A model generated the notes under the pieces. That model saw only the letters and a list, made by a program, of their open reading frames with translations, ran no database searches and was not told the origin of the DNA. From NCBI RefSeq assembly GCF_902652985.1, contig NC_047028.1:5952001-6016000 (forward strand): a stretch of DNA of 64,000 nucleotides, in the 5' to 3' direction. Each line of letters begins with the position of its first letter. Position 1 is the stretch's first letter. Source of the stretch: Pecten maximus (taxonomy: Eukaryota). The position numbers were made by a program, and so were the translations under genes. This document shows positions 1-64,000 of this stretch, in pieces.

Positions 1-1897
1 ATTATGTAATACATTGTAAAATATAAGCCCCACTTTACAAACTGAGTATGTTACAGGAGTGGATTTCTCAAATAGAATTTATTACACGAGTTCAATAACA
101 ATAACAAGAGCGCCCATTTGCTTCTAGAGCAACTTTGAAGTTGATCTAGTCATTTATGCAGACACTAAGCTGATCACTCTTTTATTCGAATATCAGAGCA
201 GACTTGATTCATTCATGTAAATAATTATCATATGTAGTCCTTCATACCAGCATACAATTGGCCCTACATCAGGTTTAAGACTGTCTTTGGTATCGAGAAA
301 TCATTATTTAATGATTTTAACACATGTATGTCAAGGTCACTCATTTGAACAAATTTGGTAGCCCTTCATCCCAGTATGCTAAAGGTGCTAAATTTTTCAA
401 GTCTCTTTAGCCTATTAGACCACAGTGACTTTGAAAGTAGGTCACAGTCATCAATTTGAACAAACTAAGAAGCCCTTCACCCCAGCATGCTACAGGTTCC
501 ATATCAAGTTCCTTGGCCTCAAGGTTATTGAGAAGTCATCTCACACTTTCAGCCTATTTGACCCCTACGACTCTGAATGAAGGTCGAGGCCATTCATTTG
601 AACAAACTTGGTGGCCCTCAACTGCAGCATTCTACAGATCTTTTATCGATTCTCTGGGCATCTTGGTAATTCAGAACAAATTGTATAAAGATTTAAGCAT
701 ATTTGACCCCTGTGACTTAGAATGTATGTCAAGGTCATTCATGTGAACAAACTTGGTAGTCCTTCACCCTAGCATGCTACAGGACCAATACCTTGTCTCT
801 GTGCTTGACAGTTATTGAGGTGAAGTTGTTTAACTCTTTCCGTACTCACTTGAATCTCGCGGTCGCTACCGGAAGCTGTTTCGGGGTTGGTCCTTTGCGC
901 ATATCCAAGTGTGACGTAATTCCGAGTGGTAGCACATGTGTCGCCCATGTGCTTTTGACCGAGTTGCATTCGATGTTGATTTGCGACTCTGCGGTGCTTC
1001 AGATATCGGTAAGTTTCATTTTTAACTGCTAACTATTACATGAAATAACGATAGATGAATGTATGTGGTTATTTGTGTTGGAAATTGTGAAACGAACCAG
1101 TAAAATGACGAGAGATATCATGACTGTTTTTCTTTTCAATGGCGATCGGTGAATCGTTGTGTACTCGTGTTCATGTCTTTTATAAACAACGTAGTTATGA
1201 TTTTAAAGTTACCAGACGATTTATAATACAAACCTTTATAATTATTGACGATATTTCTTGATATCCAATCATATTTTAGCGTATAAGAGCGATCGAAAAC
1301 TAATAATCATTATTCTGAATAGTCGTAGTTTCGTATTCGTTTTTTCTTGTTTACTTTCGGTTTTGATTTTTTGTAAAAAAATTTGCTACAGCAAATGAAT
1401 TGACAGTACACCTTGATCGATTATTCTCCATTGCATTATTTAATTCTGTTTGTAGATTGGCTCCGTTTACTACCTAAAACACTTACGATTTTGAATAAAT
1501 TAACTGATTTTGAACAAACTGTAGTACTTTACAATGTCCTATATTTTCTTACGTATGAAAATGATCGGATCCATTTACTTATTATAACACTCATCTCTTA
1601 CCTTGTTGTTGCTTGAAAATCAACACATAATATCCTCTTATTAACACTTGACTTGGGAGGGGGATGAGATGTAATTGATTGATAATTTACTTATAAATAC
1701 TTAAAATATAGATTGTGACCAGTATAACTGGATGCTTAGAAACAGAATTTCCCTGATAGAACATCCATGCACACAGACATTTACATGTCCCAGCAGTTGC
1801 TTTAGTGCCTCTATCATTACCACCATCAGATTTCGATTTCATGCCCTAAGTCTTTGTCAGTAGGCTCCCATCACCAACATTTCTCTGAATAAACTGA

Positions 1898-2009
1898 TGT
1901 AGCGGAACTGGACCGGGTCGATCATCGGCGACCAGGTAGCTCAATCGGTAGAGCATCCGACTAGTGTTCGAGCCCCGGTCTGGCCGTACATTTTCCCACT
2001 CCTACTACA
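1898..2009 (+). mobile_element. 112-bp tRNA-derived insert with TGT..ACA ends (solo-LTR-like or SINE-like) inside the piggyBac
   Basis: A-box TAGCTCAATCGGTAGAGC and B-box GTTCGAGCCC, with an imperfect acceptor stem GACCAGG/TCTGGCC (1930-1985). Termini are TGTAG..CTACA, flanked by CTGA direct repeats (1894-1897, 2010-2013). Confidence 0.75.
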
Positions 2010-2508
2010 CTGATGTCTGTGTGTGGTTCAATGAATCTTCTTTATGATTTGTATTTGCATTTGAATTTTAAAGAGAAAGAAAGAGGAAAATAAATATTCT
2101 AATGATCTGAACTGGCAGTAAATCAATCAACAAACATAAATTGTAAAGTTTTGATAAATTTTGTATATTTTCTTGTAATTTTCTCTTCAGATATATACAG
2201 AAATTTGTGTCAGAAATAAAGATATAAAATATTTTAAAGATCATTCATTCATTCATTCATTCAAATCAGTACAACAAAATTCACTCTAGGATAAATATAA
2301 ATGTACTAACACATAACATCAGGATTCATTCTAACAAGCAAAATATTTAAAAATTATCAAACAGCTATGTACAAAAGTTGTCACTGATCATTTTTCAATA
2401 ACAAACAATCTGATGTTAACACAAACATTTGTAAGTGTATTGACATTACATAGTTTATAATGGTAAAAACCTGTCAAATTTGTGACCAATAATCTTGATT
2501 GTACATAT

Positions 2509-5500
2509 TTACAATTCATTTAATAGTGATTGGTGGTAGTCTTTAAAGCATCCAACACACAGTTTCACATTGCAATGTGAACATCCGGAAATCACTTCCC
2601 GGCGTCTGCCTGATTTCGAACACTGTCGACATCTTCCCTTTTTGTTCAGAATCTCCGGCCAGTGCTGGTGTCCAGTTGTATCCATTGTTGTTGGCTGTGC
2701 CTTCCTCTTCCTGGTGACCCTGGTCTCCCCAATCAACTGACGAGCCAGTTCCTGTCTGTAACTGATCTGTATGGATGGAAAATTAATTTGCAACTAAATG
2801 CACATAATTGATGGTAACTTGTTTCTTCTATGGACCAAAAATGCTTTTTGCTTTGTAGATTCTTTTTTTTTCAAAATGCTTTATTATTTTTTTATTTTTT
2901 TTTCAAATATTATTCACTAATCAAATCATTTAAGTCAAAAATTATCTCAAAATAAATCATTTAATTTCTTTTGTAAATAGAAAGACCAAAAGCTGAATGT
3001 ATAGATCTAAAGCTCCTGTTTTTTTCTTCAAATTTTGGTCTCATTTGGATCTATTATTTACCTGTGTCCTTATCTTTTCCTTTCCAGTCCGTGTGGTTAG
3101 CTTGTGATTCGGAGACTCCTTCATAAGCAAAAAGGAGTTGACAATGGCGGTATCCAGCAGGAAGTAGAAAAGGTACTTCCACCATTTGAGTGACTTCCTA
3201 CTGCAGGAGTACTGCATCCTGAGCTGATCCGCCCTATCGACCGCATTCATACGCGAACCGTAGAGCTGAACTGCTTCAGGTGCCAGGGAGACATGTGTTG
3301 TGCCGTCTTTCTTCTTCCGGCTTACCTCACTAAGTTTTGTGGCGTCTACATTCGTGTATAAGAAATTTACCTGAAGAAAAAATGTTGAAAACTAGAAATG
3401 TTTTGCCTTGTTCAATCAACAGCACTAGCCAAAACACTACACTGATATAACACTTTGAGATGTTATCAGATAATTTATTTGACAGAGTTTCCTCTGACCT
3501 CGACACCAGCTAAAGACATTATGATAGTCAGAAAATAAACAACGAGGACTTTTTCCCTGATGATTTGTTCAACTTTCCATCAATAAAGCATTATCAGTGT
3601 GTTAGATATATACTCACTTGTTTGTTGTCAAACCAAGCAGATGTGCTGAGGGGTCCCTTCTGCATAGACAAATGGTCTCCCTTCTTCTTCACACAACCTT
3701 TCTGCAGCTCCTTTGGATATCCCTGTCGAGTTGCCCTCACAGTACCGCAAGCATATATACCATCCTGAAGCAGCCTGGTGAAGAGGGCAGGGCTGGAGAA
3801 GAAGTTGTCCATGTACAGATGGTGGTTCTTGTTTAGCATGTCCCTGCTAAGGTCAAGAACAACCCTTCCCGCTAGTCCTACTTCTCGTTCACCATCTGGG
3901 TTTCCTGCACGCCCCGTATATACCTGGAACTGGTGGACATAACCATTTGAGGAATCTGCCTTCTCCCACACCTATTTGAAACATGAAAATAAATCAGTTT
4001 TGCTTTTACATACTTTTTTTATATCATTGCAACCTCGTAATTATATATTTTGATAAGATATCTTTTATTCTTGATAAATAGTCCAGAATATAAAATAATA
4101 TGAACTCTTCAACCAACTCGTGTTTTTTCTTACTTTATATTTTGTGTAGAAATTTATTTTGAAATTTGATTTTCATTACAATACATACCTTTATTCCAAA
4201 CTTGACAGGTTTAGCAGGTAGATACTGCTTGAATCCTAGGCGTCCTTTGTAAGCAATCATTGCTTCATCTATGGCAACATCTCGTCCTAGGTTCCATTCA
4301 CGTCGTATGTAAGTCTGGACATTGGTCATGAAGGAACGAATGTGATGAAGTTTATCATGGCCAGGTTGTCCGCGTGGGATGACTGTAGTTGAATCGCTTA
4401 GATGGAAGTACTGCAGAAGTTTCTCAAATCTGTACAATATGAAATTAATATTGGATATATATACCAGGGTATTGCAATAATTATTTTTTTAAATCATGAA
4501 TATCTGCTAGATAAACTTATCTTCATCAACATGATTTTTTTTGTTATCAATTTTGATATTTTATTTAATATTTATGATGATTCATTCAAATGAATGAAAT
4601 ATGTTTTATTTTAATTCTAGTTTCGAAATGAATAAATTTTTAATTTAATATGTGTTCAGTTTGATTTTATATGAAAATATGGTAAAATAAATATTCTAGG
4701 CTCTTTGATAAATCCCTTTTAGACTTGCGCAAGTCCAGTGTTAATCAGATCTACATTTATTATAAGCTTAGACTGAAAATATTATTCCTAAGTAGATAAT
4801 TAATGTCACTACTTTATTCAAATGGGTTTATTCATATATATTTATATATAACATTATAGTTAGCATTGTATTATGAAATATTTTATATATTTTTTTCATC
4901 GTGACCGATATCTTCGAACAGCTGATCGAGATCTATTTTTAGTAACAACTAACTGTACAAGTTTTGCTTCTCATTAGTTATTTACATTACTTGGGTATGA
5001 TTATCTTACCTTGGTCGTGTCATAATACAAGGAAGTGACGTCTTAAACAACCAGTCTTGGCTCCAATACAGTTTATAGTTGGGCAGGTCCAAAATTGACA
5101 TGAGAATATGTATCCCAACGAAAGCCTTCATCTCACTTGGTGACGTCACGCTCCACTTCGAGTCCGGCTTCGATGCTGTCTTCTGCGATGCGTAGAGATT
5201 TGTCTGTGTGGTCATCAATTGAAACAAGGTGAATGGGAAAAGTAGGGTGAAGAAGTCGATTTCTTTCTTCCCTTCGTCAAGTACATTCACGGGTCCCGTT
5301 GGTTGGTCGAACTCGTCTATGACTACCGGCTTTAGATTATGGCTCCATGATGATGCAGGTACGTCGATTTCATTCACGGTATTTATCAGATGGCCGAGTG
5401 GCATTAAATCAGCTAATGGCTCATCATCATCTGATGACCATTGGATATCGGAACCATCAGAATCATCTGATAACTCTTCAGGGCCGAAACCTTCAAAATC

Positions 5501-5557
5501 TGAGTCATTTTCGTCTGTGTCCCAGTTGAAATCGAAAGTGGAATCCGAGTCCGCCAT
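2509..5557 (-). CDS. piggyBac (PGBD4-like) DDD transposase, 5 exons, 569 aa
   Basis: Exons 5557-5010, 4429-4189, 3971-3618, 3370-3062 and 2766-2509, all GT-AG, join into one open frame of 1710 nt. Features: acidic N-terminus, RFEKLLQYFHL, catalytic AIDEAM / YMDNFFSS / VDRADQ, KWWKYLF, and a C-terminal Cys-rich domain (CRQC..CSHCNVKLCVGCFKDYH). Confidence 0.95.
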
Positions 5558-5736
5558 CTTTGTTGTCAGTGTACACAGAGCCGGTGAAAACGCACCGATA
5601 ATTAACCACATGACCTAATTAGCCAATTAATACGCGTGTAACAAATGAAACAAAGCATCATCTTCATATTTTTAATAATTTTTATTGGCTCATTATACAT
5701 GTCGTCTGCTCATTACAACCTATCAACACACGTGTC

Positions 5737-5846
5737 TCACGACGTGTGTACTCGTCACAAAGGATGGAAGGCATGTTTACTGCGACGAGTGTAATCGTCG
5801 TGAAGGATACGGGAACACTTTTTTGTGACGCGTATAGTCGTCGTGA
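5737..5846. repeat. piggyBac subterminal palindromic motifs (3 copies of a GACG-N6-TCGTC-type motif)
   Basis: 5737-5758 tcacgacgtgtgtactcgtcac, 5782-5802 gcgacgagtgtaatcgtcgtga and 5825-5846 gtgacgcgtatagtcgtcgtga. The first copy is inverted relative to the other two. Confidence 0.8.
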
Positions 5847-6511
5847 GTACGGAAAGAGTTAAAGGATAAAGTTGATGCTGGCCAGACGGACACTGTACTA
5901 CAGCATAAGCTCACTTTGTGCTTCGGGCAGGTGAGCTAGTAATTAACGAGTCTTTAGTCTCATGGTATATAAAAATTGTCTAATTATTGTCTAATAAATT
6001 CCATGATATAGTCATCAGTGTATGATCCTACTATCACATGTTAATTAAACTCATATTTATGAGAATTTAAATGAAAACTTTCAAACTAATTTTCATATAT
6101 AAGACGGGCTTCTATTAAAGCAGCATTTTTTTCTCTACAGAGACAATTGGTGACATAAAATACATACGTCACTACACTGTTAAACATAACAAATAAACAT
6201 CATCTGAAATAGATGTAACAGATATACACCTGTGGTACCTACATACTTATTTTGATTTAACTAAGTATTAGTCATTACATTCTGAAATAGTTTCAGATGG
6301 CATAGCCAGAAAGAAATGGAATAGTGATTTCAAAAGCTATCAAACGGAGAAATGATCTGAACAGACGGACAGCTGATCGGGTGATTCTTAAATGCCACTG
6401 CTCTCTCTAGATGTGTGGCCCTAACTACACAACATTTCAAAGGGGCAATGAATGTAACCAAAATGTACATTAAAGGACAAATAAAGACATGTACATGGAA
6501 TGCACTCTCTG

Positions 6512-6797
6512 GTATCGGCAGATCATTTATACGCCAATAAATTATGTGTAAAGTATCGACAGATCATTTATACACCAATAAATTATGTGTAGAGTATCGA
6601 CAGATCATTTATACACCAATAAATTATGTGTAAAGTTTCGACAGATCATTTATACACCGATAAATTATGTGTAGAGTATCGACAGATCATTTATACACCA
6701 ATAAATTATGTGTAGAGTATCGACAGATCATTTATACACCAATAAATTATGTGTAGAGTAACGACAGATCATTTATGCACCAATATATTATGTGTAC
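6512..6797. repeat. 41-bp minisatellite, ~7 copies
   Basis: Unit gtatcgacagatcatttatacaccaataaattatgtgtaga. Confidence 0.95.
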
Positions 6798-6870
6798 ATC
6801 TATGTGTGTTTAATGAGAACCTTGAGAGGGGATATGACAACATTTCTCACTGTCCAATGTTAACACTCAC

Positions 6871-9800
6871 CATCAGCATATTTCTGTCGCATGTCGTCAA
6901 AATAACTGGACGCTGACTTGATGACCCAGATCCTGAGCATGCTGTCCTGCCCTCCTGTCGCCAGAAGACGGCCACATGGTGAAAACTTCATAGTCCAGAT
7001 GGCCCCCTGTATATATAGGACAAACAACATGACGACATATCTTCAAAAAATATAATGAATTTGAGTAATACTATGCGAGAACAAAAAATAGTATAAACAT
7101 GTATTATTTATTCAGGCTTTTGAACTGTACATGGAATGTAATATTATCATGGTAGACCAGATCAGCTAGATTTTGACTGGTTATATTAAAGAGAGACAGA
7201 ATAAGAGCCAATGCCACAATGCCACTTGGGATTCAGGGTGGATGCCCAGATTGTGACTGTGCCACATGGGGTGACAAGCAGTATCGGCAGCCAATGGTAT
7301 CTAGCAGATTGGTAAGACAGATTGTGAGTCAGTGCCTTTCTACCACAGGAGAAAAAGATGTGCCACAGCATAAAACTTAGTCAATACAAAGCAACTTCAT
7401 TGTGTTACAAATCCACCAAATACAGATAGCAATATGTTACACAAAAATGTCTGATAGTGACAAGAGACAAATCTGTCTTAAATGGTCCCCATCTTCTGCT
7501 GAGAATGACATTAACGCGAGATACTCACACTATGGGTTCCACTGAGATCCTGTAACATTCGTAACTGTTTAAAGTCATATGGGCCTTTGTTGTTATTGGA
7601 CGCCTTGATCTAGTTACAAAATAAAATAAAGAGATTATTAATCATATTCAATGCAAAAAGGTTCAATTTTAGAGCTTTTTAATGTTTCTCAGTTCCTGGT
7701 TTGAACTAGTTAGCTTAGATTAAATTTCATGCTACATCGCATAATAAAAATTTGTAACAGTAAATAGATGATATACTAGATACATTTGCCTACTTTATAT
7801 AGATATATACAGGGTCAGGGTTAACCCGTGCAAAATGATAAAACATTGCCAATTACACAATTTTTGTCAAACAATCATTTTTTTCACCAATACAAGTAAT
7901 TATATAATAAATCATTTACATAGTTACATACATATATAAATGCATACACATATATATATATATGTTCAGATTTACTATATCATAGAGTACTCTACATATG
8001 TTCTAAGAATTGTCATATATTTCTTCACACCTACATAACATACATAGTCTTTCCATATTATTAGTGTAGAGGACATATTGATATATGCATATCATTCAAA
8101 GCCACAGCACCTATGCTAACAAAACACCCGGTATTCTAACTTTTCGCTAAGATCATTATCAGAAACCCACGAGACTTTCCTTTGTAAATGATAGAGCAGG
8201 GTCTCGTGGGTTTCCAATAATTAACGACAGAGCAGGGTCTCGTGGGTTTCCAATAATTAACGACAGAGCAGGGTCTCGTGGGTTTCCAATAATTAACGAC
8301 AGAGCAGGGTCTCGTGGGTTTCCAATAATTAACGACAGAGCAGGGTCTCATGGGTTTCCGATAATGAACGACAGAAAAGGGTCTCGTGGGTTTCCGATAA
8401 TGAACGACAGAAAAGGGTCTCGTTGTTTCTGATACTGAACGACAGAAAAGGGTCTCGTGGGTTTCCAATAATGAACGACAGAAAAGGGTCTCGTTGTTTC
8501 TGATACTGAACGACAGAGTGAACGACAGAGTAGTGTCTCATGGGTTTCCTATAATGAACCACAGAGCAGTGTCTCATGGGTTTCCGATAATGAACCACAG
8601 AGCGCTGTCTCATGGGTTTCTGATAATGAACCACAGAGCGGTGTCTCATGGGTTTCTGATAATGAACCACAGAGCGCTGTCTCCTGGGTTTCTGATAATG
8701 AACCACAGAGCGCTGTCTCATGGGTTTCTGATAATGAACCACAGAGCGCTGTCTCCTGGGTTTCTGATAATGAACCACAGAGCGGTGTCTCATGGGTTTC
8801 CTATGATACACTATGGTCTGGGTAGACATACCTTGAAGATTTTCCCGTCCACAGAGACCTCTTCTTCTACAGCTACATCATCACTATGTAACACTGCCAA
8901 CAAACCAAACATAGTAGTTTGTAAACTTTATTATGATTTAAAACAAATGCAAAAAGTTAAGTATCTTTTTTTCCCAAAATCATTCACAAATGATTTGATT
9001 CTATTCTCAAAATTGATTAAGATTCCATATCAAATGTGACTATATATATCTCACCTGTATCAGCCATGGTTTTGACTTTACTCATTGTTTTACCAACTTT
9101 TCGTCCAATAATCTTCCTCAGTCGGGATCTAAACAAACAGAACTGTGTAATATAATGGATACCAATAACTTAAGATTACTTATTTCATAATTGTGGTTCT
9201 TAAATATTAGATTCAAATATTATATCGTTTACCTGATATATTTAACTGAATATCAACACGGAATCTCTAAAAGAACCTACGCTTTTTTCTTCGCCCCAGG
9301 TTGTTCAGACAAGGACTGTGTATCCTCGTTGTCGAGTTGATCATGATGATGGTCATCCTTCAGACTCCCGTCACTGTAGTACAAACATGATAATCACAAC
9401 ACAATGGTGCCTTCAACACCCTGGAATCCTAGCCAACAATGTAAGAGGATTGTATGACGAGATACCTTACTTAGAAGTGGGTTTGGGTAGAGGTATTAAG
9501 TTCCAGTTCAGAAAATAGCGAAATGATTTGCATCTTTTACACATCCTAATTAATTCTGTGATGTGTGGTAATTTTTAAACTCTTCAGAATTACAGCAAGA
9601 TGCTAATAGATGACAGACAGACAAAAAACTAGCAGACAGAAAAGTTAACACCTACAGACAGAATATAGGAATGAAAGTTCAAGAGCAACATACAACAAAT
9701 AGACTCAAGATATTAGCCTTGTAGAAAATCCAACTCTTTACGAGTCAACTTATGTGTTTAAATCTTTCAAAATAGGCCATACCTGTGGTACTCCTTGGTT

Positions 9801-12800
9801 CTTTTGATGAGATGAAGGTCCAGTGGGTTAAGTCCCTTGGGTATTTTCTCTTCCGCAATGCTTAGTGGAACACTCTCCCCAGTATCAAGGTTCAGCACCC
9901 TGATAGCCTGTAGAATCTCCTGCGAGGAATAAAACACTGACTGTATAATTTTGAAATGAAAGTCATTGGAATAAAATATACAACATCTCCTTACACAAAC
10001 ATCAGTGTCACACTGTCTCCAATGAATTCATAAAAAGCTGTGTCAATAAAATAGTTCCTAAAACCTATATGAAATGCTGATGAAGGCATGAATAATTTTA
10101 ACAGAATAAATTATAGGAATGTTTGATAGGTATGAATTATGTCAGATATATCAGATATCCTGGAATCAAGACAAAATTAATTTGTACTTTCTACCTCCCA
10201 TTTAAGAAAGCTCCCAAACACACTTGAAACAACATAAAAACTGTCTACCTTGTCCGAGAGTAGTCTACCAGAATTTGATCGAGGTCGCAGTGTTTCCTCT
10301 GCGCCTGAGCTGTGGCCCTGAGAACGAAGACGTGCCCCACTTTCGACATCACCCTTGTCTGTCCCTGATGGGTCTCCATCAACAGAGGACGGCAGGCTGT
10401 CACATTTTTGTCGTGGAGAATCATGGTCTGAATTTACAGCATCACGCTCAGCATCCTGTTTACAATCAAATATTGCAAATACATGTACACATATTACAGT
10501 AGAGTTTCAAATATAATATATACCCCTGTAGTAATTTTTCAACCCAGTACTTGCTCTTCTCTGAAACCAACAGAGGTTGCTATACCTATATACACCCTGT
10601 TCATTTTGGTCTTTCTTTTTCCTGTCATATGTTCTCCCATGCTGAAGGTTTCTTATTGGCATGAATTATGTACATGTGTTATGTTGATTTTCATGGTAAA
10701 TTATAATAAGAAAAATACATATATAATATGCTGATCAATTTACAAATTTGAAGAGATTGATCAGGTAAAAACATATAGACAGCTTTGATACCCACTTCTG
10801 CATTGATGTGCCGAGCCCCACCCAGGGCACTATGGAGGTCAAGGGCATACTCGAGCTCCAGTTCCTTGGTGAGGTTGTCCACGGTAGACGTCGGAGTAGG
10901 CAGAGACAGTCCCTGGGGACCTGAGCTCCAGTCAGAGGCACCAGTCTGACTTAGCTAAAACCAAATCATTTCAGGTAATTGTTTTCTTACACTGACTGCA
11001 ACAAACATACAATACTGGGAAATGTTCAACATACAGTAATCAAACATCAAGCTTCCTAGACTGCCATAGTTTCTGATATTTATACAAAACAATTAAATAT
11101 TCTTGGTAGTGTTTAGGGGGTGAATTAAGTGTTAAGAATTTAATATGCTATATACTCATGTAGGGGTTTTGAATTTGAAGGTATTCAAATTAAAATAATT
11201 TTATGGATGATCATATATATCCTAACTTTTTAGTTCCAAAAGGGCCAGGTGAGCTAAAAAGTTAGGTTATACAAATTATATGTATGTATGTGCTATTAAT
11301 ATTTTTGTAATTGTTTCAATACTTATCCTCAACATGGCATAACAATATCATAGAGTGTCTCAACTATCCACCAACAATTACTCTACGAAACATTTTACAG
11401 CAAGTATAGAGATTTGGGCCAGGAGGCACGGACAAAAATGCTCTACTATTTATAACTCAACCCATAACTCTAGAATAAAGAGCTTACTTCTCCACTAGAC
11501 CTTTCTCCCTTCTTCTTTTTCCTAGGTGGGGCTCTAGGTTGTTCAATGACTGTTGACCTTGGTTGTTCTGGTAAATCCCCTTCCACTAAAGTGGTTGGTG
11601 GAGTTCTAGTTTTTGTACTTCTTACAATATCTGGTTCGTTTTTATCATCTCCGAGAAGTTCGTCTACAATTTCGCCACTTCCTGTTCCACAGTTGTCAGT
11701 TAACCGTTCTTCTGTCACTTGTATGTGTGGAATTTGTTTGTTTGGCTTTTCCTTTTCAGGAAATGATGTAGTTATATTATCAGAATAATCATGTGATTTT
11801 CTATTCAAGATTTCAGACTCTTGTGTAGATAGACGATTTGAGGATTCTGGTTCTTTTGTAACTTTAAAGGACGGTGGTTTTCCATTAGAAGAGTCAGAGT
11901 CCTCATCAGCAGGTGTGTTCAACATCTCGTCGTCTGTGTCCGAGTCATGATAAAGCTTCAGATCTTCCATCCCTGTTGAGACAATTCCATCTGTGTCCTC
12001 CGTCATCCGTTGTCTAAGATCCTCTAATCGCTTCCGCCTCTTCTCATTCTCCTTAATTTTACTATCAATCACCTTTTATAACACAAAATCAAGAATTAAC
12101 ACGAGTTTTAGTTCATCACATAAAAATATATTTCTGATGTATCTTTTACACTGTTTTGTAATTTGATGGGCTTTATCAATTTTATAAGTAGTCTGATAAA
12201 TGTCTTCTTCAGCAATAGAATATAATCATGTTTGTTTTCTATTATAATAAGGATTTTTTTTTAATACCTTATGAACTATTTACTATTTTCAATAATGTTG
12301 ATTAATGTGTCTGATAGTTAAGAATCATAAATCCTGTCCTGTAACAGACTGTTCCATATCCGGAGAGGTTTCAGAAAGGGGACACAATGTATTGATTAAG
12401 TACCACATGTTTTTCTTCTTTCTTTTTCCGTAACATGTCCAGTCTTTTCATGTATTCTTCATCTTCCTTCAATCTCCTGTTAAAACATCAATATAACTAG
12501 ATATATATATATACTACATGTGTAGAGTGTTAACTAGGTTAGCTCCTATATAATACTTCTACATCATATCACAGTTATTCTGTTTTCTGACCGATATAGC
12601 CACGGTTGAACATTATATCAACACATGATTTAATTTTTCAGCCATAAGACTTTATCTTCTGTTTACATGAATTAGAACCAATATACATTACCGTTCCTCC
12701 TGTTTTTTCTTTAATTCAAGTAACCTTCTTTCTTCTGCTTCCAACTCACTCTGACAAAGAGTTTAAATGGTTTTTTTAATGTGATAACACTTATTAGAAC

Positions 12801-13797
12801 AAGAACACTACAAAAAAAAGAGAGTTAAAAACTACAAATTGAATAATTTGGCCTATTAACTATCTTATTGATTTAAGAATTCATATTCTATGTCACATTT
12901 AAGAATCCAAATTAATAAAGGAAGTTTCCTTCACAATATACCCAAGCGCACCAGTTCGACTAATTCTGCCTCTAATTAATCTTAGCTTGAGGCTTCACCA
13001 GGAAAATTGATTGTTGTGATAATTTTTACCCCTTATAAGTACAGTTTAACTATGTTACATTTATATCAGGAGAAAACATACCATTCCAAACGAGTCTTCT
13101 GGGATGCCACTCATCCCTGAAGGCAGTGTCCTAAAATTCAACCAAAAGGACTTATCTGAATTAATTAAAAGCAACCCATGGCCATATATACATCTCTTTA
13201 TCCATAAAGACTTATTTTCAAACGACTTGTTACCGAAAAGATCAGCATTCCTATTAAGGTGCATGCGATAATTCTGATAGTTTCAATTACCTATTACAAA
13301 GATGTTATTACTTATATAATTACATACAAATGTCTTTCAAGCATCGAAATGGCTTAAAGCATGCAACATTAATTGTATCTAAACAATATAACTTTTGCCA
13401 AGTAGTGCAGATACAGAATCTTTGTATGGCACAACCTGTTGGATACCATCTGTTATTAATGGTACTGTCTCTTAATGGAAGTAATATTCATGTTCACACC
13501 AGTTAATCTATTTTCATTCAAGAGTGTAAAGTTATATTTTCCTTAATTGATTGATTGAAGAATAGTTACATTTTATATATAATCTATGATTTTTTTAGCA
13601 TTTCAAGTTCGTATTAACTTTAAAACGCATTAATTTCTTGAAGACTTGAATAAAAATGATATGGGAAAGCAATCAACTGTATGTGAACTACAGTGACTAG
13701 CAAAGCTGGCGATATAGAAATGACAGCTGTCGTACGTTTTTCTTGGGGTGCTCTCCTCAGCATCAAAGAACTCGTCCAACTCGCTATCCGACGACAT
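6871..13797 (-). CDS. WDR44: WD repeat-containing protein 44 (Rab11 effector), 5' 13 coding exons; the gene continues past the left edge
   Basis: Exons 13797-13736, 13130-13082, 12750-12692, 12476-12404, 12072-11488, 10954-10796, 10455-10249, 9919-9783, 9373-9281, 9128-9055, 8893-8832, 7609-7529 and 7006-6871, with consistent phases. Motifs: N-terminal FFAT-like MSSDSELDEFFDAEE; RPRSNSGRLLSDKEILQAIRVLNLDTGESVPLSIAEEKIPKGLNPLDLHLIKRTKEY; KGPYDF..QDLSGTHSGAIWTMKFSPCGRLLATGGQD (first WD repeat). Confidence 0.93.
8190..8810. repeat. ~36-bp minisatellite with two subtypes, in a WDR44 intron
   Basis: Units like gagcagggtctcgtgggtttccaataattaacgaca and gagcgctgtctcatgggtttctgataatgaaccaca. It explains ORFs 8136-9039. 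Confidence 0.95.
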
Positions 13798-14208
13798 GGT
13801 GGTTGGATGTCTCGAATAAAACGATTCACATATTAAAAACCGAAAGTCTAATTAAAATAAATTGCGGTTAGATATCAGTAAAATTGACCAAATTTGGTTA
13901 CACATCTCTGATTTGGTCAAAATTCTTCCTCCCTCTGCGCCATACTTGTTTTGATTCGGAACTCTTCGAGACTTCGCCTTTACCGAAATCGTAAAAGCCG
14001 AGGATTACGAAAAGAAATTGTTTGTTTGTGTCTTTGTGTCTTCCATGAAATCAACAATTAGAAGCATTCGTGAAATAACAATCGTCGAATTTGGTTAATC
14101 AGGACGAGCTCAGGAAGATTAGACAGTGAATCACCAAATGCCAAACCCATACTATTTATATCATCGTCGATAAACTTTATTTCCCATAATTCCTTCTCGT
14201 CATACAAA
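13798..14208. promoter_or_regulatory. Bidirectional promoter and 5' UTRs shared by WDR44 and the FMR1-family gene
   Basis: The divergent start codons are only 411 bp apart, and the region is locally CpG-enriched against a CpG-poor background. Confidence 0.8.
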
Positions 14209-17200
14209 ATGGAGGACCTTGTGGTCGAGGTCTGCGGCGCTAACGGGGCATATTACAAGGTATAGCCTAATTTTATGTAACTAATTGTTTAACTACTGAT
14301 ATGGTTTGTATTGAATATATCTGTTTCAACTTATGCAGCAATGTAGTGATTGATTTATACGCGATTTCCTGTTATAAACACGCTGGATGATCCGCATCTA
14401 TAACGGTTTCTTAACCGGTAATCGGCGTCTCGTTTCACTTTCAGAAATCGTTTTATGGAGTTGTACTATTTACAAAAATGAGGATTTCAAGCAATTAGAT
14501 TGATAATATTATATTAAGAAATATTCAAATTATTAAATTTTACGAATGTTTGTTTAGTTCACACATTGGAATGGAAACATGCCCAAATGATGAGTCACGT
14601 TTGTATCTTTCTTATCTGTTGATTTTCCAGCTCCCCCAACATTTTCGTGTCATCGATCAGACAACAGAATTCTTCAGACACTCCTAGTTTAATAATCTGT
14701 GTCTGAAATCCATTATCGTTATTTGATTGGTACCAAGCAAAACAAATCTAAATACATGGATCTAATAGTTTTCTATGAACGTCAATAAAGAAGTTGGGAC
14801 ACTGAAAATTATGTAAGAAGTGCAAAATATAACCTAGCTACTGGTCTCATATTGTTCAGATTCGAATCGTGCTTGTCTAACTTGAAAGTTAATTCAAAGG
14901 AATGTCAGTGTGAATTAAAAATAACTTAAAGCTGTATGCATCTGTTTTGACTGAAAGTCCGAAACTCTACCAGCGTAGACAGAAATAAATTTTATTTTGT
15001 ATGCAGAGGCAGTGATCACAAGCATTTTACTGTGCAGTAGGCTAGTTCTAAATTTGACAATAATCATAATACCAAATACCTATATACTGAGGTGATAATT
15101 ATCTGCAAATGCCTGTGCAGTGACTTAGGGCGAATTTGTTCTCCTAAAACCAGTTTTAGTTTCGAACCGGTTCTGTAAACTTTCCATTTGTTGAGTAAAC
15201 CAGTTTCAAACCACATTTAAACTGAAACCGGTTCATTCATTTGTTTCTGATAAACCTAAACTAGTTTATTAAACCATTCAAACCACCAAAGGTTGTGGTT
15301 TGAAAGGTTTCGTTTCTGAAAACAAGATGGCGAATGTTGTCAACACACATGCAGAATGTGCTCTTGAAGTGCGCTACATGCTCCAAACTAGCCAGCTATG
15401 GCTTGTAGTGTCATTTGACTGGACAAATAAAATATAAATTATAAATATTAATAATTGTTTTCCCATTGGTATGACAGTTTTCCCTTGTGTTTGAAAGAAA
15501 GTCTGCTAGAACTGTATGCGTTTCCCTGTCATTGCGTTGTGGAAGTATGTCTTCAACATAATTTGGGATTCGGGGGATTTTTGTGCGTTCAGGAGGTATT
15601 AACGTTTCAAATACTGCTCTGAAGCTTTTTCTCCCAAAGACACCATATTGAAAACTAGAATTTCGCATTTGTTTCTCAAGAGCAAACCAGTTTTAGTTTA
15701 CAAACCGTTTTGAAAACCAGGTTTAAACCCAAACCTAAACCAGTTTATTTGCAACAAATTTGCCCTTAGTATACAATTAAATTTTGGGTGCAGTAAACGA
15801 ATTAGGTAGTGTAGGGATTATAATAATTTAAGACAAACACATTCATGTATATGCAGTCATACCTTGACAACATTCTGTGATTTTAGACTAGACCTTATTT
15901 TGACACTGAGTAATTAGCGTATATTATCACAGGTTTGTCTAGATACAGCTGTATACAACCATTTTGTTTACGTGTTATAATTTTTCTGCAAACTGCAAAA
16001 AAAACCCACAAAAAACTCCAAACAATTCTTCGTTAAAAGTAGACAGTATAAGGCCACTTTACTAGCTCAGACTATCATGAATTTTCCTTTTGCCTATTGT
16101 GGAAGGATATGTTTGGCTTGAGAGGGAGAGGTCATTAGTTACTTAAAAGCCCGGCACTGGTCAGTTTATTTTCCATTACTCCTTCCTCTTACAGATTTGG
16201 TGCCGTTGACCACTCTAAGTGAAAGCTATAGGAGATTGTGCACGTGGTTGTCTTCGATTTGGGGGCAGAAACTTTGTGAAGGAGAGAGTAGTTTAAAAGT
16301 AGAGAGTTTATAACTTAAAGGCCACCTTACTAGCTCAAACTAGAGGGAGTTTCACTTTAGCCTATAGAGGTAGAATGTTTGTCTTAAGCGCAGCACTGAC
16401 AGGGTATTTTTCATTACTCCTTCCTATTACACTCATTATTTCTTTGGCATAGATCTAGAGTTATGATTGAAGAGCCTCAACTAGTCCCTGGCATTATGGT
16501 TTGCAACAATAGAAAGAAAGGAACTCAAATAATAAGACAATCTTAAAGGATGATAGATCTAAATTAATCCTTATAATGTGACACTTGAGCAATTAATTTT
16601 TATTAGCATGCCACAGGCAGGTTTGTCTTGAACTAGTATTTATATACCATTACATCTTCGTATATTAATTAGTTAATTTGTCATTAAATTTTTTCTCCGA
16701 TCTCTTTGATAAAGATCCTTTAGTCAATTATGATTTAACAGCCTCAAACCCATATTATTGACAAGGGAAGGAACATCATCTGTGACAATTTAACTTTTAT
16801 TAAGTTTTAATCTGACCACAAATGAAGTCTGTTTCTTTCTAGATTGATGTCTCGTGGTTGGGACTATCTAGATTGATGTCTCGTGGGTGGGACTTTCTAG
16901 ATTGATGTCTCGTGGGTGGGACTTTCTAGATTGATGTCTTGTGGGTGGGACTTTCTAGATTGATGTCTTGTGGGTGGGACTTTCTAGATTGATGTCTTGT
17001 GGGTGGGACTTTCTAGATTGATGTCTTGTGGGTGGGATTTTCTAGATTGATGCATGTCTCGTGGGTGGGACTTTCTAGATTGATGTCTCGTGGGTGGGAC
17101 TTTCTAGATTGATGCATGTCTCGTGGGTGGGACTTTCTAGATTGATGTCTTGTGGGTGGGACTTTCTAGATTGATGTCGTGGGTGGGACTATCTAGATTG

Positions 17201-20200
17201 ATGTCTCGTGGGTGGGACTTTCTAGATTGATGTCTCATGGGTGGGACTTTCTAGATTGATGTCTCGTGGGTGGGACTTTCTAGATTGATGTCTCGTGGGT
17301 GGGACTTTCTAGATTGATGTCTTGTAGGTGGGACTTTTTAGATTGATGTCTTGTAGGTGGGACTTTCTGGATTGATGTCTTGTGGGTGGGACTTTCTAAA
17401 TTGATGTCTTGTTGATGTCTTGTGGGACTTTCTAGATTGATGTCTTGTGGGTGGGACTGTCTAGATTGATGTCTTGTGGGTGGGACTGTCTAGATTGATA
17501 TCTTGTGAGTGGGACTTTCTAGATTGATGTCTTGTGGGTGGGACTTTCTAAATTGATGTCTTGTGGGTGGGACTTTCTAAATTGATGTCTTGTGGGTGGG
17601 ACTTTCTAAATTGATGTCTTGTGGGTGGGACTTTCTAGATTGATGTCTTGTGGGTGGGACTGTCTAGATTGATGTCTTGTGGGTGGGACTTTCTAGATTG
17701 ATGTCTTGTGGGTGGGACTTTCTAGATTGATGTCTTGTGGGTGGGACTTTCTAAATTGATGTCTTGTGGGTGGGACTTTCTAAATTGATGTCTTGTGGGT
17801 GGGACTTTCTGGATTGATGTCTTGTGGGTGGGACTTTCTAGATTGATGTCCTGTGGGTGGGACTTTCTAGATTGATGTCTTGTGGGTGGGACTTTCTAGA
17901 TTGATGTCTTGTGGGTGGGACTTTCTAAATTGATGTCTTGTGGTGGGACTTTCTAGATTGATGTCTTGTGGGTGGGACTTTCTAGATTGATGTCTTGTGG
18001 GTGGGACTTTCTAAATTGATGTCTCGTGGGTGGGACTTTCTAGATTGATGTCTTGTGGGTGGGACTTTCTAGATTGATGTCTCGTGGGTGGGACTTTCTA
18101 GATTGATGTCTCGTGGGTGGGACTTTCTAGATTGATGTCTCGTGGGTGGGACTTTCTAGATTGATGTCTGTGGGTGGGACTTTCTAGATTGATGTTGTGG
18201 GTGGGACTTTCTAGATTGATGTCCTGTGGGTGGGACTTTCTAGATTGATGTCTTGTGGGTGGGACTTTCTAGATTGATGTCTTGTGGGTGGGACTTTCTA
18301 AATTGATATCTTGTAGGTGGGACTTTTTAGATTGATGTCTCGTGGGTGGGACTTTTTAGATTGATGTCTTGTGGGTGGGACTTTCTAGATTGATGTCCTG
18401 TGGGTGGGACTTATTATAATTTCTAGATTGATGTCTTGTGGGTGGGACTTTCTAGATTGATGTCCTGTGGGTGGGACTTATTATAATTTCTAGATTGATG
18501 TCTTGTGGGTGGGCCTTTGTAGATTGATGTCTTGTGGGTGGGACTTTCTAAATTGATGTCTTGTGGGTGGGACTTTCTAAATTGATGTCTCGTGGGTGGG
18601 ACTTTCTAGATTGATATCTTGTAGGTGGGACTTTCTAGATTGATGTCTCGTGGGTGGGACTTTCTAGATTGATGTCTTGTGGGTGGGACTTTCTAGATTG
18701 ATGTCTTGTGGATGGGAATTTCTAGATTGATGTCGTGGGTGGGACCCAGGGTTATTCTGGTGATAGGAATGTTGTTTACTGTTTAGCTCAAGGACTGGTT
18801 CAATGTTCTTTCTTTTGGATTTTGTCATGGTTATGGATATATGACAAATAAAATTCATTATACAATTGAACCACGTGATAAATAGTAGGGTGTCTTTATT
18901 TAGAAGTTTTAATAAGTTATCATCACTTAGTGAGTGCTATCTGGTTACATGTAAATAGTTAATAAAAAGTCATTCCAACAAAAAGGTAAGATTTTAAGGC
19001 AATATCATTTATGCCCTTTTGCCAAGACATAAATGTACAATTATAATGTTAATAAGCACACATAGCTAGGTAAAAGATAGTAAAGAAAAAGTAGCTAGAT
19101 TTCAGATTCTGTATATATCCATGGACACAAACATGAAACAAGGCTATACTTACATTTTGTAGCAGGGCATGTTTGAATTTAGAGAATATCAATATTGTTT
19201 TATAAATATTGTTCTTTAAATATATGAATATTGTAAGTAGGATGTACATACATGTAAATGTTTGATTTTATACATGATCATAAGAACAAAAACCAAAACC
19301 AAAAAAATACCTGTGTTTCCGCTACCCTTTATATACTGACACTATATTTTTGTGTTTACCTAGGCCTAATGCTGTTTTGGCCATTTTCAAGTAAGGACTA
19401 TTAATTCAAAGTCAAGATTTCTAAAACTAATTAATTAAAAAATATAAATAAATTTCTCCACATGCCACCCTATTTTCTCTGGCATGTTATAATTAGTGGA
19501 AACACATGTACTATTTTTTAGGCTTAAGTGCATTGTAATACGCTGTTAAAGGATCAACAATACCATAGATCTGTTATATATAATTATAGATGATGATAGC
19601 ATATATAATTATAGATGATGATAGCATATATAATTATAGATGATGATAGCATATATAATTATAGATGATGATAGCATATATAATTATAGATGATGATAGC
19701 ATACACATCTACAGCTGATAGTACTGTACATACACATATGTAGGGCGATGTAAACCGAGATCAACATAGGTTATATGTAGGGCGATGAAAACCGAGATCA
19801 ACATTGGTATAGTACAGTCACATCAGTCTGTCCTACTAAATACATTCCAGACACAAGCAACATGGAAAGCAAACACATTAAGTAAATTACCATCATATCA
19901 ATGAATGTTGGTAGTTATCAAACACAAACTTACTAAAGCAAAACAGACTGTGCAGTGTTTTTAGTTATAGGAGACACCAGGTGCTTGTAGAATATATTCA
20001 GCTTTCATTTTAGTTTTGTTTCAATAAAGATGAAAGTAGGGATCGATTGAGAAGGGAAAGTTTAGTTATATTTATGGCCATATTTTCTGCTTTTAAACTA
20101 CTAAGGGGAATTTTACTATAGAAAAAAATGTGTATATGGACCATTGAGATATATTTATGTGGCTGTAATGGTCCAGGTCCCTATAGGCCTGTCCTCCACA

Positions 20201-23200
20201 ACCCTGGCAGATTATCAGGTTGTGGATTATATCGTTCTTACTTCATGTAATTGTTTTATTCATAAAGTAATGTGTACAAAATGAAATAGAAATTCAAGTT
20301 CTTCCAGAACAGAATCAGTTTAAACAAGCTACTGATTTTAAAACAGCTGATTTGATATGGTTTTATGCTGAAAAAAAAGTCTCATATTGTTGTCAATGAA
20401 TCAAGAAGACTGTTTTTACGAACAACCAATGAGCTTGTTTTATACATGTACATGTATATTATATATGTTGAAACTGATTTTAACAAAACAATTCAAATTG
20501 AAAACCAAGAAACATCAATTATCTATTTAGATACACATGATTAGAATTTATATATATATATCGGTGAAATATGGTACAGATATAAAGAACAAGTATATTT
20601 AAATTTCAAAAGTGAAGAATTTGACATACATGTACATTATAAACTGGATTTACTTTGGACTTCTTAATGTTTTTACAATTCCAGCAGCAGGCTAGGTATG
20701 ACATGTGAAATTCAGTAACTATAAATAGCAGGATTAATCATTAAATAGCCATGCGTTTTGATTTCTAAGCCACTATACTGTAATAGCTTGGCTGGGGTAT
20801 GGCTATAGGTGTATCTCCCACACACCTTATAAATAGATCCTTCAGGCTTTATTTTGAGGATATGTCTGCTGTTTACAGCTGGTGTATCCAGATTGTTATG
20901 AGGTCTCGGTGTATCAGGCCGGCTGTGTGTGTCACTGTACCATATGTATGTTACTATTCCTACCCAGGGGCGCAGCTCCCACTGAGAAACACTGCAACCA
21001 TTTCTCTGTACATCAGAGATTTCTGGAACACCAGAACTTTTGACTTAATCTTGATTTTCATTATCTTCATGATTTCTTGAACTTTACACAGCTTGTTCTT
21101 TGATTACACCAAAAGTGATACACATTTACACATGTTATGAACTTTAAATATTATGTTCTTCACTTGATATTTCCAAATTTATATGCTGCATCAATTCAAT
21201 ATTGGATTTTTAAAAAAATTTATTTCTTTGAAAATCTTTTCAGGGATTTAATGCTGTCACAGAAAATCAAATAAAGTTGCATGCATATTACCCCGAGTTT
21301 CCTCTAGCCCTGATCATGACACCATGCATGATATGTCTGATATAGCCTACACCAGACATGGTGTTGGGGGCAGAGGAAACTCGGGCTACATGCATATGTA
21401 CCCTTTGGATCTTAAACAAATTTATTGTCTTACTGTGATGTCTTTTCTGACTGTATTTCCCTTGAATCTAAATATTGATTGTAACTGATGTCTTTTCTCC
21501 TCTTTCTTCTGTTAATTATGCAGAGATCATTTTGGAGGGGACCATTGGCCCACAACTTTCCTGAATGACCCACATGATTCAGAAAAATCCTTTAAATTTC
21601 TATAAATGGCCCAAAAATTAATTTACAGCTTGAAAATGACTCATCCACTTGCTAACCCAAAATAATCCCTGATTATGGGCTGTGTCGAGGTCACTTTCCC
21701 AGTTTTAGACCATCTCCTTCAACCTCCACCCTCTTCCATACTAGGCTATATTTACTCCTATATTCATAAAATACTTGCTGTATATATATAGCTGTCTTGG
21801 TCTCATTTTCTTCCATCATATATGTCTGGGTAAACTTTATTTATTTCTTTATTTTGCAGCAATTTCATTTACTATAACAACTTCTATTGTATATTATAAA
21901 CTCACTCTTGTTGACCTGGAAGTTTAGGGGTCTTTCTGTCTGATTACACTGTGTACATTAACTAATTATATAATTGTATCACTGTCTATGTAAATTTGAC
22001 ACAAATATAAGATACTTTATAAATACATAAATTGCAAATGTATGTTTTTCTTTCTTTTCCAGGCCTATGTGAAAAACATACATGAAGAAACAATCACTGT
22101 GCAATTTGAAAATGAGTAAGTTTTACATATTTTAACTTTGCCAAACCAACACCCCTCCCCCCCTTCCAGACCCAGAATGAAATGGTTGAGATATAAAATT
22201 GAGGTTAAGATATATTCTGACTAATCATCTGAAATAGTGAGTGAGCGAGACAGATTGATCTGAACCCTGTATTATGACTGCTGTATATATGTGCTGTATC
22301 TTACTATCTTTATCATACAAAACATAAAACTGCCAGAATTAGGACTCTGCCACTATGCCCATGAGATGTTGCAGATTACCTGAAAAGGGAGGGAAGGGAT
22401 CAGGATATAAAATGGTTGATGGATATTGTACTTATTTCACTTAGTTGTTTTTTAAGTTATAAAAGTCATAAAAGTCATTAGCTTTTGCAAGTGTATTGTC
22501 TTTTGAAACTTTTAAATAATAACTAGCAAGAGTGAAATAATTAGCATATTTATCCAACAAGCAACAAGTCGTATGACAATGTTTTTACCACAATAATATG
22601 AATTGGCAGCTAGCGGAGGTTCTGTGATCAGGTTTGAATAAATGTGTTTGCTGATAAGGAGCTAGTCATGATATCATAAAATATAAAAAGTCCTTAATTG
22701 ATATTCAAAAATAAAATTTGAAATAAAAATATATTTACTGTAGTGAAGAACACCTGTATATAACAAACTCACGGTCAGTCAGACGTTAATGTCTGCAGTT
22801 CTAGATCTGTAGTGCATTAACTTTATTGTCTTTAAGCAGTTGCAGATTATATGCTTGTATTTACGTGCAGTCTACATATATGTATCCCACCAAAAATGTT
22901 GACTATATGAAAAAACTGTCATTGATCATGATCAGCCTGTTATTAATGTTTTTTTATAAATGATCTGATAATCTGATCATTGTGTATTAAACTGAAATTT
23001 GCGCCATGCTGAATGTTACTTATATTGATATTTTGTTCTGTTCTGCCGTTAGGTCGTTAACTGGTTTACCACCTACATGACTTCAGCTATCACTAGGTTA
23101 CATATCTCACTGACTATTGTAGTCAGGGTTCTGTCGGCTTTAGTTTGTTAGTTACTGGTTTACCACCTACATGACTCCTCCTATGTTAGTTACTGGTTTA

Positions 23201-24263
23201 CCACCTACATGACTCCTCCTATGTTAGTTACTGGTTTACCACCTACATGACTCCTCCTATCACTAGTTTACATCTCACTGACTATATTGTAGTCAGGGTT
23301 CTGTAGGCTTTAGTTTGTTAGTTACTGGTTTACCACCTACATGACTCCTCCTATAACTAGTTTACATCTCACTGACTATATTGTAGTCAGGTTCTGTAGG
23401 CTTTAGTTTGTTAGTAACTGGTTTACCACCTACATGACTCCTCCTATGTTAGTTACTGGTTTACCACCTACATGACTCCTCCTATCACTAGGTTACATCT
23501 CACTGACTATTGTAGTCAGGGTTCTGTCGGCTTTAGTTTGTTAGTTACTGGTTTACCACCTATATTACACCTCCTATCACTATAGGTTACATCTCACTGA
23601 CTATATTGTAGTCAGGTTCTGTAGGCTTTAGTTTGTTAGTTACTGGTTTACCACCTACATGACTCCTCCTATGTTAGTTACTGGTTTACCACCTACATGA
23701 CTCCTCCTATCACTAGGTTACATCTCACTGACTATATTGTAGTCAGGTTCTGTAGGCTTTAGTTTGTTAGTTACTGACCTATATTGCACCTCCTATCAGT
23801 CTAGGTTACATCTCACTATTTTAGTGTTAAGTTCAATAATTTCCTTTACATAAATACATGTGATGTCACCATTACCACTCTGACAATAAATGAATTAACC
23901 TAGGCCTGTTGATGCCCTGTTAAGATATACAAAACAGACCAGGATCAGGATTTCACAGCAGCATGGGTGTTAATATAATGTACATGTAAATGGCTGTGTT
24001 TGTAATAATGCCTTATAAGAAATGATATGATTAGGTGATCATGATCATGCCAAAGGAACAGGACAGGAATAAAATTAAAATCAGCATCACTAGTACTGGT
24101 CCTGTTGAGGGGCTGTAGTTTTCCTCTCATTCTGCCTCTAGCTACATATGTTATGCCACTTGTCAGTACTCTAGCAGTGTCATTCCTTGAGGGATTACCA
24201 AAGGACCATGATATGTCGACAAGTTTAAGTTTCATGGCTGTTGGGTCGCTTATTTAAGGAGGT

Positions 24264-24294
<31 letters not shown>

Positions 24295-27200
24295 GGTTAG
24301 TAGGGGACATGTGTTGCTTAAGCAATACCGAGTATGCTTGTTGTATTAGTTATTAGTTGCTTAGCTGATTACCAGGTACATTTAATTATATATAAAGCTG
24401 CATTTTGTAAGTTCCAGAATCTGGTGGTAGGATAATATATTTCAGAATTTTCATGATAAAATTACGAATGAAATGGACAAGAAGTATAAATGTAGTCCTT
24501 GATTCTACAGCTGGCAGCCAGAACAACAGATCAAGTTCAGTTGTGCAAGGCTTCCCCCAAAGATGGTTGTGAAAAGGACAGATTATGTCGAAGGTGAAAT
24601 GGTGGAGGTAAGTACAGGTATAGGGACAACTTTCAGGTAGGATATTTAAAAAGGTGTATAACAAAAATGGTAATACTAACTCCAAAGGAATGAAATGGAA
24701 GGAAAATATCAGCAACAAAAATATTTTACAATGGAGATCTTTCAAAAAATATAAACAAAAAAGGCAGGAAGTTGTGAAAAAACAATATCAATATCATGAA
24801 TTGTATGAGAAGTTATATGATATTTAGTATGATAAGTAAACTGTTGTGAGGATTGAAATTATTGTGGTAGAATTTCCATCTTCTTCATTTTCCTTCAGTT
24901 TCTCGTCCACTGAAAGGCCGTAATAGTGGACATTAACCCTGTAAATAATAAGTGGTAGAAGCTAGACCTATGTGTGACCTCCAAGGCCAGAGGAATGTGA
25001 TTTACTAGATCTATATGTGACCTCCAAGGCCAGAGGAGTCTGATTTACTAGACCTATATGTGACCTCCAAGGCCAGAGGAGTCTGATTTACTAGACCTAT
25101 ATGTGACCTCCAAGGCCAGAGGAGTCTGATTTACTAGACCTATGTGTGACCTCCAAGGCCAGAGGAGTCTGATTTACTAGACCTATGTGTGACCTCCAAG
25201 GCCAGAGGAGTCTGATTTACTAGACCTATATGTGACCTCCAAGGCCAGAGGAGTCTGATTTACTAGACCTATTTGTGACCTCCAAGGCCAGAGGAGTCTG
25301 ATTTACTAGACCTATGTGTGACCTCCAAGGCCTGAGGAGTCTGATTTACTAGACCTATATGTGACCTCCAAGGCCAGAGGAGTCTGATTTACTAGACCTA
25401 TATGTGACCTCCAAGGCCAGAGGAGTCTGATTTACTAGACCTATGTGTGACCTCCAAGGCCAGAGGAGTCTGATTTACTAGACCTATATCTCCAAGGTCA
25501 GAAGAGTCTGATTTACTAGACCTATATGTGACCTCCAAGGCCAGAGGAGTCTGATTTACTAGACCTATGTGTGACCTCCAAGGCCTGAGGAGTCTGATTT
25601 ACTAGACCTATATGTGACCTCCAAGGCCTGAGCAGTCTGATTTACTAGACCTATATGTGACCTCCAAGGCGAGAGGAGTCTGATTTGCTAGACCTATATG
25701 TGACCTCCAAGGTCAGAGGAGTCTGATTTACTAGACCTATATGTGACCTCCAAGGTCAGAGGAGTCTGATTTACTAGACCTATATGTGACCTCCAAGGCC
25801 AGAGGAGTCTGATTTACTAGACCTATGTGTGACCTCCAAGGCCAGAGGAGTCTGATTTACTAGACCTATATGTGACCTCCAAGGCGAGAGGAGTCTGATT
25901 TGCTAGACCTATGTGTGACCTCCAAGGTCAGAGGAGTCTGATTTACTAGATCTATATGTGACCTCCAAGGCCAGAGGAGTCTGATTTACTAGACCTATGT
26001 GTGACCTCCAAGGCCTGAGGAGTCTGATTTACTAGACCTATATGTGACCTCCAAGGCCTGAGCAGTCTGATTTACTAGACCTATATGTGACCTCCAAGGC
26101 GAGAGGAGTCTGATTTGCTAGACCTATATGTGACCTCCAAGGTCAGAGGAGTCTGATTTACTAGACCTATATGTGACCTCCAAGGCCAGAGGAGTCTGAT
26201 TTACTAGACCTATATGTGACCTCGTAGGCCAGAGGAGTCTGATTTACTAGACCTATATGTGACCTCCAAGGCCAGCGGAGTCTGATTTACTAGTAAATAT
26301 CAGCAGTGACAACGTAACCAGAAAAATATCAGTGCTGATTTATCTGTATGATATTGACTGTAAAACTGGAGGCTATCATTTCTGCTTGTTTGATCATGAA
26401 ATATTCTGCCTTTTCATTTAATTATACAGATAGCAGTCTGTTTACACTTGCACATATGGCTGAGATCGATATCTGCGATCAAAGTCCTAAACTCTGATAA
26501 CTTCTTATATCACTCCACTCAACACTGCTTATATATGACTGTTGTTGATGAAAAAAAGTCTTCATCTCTTTAAATCACTTTTTCATCTCAACATTTTTTT
26601 TATAATACCCTTACCTTGAAGAAAGTTACCTCTGCCCTTCATTACCATTGTGACACACTGTACTGCTAACATACTATACTCTTAATTTTCTAAGGAAATC
26701 TTGGAAATATTCTCTGACATCATTGATATAATGAGGCAGTGAATGGAAGTACCAGGTAGTGCTAGGTCTGTTATCTGTTTGATTATGTAGGTAAAACACT
26801 CCTGGGTTTACACTTGATATTTCAAATGAAGCCTAGCTTTCAGATTAAATGGGGTCCTTATATATGGTTTAAATATTAATGGACTTGCTGAAAAATATCA
26901 GGGTGCCTTTTCAATTTCTATGCTTCAATGTGCTACAGGGATGACTCCAACACAAACTTTTGTTAAGTCTTGTGTACATAATGTAATAGAAACTGCATAT
27001 TCCTAATCTTTTATGTACATGATAACTGATGATAGATTTTCAGGTTTTGACTTTAATTGTCACCATAGAATTATTATAAAGACCATATGTGTGTTTATTG
27101 ATTGATGTATACATGTAATCGTTTTGGAGCATTCCTGATACCATAGAGATTTTTGTAGATAAGCTGATGTATGCTGCCAATTATCAGTGAGCTGATGCCT

Positions 27201-30200
27201 ATCGTGTTACTGGTTACATGTGCTGTAACCTGCCATAGCTGCCATAAACATTTCTACTCAGAACTATATAGTTTCACGATACTTTTTTCAGTGAAAGAAA
27301 AAAAATATTTATTCACCATTTAGAAATAGATATCAGCTTATCACAAGAATAACACTAGATCACAATGAAATACAAACCACTTAATAAGTATGGTCACTTA
27401 AGTTTACAAACCCTATTTAATATAGACACTAGCTGTTCAATGTAGTTTATAAATCGTACTTAGTATGGGAACATGCTTATATCTCTCGTTAACTAGTTGT
27501 ATGTATACAGTGTTTTTCCTGCCTTTATAACTGGGTGCACAAAATGACTCCTTTCCCAATGCATTTTAGAAAAGATAAGAAAAAAGGACAGACAAAAGTC
27601 AGAATTGGTGTGTGCTATCATGTAAAGCTAGAATTTACACTGCATTATAAAACTGTTAAGCATGACACTCATGAAACAATTATTAGCATTTAAAAAAAAA
27701 AAAATTAACATGTAAAATTTTCCCAATTTGGTCAGTTGGATTTTCCCAAAATGCCCAAGAAAAACACAACAGTACGGATACTGTAGTTTACAAACCTTTA
27801 TTAATATGGACACATGAGTTTTCAGATCAATGTTTGCATATGTAACTGCATGCTACATATTAGATTATATGCTTAACATAAATTATTTCCCCAGGTATTT
27901 TCGCGAGCCAATGAAGCAGAGGAGTTTGGTTGGTGGCAAGCCCGTGTGAAAATGCTCAAAGGAGAGTTTGCAGTGATGGAGTTCACAGGGTGGGACACAT
28001 CATCATATACAGACATCGTCCCTCTGGAAAGGATCAGGACAATTAATCCAAAGTAGGTCATCACATACTAAATAGGTCATCACATATGCTAAATAGGTCA
28101 TTACTGTGTGGGATTGTAGCAGGGTTCGGAGTGATTTGGTTGAGGTTTTGTTAACATAATAAAAACAAGGCTTTCCCCGTTGCATACAATTTAATCACTG
28201 AGTATAATTGTAGCTCAATTGTGATGTCGCTAAAAGGCGACATACGTCAACAATAAAGCAAAGGGGAGATAATGATGTTTCACTAATACTTGACAATTAC
28301 ATATGCTAAATAGGTCATTGATGAGAATGCCATAAAGATGTTCATCTTTTAAGGTTCCAAGGTATAGATCACCTTTGCAATTCATGTATACAGTGTATTT
28401 GTATTACTATTTTATCAGGGACATTCCTGCCTTATAGACACACGTTTCTGATTTCTGTTCATATGTTTTTATCTGAGTTTATGTTGCTTTTCTTCTTTGT
28501 ATCCCAAAAAATTTACTGATTGAAGCCACAAGAAGTTTTACACTTGTCTTTATAAATATATAAAAATGAGATAGAAATACTCTGTTGTTCATAACACATT
28601 CAAGTCATGTTTGTTTTTTGTTTTTTTGTCTCTTTTTTTTTATCATGTTTGATGTTCATATATGTTTTTTGTTACAGTAAACCTTTAATGAAAACTAGCT
28701 TTAACAAGTACGTCATAGAAGTTCCTATGGATTTACGTGAAATGTAAGTACAAGCTCTGTGTGTATTTATATTATAATTTATGTATAGATTATGAAAATC
28801 CTGTCATCTTACTATGGGTCAGTCATCGATATGATCTCTCAGATTCTAATGGTTTAACAAGTCATGAAAGTGGACTAAAATGCCATATTATAACTGTAAA
28901 CATGTTCATTTTTGACGCAATCAAATTTTAGCACATAGTTAAATTTTAACTGTAATGAATTGACACACCTATAGTTCATACCTAATTAGAAATTCATGCA
29001 AACACACTGTGATTAGCACAATCATTATTTAGTGGAAGGCTGTCAGTGCAAAATTGCTAAATAAATTTACCACTTAAAATAGTTACTATGGAAACAAGAT
29101 CTGTTGTTAACAGAAGTCTGTTGTCTTTGGTATTGTTAGAGATTGAAATGGAATTATTTATAATGTGGGCTAGTATCTTTACTAAGATTCAAGATTTTTC
29201 TCCTTTTTTTTAACAGAAAACATCATCAATGGAATATGATCTTTCAATAGTAATATTTAACAAGAAGTCAGCTTATAATTACCAACATCAATTAGTTATC
29301 ATTTTGAAGTTTATATTCTACTGTTTTTTTCCTTTGGTTACAGTTGTAAAGATGAAAATGCTCACACAGAATTTAAGAAGCACTGTAATGCTGTGTCTGT
29401 GGCCTACAATGATAATGATGGTACACTGGTTGTGTTGGTAAGTGTTTAGTTAACAGAAGAGCCACATTATTGTTGTGTCTGTGGCCTACAATGATACAGT
29501 TAACTGGTTGTGTTGGTAAGTGTTGAGTTAACAGAAGAGCCACAGTATTGTTGTGTCTGTGGCCTACAATGATATAGTAATCTGGTTGTGTTGGTAAGTG
29601 TTGAGTTAACAGAATCACAGTATTGTTTTGTCTGTGGCCTACAATGATATAGTAAACTGGTTGTGTTGGTAAGTGTTTAGTCAACAGAAAAACCACAGTA
29701 TTGTTCTGTCTGTCATACACATTGTATACAGAGGAGACTAAAAGTCATTTATCACTCATATTGTATTTGATGTCTCATGCAAACATGTTAAGATTATAGT
29801 GTTTGCTTAGAGTTTACAACACATTTTTTTGCACAAATTCTTGTCGGAAGATTAAAGAAAACCAGGCATGCACACTGCACAAAACATTGTACTTTTGGTA
29901 GAAAACATCTTAAAAGAAAATTTGAATAAGTCATCAAAGGGGAAAAAATATAATCACAGGTTCAGTACATGTAGAGTTGAAAATAAAATTGCACCTTTTT
30001 GTTTCAGTCCACAAGTGACTCCGTCATCAAGCGGGCTACCATGTTAGGTGATATGCACCTGAGAAACCTTAGACAGAAGCTGTTGCTGAAACAGAGGACA
30101 GAGGAGGCTGTCAAACGGTTACAGGTAAGTAATGGTCCAGAGAACACCAGGAGGTCATGCCTGGTTGAAGTTGACACATAGATCCAGCAAGTAACACAGT

Positions 30201-33200
30201 CATGTGATAAGTAAGGTAATCTGGTAATCACAGTTGTTTTAGTTCCCTGACAGTAAAACTGATGAGGGATATATTGCCACCATGGTGGTAAGATGCAGAG
30301 CTATATATGAACGAAGGATTGCTAGTTTGAGTAGCTAGAGACCCGATAAGCATGGATAATAATTCGTGAAACCCCTGGAGACGGCTATATTGCTGTCATA
30401 TAGCAGTATAGAAGAACTATTATTATTAGTATTTTGAGAACTCAATTTTTTCCCAGTCTGTATGATTTTGTGAGGGTTGGTATACATGGGGGCTCGTATA
30501 AGTAGGGGACATGTATTGCATCAGCAATACTCTGTATACTTTACTATTATTGTATTGAGATTTAAAACTATAGATCAGTCAATATATTGTTATACTGTTT
30601 TTGTGTTACAGAATACTAAGATCCGGTCAGGGTACATGGAGGAGTTCACTGTACGAGAAGACCTAATGGGGCTAGCAATTGGTTCACATGGAGCTAACAT
30701 TCAGCTAGCTCGACGTGTCGACGGAATCACAGGAATTGAACTCGATGAAAACACATGTACATTCAAGGTTCATGGAGATGTGAGTTAAAAATATCTGTAC
30801 TCTTAATATTATCTGGAGGTGTATTTACAAATTACATGTACTTTGAGAACTATTATTATAAAAGAGAAATCATTTACTTTCCAAGTTACCACTTTGTTTT
30901 TTTTTTTTTTGCATGAAGAGATCACATACATGTTTATTTCAAACTACTTTGCCTTTAGGGCTTATGAAAAGGTTTACTTAAACTTGAAAATATCATCATT
31001 CTTGTTTTTACATTTCATCAAGGAATAGAATTATCGGTTTTCAATTCATTTTGCTGATAGATCTTTTAAATAGATCTACATATTCATTCTGTTTTCTTTT
31101 TCAAGTCACAAGAATCTGTCAAAAAAGCTAGATGTATGCTAGAATATGCAGAGGAGACATTTCAAGTTCCCAGAGAGCTAGTTGGTAAGGACTGTACAAT
31201 GCCATGCATGGCTTGCTTAATGTGATACATCTCCGATTTATTAGCCATCCTGTTTCCAATTCCAGGAAGGTCAAGGTATCACAATGCTGCAAGTATTTAA
31301 AGGTTCTAGTACACAAATATGTTTACTGAAATGGTGATGTTTGGTATAAGGGTAGTTGTGGTTTGTATGAATTGATGCATTAGTAAAGTTAAAAAGCAAA
31401 TTTTGTTCTTACAGAACTTGGTTTAAAACATGATAATTGTAACAGGCAAGCTTTGCTGTTCTCGGATAACGCTTGATTATTTATCATTTAAGGCTGTTTC
31501 AAATATTACACTGAGAGTTCTGATGGGTTTAATTCCAGATGATAAAAATGGAATTATCTAGATGTCCATAGATGTACTCAAGCTTTAATAGATAAATATG
31601 ATTACATCTAGCAATACTTACATGCTTGAAACCTTGAATATTATAATGATATTAAATAATATAAGATCACAAGCACTTTGCAGACAATTCAATTTTAACT
31701 GTGGATTTTATTAAATTTGTGTGCCCAGCCAGCCCATGTTGTTCGCAATTATAACATTAAGATTTCTTATATGTTGACATTTTCTTTCCTATTTCTTTAT
31801 TTAATTGATAGATAATTAGCTTTCACCTAAAGAGGCATGGCAGTAAATATACCTGATAATATTACCCTGGCAAAATTATAGATGGTTGGTCGATGTTTAT
31901 AGACATATATATATAATGGAGATGTTTCTATGGAAGTAAGTGACCCATTGTCATGTGGTTTCTACCTGTAATTCATTGCCTTTGCTTGATTTTCAGCTAA
32001 AGTTATAGGCAAGAACGGTAAAAACATACAAGATATCGTGGACAAGTCAGGAGTAGTGAGAGTTAAGATTGAGGGCGACAATGAAAGTGAGACTCTCCGA
32101 GAGGAGGTGAGTGTGCCTGGTTAAGACTGTTACGTACCGCTGCGCCCTGCCTGGTGTGTTACTTATAGAGTTGATGTGAGGCTGTTTATCTGCCATATTT
32201 TTCATCTTCAACTTTCCTGACTTCTCTGGATTTCTCCCACATTATAATATTATAATACCAATTAAGAATACCGTTAAAGATCTCAAGTTTTGACAAATTT
32301 TCAGTTTGTTGTATTTCATCTGTAAAATTATTTTTTGTTTTGTTATTGAATAAGTGTGAATTTCAAATTCTATTGTTAGCATTAATCAATTTTTTTTATG
32401 TTTAGAGAGTTGTATAAAACAGTCTTATCAATATTACTGAACTATTATTTCTAACTTTAAGTTTAGTTCTTGCTGCCGCACTTGAAGATTATACCGTCTA
32501 TCTGTCTCCATTCCATTTTATTTGACAGAAAACTTATTGGTTTGATGAAATTCATTAGTAATGAAAACTGAAGCAGTCATTTGTAACTTGTAACTGATAA
32601 CTTATCCAGGGAACCACATAGCTGTATGTTTTACTGTATGGCTTTCATGACAGGAATGGTTTTGTGTGAGAACATTGGACTGCTTTGTCCGAGTCCTTGT
32701 AAAATTATTAATACTGAAGACGTCTACCCATTTAAAGTAACTTGTTTATGATATATATTCGATAACTTGTTATTCAGTTTTTGTCCAAAAAATTCAAATT
32801 TAAAGCTGATTTTGTTTTTAATTTCACAAATGTATATAAAATGTATAAATGTTGGACACTTCTGTACTTTCTGTAAGTGCATAGTTAGTCTTCTAATGTC
32901 TTGACATTCATTTAGAAATATTGTTATTAATAGTCAATTTATATCAAAGTACCAATGCTAAAGAATTTGAAAGTAAATTGTATATTGAGCATGGTAGATT
33001 TTTTTGATTTTTTTTTTCTGAATAAAAAGTTCCATAAATATTGAAAAGCTTTTTTAATATCATTTTGAATAACAGCAATGAAAATCATGCTTTCTATTTT
33101 GCTTATTAAATAAAATTTTTTTGTTGTTTTCAAATAACCGCTCATTAATGTTTCTGATGACCTAACCATGCAGAAGCAAGTCAAGCTTTTGTCCCTCTTG

Positions 33201-36200
33201 GCTTGCATGTATATTTGTTTACACGAAGTAGGTTTAAAAGACTACTGTCTTGTTTGGAGCAGATATAAGAATGTTTTAGCTGCAATTGAAGCATGTTTTA
33301 ATTATTTTACAATGCAATGTACAAGTTTGTTATATTTGGTATTCTCTGGAATAAAACTTAAATGTGTATTATTAGCAAAATAGATTTTATTTACACTGAT
33401 CATGAGCATACAGCATTCTTAATCTATTCTATCAATTTAGATTTTGACACAAGTTAAATTTGCAATGCCATTTGACAGTAAAATTTCATCTGGGAAATTT
33501 TTAGATTATGCTGTATTCTTACATTTACTGATAGGGCATTTAATAGCTATTCAAATAGCTCCTAAATATTCATTTTAACAAAGTATTTATAGTCGAACCT
33601 CACTAAAAATCAGTTAGGTCAGATAGATATCTACATCTCTAAAATTATTTAGCCTTTCAGGATGTTTTGAACTCAGATATGATATTAAGCTGTATGATTT
33701 AATTTTGATGTTGGTTAAAGGGATTTGATGAGGTTTTACTGTATAAACCAGTTCCTATTTGGAGTCTGTAGAAATTATTCCGTTTGATTTACACTTTCCG
33801 AGTACGATAATGATGATATTATGATGAGTGTAAGCATTGACTATAGACACCCTTTCCCTTTGTAGTATGACGATTGGAGCTCTCAGGTCCCCCTGACTGT
33901 AAGTCCCGAATTATCAGCCTTCGCATTCACAGCATTCTCAGGGCGCTCTTCTGCGTTGCATCACCATCCTATACATTTGTCACAGGCTATGGCATACGTC
34001 GACAGTATTAAAAGCCAGAACTGGTCTCACACCGAAAGAAATACTTTACAACACTTTTTGGGATGAAAATTCTGTAAAGGAGAACATGTTCTGTTTCAGC
34101 AAAAAAGAAAAAAAAAAGATAAGATCAAGTATGATTTGGTTGTGACAGATGTATTGGATGACGATACAGCTGCTATGTGTAGTTGTGCCTAGTGATGCCG
34201 GGGTACAGCACTTCTGTTGTAGATCTTCCCGGTAATGTCAGTCCCTCGCCGTTACACTCACAGGTCTACATAGACTCTTTGAAAGGTTTCTCATTGTGTT
34301 CAGAATAAAATATCTTGGGATTAAGGTGCTTTATAAAGCAATCATATCTAAAATGGCTTGATTGGATTGCTATTACATTCATGCTTCAAAAGTGGAAAGC
34401 AATATTGTCATTTTAACTGAATTTAGTATTTTGTCTTTTGGTTCATATATTTTTTTCATTTCAAAACTTTTTGTGATTGTTATTCTCTATAATCACTGAT
34501 AGCTTGTAGCACGCCTTAATAATTTCTTGTAAGGACATTAATTGGCTATAACCATATGAAAATTATGAAATATTATATATCATTGGTAATTTTCCACTGT
34601 AAATTTAATGATGTACATTGTACAACTAAAGTGACCATTGCCTTCAGCTGAGGAAGCCATAGTCATGGTTTCTTAATCAAATCATGCTACCTTATTAAGG
34701 AATAATAAATCTTTAGAAGTTCCTGAGGTAACATCACACTTCCACAGTATCCTCAGTAGAATGCAAAATTCAGATTTATGTATTACCTGTCATCAAAAAA
34801 TCTCTACTCGGTCAATGGAATTATTTTCCCTTAATTAGAAGAGCACAAGTTTAGTTTTAGCTTTTTTCATATCACCCTACTCATAAAAAAATATCATTCA
34901 TACTTCTCAACATTTTTATACTTCTTTCTTCATTTTCACTTCTTTGGATATTTAAAGCTCTATTAATTTTTTCAATCACAAATATTATGACTTTATGAGT
35001 GGAATATAAAAATTTCCAAATTCTTAAAAATGCAATGTTTGATTCATAATATACTTTGGCCCATCAATTTATGTACATTGGCTATTTAAAATAATCCTGA
35101 GCTGAAGTAAACAGATGGAGAACATTTCCCGGTTTACAGTGGCTATATATAGCTATTTATAGGTTGTGAGGTTTAATACTCTTACTGTTGTAAAGCATCT
35201 CTATTTGCATGCATGTATGGCTCTTTTTGATTTATTGCTTCAATCAGGTGTCTGTGTGTACAATTTTAATCAGTCTTTTTAATAAATTATTATGTTTACG
35301 TTCTTGGAAGAAATATCATCCTACAGTTTGTTTAATATGTTAGACACTGGAGTGATATTATTGATATATAAGGCAAAAAGAAATGTTTCTTCAGGGTTCA
35401 TGTACATGTCCAACCCTCCTTTTTACTATACAGGCAGTCCGGGTGACTGAATAGGATGTTTGCATTATGAAATTTTTCACTGACAGATTCAGGATAATGA
35501 AATATTAAATATTTATATGAATATTACTAATATGTTTACAAATTAAAAGGACTTCTGCCCTTCTGATCAGTACTGAAATGGCTGCCTGATCAATGTAGAC
35601 TACAACAGAATGAAAGGAAATTGATTCATTTTGGATATCAATGTATAAATTCTGACAGAATTGGCTATAGCACACTATATCCCAGTGAACAAATATGATG
35701 AAAAAAAAATTCTGGCCTGCTGACTATATATACCCTGTTTTGAAGTTGCAACACAAAACTCTTTTCCAAAATATATTAAGGTAAATATAATTATGTATAT
35801 GGCTAAAATATTTTATATTCTGAAAAGTAAACCAGAAACATGATTTACAGTAGCTATTAGAATTGTTATGATTTGAATTAGCTAAAAACCTTGGTTTGCT
35901 AGACTTGTCACAATAGTGGCCATTTATCACTTTGCTTCGACAATGTAATGACTTGATGAGGCTTTCATTGTATAAAAGCCACCATGCTGAGGTAAGGATA
36001 TTGAGGAAGAGGTGGTATGCTAATATTTAAGGATATTTGGTGCTTTCACATTGAATTCAAACATTCACAAGAACGGTGTCATCTTGACCATATTTCTCGA
36101 ATGCCTACAAAATGAAAATATGTCATCTTTTTGCAATAGAGACCAGTTTCTTACTCTTAACAGAAACTATAAGATACAACATCTTACTCTTAACAGAAAC

Positions 36201-39200
36201 TATAAGATACAACATCTTAACTCAGAACACCACTTTCTGTCAATATTTTTGGTTTTTCTATGGAGTCAATATATGTTATTAATTCCCGATTGTTTCCTTT
36301 TCCACTCTGGTCTTCTGTCCAGCATGCTTATATATTTATCTGTCCTTGAATGTGATTACATAACAAATCAGTTGTCTTTCCTTACTAGCACTTGCCAGAA
36401 GAGCAAGTGAGCTTATGCCAACATGCGGCGTACGGCGTCTGTCCACCGGCATGATTTATTAAACTAAATAAAGCTAGCCTACTCTGTTATTTAAATAAAG
36501 TGGTAATCACATAAGTGTCTGCATAAATAACCTAGATCAACTTCAATGTTGCTTTAGAACCAGATGGGCGATACAGGCATGTTGGGCCTCTTGTAAATTG
36601 ATTATGATCAAACTTCATACATTGGTGAAGTATGAGAATACTTTAAATTAGTTTGTGCTTCAGGATGCCAAGGCCAAGGTCACTTACTATTTACAGAAAA
36701 TATTTTGTCATCTCTTATATGACTTCATTTACAAAGTTTGATCACACTTCATTTATTGGTAAAGTATGAAAATACCTCCGTGAATAGGTCTCGGGGTTTA
36801 TCGCAGGATATATCGGCAGGTATACCTGACACCAAGGAGATTTGCATCACCATCGATACCTAATGAATGTAAAAAAAAAAGTTTTACATTCAGGATAAGT
36901 CCATGAATGTAGTACCACAGCGAACGATCACCATAAACCTTACAATCTAACTCGCAGTCTTAATTAAAACACATTATCTAATGATGTGGAATCAAAACTG
37001 TAAAGTGTGATAATAAGATGTGGTGTCTGGATCATTAACAATATTGAATCTGTCATTAGCTGTGTAGGCATTGAAACCTTGTTTTGTAACATCCCATTTA
37101 TGTTGTATGCATGTCAATCATATTTTTCATTTTTGTTAATCTGGAAATGATTTATATCTGATTGTACTTAATTGTCCTATTTTCTGTGGTCAGTCACATA
37201 ATCACAATTTTGATTTTTTCCCCAAAAATGTTATATTTAATTATTAAATGTATGAATAAAGTTTTAGGTAGGGGATGATGTCGTCATTTCGGTTTTCCAT
37301 GAAACAAATAGGGATACAATGATTGTAGAAATTCTAGTATTAACTGTACATAGCTGGAGTAGGATACAGTCATTGCCGTTTAATAGTTACAATGTAAACT
37401 GTGTTTTGTCTTAAATCATCACTGTCGCATACATTTCCTCCTCTATTGTACATGAAAACAAGTCTGCTTTCAGAGAAAAAATATATTGAATTTCATATTT
37501 GTGTACACTATATACAATGCCATTGTGTTCTTTCTCTACAGGGTCAAGTGCCTTTTGTATTTGTTGGAACTTCTGAAAGTATAGAGAATGCTAAAATTCT
37601 TTTAGAATATCACTTAGATCATTTAAAGGTGAGTATATAATCTGTATCACACTGTGTAGATAAAGTGGGCACTTTGTAAAAGAGTAAAGAAACCCACTGC
37701 ATGTGGTTGTAAATTATCTAAAGTAGTCGGTAGAAGGCTCGGTGACTGATCCAAAATCCGTGAAAATCTCTGCATTATTGGAAAAGTTGAGATTGTTGTA
37801 CAGTTAAAAGTCTCTTTTGATACTTGTCTTTGTGGGATCTATACCCGTACAATAATTGTTTTGTGTATATCAAATTAATACACCTCAGTAGATAGCTCAC
37901 AGATTTGATACATACATTCCACCTGTACAGTTATCATCAGAAACAAAGATCTTAATTTTTTATTTATTTTTCTTGCAGGAAGTAGAACAATTACGTAAAG
38001 AAAAGTTAGAAATAGATCAACAATTAAAAAGTTTATCAGGTGCACAGCCTGGCCCTTACTTCCCTCCTCCGCGGGAACGAAGGTAAGAATGATGCTTCGA
38101 CTATCTGCAGCATAAAACAATGAATGTACATTATACAGGGTTTCCTTCGATCTCTCCTGAAGGATTGAAAGAAAAAAATAACCCCAGAAATTATTCCCAT
38201 TGCACTGAGGAGGAATAGAATATATCACTCTGTTGTGATGTAAACAGAAATCTCACTCAGAATCTCAAGTTGTGAGGTTCAAGACACATCTTCTATTTCT
38301 CAGTTACATAGTAGTCACTCTCTCCAAATCTGAATGTAATAAATGTGTTTAAAAGATGAAACTGATGAAAATATCAATAAGTATAAGAAACGTGTTACAA
38401 AATTATTGTAGTTTTTTTATGATACAGGTACGATAAACCAGACAACTGTTGAGATCAGTGTGATTAGTAATCTACCAGATTTAATTGGTGCAATTTGTAA
38501 TTAGCTGCTGCTAGACATTCTCACAATGTGTAATTTGTAAGTTGCTGCTAGACATTCTCACACTGTGTAATTTGTAAGTTGCTGCTAGACATTCTCACAC
38601 TGTATAATTTGTAAGTTGCTGCTAGACATTCTCACACTGTGTAATTTGTAAGTTGCTGCTAGACATTCTCACACTGTGTAATTTGTAAGTTACTGCTAGA
38701 CATTCTCACACTGTGTAATTTGTAAGTTACTGCTAGACATTCTCACACTGTGTAATTTGTAAGTTACTGCTAGACATTCTCACACTGTAATTTGTAAGTT
38801 ACTGCTGGACATTCTCACACTGTGTAATTTGTAAGTTGCTGCTAGACATTCTCACACTGTAATTTGTAAGTTACTGCTAGACATTCTCACACTGTAATTT
38901 GTAAGTTACTGCTGGACATTCTCACACTGTGTAATTTATAAGCTGCTGCTAGACATTCTCACACTGTGTAATTTGTAAGTTGCTGCTAGACATTCTCACA
39001 CTGTAATTTGTAAGTTACTGCTGGACATTCTCACACTGTGTAATTTGTAAGTTGCTGCTAGACATTCTCACACTGTAATTTGTAAGTTACTGCTAGACAT
39101 TCTCACACTGTAATTTGTAAGTTACTGCTAGACATTCTCACACTATGTAATTTGTAAGTTACTGCTAGACATTCTCACAATGTGTAATTTGTAAGTTACT

Positions 39201-41729
39201 GCTAGACATTCTCACACTGTGTAATTTGTAAGTTGCTGCTAGACATTCTCTCATATGTAATTTTCCCCTAAATACAGAGATGGCAATGATCCCTACTCTG
39301 ATGAGCGTGGTCGGCGGAGATTGTCGGGAGGTCGAGGTGGTAGGGGTCGTGGTCCTGGGCGGCGTTGGGCCAATGAGAGACGAAGCTTGATATCAGGTAA
39401 AATATATCACAGGATAACCTTTCTATACCCTAAATGATGTTATAGGACAAAAAAATAATAAAAGTGTCAGAAATTCTTAATTTATTAGATCAAATTCCAG
39501 AAATATTTCCCTTGATTTCATGTTTGATATTAGCGTTTTAATGTCTACTGAATAATAACAAGGGGTGATCCCAATTGTCATTGAAACCTATTATAATATT
39601 TGAAATCACAGGTTAATGAGTTAAGATAAGTTATTATAATATTGGAAATCACAGGTTAATTAGTTAAGATAAGCTATTATAATATTTGAAATCACAGGTT
39701 AATCAGTTAAGATAAGCTATTATTATAGATTTTTGTGTGCCAACAGGAGACGAGAGCGGCCATAATGTGACGGATTGGTCAGCAGAAGTGACGGCAGAGG
39801 AACAGAAGCATACAGGGTACCTTACCGACAGTGTTTTAAGTGGTCGAGGTCGAGGAGGCCGTGGTGGGCGAGGCCGGGGACGTGGCTACAGTGGCTATCC
39901 TTCCTACAGGACTGTTGGTAAGTTTGTCAGACAGATGGGCATGCTTAGTGAGGCTAATAAAGAAGCTACAGAATCCAGGTAATGTCAGGAGGCATGCTAT
40001 GTTTAAATTGGAAACCAAATTGGCTACTGGTTTGTTATAAAACAAAATCTTGAACGAGGTTCAATAAAGAAAACAGTAAAAACTCATAAAGTAGATCCAT
40101 CATTTACCGGCATGTGATGTTGCATGATTTAGAAATTAGAAGTTCTAAAACTAATTCCTCGCATTCAGAAAAAGGGAAAGAATGTTACAATATTGTAATC
40201 TTGACTTTATCTTCACTTTTTACAGCATATGACTCGGAAGATCCCAGGGATCAAAGGTCACGCAGGCGTATGACAGATGATGATGATACTGTCCTTGACA
40301 ATGCAAGTGTAAACAGCCAGGATCAAGGTATACATGGTCTGTTGTATTATATTAGTCTTAACAACAAACCTTCCTGACTAATGATATCCCTTCTCCATAT
40401 TCTTTATACATAAAATAATCCAAACATAGTCTTTAACAATAACTGGCTTACCTTCAACGCATTTATCACTAATTACCCCCTCTCATTTAATAACCCAATC
40501 TAATAATAACCCTTTGTCCTAAACCCAGTCTAATAATAACCCTTTGTCCTAAACCCAGATTAATAATAACCCTTTGTCCTAAACCCAGATTAATAACCCT
40601 TTGTCCTAAACCCAGTCTAATGATAACCCTTTGTCCTAAACTCAGTCTAATGATAACCCTTTGTCCTAAACCCAGTCTAATAATAACCCTTTGTCCTAAA
40701 CCCAGTCTAATTATAACCCTTTGCCCTTAACCCAGTCTAATAATAACCCTTTGTCCTTAACCCAGTCTAAGAATACCCATCAGTCTACTGACAGTATCTC
40801 TCTCCTATCAACCTACCCTAACATAACACCTTTCTCATAATCCACTTAAAACCTTTATGACATAATTATTTTCAACCCAGAATAACACTACCATTTATCA
40901 GTTTATTAAGCCTAACAATTAATATTAATACAAACATATCAACATCCTGAAAAAACTTTTCAAATTTCTCAGTGGGTGTCTAAATATCAATCTTGTAGAT
41001 ACTGTATGTGTAAATGGCCTCGAGTGTAAAACACAGCTTATTGCACTTTCAATGTACCAGTTTGTGAAGTTCAAAGTGTTTTTTACTTTTTTTTTATTTT
41101 TGTTGATAACCATAGTGAAAACTTATTTTATGTGTGTTTTGTTGACAGATGAGCGACGGCCAGAGCGTAGGCGTCGGAGGAGGAGGAACAAGTTCCGTGG
41201 CAGCAGTAGTGCTGCCTCTGGCACAGAAACAGACAATAGTGTATCTAATTACCGCCCTGGGGGTGGACCCAGTGGTCCCCGTCCTGGGAGTGGGCCTGGT
41301 GGTCCCCGTCCGGGGGGCAATAATGGCAACAACATGGTTAAGACTGAGAACTCTAATATGTCTAATCAGGTGCCCCGCCCAAAAGTTGAATCAGTCACTT
41401 CCCCAGCATCAGCCCCGCCTCCGCGGCAGACACAGTCTCCCTCTCGTCAGTCACCTGGTCCTGGTAAATCCTACCCCCAGTCTGGCAGCAAACCCAGCAC
41501 ACCCAGTGGCCAGGGTAAAGTGTCACAGGGGCCATCAAACAAGGGTCCTGCTCCTAAGGAACAGAGGGAGCCCAGGAAGAACGGGAGTGGAACTAATCAG
41601 AGGTTTCCTCCTAATGCAAGAAATGGCAATCTACAAAGTGGAAGTGAGACAGAATCAAAAGCCAAGGGAAGCTATCAAAATGGTAACAACAGCAACAAAC
41701 CAACTGAACACATGGTGAATGGAGAGTAG
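14209..41729 (+). CDS. FMR1: Fragile X family RNA-binding protein (FMR1/FXR1/FXR2 pro-orthologue), 16 exons, 718 aa
   Basis: Exons 14209-14259, 22063-22115, 24511-24607, 27895-28052, 28678-28743, 29344-29437, 30008-30124, 30612-30779, 31106-31184, 31997-32106, 37542-37628, 37979-38082, 39278-39396, 39747-39917, 40226-40327 and 41149-41729 give 2157 nt in frame. Motifs: [21 protein letters not shown]; Agenet [14 protein letters not shown]; KH1 [17 protein letters not shown]; KH2 [27 protein letters not shown]; [16 protein letters not shown]; RGG boxes; C-terminal MVNGE. Confidence 0.97.
15128..15765. mobile_element. Non-autonomous PIF/Harbinger-type element in FMR1 intron 1
   Basis: TIRs GGGCGAATTTGTT / AACAAATTTGCCC with a 3-bp TTA duplication on both sides and many internal AAACC(A/G)GTTT motifs. 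ORF 15411-15668 (-), [17 protein letters not shown], resembles the N-terminus of a Harbinger nuclease (inference). Confidence 0.75.
16835..18745. repeat. 29-bp G-rich minisatellite, ~65 copies
   Basis: Unit tttctagattgatgtcttgtgggtgggac. Confidence 0.97.
19575..19702. repeat. 25-bp tandem repeat, ~5 copies
   Basis: Unit atatataattatagatgatgatagc. Confidence 0.9.
21289..21388. mobile_element. 100-bp palindromic MITE with 9-bp TSD (family copy 1)
   Basis: TIRs TACCCCGAGTTTCCTCT / AGAGGAAACTCGGGCTA, flanked by CATGCATAT on both sides. Confidence 0.85.
23055..23820. repeat. Composite higher-order minisatellite
   Basis: A ~37-bp module (gttagttactggtttaccacctacatgactcctcctat) alternates irregularly with a longer module (cactaggttacatctcactgactatattgtagtcagggttctgtaggctttagttt). 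Confidence 0.92.
24264..24293 (+). repeat. poly(G) run, 30 nt
   Basis: Uninterrupted G homopolymer in FMR1 intron 2. Confidence 0.95.
24961..26293. repeat. 43-bp minisatellite, ~31 copies
   Basis: Unit tttactagacctatatgtgacctccaaggccagaggagtctga. Confidence 0.97.
29385..29715 (+). repeat. ~78-bp tandem repeat duplicating the 3' half and splice donor of FMR1 exon 6
   Basis: tgtctgtggcctacaatgata..ctggttgtgttg|gtaagtg occurs four times, with donors after 29437, 29515, 29593 and 29668. Confidence 0.92.
33803..33829 (+). CDS. Candidate 27-nt alternative microexon of FMR1 (YDNDDIMMS)
   Basis: Pyrimidine tract tttacactttccgag| (a rare GAG acceptor) and donor AGT|GTAAGC. Phase 0-0, matching the flanking exons. 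Confidence 0.4.
33866..33898 (+). CDS. Candidate 33-nt alternative microexon of FMR1 ([11 protein letters not shown])
   Basis: Strong acceptor ccctttccctttgtag| and donor ACT|GTAAGT. Phase 0-0, no stop, and it falls in the KH2 variable loop. Confidence 0.6.
36386..36780. mobile_element. Degenerate fragment of a HINE-like repeat, opposite orientation to the 103-5938 element
   Basis: Begins tagcacttgcc..gcaagtgagcttatg..cgtctgtcc and contains gggcgatacaggc..gggcctcttgt, the reverse of an AACAAGAGGCCC start. Confidence 0.5.
38505..39250. repeat. 35/37-bp minisatellite, ~20 copies, ending at the FMR1 exon 13 acceptor
   Basis: Unit gctagacattctcacactgtgtaatttgtaagttgct. Confidence 0.96.
39590..39727. 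repeat. ~43-bp tandem repeat, 3 copies
   Basis: Unit tattataatatttgaaatcacaggttaatnagttaagataag. Confidence 0.85.
40493..40770. repeat. 30/33-bp minisatellite, ~9 copies
   Basis: Unit aacccagtctaataataaccctttgtccta. Confidence 0.92.
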
Positions 41730-44221
41730 ATGTAACCTGAGTGGGCGTTGCCAGGAGTGGGTGTGGTCATATGCCCAGGGCCACGCCCCCACATCACAAA
41801 CAAACTGCTGTCTGTTTGCCTCTGCTTCACACCCGTAGTCACGGCCTCCCTACTTAGTGTTGACAGACCAGACATGTCACATCGGACGAGTCTTTAGCAC
41901 CGGATTTGAAATTTATAGTAAACATATATAAGACTGGACTTACATCAATACCAGTGTTCTTGATATAATGTGTCAAAATGGATGCACAGATTGATAGACA
42001 GAAATTCTCTTTTCTTATCGAACATGGACATGTTTACATCAGATGGAATGATTTCATGAACACTGTAGTGATACAATTGCTTGAAGCCATGAATTCTTTT
42101 CATATTACCTGTGTAACTACATAATGTGTGTATTTATGATATATAGGTCATATACTGTACAGTGTGTGGGTCAACCTCAGATCTGAAAGCAGAACGAAGT
42201 GGAAATGTGTGCACATTATCTTCCCTTGCTTGAAAATATCTAAAGAAGCTGTAAGTATAGGGGAAGCATAGAGCTGTAGGATGCCCTTGGTGATACAAAA
42301 GGTCTTTGACTAAGCAATAATGTCCCTGAAGACCATTGTAAAGAAAGAGGTTTGATTTAAGATAGAGGACCTTAGAACGGATATTTATGCCCTGCCTATT
42401 CTCCTCTATGAAAGGCAAGATATCTGATTTAACAAATTTGACCCTTTGAACATTGACATTACTTTAAAAAAAAAATTGATCTGGCAGCAAAATTTTGTCT
42501 GAATCAAAATAATAGCAAAGATGAAATTACGTTTGCTTACATGAGATTATTGATGAAGATTTTTTTCACAAATGTCGGACCTGGTTCAGGGTGCTCTGGT
42601 CTTCAGGGGTAGAGAAAGGGCTATATGTCAAAGTACATGTGTAGTGATTGTAGCTTGTTGCTATAGAATCACTGAGAATGGTTCGCTGATGCAACTGGTA
42701 TAGAATGAAATGATTAAAGTGTATACTTGTACCCTAATACCATAGTGTTCTCATGCTACGTAGTTTTTAAGATGGCCACAAGTCTTAATGTGACTTCGGT
42801 TAGGTAAACCAAAGTGAGCTGATGCTGAGGAGTACAGGCCAGGTTATAAGACATGGCGATTACTGATTTGTCAATATGAAATACAATTGGCAATAACTGT
42901 TTACATGTGTCCAGTCTTAGAGGTACAGAAAAGTCCATCTGTGTTAACATGTTGATTAACAACAGTTGGATAATGTAAGAATGACTTAGTGTAGGCAAAG
43001 AGATCTAGGTTACCCGACCGTGACCCCTGGTTATGGGGGTCGCTGTTTTTGGACGTCCAACACACAACTGTACAATGTTTATAAAGAACCTATCCATCCC
43101 ATCAGACCTATCATTGCTGCTACATGTCTGCGAGCAAATGTCAGACCAGTGTTCCATCTCGCATCATATCACGTCACCTTATATTCATAAATATTTAAAT
43201 ATTTTGTGAAAAATTGTTTGTGATAATTTCAAGATACATTTTAGTATCAAACAGCGGTTTCTATTGTTAAAGCTTTTGGTGTCATCATTTTCTATTAATA
43301 CTAACAACATAGTTACGTCAAGTTATTCATGTATACCCTGAATATTGAATTATAATTTCCATATTTATTTTAAAATTTTTACTAATGCATGCAAGGCTGC
43401 AGTAGACTAGAGTCATATTTTCATAGCTTAACATCTCTGAACTGTGTCATAGAAAAACAAAAAAAGTGTATGAACATCTCAGATATAACCCAGTTTTGTC
43501 AATGGAAGTCTGACCTTTGCTCTGAGGCAGTGTAGCATGTATTTAACACCTGTTGGCAAATTAACAGGTAAGTATCCTGTACCTGTGTTACAACTGTGTG
43601 AGACACAGACTCTGGTGTGCAGCTGTACATGGGAGGTTTTAAGTGTTTGTATTATTTATTAATGAAGTACAATTTTATGATTATAGGCCACATTTTAAAC
43701 TTTTTTAAACATTGTTTTAATTATCATTTTAAACAATTGTCATTTCCTACCTTTGTGTGTGTGCGTGTGCGCAGGAAGATAATTCAATATGTCCTTACAG
43801 TTCCAGACAAACATTAAACAAACCGTCTTCTGTGTTCTAGTGTTGTGGAAAAATGTTTCAATGTATTGCCCAATTTGATGGTCCCACAACTCAAAATGTT
43901 TTGCATGACATCACACCCTAAGTTGTTTCTAGCCCGTCCTATGCCCGTACACCTGTGAGATTTTGTAGATTTTTGGAGGGTTATACTACTTTGAATGAAT
44001 TGATTCTACCCACATTTATAATATCACTTCACATTGACATACAGTTACATTTTGTATTTTTTTCTTGCAAAAGCAAAGTGTATTAAACAAGTCTTATATT
44101 GTGGAAAATGTATTTTCCAACTGATAAGTATGTGTCATCAGTCATAAAGATTTATTACCAGCCAATTTTTCTGAAAGAATTAATTACCAGCCTATTTCTC
44201 TGAAAGAATTAATGGATCATA

Positions 44222-44390
44222 GGGCTTGTTCGTCTATGCGGACAAACTGGTTCGTCAGTTTTTAAATGTTATATTTCAAACAAGACTCGTCTGAAAACAA
44301 TATAAAATCACCAGGTCTGTCTTTATTTAATAAAGGAACAACACAGGTCCAACTGGTCCAAACGTTTGGACCGCAAAAACGAAAACGTCC
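44222..44390. mobile_element. MITE downstream of the FMR1 stop; a related copy lies at 63394-63615
   Basis: Imperfect TIRs gggcttgttcgt / acgaaaacgtcc. It shares ctcgtctg..aatataaaatcaccaggtc.gtctttattt..aacaacac.ggtccaactg with 63485-63555. Confidence 0.75.
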
Positions 44391-46319
44391 TAGGTCAAAA
44401 CATTTCTGGTACATATATAATTACTGCAAATCTCACTAATTCCCTTTACTCTGCCATATTTGTAGGTAGGTGATAAGGCAGCTGTAACCAGATAAATTTG
44501 TGAGATTTCGGTGAAACTGATGATAATGTCCAAAAGTCTTTACTTAAGTTTGATGCCCAGCCAAACTCATGAATATGTTTGGCAAGGTAACGATTACTGT
44601 CAAGTGAAGAAAATCTGAAACTATGATCAGTACCCTTTTAGAAAAGAAAGTCCTTTAAAAATACAATCCAACAGAATGGCAACTTTTTGAAATTTTGGAA
44701 ACAAAAAAACTGCTATAATGAATTATAATTTACAAGAGACAAACTCTAGACTTATCAATATCATTTGTTGCATTTCATCTATAATGCTATCAATGTAAGG
44801 TGATTATGAATTACTAAGGGAAGTAACTCTGAACCAAAACATATTCAGATAGTAATATGATAAGATAAAGATATATAAAAGATAATATGGAGAAAACATG
44901 AGGAAAAAAACTGCTTTGAAAATTGTATATTTGCAGTTGTGATCTGTGTATTGGTACTTGTTGCTCTAGTTTGCCTGAATGTTAAGCTGTTTTTGTTGGT
45001 TTTAATAGCTACATATATTACATACACACATTGAATTGTTATCAATGAATGGTATTAAGTGATTCAGGCGTTTATGATGTATTATTCTAATTATGAATCT
45101 AGATCACTTACTTTTGTTCACTTAAACTTAAATATTAACTTCCTGTCTCCTGAAGAGAATCTCATTTAAAACAATGATTTATGACATGGAATAGTTTTGT
45201 GACATCTAATTTTAATAGAACAGTGATTTTATGACAGTAACTTTAACTGTTCTAAATGTGGGTAGTTTTAGGGTATACTCTGTAGTATCAACTACATTGT
45301 GTGTCATACATCCAGAATTTTTAATTGTGATTTTTTGTCTTGGCTTGTTCAAATGTCATTATTAATTGATATACATGTAATGAAATTTTATTATGAAAAC
45401 ATGAACTTATTTTATTAGACGACAATAAGTTGAATGAATTACTTCATTGTCGAAAACATATGGTTATGATTAAATCTAGGTTTATTTCTTTGCATGTATT
45501 TTTGAGTTATCTTTCCTTTGGTTTTGCTTTGTTGACATGTACAGATTGTATTGTACATACAGAGGTGGTGTAACTGTGTTGGTAATGAACACTCTAGTGT
45601 AATTCAATCACATTGTTTGTGTGCTATTATCAGTTCTTAAGTGTCTCATGTTTAGTGAATATGAACTTTAAAACACAATCATAATTGGAATACAATCAGT
45701 GTAATACATGTAATGTAGACAACAAAGATTTCAGTCACATCATCAAAGTTTCTGAATTTTTAATCTTTCAAAAGTTTTCTGCTTTAAAATGATCATTTAG
45801 AAAATAAATATTTGTTTTGCTTCAGTTTCAATTTTTGAAACAATGTATAAAACTTTTCTATACATGTTTGCTGGATAAATGTGCATGGGGTTTTATTTAA
45901 TAGTGGGTTATGCTCAGACAAGAATATGGGACAGATAGTGATGTAGTGTAGTAGTGTACATCTGTATTTGGAATCAACTGTTATAAATATATCGGTCAAA
46001 ATTCAGTTTAACAAAGGGTAAATTCATGACTTATTTAACAAGTTGTCTTGCTGGACAGCCTGACTGATATCTCAATTGTGTGTATGGTATTTACTTACTT
46101 CGGAAAAGAATATATTACACTGTACCCAATACACTTATTAGAATATACCAGCAGTATACAAACCTTAGTAGTCCCAAGTGTAAAGGTTAAGGGTCTGAAC
46201 CTGAGTGGAAGATTCTTGAGCTGACAAACTAGGCTTGCAGAGGGATAGATTTCTCAGAGGGATAGATTTCCTATATCTTAAGCTCCTGATGGGTAAACAA
46301 ATTCTGAACCTGACATATA

Positions 46320-46545
46320 CCTGCTACCTGTCCACTTCCTGCCTTGTGGCACGCAAGGCCTTCACAGAGCTCTTCCACCCCTCCTGGTCTGTTACCACAG
46401 TCTGGACTTTGTTTCATGATCTCCAACCATTGTTTTACCTTTCTTTGTCCACCATTTGCCTCCTCATCATCTTTGGTAGTCCTCTTTTCCGTTTCCCTTC
46501 TGTGGCCCGGGTCATGACCAACAACTTTAAGGAAATCTAACACTG
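46320..46545 (-). mobile_element. Decayed 3' end of an RTE-like non-LTR retrotransposon
   Basis: The minus frame reads RGRPKMMRRQMVDKER*NNGWRS*NKVQTVVTDQEGWKSSVKALRATRQEVDR*. This matches the GRPK.TWRR..W..A.DR..W tail of RTE-clade ORFs, with stops. Confidence 0.7.
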
Positions 46546-48842
46546 CTAAAAGTGTAGATACACATTTCCTGGGTAAGACACAATATTGGTCATTTCAAGG
46601 TGAATTAGTCCCCTACTGGTGAAACTCCAGAGGCTAGGACCATGTCCATCTCATAGACTTGTCTGAGCATCTGTTGTATCATACTTATTGGCAATTTTTA
46701 GTAAGATAATAGATTATTTCTTGAATGGAAGATGTCTGCGATCATATGTAATGTACAAAATCAAGGTTACAATGATGTGTTAAAGGTACCATCTCAATAT
46801 TGTGTGTACACGGCTATGATTCATTGTTGGATTATTGATACATTTTTACCTTCTACCCATATAGTCAAATGGGAAGACACAAGAAAAAATATTGTTTTGG
46901 TTGTTAGTTTGGATTAGCTAATACTTGTTGGTAAAAATTCATAAATGATGTTTCCTGTTCAAATCAATGCTCCTGTGAAATAACAAAAAATAATTCTGGG
47001 GATCAAATCAATTGTGTAACAAGTTTTATCAACTGGGACAGAACCATGTGTTAGTATTGATATAGGATGAAGTTGGAATACCTGCAAGAAAAACTTGTGT
47101 GGTTGGGCAGCTGACTTAATGCTTTTTTATAACCAATCACTGAATTGAATCCCAGCCATATCATTGTAGTGAAAGGAGAGATAGTCTAGGTTTTAATTCC
47201 AACACAGTTTATATGCAGTGAAACTTTACACTCAATTTGACAAACATATATTTTACAAAAGCTAAAAATCTAAAATTATTTTTAAAATCAGTTTTAAAAT
47301 TTGAATGAATGTTATTTTATATTTTTGTGTTTATGTGTTCTTTAATTGATTTGAAATGTTGAAGAAAAGATTAATTTCATATGGCTTAAACAGAATCTCT
47401 TCCCAATTGTTGTAGGTTTGTTCGGTCTGGATATAATTTGATAGTAAGTTCATTTTTATCTCCTCTTCATCAAGCAAACTCAATAAAAATGTACCGATCG
47501 TGCAAGATGGGCAAGTAAAATATGTTACATTCCCTACTCAAAACCAATAAGTTTTGCCTATGATTGTATGGGAGCTGGAGAGCTGGGATTTGAGGGATGT
47601 AGATGTGTTTCATTTGGCTAATATGGGAGTATTATACAGTTTTACAGGCCTATTAATCTTATAACATTTTAGAATCAAAACTTGGAAGAACTAAATTGTT
47701 AATGTGCTGCCTTGGCAACAATTAACCTTTGCAAAATCCGACCAGAAAACAACACCAGATCACAAGTCCCATTCTTCAGAGAACCCTTGACAAAAGGGGC
47801 TTATAACAATTGGTTACTAAGTAACAAAGGAAAAACATTTCCCATTTTACCTGCTTTTAAGGATTAGGCCCCTGGTCTAATTTATGGAAAGTATTGTGAA
47901 GATAGTCCTAGAGTGTCATGTCTGCAATATATTATACATACTCATTAGCAGTGGACTTTGCTTTTATCCTATTATAATGACAAAACAGATTTAGTCTGGC
48001 GAGGACATCTCTCCCTTAAAGGTACCTCTGTGTCTGACTCGACTGTGTCCCCATAATGCTTGCTGTAGACAGGCAATGCTATGTAGCAGTGACCACATAT
48101 AACATGTTTGACAACCCGTCTAGCCAAGGTGTTCAAAGCTAGAGATTAGCTAAATTATAATGTTATCCGAATATTTCCATCTAGACATTTTATAAAGTTA
48201 CATTCAACTAAAAGTAATGATTTTGAGATAATAAAGAAAAAACATTTGGCAAAATTCACCATTTTTGAAGAAAGAAAATACCACTTTGGAAATTTGAATA
48301 ATTAGCGAACTATCAAAGCTTTGAACAGATTGGCCAGAATTGTTGTATGATAACATCACGGACTTACCAACACCCCTAAACAAAGTTAAACAGCTGTTAC
48401 AGTAGAAGGATGTTTACTGAGCATGTCGGTTGTACATTTGATTTTATTTGATATTTAGACTTTTGTACCAGATGTACATTTCATTGTTTCAAGGTGGTAC
48501 TTTTGTATGTTAGGGCTATCGTCTTTGACGTTCACAAAAGATAGTGATACCAGATGAATGCCCTACAGATGGCTGAAGAATGTTCTACTAACTTGTAGCT
48601 GTACAGTACAATTACAGTGTTTGATTTTTTAAGCAAAATATGAAATAGAATCATCAACAATAAAAAAAATCTAATACTCAATTAGTGTGGGGATGTTTTC
48701 TTTATTAACATCACAGACAATTGTCTTGTAAACAGTAATGAAATATCTTACTGAAGTTTGAATGTCAGCATCATTGTTTGTGGTGATCGGCCGGTATACA
48801 ATGCTGGTGGACTTATCAGTCCCCGAGGAGGATCATGGTAGC

Positions 48843-48913
48843 TAGCCTGAGTTTCCTCTGGCCCTGATACCATGTGTGGTGTATGGTGCCAGGGTCAGAG
48901 GAAACTCGGGCTA
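48843..48913. mobile_element. 71-bp palindromic MITE (family copy 2)
   Basis: TAGCCTGAGTTTCCTCTGGCCCTG..CAGGGTCAGAGGAAACTCGGGCTA, with flanks CATGGTAGC / CATGGTACA (7 of 9 match). Confidence 0.85.
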
Positions 48914-49900
48914 CATGGTACATTTTTGTAAGCTGCTTGTCACATTTAATTCATTTGAATGGTGGCACAGTTCAGGATATAGACATTTACCTAACATTCC
49001 TTCTGAAATCCAGTGTTGAAAATCTTTGGCACCTCCCCATCCAGATTTTGACCTTTCATTTTACACATTTCTAGTGTTTTGATCATCTGCTATAGGCATC
49101 AACACTTCAGACTCATAGTATCACTGAAGAGTCCTAGGGCACAACAGCTGGATAGTGCAGTATAACTCCTTTTCGCTCTACTGTATCTCTATTCTCAATT
49201 TGTTTTGAAAGGTGTCAATATCCTGTGTGTCTTTGGTACAATCATTTCACGATCAAGGTCACTATTACTGAAAATATAACTCTTTAGTCATCACTTTCTT
49301 TGGTCATATTTAATGGCAGATTTTAAGTCACTTGTCAGAATAATAATAATAATGGGCTTACACGTGCCATAGTGTGGCATCCACGTGGTATCAACATTTT
49401 CAATCTGATGATTTTTTCATTAACTAACACAGTCCTACAGCCGGGATATTGAGCCAATAACACACCCGGATGAGGGACCATCAGGTTGTTCCAATGAATG
49501 GCATTGATCCTCTCTTTAGGTCAAAGGGATACAATATGTTCATAAGTATTCATTGCTTCTTCTGAATAATCAAAAGGCCAGAACATATTATTAGGTCTAT
49601 AGCCTGAAGGACTCTCAAGTTTGTTCAAATGAATGACCATGTGACTTACTTTCAAATCCACAGAAGTCAAATGTGTTAAAATCTTAAGGATTTCTTTTGA
49701 ATCAACAACATGTCATAGTCACATTTGTTTACATTGGTATGTATAGGTACATGTATGCTGGGGCGAAAGGCTTCCAAGGTTATTTGTTCTGTAACCATGT
49801 TCAAGGTCATAGGGTCAGCCCTGGTCACAGAAAGAGCAATGGAAAGAAATAGCATATATTAGGACAGAAAGAAAGGGATGAAGTATTGCAATGAGGACAG

Positions 49901-51193
49901 CAGGTCAATATTGGTAACTTCAATATGTCGCTTCACTAGTAAACAGGTCAATATTGGTAACTTCAATGTGTACCTTCACTAGTAAACAGGTCAATATTGG
50001 TAACTTCAATATGTCCCTTCACTAGTAAACAGGTCAATATTGGTAACTTCAATATGTCGCTTCACTAGTAAACAGGTCAATATTGGTAACTTCAATATGT
50101 CGCTTCACTAGTAAACAGGTCAATATTGGTAACTTCAATATGTCCCTTCACTAGTAAACAGGTCAATATTGGTATCTTCAATATGTCCCTTCACTAGTAA
50201 ACAGGTCAATATTGGTAACTTCAATATGTCCCTTCACTAGTAAACAGGTCAATATTGGTAACTTCAACATGTCCCTTCACTAGTAAACAGGTCAATATTG
50301 GTAACTTCAATATGTCGCTTCACTAGTAAACAGGTCAATATTGGTATCTTCAATATGTCCCTTCACTAGTAAACAGGTCAATATTGGTATCTTCAATATG
50401 TCCCTTCACTAGTAAACAGGTCAATATTGGTATCTTCAATATGTCCCTTCACTAGTAAACAGGTCAATATTGGTAACTTCAATATGTCGCTTCACTAGTA
50501 AACAGGTCAATATTGGTATCTTCAATATGTCCCTTCACCAGTAAACAGGTCAATATTGGTATCTTCAATATGTCGCTTCACTAGTAAACAGGTCAATATT
50601 GGTAACTTCAATATGTCCCTTCACTAGTAAACAGGTCAATATTGGTAACTTCAATATGTCGCTTCACTAGTAAACAGGTCAATATTGGTATCTTCAATAT
50701 GTCCCTTCACTAGTAAACAGGTCAATATTGGTAACTTCAATATGTCGCTTCACTAGTAAACAGGTCAATATTGGTAACTTCAATATGTCGCTTCACCAGT
50801 AAACAGGTCAATATTGGTAACTTCAATATGTCCCTTCACTAGTAAACAGGTCAATATTGGTAACTTCAATATGTCGCTTCACTAGTAAACAGGTCAATAT
50901 TGGTATCTTCAATATGTCCCTTCACTAGTAAACAGGTCAATATTGGTAACTTCAATATGTCGCTTCACTAGTAAACAGGTCAATATTGGTAACTTCAATA
51001 TGTCGCTTCACCAGTAAACAGGTCAATATTGGTAACTTCAATATGTCCCTTCACTAGTAAACAGGTCAATATTGGTAACTTCAATATGTCGCTTCACTAG
51101 TAAACAGGTCAATATTGGTAACTTCAATATGTCCCTTCACCAGTAAACAGGTCAATATTGGTAACTTCAATATGTCCCTTCACTAGTAAACAG
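49901..51193. repeat. 43-bp minisatellite, ~30 copies, intergenic
   Basis: Unit cactagtaaacaggtcaatattggtaacttcaatatgtccctt. Confidence 0.97.
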
Positions 51194-51249
51194 GAAGGAA
51201 AGAGTGGGGATTTTGAAGAATCGGGAACTTTCTTTTGCAGAGACTTGGC

Positions 51250-51465
51250 ACAAATTCTCCTCCCCCAGTCTATGTCATAAACATCTATATATAGACCAAA
51301 TTCTCATCCCCCAGTCTATGTCATAAACATCTATATATAGACCAAATTCTCATCCCCCGGTCTATGTCATAAACATCTATATATAGACCAAATTATCATC
51401 CCCCAGTCTGTGTCACAAACATCTATAGACCAAATTCTCATCGCGCGGTCTATATCACAAACATA
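51250..51465. repeat. ~45-bp tandem repeat, ~5 copies
   Basis: Unit caaattctcatcccccagtctatgtcataaacatctatatatagac. Confidence 0.9.
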
Positions 51466-51504
51466 TATACATGGACCAGGGGTTGGGATTTAGGTTTGAT
51501 GATA

Positions 51505-51790
51505 CTACAGTACTCAAGATGGGGTCTCACGAGAGTTTTGTATAGTTGTTTGAACATGTAGATATCCATGTTAACAAGTGTTCTGAAGATGATACCTAGT
51601 ATTTTACAGACATACACTGTACTAACATGTTCACTGAATTTTAGTTTTGAGTCAAATGTCACTCCTAGGTTTTTTCTGTGGTCACTTTTATTATTTGGAC
51701 ATTTCCCTCATTTCTCGGTAGTGTGTTGCTAGTATTTTTTGTTGAGTTTCCAATTTCCATGTGTTTACACCAAGTATTTTACTTCTCTGA
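51505..51790 (-). mobile_element. CR1/L2-type LINE ORF2 C-terminal fragment
   Basis: EKNLGVTFDSKLKFSEHV..LGIIFRT..FKQLYKTLVRPHLEYCS is the typical post-RT motif of CR1-group LINEs. Confidence 0.85.
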
Positions 51791-51995
51791 TCGACTTACA
51801 AAAGAGAATGTACTAATTATCTTATATATAAATTTAATAAACAAATCTGCAACATCTCTGATGTATTTCCTCCTCACTTCTGATCGATGTATTATTATTT
51901 TGTTAAAATAACATATTTTATATAGGTGAATTTTAAGAAAGTGATTTAATCTGCAAAACATGCTACACATACACGTGCCTTTAACATACATACAG

Positions 51996-52088
51996 CATAG
52001 GTGCTTAGCACATTTATAAGTCCAAGACCGATTATAGACTAATATATAGAGATCGGTCTTGGACTTATTAACGTGCTAAGCACCTCTG
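51996..52088. mobile_element. 93-bp fold-back MITE
   Basis: ~37-bp near-perfect inverted arms (cataggtgcttagcacatttataagtccaagaccgat / atcggtcttggacttattaacgtgctaagcacctctg), flanked by CATACAG direct repeats. Confidence 0.85.
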
Positions 52089-52399
52089 CATACAGGATGA
52101 TTCCGTTTCTACCACTCAATTAACCCAATTAAGAACCTTTACAGTTATACTGACGAAGCGGAACAGATTAGATACAGGTACAGTATATAACTAAACGTAA
52201 TTCTGGGTTGAAAAAAAATGTGCGCGTTTGAGACACTGGGTTATGTTACCTCGCACAGGAGCAAGGTAACTTTCTCACATTGCACTGTTTTACTTTACTG
52301 AATATGTAATACAAAATAATGTAGGTGACAGTTTTATTTATTAGTCCTTTTCAATTATCTTGTTTACTAGTTTTAGTAGTCTTTGACTAACGGTATGAT

Positions 52400-52700
52400 G
52401 TCAATATCGGTGATATCGGCGAGTTACTTAGCACATTACACACTATTCATGACTTTATGTTCGAATGCGCCCAAGGGAGGATACTCCTGCCGTAAGAAGG
52501 CGGGAGTTATAATCGCGAAGGAAGTGGGCTAAACCAAAACAAAGAAGAATGACGTACGTGTATAGTAGGCCTATAGGCCTGTGTGTCGTACTTCTTAACA
52601 GTTAGACACCCCGATCCGGGTTGCGTTAACTGAAGGATCTTGGAATATTGCCATGTTTAAACAACCTCCGTGGAAACTTCGTTAGGGTACAGGGGCATGT
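52400..52700 (+). promoter_or_regulatory. Probable promoter and non-coding first exon of the AUNIP-like gene
   Basis: CpG-rich patch with E2F-like GGCGGGAG (52499), TCGCGA (52513) and TGACGT (52550), upstream of the acceptor at 53214/53215. Confidence 0.5.
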
Positions 52701-53232
52701 CTAGTCCGAATTTTCTGACGATCGGACTACGTAGATGCAAGGCAGCTTGGAAGGCGATATTAATATCAGAACCCTTCGGATTAGGGCATGTCTAGTCTGA
52801 TATTAAAAAATAGTAGGAATATATATATAGGTATTTCTGGCTATCTTTTAATATAAGACTAGAAATTCCCAGGCCTGTGGTTAGGGCCACAGGGATATGA
52901 CATTAGTCAGTTAACAACCATTGAATTAATATATATTCATATACTGTATCCATTCTGAAACATTATAAAAATAGGGATTATTCAGATTCAGAATTTATGA
53001 ATAGTGTTGTCACTGTTGTGGTGATTAACTGATAACGTGTTACTCGAAATCCCTGTGGTTGTACGACACATGTATGTGGGTATAAAGTGTAGCTGGGAGT
53101 GGGACCTACCTATATAACCTGTAAAATAAACTGTCATTCGAAGGCTTCAGAAACTTCATATAAATTTGACATTATATAAATAAGTGATCATGATTGACAT
53201 TTTTTTAAATTCAGATAGGCCTAGCTGTTAAT

Positions 53233-55204
53233 ATGAGTGGAATAAGAAAACAAAATGCCAATAAAAGTGTTGCAGAACAAAATGATGAGTGGCTTACAAC
53301 CAGGAATAAAAGAAAGGTTGGTACTATGGTATTTGTTGGCCATAAAAATGATAATTATTAATTAAGTCAGAGGTGAGAAATATAGCTGTTTTGTTGATGT
53401 CTGATTTGATGTACTCGTGCTACGCACTCGTGTGATATATCCGATACATCACTCGTACCCATTATGTATCTATTACGTAGCAGATCTCTTGGTGTCTGCT
53501 GAATTAGTATGGGAACTCCTACATCAAATCAGTGTGATTTCTACTGAATGAGCATGAGACTATATACATTGTAGCTACTGGTTAAATCAATGTGGGACTT
53601 TATGCAGAGTTCTTGTTTCACAATTTGTAACTATGTTGGATCATCACTCTTTCCATTTCTGTCTTTGTGGATGTTCCCTACTGCAGTATCAGACCTCATT
53701 ATCATAGTCTTGTTACATTTTGTATAACAGGCACCGCCAAGTCAAAGACCCCTGAAAAAACACAAGGCTTACTCAGGTCCGCTGAGGGAGTCTACAAGGG
53801 AAAACCAACTGTTTTTATTGACCCAGAACTCGCCACCTCCTCCCCAGCTCAAGACATGCACCAAGCAGAGTGATATAAAGTCATTTTTCAAGTCACCAAA
53901 TCTAACGGGTAATTGTTGTATTTCAGGATTTTGCTCTTATTTTTATATTTTGGTTTTTGAATCAGCTAGTTAAGTTTGGTTTTGTATTGTTTATCCTATC
54001 AACAGCTATGTCATTTAAGGTGAATATGAGTCCCATGTGGCCTGTATCCATCTCATTATATTAGCGATGATCAGGATGATAATTATAAATTTTATACCAA
54101 ATTACATGTATAAAGTATATTGCTATATAAAATGGTCGTTTGAAAATAAATCCTTTTTTCACTTGCATCATACTTGTCCGTACATCACCAACAGGTTTTC
54201 TATACTACTAGATGCTTCATACAAAATAATGTTAAAATCCTTTACTGTACTTACAGATTAGTATATTAAGATTTAAACACTCTTTAACTATTGGGAACTC
54301 TCCCTAGTGGGGTAAACAATCTCCTCATCCATTTAAATATATCATTAACAAATGATCAGTTTTAAATAATTGAAATCCTTTTATAATTTGAATTTTCATT
54401 TCAGATCACCCTGATAAGGAAAAATTTCCAGTGCGATCACTTTTTGAAGATGAGATATCCAATCATGTAATCTGTTCTTCTGATGACTCGGACGATGAAA
54501 ATGTCAAAGAAAACTTGAACATCTGTGGGAAGGGCAGGTCTAGGTTACTCAGGAGTCCTACAGATAAGGGAGATAATTCTGCAAGTAAACAAATCCAAGA
54601 CAGGAAAGGTGAAGATAGTAAACTTCAGCAAGTGCTGTGTGTCGAAAATGAAAGTACGGATGATTTCCTTCACAAGGGGGAAGATGTGATTAATTCACCA
54701 ACCAAGAGAACCGATTGTGGAATACTAACAGAACAGTATGTTAAATTTCAAAGTAAGATGCAGAGAAGAGTTTTAATACAGACAGATCCTTACAGAGATA
54801 AATCTGTTCCATCCACAAATATGAATAGTGTTCAGATGCCTTCCATGCATAACGAGAATGACAGGTTTTATAAAGGCAGGTGTGAAACAGACCCGGAACA
54901 GGAATGTTTAAAACAGGAAAAGAAACTTTGTGAGGAAGACAGTGAGGCCAGTGAAACAGAAATTAGTTTCAGAAATTGTCAAATATTGGCAGCAAATAGA
55001 AACTCAAAAGAAAAACTATTAACATGTGACAGATCTACATGTAAAGTTTGCTGTGATTACCAAACAGAAAGTTTGACATTTACTTGTGAAAATCAACATT
55101 CTACAGACACTGACCCATCAAACCACTCTCGTCTCATCAACTCGGAGGAAGCTGACCAAGAACTTGAGAATTTTTCTTTGTCCTTGAATACACAATATAC
55201 TTGA
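53233..55204 (+). CDS. Probable AUNIP-like (Aurora A/ninein-interacting) disordered protein with a PIP-box-like motif, 3 coding exons, 353 aa
   Basis: Exons 53233-53316, 53731-53908 and 54405-55204 join in frame. N-terminal DEWLTTRNKRK..LLTQ..CTKQSDIKSFF follows the WL..KRRK..FTQ..QxSIxSFF pattern I recall for AUNIP, then an acidic low-complexity body. The gene model is well supported; the name is inference. Confidence 0.6.
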
Positions 55205-55785
55205 AATATGTTGTTTTTTATCATTTGTGGTGAAAGATGACAAAAACCAAATTTTTAGTTGAGACTGACCAGATCTCAACAAGAGTTGGTTATTCTGCAG
55301 TATGTTCAAGGATACATGTACATATGCATCATGTCATCCAAGTTTTAACTAAAAACAATTCTTCATCGATTAGATAAATGCTTTATTAAAGATTTATTCC
55401 ATTTTTTTTGTTTTGTTTCATGTGAGATTTTATCATCCAATCTTCCAAACATATAAAACCTAAACCAGTGTGTCCACCCATCTATAAACAAATACAGATG
55501 TAACTGCAGAGATTTTGTATACATTATTGTATTTGAAAAAGAGAACTCAAATTTCTATTTTACACCTTGTACTATCCTCATGCCAATGTGTACAATTTGG
55601 TAGACTTGGATGTCTAAATTTTAGTTTGAAGGGTCTGGGTCTGGGCTCATTATCCGTTTACTTTATATTTGTTACACCTAATTAATATATAAGTATTTAT
55701 CTATTAAATCTGCAAACAACATTGTAAAGATGTATGATTATGATGATCTTTCTCGATTGACAATAACACTTTCTAATACATATAC

Positions 55786-56082
55786 CACAGGCGTCCGATT
55801 GTGGTATTTATAGAAAAAATAGCCCCTATTACTATAACAACAAGGTGTAACACTTGCAGATCAGACAAATAAAACACATGCATTGATATTTAAGGATTCT
55901 TAACCAAGGTGCATTACTGAAGTTTGTGTGCATTTGATATTTCAGTCGGATTGAACTTAAATTCGAAGTGAATCGAAGCTCAACCCCCACTTCCGACTTT
56001 TCAAGTATTACACATTGTTGTTATAGTAGGAGTAGGGGCTAGTACTTTTTCTATTAATACTAACCAGAAGCATATGCCTGTG
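55786..56082. mobile_element. MITE with ~80-bp imperfect TIRs, between the convergent 3' ends
   Basis: Left arm cacaggc..tagaaaaaatagcccctattactataacaacaaggtgtaacacttg is matched by right arm caagtattacacattgttgttatagtaggagtaggggctagtactttttcta..gcctgtg. Confidence 0.8.
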
Positions 56083-56354
56083 TATATATTTACCCATGAC
56101 ATCTAGCAATTTCAAAAAGTCAAATCATAGATTTAAGGATCAAGTCAAAATTTAAACTGATCACAAAATAGATGTGTCTTTGCAAATTTATACAAGATTC
56201 AAGGCTAATTTGGGCACGTAAAATCATATCAATGCTCTCAGTAAGTGAAAGTCTTGAAAGGCTTTATAGTACACATATACTGAATTCTGTTCTTGTTTGA
56301 CTGCATTGACACGTCTTTATAAGTAATAATGTCCCCATCCATCTACAATCCTCC

Positions 56355-59300
56355 TCAGTCAATCACTTCTCCCTCTAGTTTCTTTTTCCGTAGCATTGTA
56401 AGACGTTCTATCCAGCGCTTCATTTTCTCATCAGGGTCAACATGTAGCTGGAAATATAAACAGACATTGAATCCTGTCCTAATAAAAGTCTGGGTCATTT
56501 ATTAAAAAATTAAAACATGTTTGTAAAACATTGCATATATGATGTGAATGAATTTGAACTTAATCTAAACGCAAAAAGGAAATCCATGTAAAATATCAGT
56601 ACTTTATCTCAAATTAGTGCATGACAAACTCAACAAAACTTCTAAACCAAAACCTTCAACCTGAAGATAGTTGTCAAATATTCCAAACATGTCAAATACA
56701 AACAAAAATGTAACTTCCCAGTATTGAAGTGTTTCAAACAAATAACAAGTATTCCATTCGTATTGTGCATATCTAAGACTGAAAACTAGAAAACTAAATG
56801 TTTCAGATGGCGGACGAAGGGTAACACTTTATGCTTCTGACCAGCTCGTGACAGAGTTATGAAAAATGAGATCATATGACTTCTCATATTACATGACACA
56901 GATGTAAGATCCTCCAGTATCGATACATCTGACAGAATGACTTACATTAGGATGAGAGAGTGTGTTCAGGTCGTGTATAATGAGAGGTTTCCGGGGTGTC
57001 ATGTCAGCTCGGATTTCACCAGCAGTTCCAAACAGGAAGTCGTCTTTCTTATCATCAGTATTGGGGCGGTCCTACAAAAATATATATCATACCGGAACAT
57101 CAACAATAAAAATAATGTAAAACAACTATCTTTCACTTTGATGCTGTCTCTTCTATCATTGTGTATTAAAATTGATGTTTTGTTATTGACTTTTCCATCT
57201 GAAGAACAGCACTGAAGAAATTAACTAAATTGTGAGGAATTGAAGCTAATTACTGGGTATCTAATTTTAACTGTGTCCAAAAACTGGTACTGACTTCATA
57301 AAATTTGTCTTAGTAAGAATTGATTCAGAAGCTAATTTAGGAGTATCCTCCCCTAACGGACCCATAGTAATCATATCTTCAAAGGTTCAATTAAAAACCT
57401 ACTGATCTGGTTGACTTGAAACTTGTAGGTACAAAGGTGGAGCTCTCTATGTCTTTCACTGCGCTGGAGAATTTCATCTGATCCTCCACTGTAGATGCCC
57501 CACCAAACTGGCTCTCTTTTATCTGGTCCTTGATCCTCTCATCTGCTGCAGCTGTGTAAGTTAAGAAAGTGACACAAATATATATATACAAGACAGTTTC
57601 CAAGTAAATGGATTTATTTGACAACTATAATTATTGATGATCATGTTGAACTCCACCAAATTGTCTTTTATTTCACACTACATGTATGTGTACACACTGA
57701 TCTTTTTTAAGAAATACAGACTTTAATCTCAAGTCAAATTATCTACTGATTATTCAAATGTCTGGCTTATCACAATAAGTGTTGAAATAGTCATGAATTA
57801 TCAATTTTAAGACGATAATAAACCCTTGAGAGTTATACAAGGAACTTGAACCATCAAATATCAAACTAACCAGCAGCCTTTAGTGCCAACTGCAGCCTTA
57901 GCTTTGTCTGCTCAGCAGGTGTCTGAAAGTAAAAACACAATAATTCTAAATGGTCTAAATGAAAAGTTCATAATTTCAAACAGGTATATGGTTCTATTAT
58001 TTAAAGAACAAATATTATTTTTGTGTCATTTTCAACACCATACAAAATACATGTAGTGAATCTGTGTAGTTCATAAGGCAGGAAATTATAGGAGATAACA
58101 AATTATAAGTACTGAGATTTGATAGATACCCAGCCATACACTGTCCTTATAATACACATGGATTTGGTAGATACCCAGCCATACACTGTACTTATAATAC
58201 CTGGGAATTTGGTAGATACCTAGCCATACACTGTACTTATAATACCTGGGAATTTGGTAGATACCTAGCCATACACTGTCCTTATAATACACATGGATTT
58301 GGTAGATACCCTAGCTATACACTGTACTTATAATACACAGGGATTTGGTAGATACCCAGCCATACACTGTACTTATAATACCTGGGAATTTGGTAGATAC
58401 CTAGCCATACACTGTCCTTATAATACCCAGGGATTTGGTTGATACCCAGCCATACACTGTACTTATAATACACAGGGATTTGGTAGATACCCAGCCATAC
58501 ACTGTACTTATAATACACAGGGTTTTGGTAGATAACTAGCCATACACTGTACTTATAATACACAGGGATTTGGTAGATACCTAGCCATACACTGTACTTA
58601 TAATACCCGGGGATTTGGTAGATACCAGGCCATGCACTGTATTTATAATACACAGGGATTTGGTAGATACCCAGCCATACACTGTACTTATAATACACAG
58701 GGATTTGGTAGATACCCAGCCATACACTGTCCTTATAATACACACGGATTTGGTAGATACCTCACCATACACTGTCCTTATAATACACAGGGATTTGGTA
58801 GATACCCAGCCATACACTGTACTTATAATAAACATGGAATCGGTAGATACCCAGCCATACACTGTACTTATAATACACACAGATTTGGTAGATTCCCAGC
58901 CATACACTGTACTTATAATACACAGGGACTTGGTAGATACCCAGCCATACACTGTACTTATAATACACAGGGATTTGGTAGATACCCAGCCATACACTGT
59001 CCTTATAATACACAGGGATTTGGTAGATACCCAGCCATACACTGTACTTATAATACACATGGATTTGGTAGATACCCAGCCATACACTGTACTTATAATA
59101 CACAGGGATTTGGTAGATACCCAGCCATACACTGTCCTTATAATACACAGGGATTTGGTAGATACCCAGCCATACACTGTCCTTATAATACACAGGGATT
59201 TGGTAGATACCCAGCCATACACTGTACTTATAATACACACAGATTTGGTAGATACTTGTCTTTATAATACACAGGAATTTGGTAGATACCTGTCTTTATA

Positions 59301-62300
59301 ATACCTGGGGATTTGGTAGATACCCAGCCTTTGAATCCTTATAATACACATATAAATCTGTGAGTGCTGGAGATTAGTCTCTGTGATCATACACTCTGCA
59401 TATTCAGGTACAAGTCATATAACATTTTATATATAATATACAGGTATTGTTTTGTTTTGAAATGATCTAAGGTAGCTCCATACTTGATATAGAAGTAGTT
59501 TTAATGAGGGAGTTTTAATCTTAACAACAATAATGTTTTGTCAGTGCCAGTTATATCTTACCATATCATGGAAACCAGGAATCATTTCAGCAGGATCTCT
59601 GGAAAAATATGCGTATCTTAGGTTTATAAATGCTTACTGTAAATGTGTTAGTTCTAGACCATAGAAGTTAGTAGAAATAGTAAGCTGTTGTCTGTATTAA
59701 CTAATAATGATTAGGATCTGGCTTTAGTTAAAGTCCATTGAAAAATGACACTGTACTTATACATGCTATTGCCAAAATTGGTTTTATCAAACATGTATGT
59801 GCTATATTATGAATTGTGAAAATTTCACAAAAATATGCAGTAAAGCACTTACTGATATAGCCATGACTTATATTATACTTGACATGAAAAGATGATCAGA
59901 TATATTTTTCTTTATTATCATTTTACAGAATGATGGCAAAATTGCTTTGATTACAAGTTTTGTTTCTGACTGCGACCTGATAGAAATTAATGGTGGGCTT
60001 ACTCTTTGCTGTCCTTTCCCTTCGATGAGGAAGACGGACTTGCAGAGTTGTACCTACTGGAACCTTTCACTCTCTCTATCGATCTTGACCTCCTGAATAA
60101 TCAAAAACAAATATTGGTACAATTTATTGCAGTAAATTGTGAATCATGATACATAATTTATCATCAGCATCAAATCTTAAATAATTGTTAAATGAAGTGC
60201 AATGGAAAATCTCTGCTGGAAATCTATTTTTCATGAAGGTATTACCATGTTCCCTCTATTGTAAAAATCCTATTTTTGACACAAAAATTGTGTCAGTAAC
60301 TGTACAGTCAAAATGACCCTTATTTCTAAATTAGAAAAATCTCAAATAACTGTCTTTCTGCTCTCCTCGCATATGTACTATCCTGCAGGTTTTGATCTTG
60401 TTAACTAGGTGATTTTACATTAGGGTCAAGGTAATATGGAATTGATTAAATAAATTCAGTAGTTTGATGTGTCAATATGAGCTTTTTGATAATATATTTG
60501 ATTATTTAACAAGTTCATATTTCAGTATTTAGCATATATATATAACTCATATCTATAGAAAAGCTATAACTCTCAAATTTCTCTATAAGACTTTCTTTCA
60601 AAATATTTTATTGTCAAGTATAAAAACAAGGTATTTTTACATAGAATATCATCAAGATTTGGTGTTGGCAAAAGAGATTGGACAACAGACTCAGCCTTTA
60701 TTAGTCCATATCTCTCTATAAGACCAACTGGCTTTGACTCAAAAAGTATGCTTTTCACAGTGGAGACAATTAACTAACACCATAAATCTACATATGTATG
60801 ACTGTGTGTCTTATGATATTCATGACACTGCTGTGGTTACAGAACCAGATAGGTGAAAAATACCTTTTTGGTTTTGATTTATATCTGTCCGGAGTCCTTG
60901 ACCTTGACCTCTGATATCGCTCTCTTGACCTTGAACGTCGGTAACTGTGACCTCTGCTACCAGATCTAGATCTTCTCCTGCTGGAATACCTTTCCCTACT
61001 TCTTGATCTTGAATAACGATCTATGCTTCTTGACCTCCGACGGTGACCTCTACTGCGTGACCTTGACCTTCTGTCTCTTCCTCTTGAAATGGATCTTGAT
61101 CGTCTTCTTGATTTCGATGATTTACTCTTCTTGTGTTTATAGCTTACATAGCTACTGTCTGAACCACTGAGTGACCTTAAAGGTAAGAAATAACTGGGTG
61201 CAAAATTGTAACAAGTTAACATTACAAATATTGATCATCTGTAGGTCCTCTAAAATTTTTCTTCTTTACAATTGTTGGAGACAAATATATCCTTTTGTCA
61301 GAATAATCTTCTTTAACCTAATGATATTTGTTTTTTCTTTAACTATTCACAAGTACTCAACACAATATGTATATTTTGTTTTATACTTCAAAAATGCTTG
61401 TCTAAAATAATCCCTCAAAATACAATTATTGATTTAGGAAATCAATATGTGGTCAATAGAAATGGAAAAAGAGTACTTTCGTTTTACATCGCTACAGGCC
61501 TTGCAGATTTTGTTACGTTATTATGATTATAATTACATTGTATTCAATTAAATTTTCTCTCTCTGGCTATTTTGGTAGCATTACCGTACTTTGGGATATT
61601 TTGGATGTGGTTATATTTTGGTGAATGAGCCAAAATTAAAAAAAACAAAATTTCACAAAAAAAAAAATTGTCGGAACAATATACGGATTATAGCAACTGT
61701 CTTTCCATTCATTTACTACATACCCATTTCTAGCTTCCGCGATCTGTGTTGATATGTGTTGGAATATTGTTTTTTGATAAAAATGCATCAATAAAAGTAT
61801 GTTTTTATCTAAATGTGTCATAAAATTCATTCACATTGTTTTGATATTGAGTATTAGGTGTGTTCATTGACAAGTCACGTCGCGACTAATCGATTAACTT
61901 GTGTACAAAGCGAAGACTGTTTTCCTGTGCAACCAGGTGAGAGGAAATACAAAAGGCTTATACTGATATGTTCTCAGAAAATACCTATTCAAACAAAGGC
62001 TATATCTCAGGAAGGTGATCAAATCCTGTCACAGAGCTTTTAATCCCTGTGTACGTGTCCACGCCACATGGCTTCTAAATATGTAGACTTTCGTAGCGTA
62101 ATGAACAAACGTATCAATTACATAACTACAGGTAAGTGCCAAAATTTAACACACATGATGGTTAACGCCAAAATCTGATGCACCAATATTTAACCACCCT
62201 ATTTTGAGCAAAAAAGCCAAATTTTCAAATATCCAAAAGTACGGTAATGCTATGTAAAATGTATAATAATTATACAGCAAAAGCAATTACTGGCAGAGTT

Positions 62301-62465
62301 TACTGTTTCAATTAATTTGAGAGTAATTATATAAAGGAATTTCAAAATAAATAGAGGCACAGATTCCCACAATATAACATGAGCAGTATACTTTGATCTT
62401 GATCTCTTCTTCTTTTTCTTCTTTCTCTTTTTTCTGTCATCATCACTGTCAGAATGTCGTCCCAT
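56355..62465 (-). CDS. RSRC1: Arginine/serine-rich coiled-coil protein 1 (SRrp53)-like, 8 coding exons, 310 aa
   Basis: Exons 62465-62392, 61175-60864, 60092-60003, 59598-59562, 57922-57871, 57551-57403, 57071-56946 and 56447-56355 give 933 nt in frame. Motifs: MGRHSDSDDDRKKRKKKKK, an RS domain, TPAEQTKLRLQLALKAAAAADE, DIESSTFVPTSFKS, LSHPNL..KRWIERLTMLRKKKL. Confidence 0.85.
58115..59330. repeat. 42-bp minisatellite, ~29 copies, in an RSRC1 intron
   Basis: Unit gatttggtagatacccagccatacactgtacttataatacacagg-type. It explains ORFs 58086-59301. Confidence 0.97.
61584..62244. mobile_element. Non-autonomous Tc1/mariner-pogo-type element with TA TSD
   Basis: TA|CCGTACTTTGGGATATTT ... AAATATCCAAAAGTACGG|TA, with no transposase ORF inside. 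Confidence 0.75.
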
Positions 62466-62682
62466 TTGTGTTCGCTTGTTCTATCCAATTATAGTGACAT
62501 TTCTCTGTGGGGAAGAAAAATTGTAGAATAAATTAAAATCAGAAATATGTTATTTATAATGCCAACATGACCAAATAAACTCCGTAAGCATGCAACAATT
62601 TTCCATAAAAAAATATAATTAAGGGACATATATATATGCTATAGATCTTCCATTAAGTTTCCATCACATGTACAGTTATATT

Positions 62683-62733
62683 TAGCCCGAGTTTTCTCTG
62701 GCATGGTGACAGGGCCAGAGAAAACTCGGGCTA
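62683..62733. mobile_element. 51-bp palindromic MITE with perfect 9-bp TSD (family copy 3)
   Basis: TAGCCCGAGTTTTCTCTGGC..GCCAGAGAAAACTCGGGCTA, flanked by AGTTATATT on both sides. Confidence 0.9.
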
Positions 62734-63393
62734 AGTTATATTTTGTCATCTTTACACAAAAATAGTGTAATAAATAGTACATGTATTTACTTACTGCTAC
62801 AAATTAAAAGAAAAGAAAAAACATATTCCCATTCATTAATATCTTAATTCAATTGTGCATTCTTTCAATATACTGTCAAAAAAATAACACTAAGGAAGCA
62901 ACAGTCTGTGGACAAACTAGACAGCACATCACTTCTTTATTATTGTTCTATAGTTTATCATATGGTTATTTTTAAGGAGATCGTTATTGGCTTTCTGTAC
63001 ACAATTGTTTATCCTCTGAGCACTGGGACATGTATTATGTAAAGCCAAATCATAAAATTAGCTAGAAAAACGGAACGTGGAATTTGTGCACTCTCTCTAA
63101 ACTTGAAGAACGTTCCTAACATGTTTGCTTTCTGTAAATAACTACAAAACTAGAATGGCCAGAACATGGCGACCAGATTTGAAAATGTGGAATATGTGTA
63201 CAACGAGCACAGTTAGACAGTTTTCTCGTGCCGATTCCATACCATACCTTCGGATTTTTGTAGTGATCAATGTGATTATATTGTTTAATTGTGTCACTTT
63301 GATTTACGTTATAGTTAAACGCACAAATGAGCAAGACGTGTTCAGGTGCATTCGATTACATATATGAAATCGCAGTCCGTCCGTAAACAACAG

Positions 63394-63615
63394 GGGCCTG
63401 TTCGTTTATTTAATGAAATATTTCAAACATATATCTTGACGGACCTGTGAATGTAAATACCGGCCTTGGAAGTCTTTGTCCAGGCTCGTCTGGAAAAAAA
63501 TATAAAATCACCAGGTCCGTCTTTATTTCATAAACGAACAACACCGGTCCAACTGTTTGGGCCGTTTTCGTATTTGCAGTCCAAACGATTGGACTAGTCG
63601 GACCGGTGTTGTTTA
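63394..63615. mobile_element. MITE copy related to 44222-44390, with its right end inverted
   Basis: Shares the internal block with 44222-44390. After ggtccaactg it continues with gggccgttttcgtatttgcagtccaaacg..ggaccggtgttgtt, the reverse complement of the other copy's right end. Confidence 0.7.
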
Positions 63616-64000
63616 ATTTAATTTAATTTTTCGGCATAGCCGTATAATATTCTTTTGGCGCGACAGGTGGCGTTACTGGTCAAGATGAAATATGTGATTA
63701 GTCAATGCAGCGGTCAATGTAAAATGCAGATATGCAGTTAAAAACGAAACAAAGTTAAGATTGAATGCAAGCTGAATAAGTGGATGCATCTTTTCAAGTG
63801 ACACACTAATAAAATTATATTCCTGATTCAAATGAAGTTTTGTTATCACCAAAAATGATTCAAACTGATATAATTTTGTTATCCGTGCTGAAACGCATTT
63901 GTTCCTTGATTTATTTCACCAGCAACTTTACATCATACTACCAGTGTTGAGTTCCTTCACTGGATTGTTCTGGTCGTTACGAATTAAATCAAGCGCATTG

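Follow-up and report, generated by a model that had tools for sequence, protein, structure and literature searches.

A piggyBac-superfamily transposon with a spliced, four-intron transposase gene in the scallop Pecten maximus

Results

The window, a 64,000-nt stretch of Pecten maximus contig NC_047028.1 (positions 5,952,001 to 6,016,000), contains a piggyBac element of 5,025 bp at 834-5858, bordered by TTAA on both sides (Table 1). The arms at 829-849 and 5843-5863 are 100% complementary over 21 nt, comprising a T, the TTAA and the 16-bp terminal inverted repeat (TIR) CTCTTTCCGTACTCAC, which bears out the perfect TIRs and TTAA duplication described in the first-pass annotation of this DNA. The TTAA target-site duplication was supported by the window element, a second copy on C17, the filled and empty alleles of a site on C1, and six short non-autonomous (MITE) copies. 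TIRs of the piggyBac superfamily are about 12-19 bp long, start with C and follow the published motif C[C/A/T][C/A/T][T/G/A][T/A/G][T/G/A] (PMC5381638), and the TIR of the window element agrees on each point. Its CTCTTT start, earlier regarded as a departure from the canonical CCCT, thus falls within the published motif. No N runs were met in the parts read.

The two ends of the element are organized differently. At the right end lie three subterminal direct repeats with a spacing of 43 bp (5733-5760, 5776-5803 and 5819-5846), each containing an internal CGACG..CGTCG palindrome. Between the left arm and the transposase gene is a nested SINE-like insert, which was present in both young copies of the element and absent from older copies, where the sequence is continuous across the point of insertion. 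Element positions 1065-1188, which cover this region, matched many copies across the genome, and a scan of 500-6200 identified no tRNA (ARAGORN) or RNA family (Rfam) in it.

Table 1. Features of the piggyBac element and its transcripts (window coordinates; a slash in a donor sequence marks the exon-intron border)
Feature	Position	Strand	Evidence and remarks
Left TTAA target-site duplication	830..833	.	sequence and inverted-repeat search
Left 16-bp TIR, transposase-3' side	834..849	+	100% complementary to 5843-5858
Left arm, GC-rich (51%)	834..1008	+	GC content; also first exon seen of antisense RNA
Antisense RNA, first exon seen	834..1008	+	donor CGG/GTAAGT at 1008/1009; joint 1007->2649 (cut +1), X1 and X2
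SINE-like 116-bp repeat, nested	1901..2016	.	8-bp direct repeat ACTGATGT at 1893-1900 and 2009-2016
3' untranslated region of transposase transcript	2209..2508	-	contigs end near 2191-2209, not necessarily the RNA end
Exon 5	2509..2766	-	85 codons and stop 2509-2511; putative Cys-rich C-terminal domain
Antisense exon B, overlaps transposase exon 5	2650..2813	+	joints 1007->2649 and 2812->3087, both GT..AG, X1 and X2
Intron 4	2767..3061	-	295 nt, phase 0, 24% GC; RNA joint 2766->3062, X3/X17 (side 26 nt)
Exon 4	3062..3370	-	103 codons; third catalytic Asp, VDRAD
Antisense exon C	3088..4048	+	unspliced over transposase exon 4, intron 3 and exon 3
Intron 3	3371..3617	-	247 nt, phase 0; RNA joint 3368->3616 (cut +2)
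Exon 3	3618..3971	-	118 codons; second catalytic Asp, YMDNFF
Intron 2	3972..4188	-	217 nt, phase 0; RNA joint 3969->4187 (cut +2)
Exon 2	4189..4429	-	241 nt; first catalytic Asp, AIDEA
Intron 1	4430..5009	-	580 nt, phase 2; RNA joint 4429->5010
Exon 1	5010..5557	-	ATG 5555-5557; acidic N-terminus; DDE_Tnp_1_7 begins
5' untranslated and presumed promoter region	5558..5842	-	promoter inferred; RNA contigs reach 5636
Right 16-bp TIR, transposase-5' side	5843..5858	-	inverted-repeat search
Right TTAA target-site duplication	5859..5862	.	sequence and inverted-repeat search

The transposase is encoded on the minus strand by five exons (548 + 241 + 354 + 309 + 258 = 1,710 nt), giving 569 codons and a stop. 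An Arg codon (AG/A) is split between exons 1 and 2, and the other three junctions are in phase 0. Each of the four introns is of the GT..AG type and has a good consensus donor (AAG/GTAAGA, AAG/GTATGT, CAA/GTGAGT and CAG/GTAAAT), and GC content is 43-50% in the exons compared to 22-34% in the introns. The N-terminus is ambiguous owing to an in-frame upstream ATG at 5609-5611 with an open frame, and the protein could be 587 aa long if the transcript starts further upstream; homologues begin where the ATG at 5557 lies.

We searched the exons one by one against profiles, structures and paralogues. Exons 1-4 matched Pfam PF13843 (DDE_Tnp_1_7) colinearly (profile positions 3-79, 82-157, 159-273 and 274-349 of 349; E 1.8e-13 to 4.4e-26), and all three catalytic Asp motifs named in the first-pass annotation were confirmed by local alignment to proteins of known structure: the IDE of exon 2 aligned with D268 and the VDRAD of exon 4 with D447/D450 of Trichoplusia ni piggyBac (6x67), while the YMDNFF of exon 3 aligned with YMDNYY of piggyBat (9c0f). 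A full Cys-rich C-terminal domain had also been proposed. Its six Cys and one His are present in exon 5 in the pattern C-x2-C-x12-C-x2-C-x4-C-x2-C-x4-H, and over its full length the exon shares 46-47% identity with the tails of intronless paralogues, but alignment to the C-terminal domain of piggyBat was weak (E = 0.38) and none of the piggyBac zinc-ribbon families in Pfam matched the window-element exons at E <= 0.01. A word-based protein search with exon 1 returned a single match (49%). With exon 3, a search of representative proteins gave one close match, P0002 (84% identical), all others being at most 58% identical; P0002 is an exon-sized ORF of 149 aa on a Logan contig, and at either side it runs on into intron-like sequence.

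Evidence for splicing came from assembled RNA contigs of runs whose tissues are coded; such contigs carry no information on strand, start, end or level. A 1,137-nt contig from runs X3 and X17 joins 5010/4429, 4189/3971, 3618/3370 and 3062/2766 exactly, shows no difference from the window, and carries the window alleles at the six covered positions that differ in the C17 copy. On an intronless 578-aa paralogue, moreover, the exons align back to back (residues 196-275, 276-389, 391-493 and 494-577). RNA and paralogue alignment therefore both uphold the five-exon, 569-aa model, and the removal of all four introns from RNA with window alleles supports the claim that the transposase depends on host splicing. 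The longest ORF in the element region is 201 aa, and a curated bivalve transposable element library required ORFs of >300 aa (PMC10294476), so the remark that ORF-based scans would miss this element is a fair one.

Contigs of X1 and X2 revealed a second, spliced RNA on the plus strand, antisense to transposase exons 5-3. Its exon C extends to 3973 in X1 and 4048 in X2, where the contigs end. A coding role for this RNA was considered and is unsupported, as its frames reach at most about 65 codons (ATG 973 to stop 2809-2811), and at most 84 codons in exon C. One explanation, to which we give a little under an even chance, is that transcription from host promoters lying outside particular insertions runs into the element, where cryptic splice sites are used. 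In X1, the contig bearing the 1008->2650 joint extends about 1,450 nt into the flank of the C1 site, and the donor at 1009 is GA in an old copy on C16, as this explanation would have it. However, both joints were also seen in X2, which belongs to a different study, in a contig that stops at 933 inside the element; the donor CGG/GTAAGT is strong; and older copies retain three of the four antisense splice sites.

The antisense RNA also bears on P-element-like control, in which at least one intron would be removed in the germline only and active transposase would be tissue-limited. Four introns make such control possible, contigs of X1 and X2 run unspliced through sense intron 3, and an X1 contig continues past exon 1 to cover 152 nt of intron 1. 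Yet the contig covering intron 3 has plus-strand GT..AG joints, which marks it as antisense RNA and not as sense RNA with a retained intron, and this is the sole unspliced stretch across an entire sense intron. X1 was moreover made by random priming of total RNA, and some unspliced precursor is expected in such a library. The run tissues are coded, and splicing ratios are not derivable from contigs. We consider control of this kind quite unlikely.

A search for near-identical copies at other TTAA sites had been proposed as a check, and one was found at C17:20143940-20148964, with TTAA on both sides. It differs from the window element at 19 of 5,025 positions (17 substitutions and two 1-bp indels), and is thus 99.6% identical with a divergence of 0.34%. 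The flanks of the two copies are 27% identical, which is the level of chance, and a segmental duplication or haplotig as the source of the C17 copy was therefore rejected. In the C17 copy, exon 3 is interrupted by a nonsense codon. This stop is among the five protein-altering changes in the set of seven exonic differences, although two copies are too few to assess selection; the predominance of protein-changing differences would be as expected of neutral decay in a transposon. All six polarisable exonic differences are derived in the C17 copy. Apart from the window copy, the reference assembly has no intact copy, and it is the window allele that was seen as correctly spliced RNA.

A third insertion was detected in another animal, in contigs of the X1 RNA library only, where sequence other than the window flanks adjoins each end of the element. 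The two flanks map 6 bp apart within C1:28792256-28792321, and there the reference reads ...GTCA TTAA AGCTCATG... with a single clean TTAA and no element. An empty-site allele, the kind of evidence proposed as a check, is thus present in precise form in the reference, and the filled one in RNA of another animal. The clean TTAA fits either a site never inserted into or precise excision.

Older copies are rearranged fragments, but in the old C16 copy (~81% identical) the 16-bp TIR and TTAA are unchanged. TTAA followed by the 16-bp TIR occurs exactly 122 times in the genome (reversed control, 0). Each of five such loci sampled (5/122) holds MITEs of about 0.79 kb; the six elements found there are 782-804 bp long with TTAA on both sides, are 94-99% identical among themselves, and have ends 84-88% identical to window positions 5733-5862 and 81-82% identical to 830-897.

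Other piggyBac families are present in the scallop genome. Intronless ones (for example C19:29978080, with a 578-aa ORF) are colinear over the whole window protein, 31-55% identical per exon, with the same protein length and Cys-rich tail, and their continuous ORF reads through the places of all four window introns. A second intron-bearing family is represented by C4:48867741-48874389 (6.65 kb, several ~99% copies). Its protein is closer to that of the window element (68% in exon 2 and 67% in exon 4), and it has TTAA and a TIR whose first 12 bases, CTCTTTCCGTAC, are those of the window element's TIR. Intron 1 of this family splits the same Arg codon in the same phase as intron 1 of the window element. 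Its other two introns lie elsewhere, after YTGRAG and about 10 residues upstream of window intron 3, and it has none at the positions of window introns 2, 3 and 4. C17:24794707, tried as a further intron-bearing family, was rejected as a decayed copy of the intronless type.

Discussion

We conclude with high confidence that the element at 834-5858 belongs to the piggyBac superfamily of DNA transposons, is of the autonomous type and has a spliced, four-intron transposase gene, and that its family moved very recently, as indicated by near-identical copies at unrelated TTAA sites and by at least one insertion present in one animal and absent from the reference. The element is a well-documented new member of the superfamily, not a new kind of element. 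Transcription would proceed on the minus strand from the right subterminal region, the host spliceosome removes the four GT-AG introns, as seen in the RNA contig, and the mRNA encodes a 569-aa transposase that, by homology, combines a DDE_Tnp_1_7 core, the DDD triad and a putative Cys-rich domain at its C-terminus. Judging from T. ni piggyBac and piggyBat, this protein would attach to the asymmetric subterminal repeats as well as to the 16-bp TIRs, excise the element at its TTAA borders and reinsert it at another TTAA. A non-autonomous ~0.79-kb family carries the same ends.

The first-pass annotation saw an intact, young and possibly active piggyBac, a view supported by RNA splicing, the 99.6% identical C17 copy and the polymorphic C1 site, and we think it somewhat more likely than not that the window element can still transpose. 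A less probable reading, though one to be taken seriously, is that the element looks intact but died recently, its transposase being non-working or silenced and the polymorphism left over from past activity or from mobilisation by another family. In its favour, only one reference copy is intact, a stop codon interrupts the other young copy, and older copies are fragments; family 2 has more copies and a common 12-nt TIR core, and could have mobilised the window element in trans; and antisense RNA over three coding exons could feed silencing. Set against this, the window copy is ancestral at every polarisable exonic difference and is transcribed and correctly spliced, the copies have diverged very little, and the third site is still polymorphic. 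That the locus is instead a domesticated, PGBD-like host gene, with its introns as the mark of a host gene, we regard as hardly credible. Introns have mostly been described in domesticated piggyBac genes such as PGBD5, PGM and TPB2 (PMC5381638), and intron-bearing Tc1-like genes of bivalves have been argued to be domesticated (10.1101/656579). A domesticated gene is, however, a single orthologous copy under purifying selection and lacking TIRs, whereas this element has perfect TIRs with a TTAA duplication, MITE partners with the same ends, and mostly non-synonymous changes between copies, one of them a stop. It occupies at least three insertion sites: two on different chromosomes with unrelated flanks, and a third where filled and empty alleles are both known. 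The single fixed copy that would have indicated domestication was thus not what we found.

Introns in a mobile piggyBac have a precedent. The generalisation that active piggyBacs are intronless does not hold for Pokey of Daphnia, which has an intron proven by RT-PCR and a transposase that excises the element in yeast (PMC3575242, PMC3315735). Like the scallop element, Pokey has a TTAA target, 16-bp terminal repeats, subterminal repeats and a GT-AG-interrupted transposase, and is large (4-10 kb) with long non-coding arms. The likeness noted here is one of structure. Pokey has one 68-bp intron near its 3' end, as against four of 217-580 nt through the catalytic core, and the scallop element does not share its rDNA targeting. 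T. ni piggyBac (6x67/6x68) and piggyBat (9c0f) have in common with the scallop element TTAA, short C-starting TIRs, asymmetric ends, the DDE_Tnp_1_7 core with equivalents of D268/D346/D447(+D450), and probably the C-terminal Cys-rich domain. In contrast to the split scallop gene, they are elements of ~2.5 kb with a single intronless ORF, their TIRs start with CCC and not CTC, and their local alignments to the scallop exons are weakly significant (E 1.4e-7 to 0.38).

To our knowledge, evidence of current mobility exists for few animal piggyBacs, and no such case has been documented in bivalves. In the literature searched, moth piggyBac was the only transposon vector found for bivalves (PMC6054966). 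With its intact, expressed and spliced coding allele, its polymorphic insertion and a short non-autonomous counterpart, the element offers a donor/helper pair ready for testing, and use of the element as a native transgenesis tool is at present speculation. Filters on ORF length in bivalve transposable element libraries (PMC10294476) miss whole autonomous families. With at least two families in one genome that have one intron in common and differ in the others, intron turnover in a selfish gene becomes tractable. A bolder reading, which we consider improbable, is that the element is active today and gated by splicing and by antisense RNA initiated in the left arm, and belongs to a scallop clade with one old intron and repeated gains. 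If true, the element would serve both as a naturally occurring system in which to study how DNA transposons gain introns and as a native vector in bivalve transgenesis.

Structure of the transposase gene

An inverted-repeat scan of the window identified two 21-nt arms with 100% complementarity, one at 829-849 and the other at 5843-5863. Direct reading of the left border gave T, TTAA and CTCTTTCCGTACTCAC, and the right border is its exact complement. These arms therefore delimit a piggyBac element of 5,025 bp (834-5858), with perfect 16-bp terminal inverted repeats (TIRs) between two TTAA sites. There is no long ORF in the element, the longest being 201 aa. The coding sequence could be followed through five exons on the minus strand, which sum to 1,710 nt, or 569 codons and a stop. 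All four introns are GT..AG with good donor contexts; the junction of exons 1 and 2 splits an Arg codon (AG|A), and the remaining junctions are in phase 0. GC content is 43-50% in the exons as against 22-34% in the introns. The protein could be 18 residues longer if translation began at an in-frame upstream ATG (5609-5611); the starts of homologues coincide with the ATG at 5557.

Transposase exons of the element and a copy of the second intron-bearing family
Feature	Position	Strand	Length	Observation
Exon 1	5557-5010	minus	548 nt	clean translation
Exon 2	4429-4189	minus	241 nt	clean translation
Exon 3	3971-3618	minus	354 nt	clean translation
Exon 4	3370-3062	minus	309 nt	clean translation
Exon 5	2766-2509	minus	258 nt	clean translation
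Family 2 copy	L047:2741-9389 = G000:C4:48867741-48874389			three introns, TTAA; ORF pieces look intact

Protein searches were performed with single exons as queries. Exons 1-4 were matched colinearly by PF13843 (DDE_Tnp_1_7; profile positions 3-79, 82-157, 159-273 and 274-349 of 349). The exons also aligned end to end on an intronless paralogue from the same genome, a single ORF of 578 aa (L041:676-2412), in which exons 2, 3, 4 and 5 correspond to residues 196-275, 276-389, 391-493 and 494-577. Finally, a 1,137-nt contig joins 5010|4429, 4189|3971, 3618|3370 and 3062|2766, the last of these supported by 26 nt, with 0 differences from the window. It occurs in two sequencing runs, X3 and X17, which are guessed to be RNA, lack depth over 784-1887 and are possibly one data set filed twice. 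Taken together, Pfam, the intronless paralogue and RNA provide three independent lines of evidence that the five-exon gene model is real. The first-pass annotation, which had proposed intact TIRs and TTAA sites around five GT-AG exons encoding 569 aa, was thus borne out by scan, translation, Pfam, paralogue and RNA contig, the last of which lacks all four introns.

The catalytic Asp residues could be aligned to proteins of solved structure: the IDE of exon 2 aligns to D268 of Trichoplusia ni piggyBac (6x67), the VDRAD of exon 4 to D447/D450 of the same protein, and the YMDNFF of exon 3 to the counterpart motif in piggyBat (9c0f). The C-terminal tail is Cys-rich in the expected pattern and shares 46-47% identity with those of paralogues; it aligned only weakly to piggyBat (E = 0.38), and the Pfam zinc-ribbon gave no match to it.

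Copies of the element and evidence for mobility

We searched the reference assembly (918,306,378 bases, 3,983 contigs), in which the window is G000:C14:5952001-6016000, for further copies. A second full-length copy, at C17:20143940-20148964, is 99.6% identical to the window copy, differing by 17 substitutions and two 1-bp indels, both intronic. It is bordered by its own TTAA on both sides, and its flanks are unrelated to those of the window copy (27% identity, the chance level). The first-pass annotation had suggested looking for such near-identical copies at other TTAA sites. Fragmentary older copies on C19, C2029 and C16 showed BLAST identities of 77-82%, or 86-91% over gap-free aligned columns. 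Since the introns recur in these fragments, they are of the same age as the family itself. The C16 fragment has an unaltered TTAA and TIR, followed by ~20 further bases that are likewise unaltered. A nested 116-bp SINE-like, tRNA-like repeat in the 3' arm (1893-2016), with the 8-bp direct repeat ACTGATGT on each side, is in both young copies and missing from the older ones. It has very many genomic copies, often paired ~250 bp apart, and very high RNA contig depth; ARAGORN and Rfam gave no match to it.

Seven exonic differences separate the window and C17 copies, five protein-changing (including one nonsense) and two silent. The nonsense codon of the C17 copy falls at residue 84 of exon 3, at window position 3722. 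With the older copies as outgroup, six of the exonic differences could be polarised, and in every case it is the C17 copy that has the derived state; the window copy therefore retains the ancestral coding sequence. At 3071, 3097, 3270, 3722, 3815 and 4261 the X3 contig has the bases of the window; the allele seen as spliced RNA is that of the window copy.

Contigs from X1, a random-primed RNA library from a separate study, pass both element ends (loose ends at 830 and 5864) into neither the C14 flank of the window copy nor the C17 flank. They mark a third insertion: each of the 30-mers from these flanks has a single location in the reference, C1:28792292-28792321 for one and C1:28792256-28792285 for the other, with 6 bp between them. 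There the reference reads ...GACGACTGTCA TTAA AGCTCATGC..., with the element absent. The C1 site is filled in the X1 contigs and holds a single TTAA in the reference. The insertion is thus polymorphic (presence/absence), its TTAA duplication is exact, and no other observation speaks as strongly for recent mobility.

The window insertion itself is located where an array of ~145-bp tandem repeats ends, the array being part of a dispersed repeat. In paralogous copies of this repeat, the right flank of the window insertion resumes within 30-65 bp of the array end, which makes them approximate paralogous empty sites. At 540-833 and 5885-5946, the surroundings of the element belong to this dispersed composite repeat, for which a first look gave >4,000 candidates genome-wide; between 600 and 783 the RNA contigs reach depths in the thousands.

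Antisense spliced RNA

Plus-strand GT..AG joints at 1008|2650 and 2813|3088 were observed in X1 and X2, runs from different studies. The resulting exons that overlap the transposase, 2650-2813 and 3088-4048, are antisense to its exons 5, 4 and 3. The last of them crosses transposase exon 4, intron 3 and exon 3 without splicing, the X1 contig reaching 3973 and the X2 contig 4048. Exon-wise frames are at most about 65 codons, so we take this RNA as non-coding. In X1, the contig includes ~1,450 nt of the C1 flank, an arrangement suggestive of host read-through; the X2 contig ends at 933, within the element. The start of this RNA may lie either inside the element or in host sequence beside it. The older copies retain three of the four antisense splice sites, the first donor being the one that is absent from the C16 copy. 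One may speculate that the antisense RNA has a silencing role through double-stranded RNA.

Element ends and short non-autonomous partners

The right end, on the 5' side of the transposase, contains three direct repeats with a spacing of 43 bp, each with an internal CGACG..CGTCG palindrome, and the last merges into the TIR. None of these repeats is found at the left end. Members of the piggyBac superfamily usually have ends that are asymmetric and contain subterminal repeats (PMC5381638), and we infer that the right-end repeats are putative transposase-binding sites. The CTCTTT start of the TIR had been regarded as a departure from the canonical CCCT; it fits the motif from a survey of 157 piggyBac-like elements (PMC5381638) and lies inside known variation.

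TTAA followed by the 16-bp TIR occurs 122 times in the genome, and TTAA with the first 12 TIR bases 271 times; the reversed controls gave 0 in both cases. Five such loci (L049-L053) were sampled, and they hold six short non-autonomous elements (MITEs) of 782-804 bp with TTAA on both sides (for example, G000:C1:20738857-20739660). At one end they match window 5733-5862 with 84-88% identity; at the other, where the MITE TIR has 2 mismatches, they match window 830-897 with 81-82% identity. The MITEs are 94-99% identical to one another. Near-identical, TTAA-flanked MITEs with element-like ends must therefore have been amplified by a transposase recognising such ends, and we infer that the window family supplied it. 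At L052, two MITE copies 1.75 kb apart share the same flanks and look like the product of a local duplication.

Related families and the history of the introns

Exon 3 as query gave 146 matches in the genome at 38-54% identity, mostly within open frames of 400-600 aa, and so from intronless families. Family 2, closer to the window element, is intron-split, 6.65 kb long, and present in several ~99%-identical copies. Its TIR is CTCTTTCCGTACCGT, with the first 12 bases identical to those of the window TIR. Intron 1 of family 2 interrupts the same Arg codon in the same phase as window intron 1; its other two introns are elsewhere, and it reads through the positions of window introns 2, 3 and 4. 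The families thus have one old intron in common, and the remaining introns are specific to each lineage. At L048 (G000:C8:8164000-8173999), a ~40-bp GATGGCGGATATGGCGGCCATCTTGGATTTCAGACCAAT flanks a family 2 copy on both sides and the left border is without TTAA, so that the copies there may be arranged in tandem or nested.

When exon 3 was searched against 1.84 billion representative proteins, the sole close match was P0002, an exon-sized ORF with 84% identity, whose continuations resemble the element's own splice sites. P0001, a 213-aa exon-1-like ORF from an ENA contig (49% identity), reads through the position of window intron 1 and breaks ~10 residues on at a GTATGT-like codon pair. Other organisms may thus have piggyBacs whose introns lie at still different positions.

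Relation to known elements

The survey of 157 piggyBac-like elements treats introns for domesticated genes only (PMC5381638), and pteriomorph bivalves are known to have Tc1-like genes with introns (10.1101/656579). The premise that intron-bearing mobile piggyBacs are unheard of fails on Pokey of Daphnia. Pokey belongs to the piggyBac superfamily, is active for excision in yeast, and has a GT-AG intron of 68 bp, for which RT-PCR provided the proof (PMC3575242, PMC3315735). The core of the first-pass annotation holds, since the RNA contig, the C17 copy and the C1 polymorphism support a young, splicing-dependent piggyBac that is expressed and was recently mobile. The element thus adds a well-documented new member to a known superfamily and is not a new kind of element.
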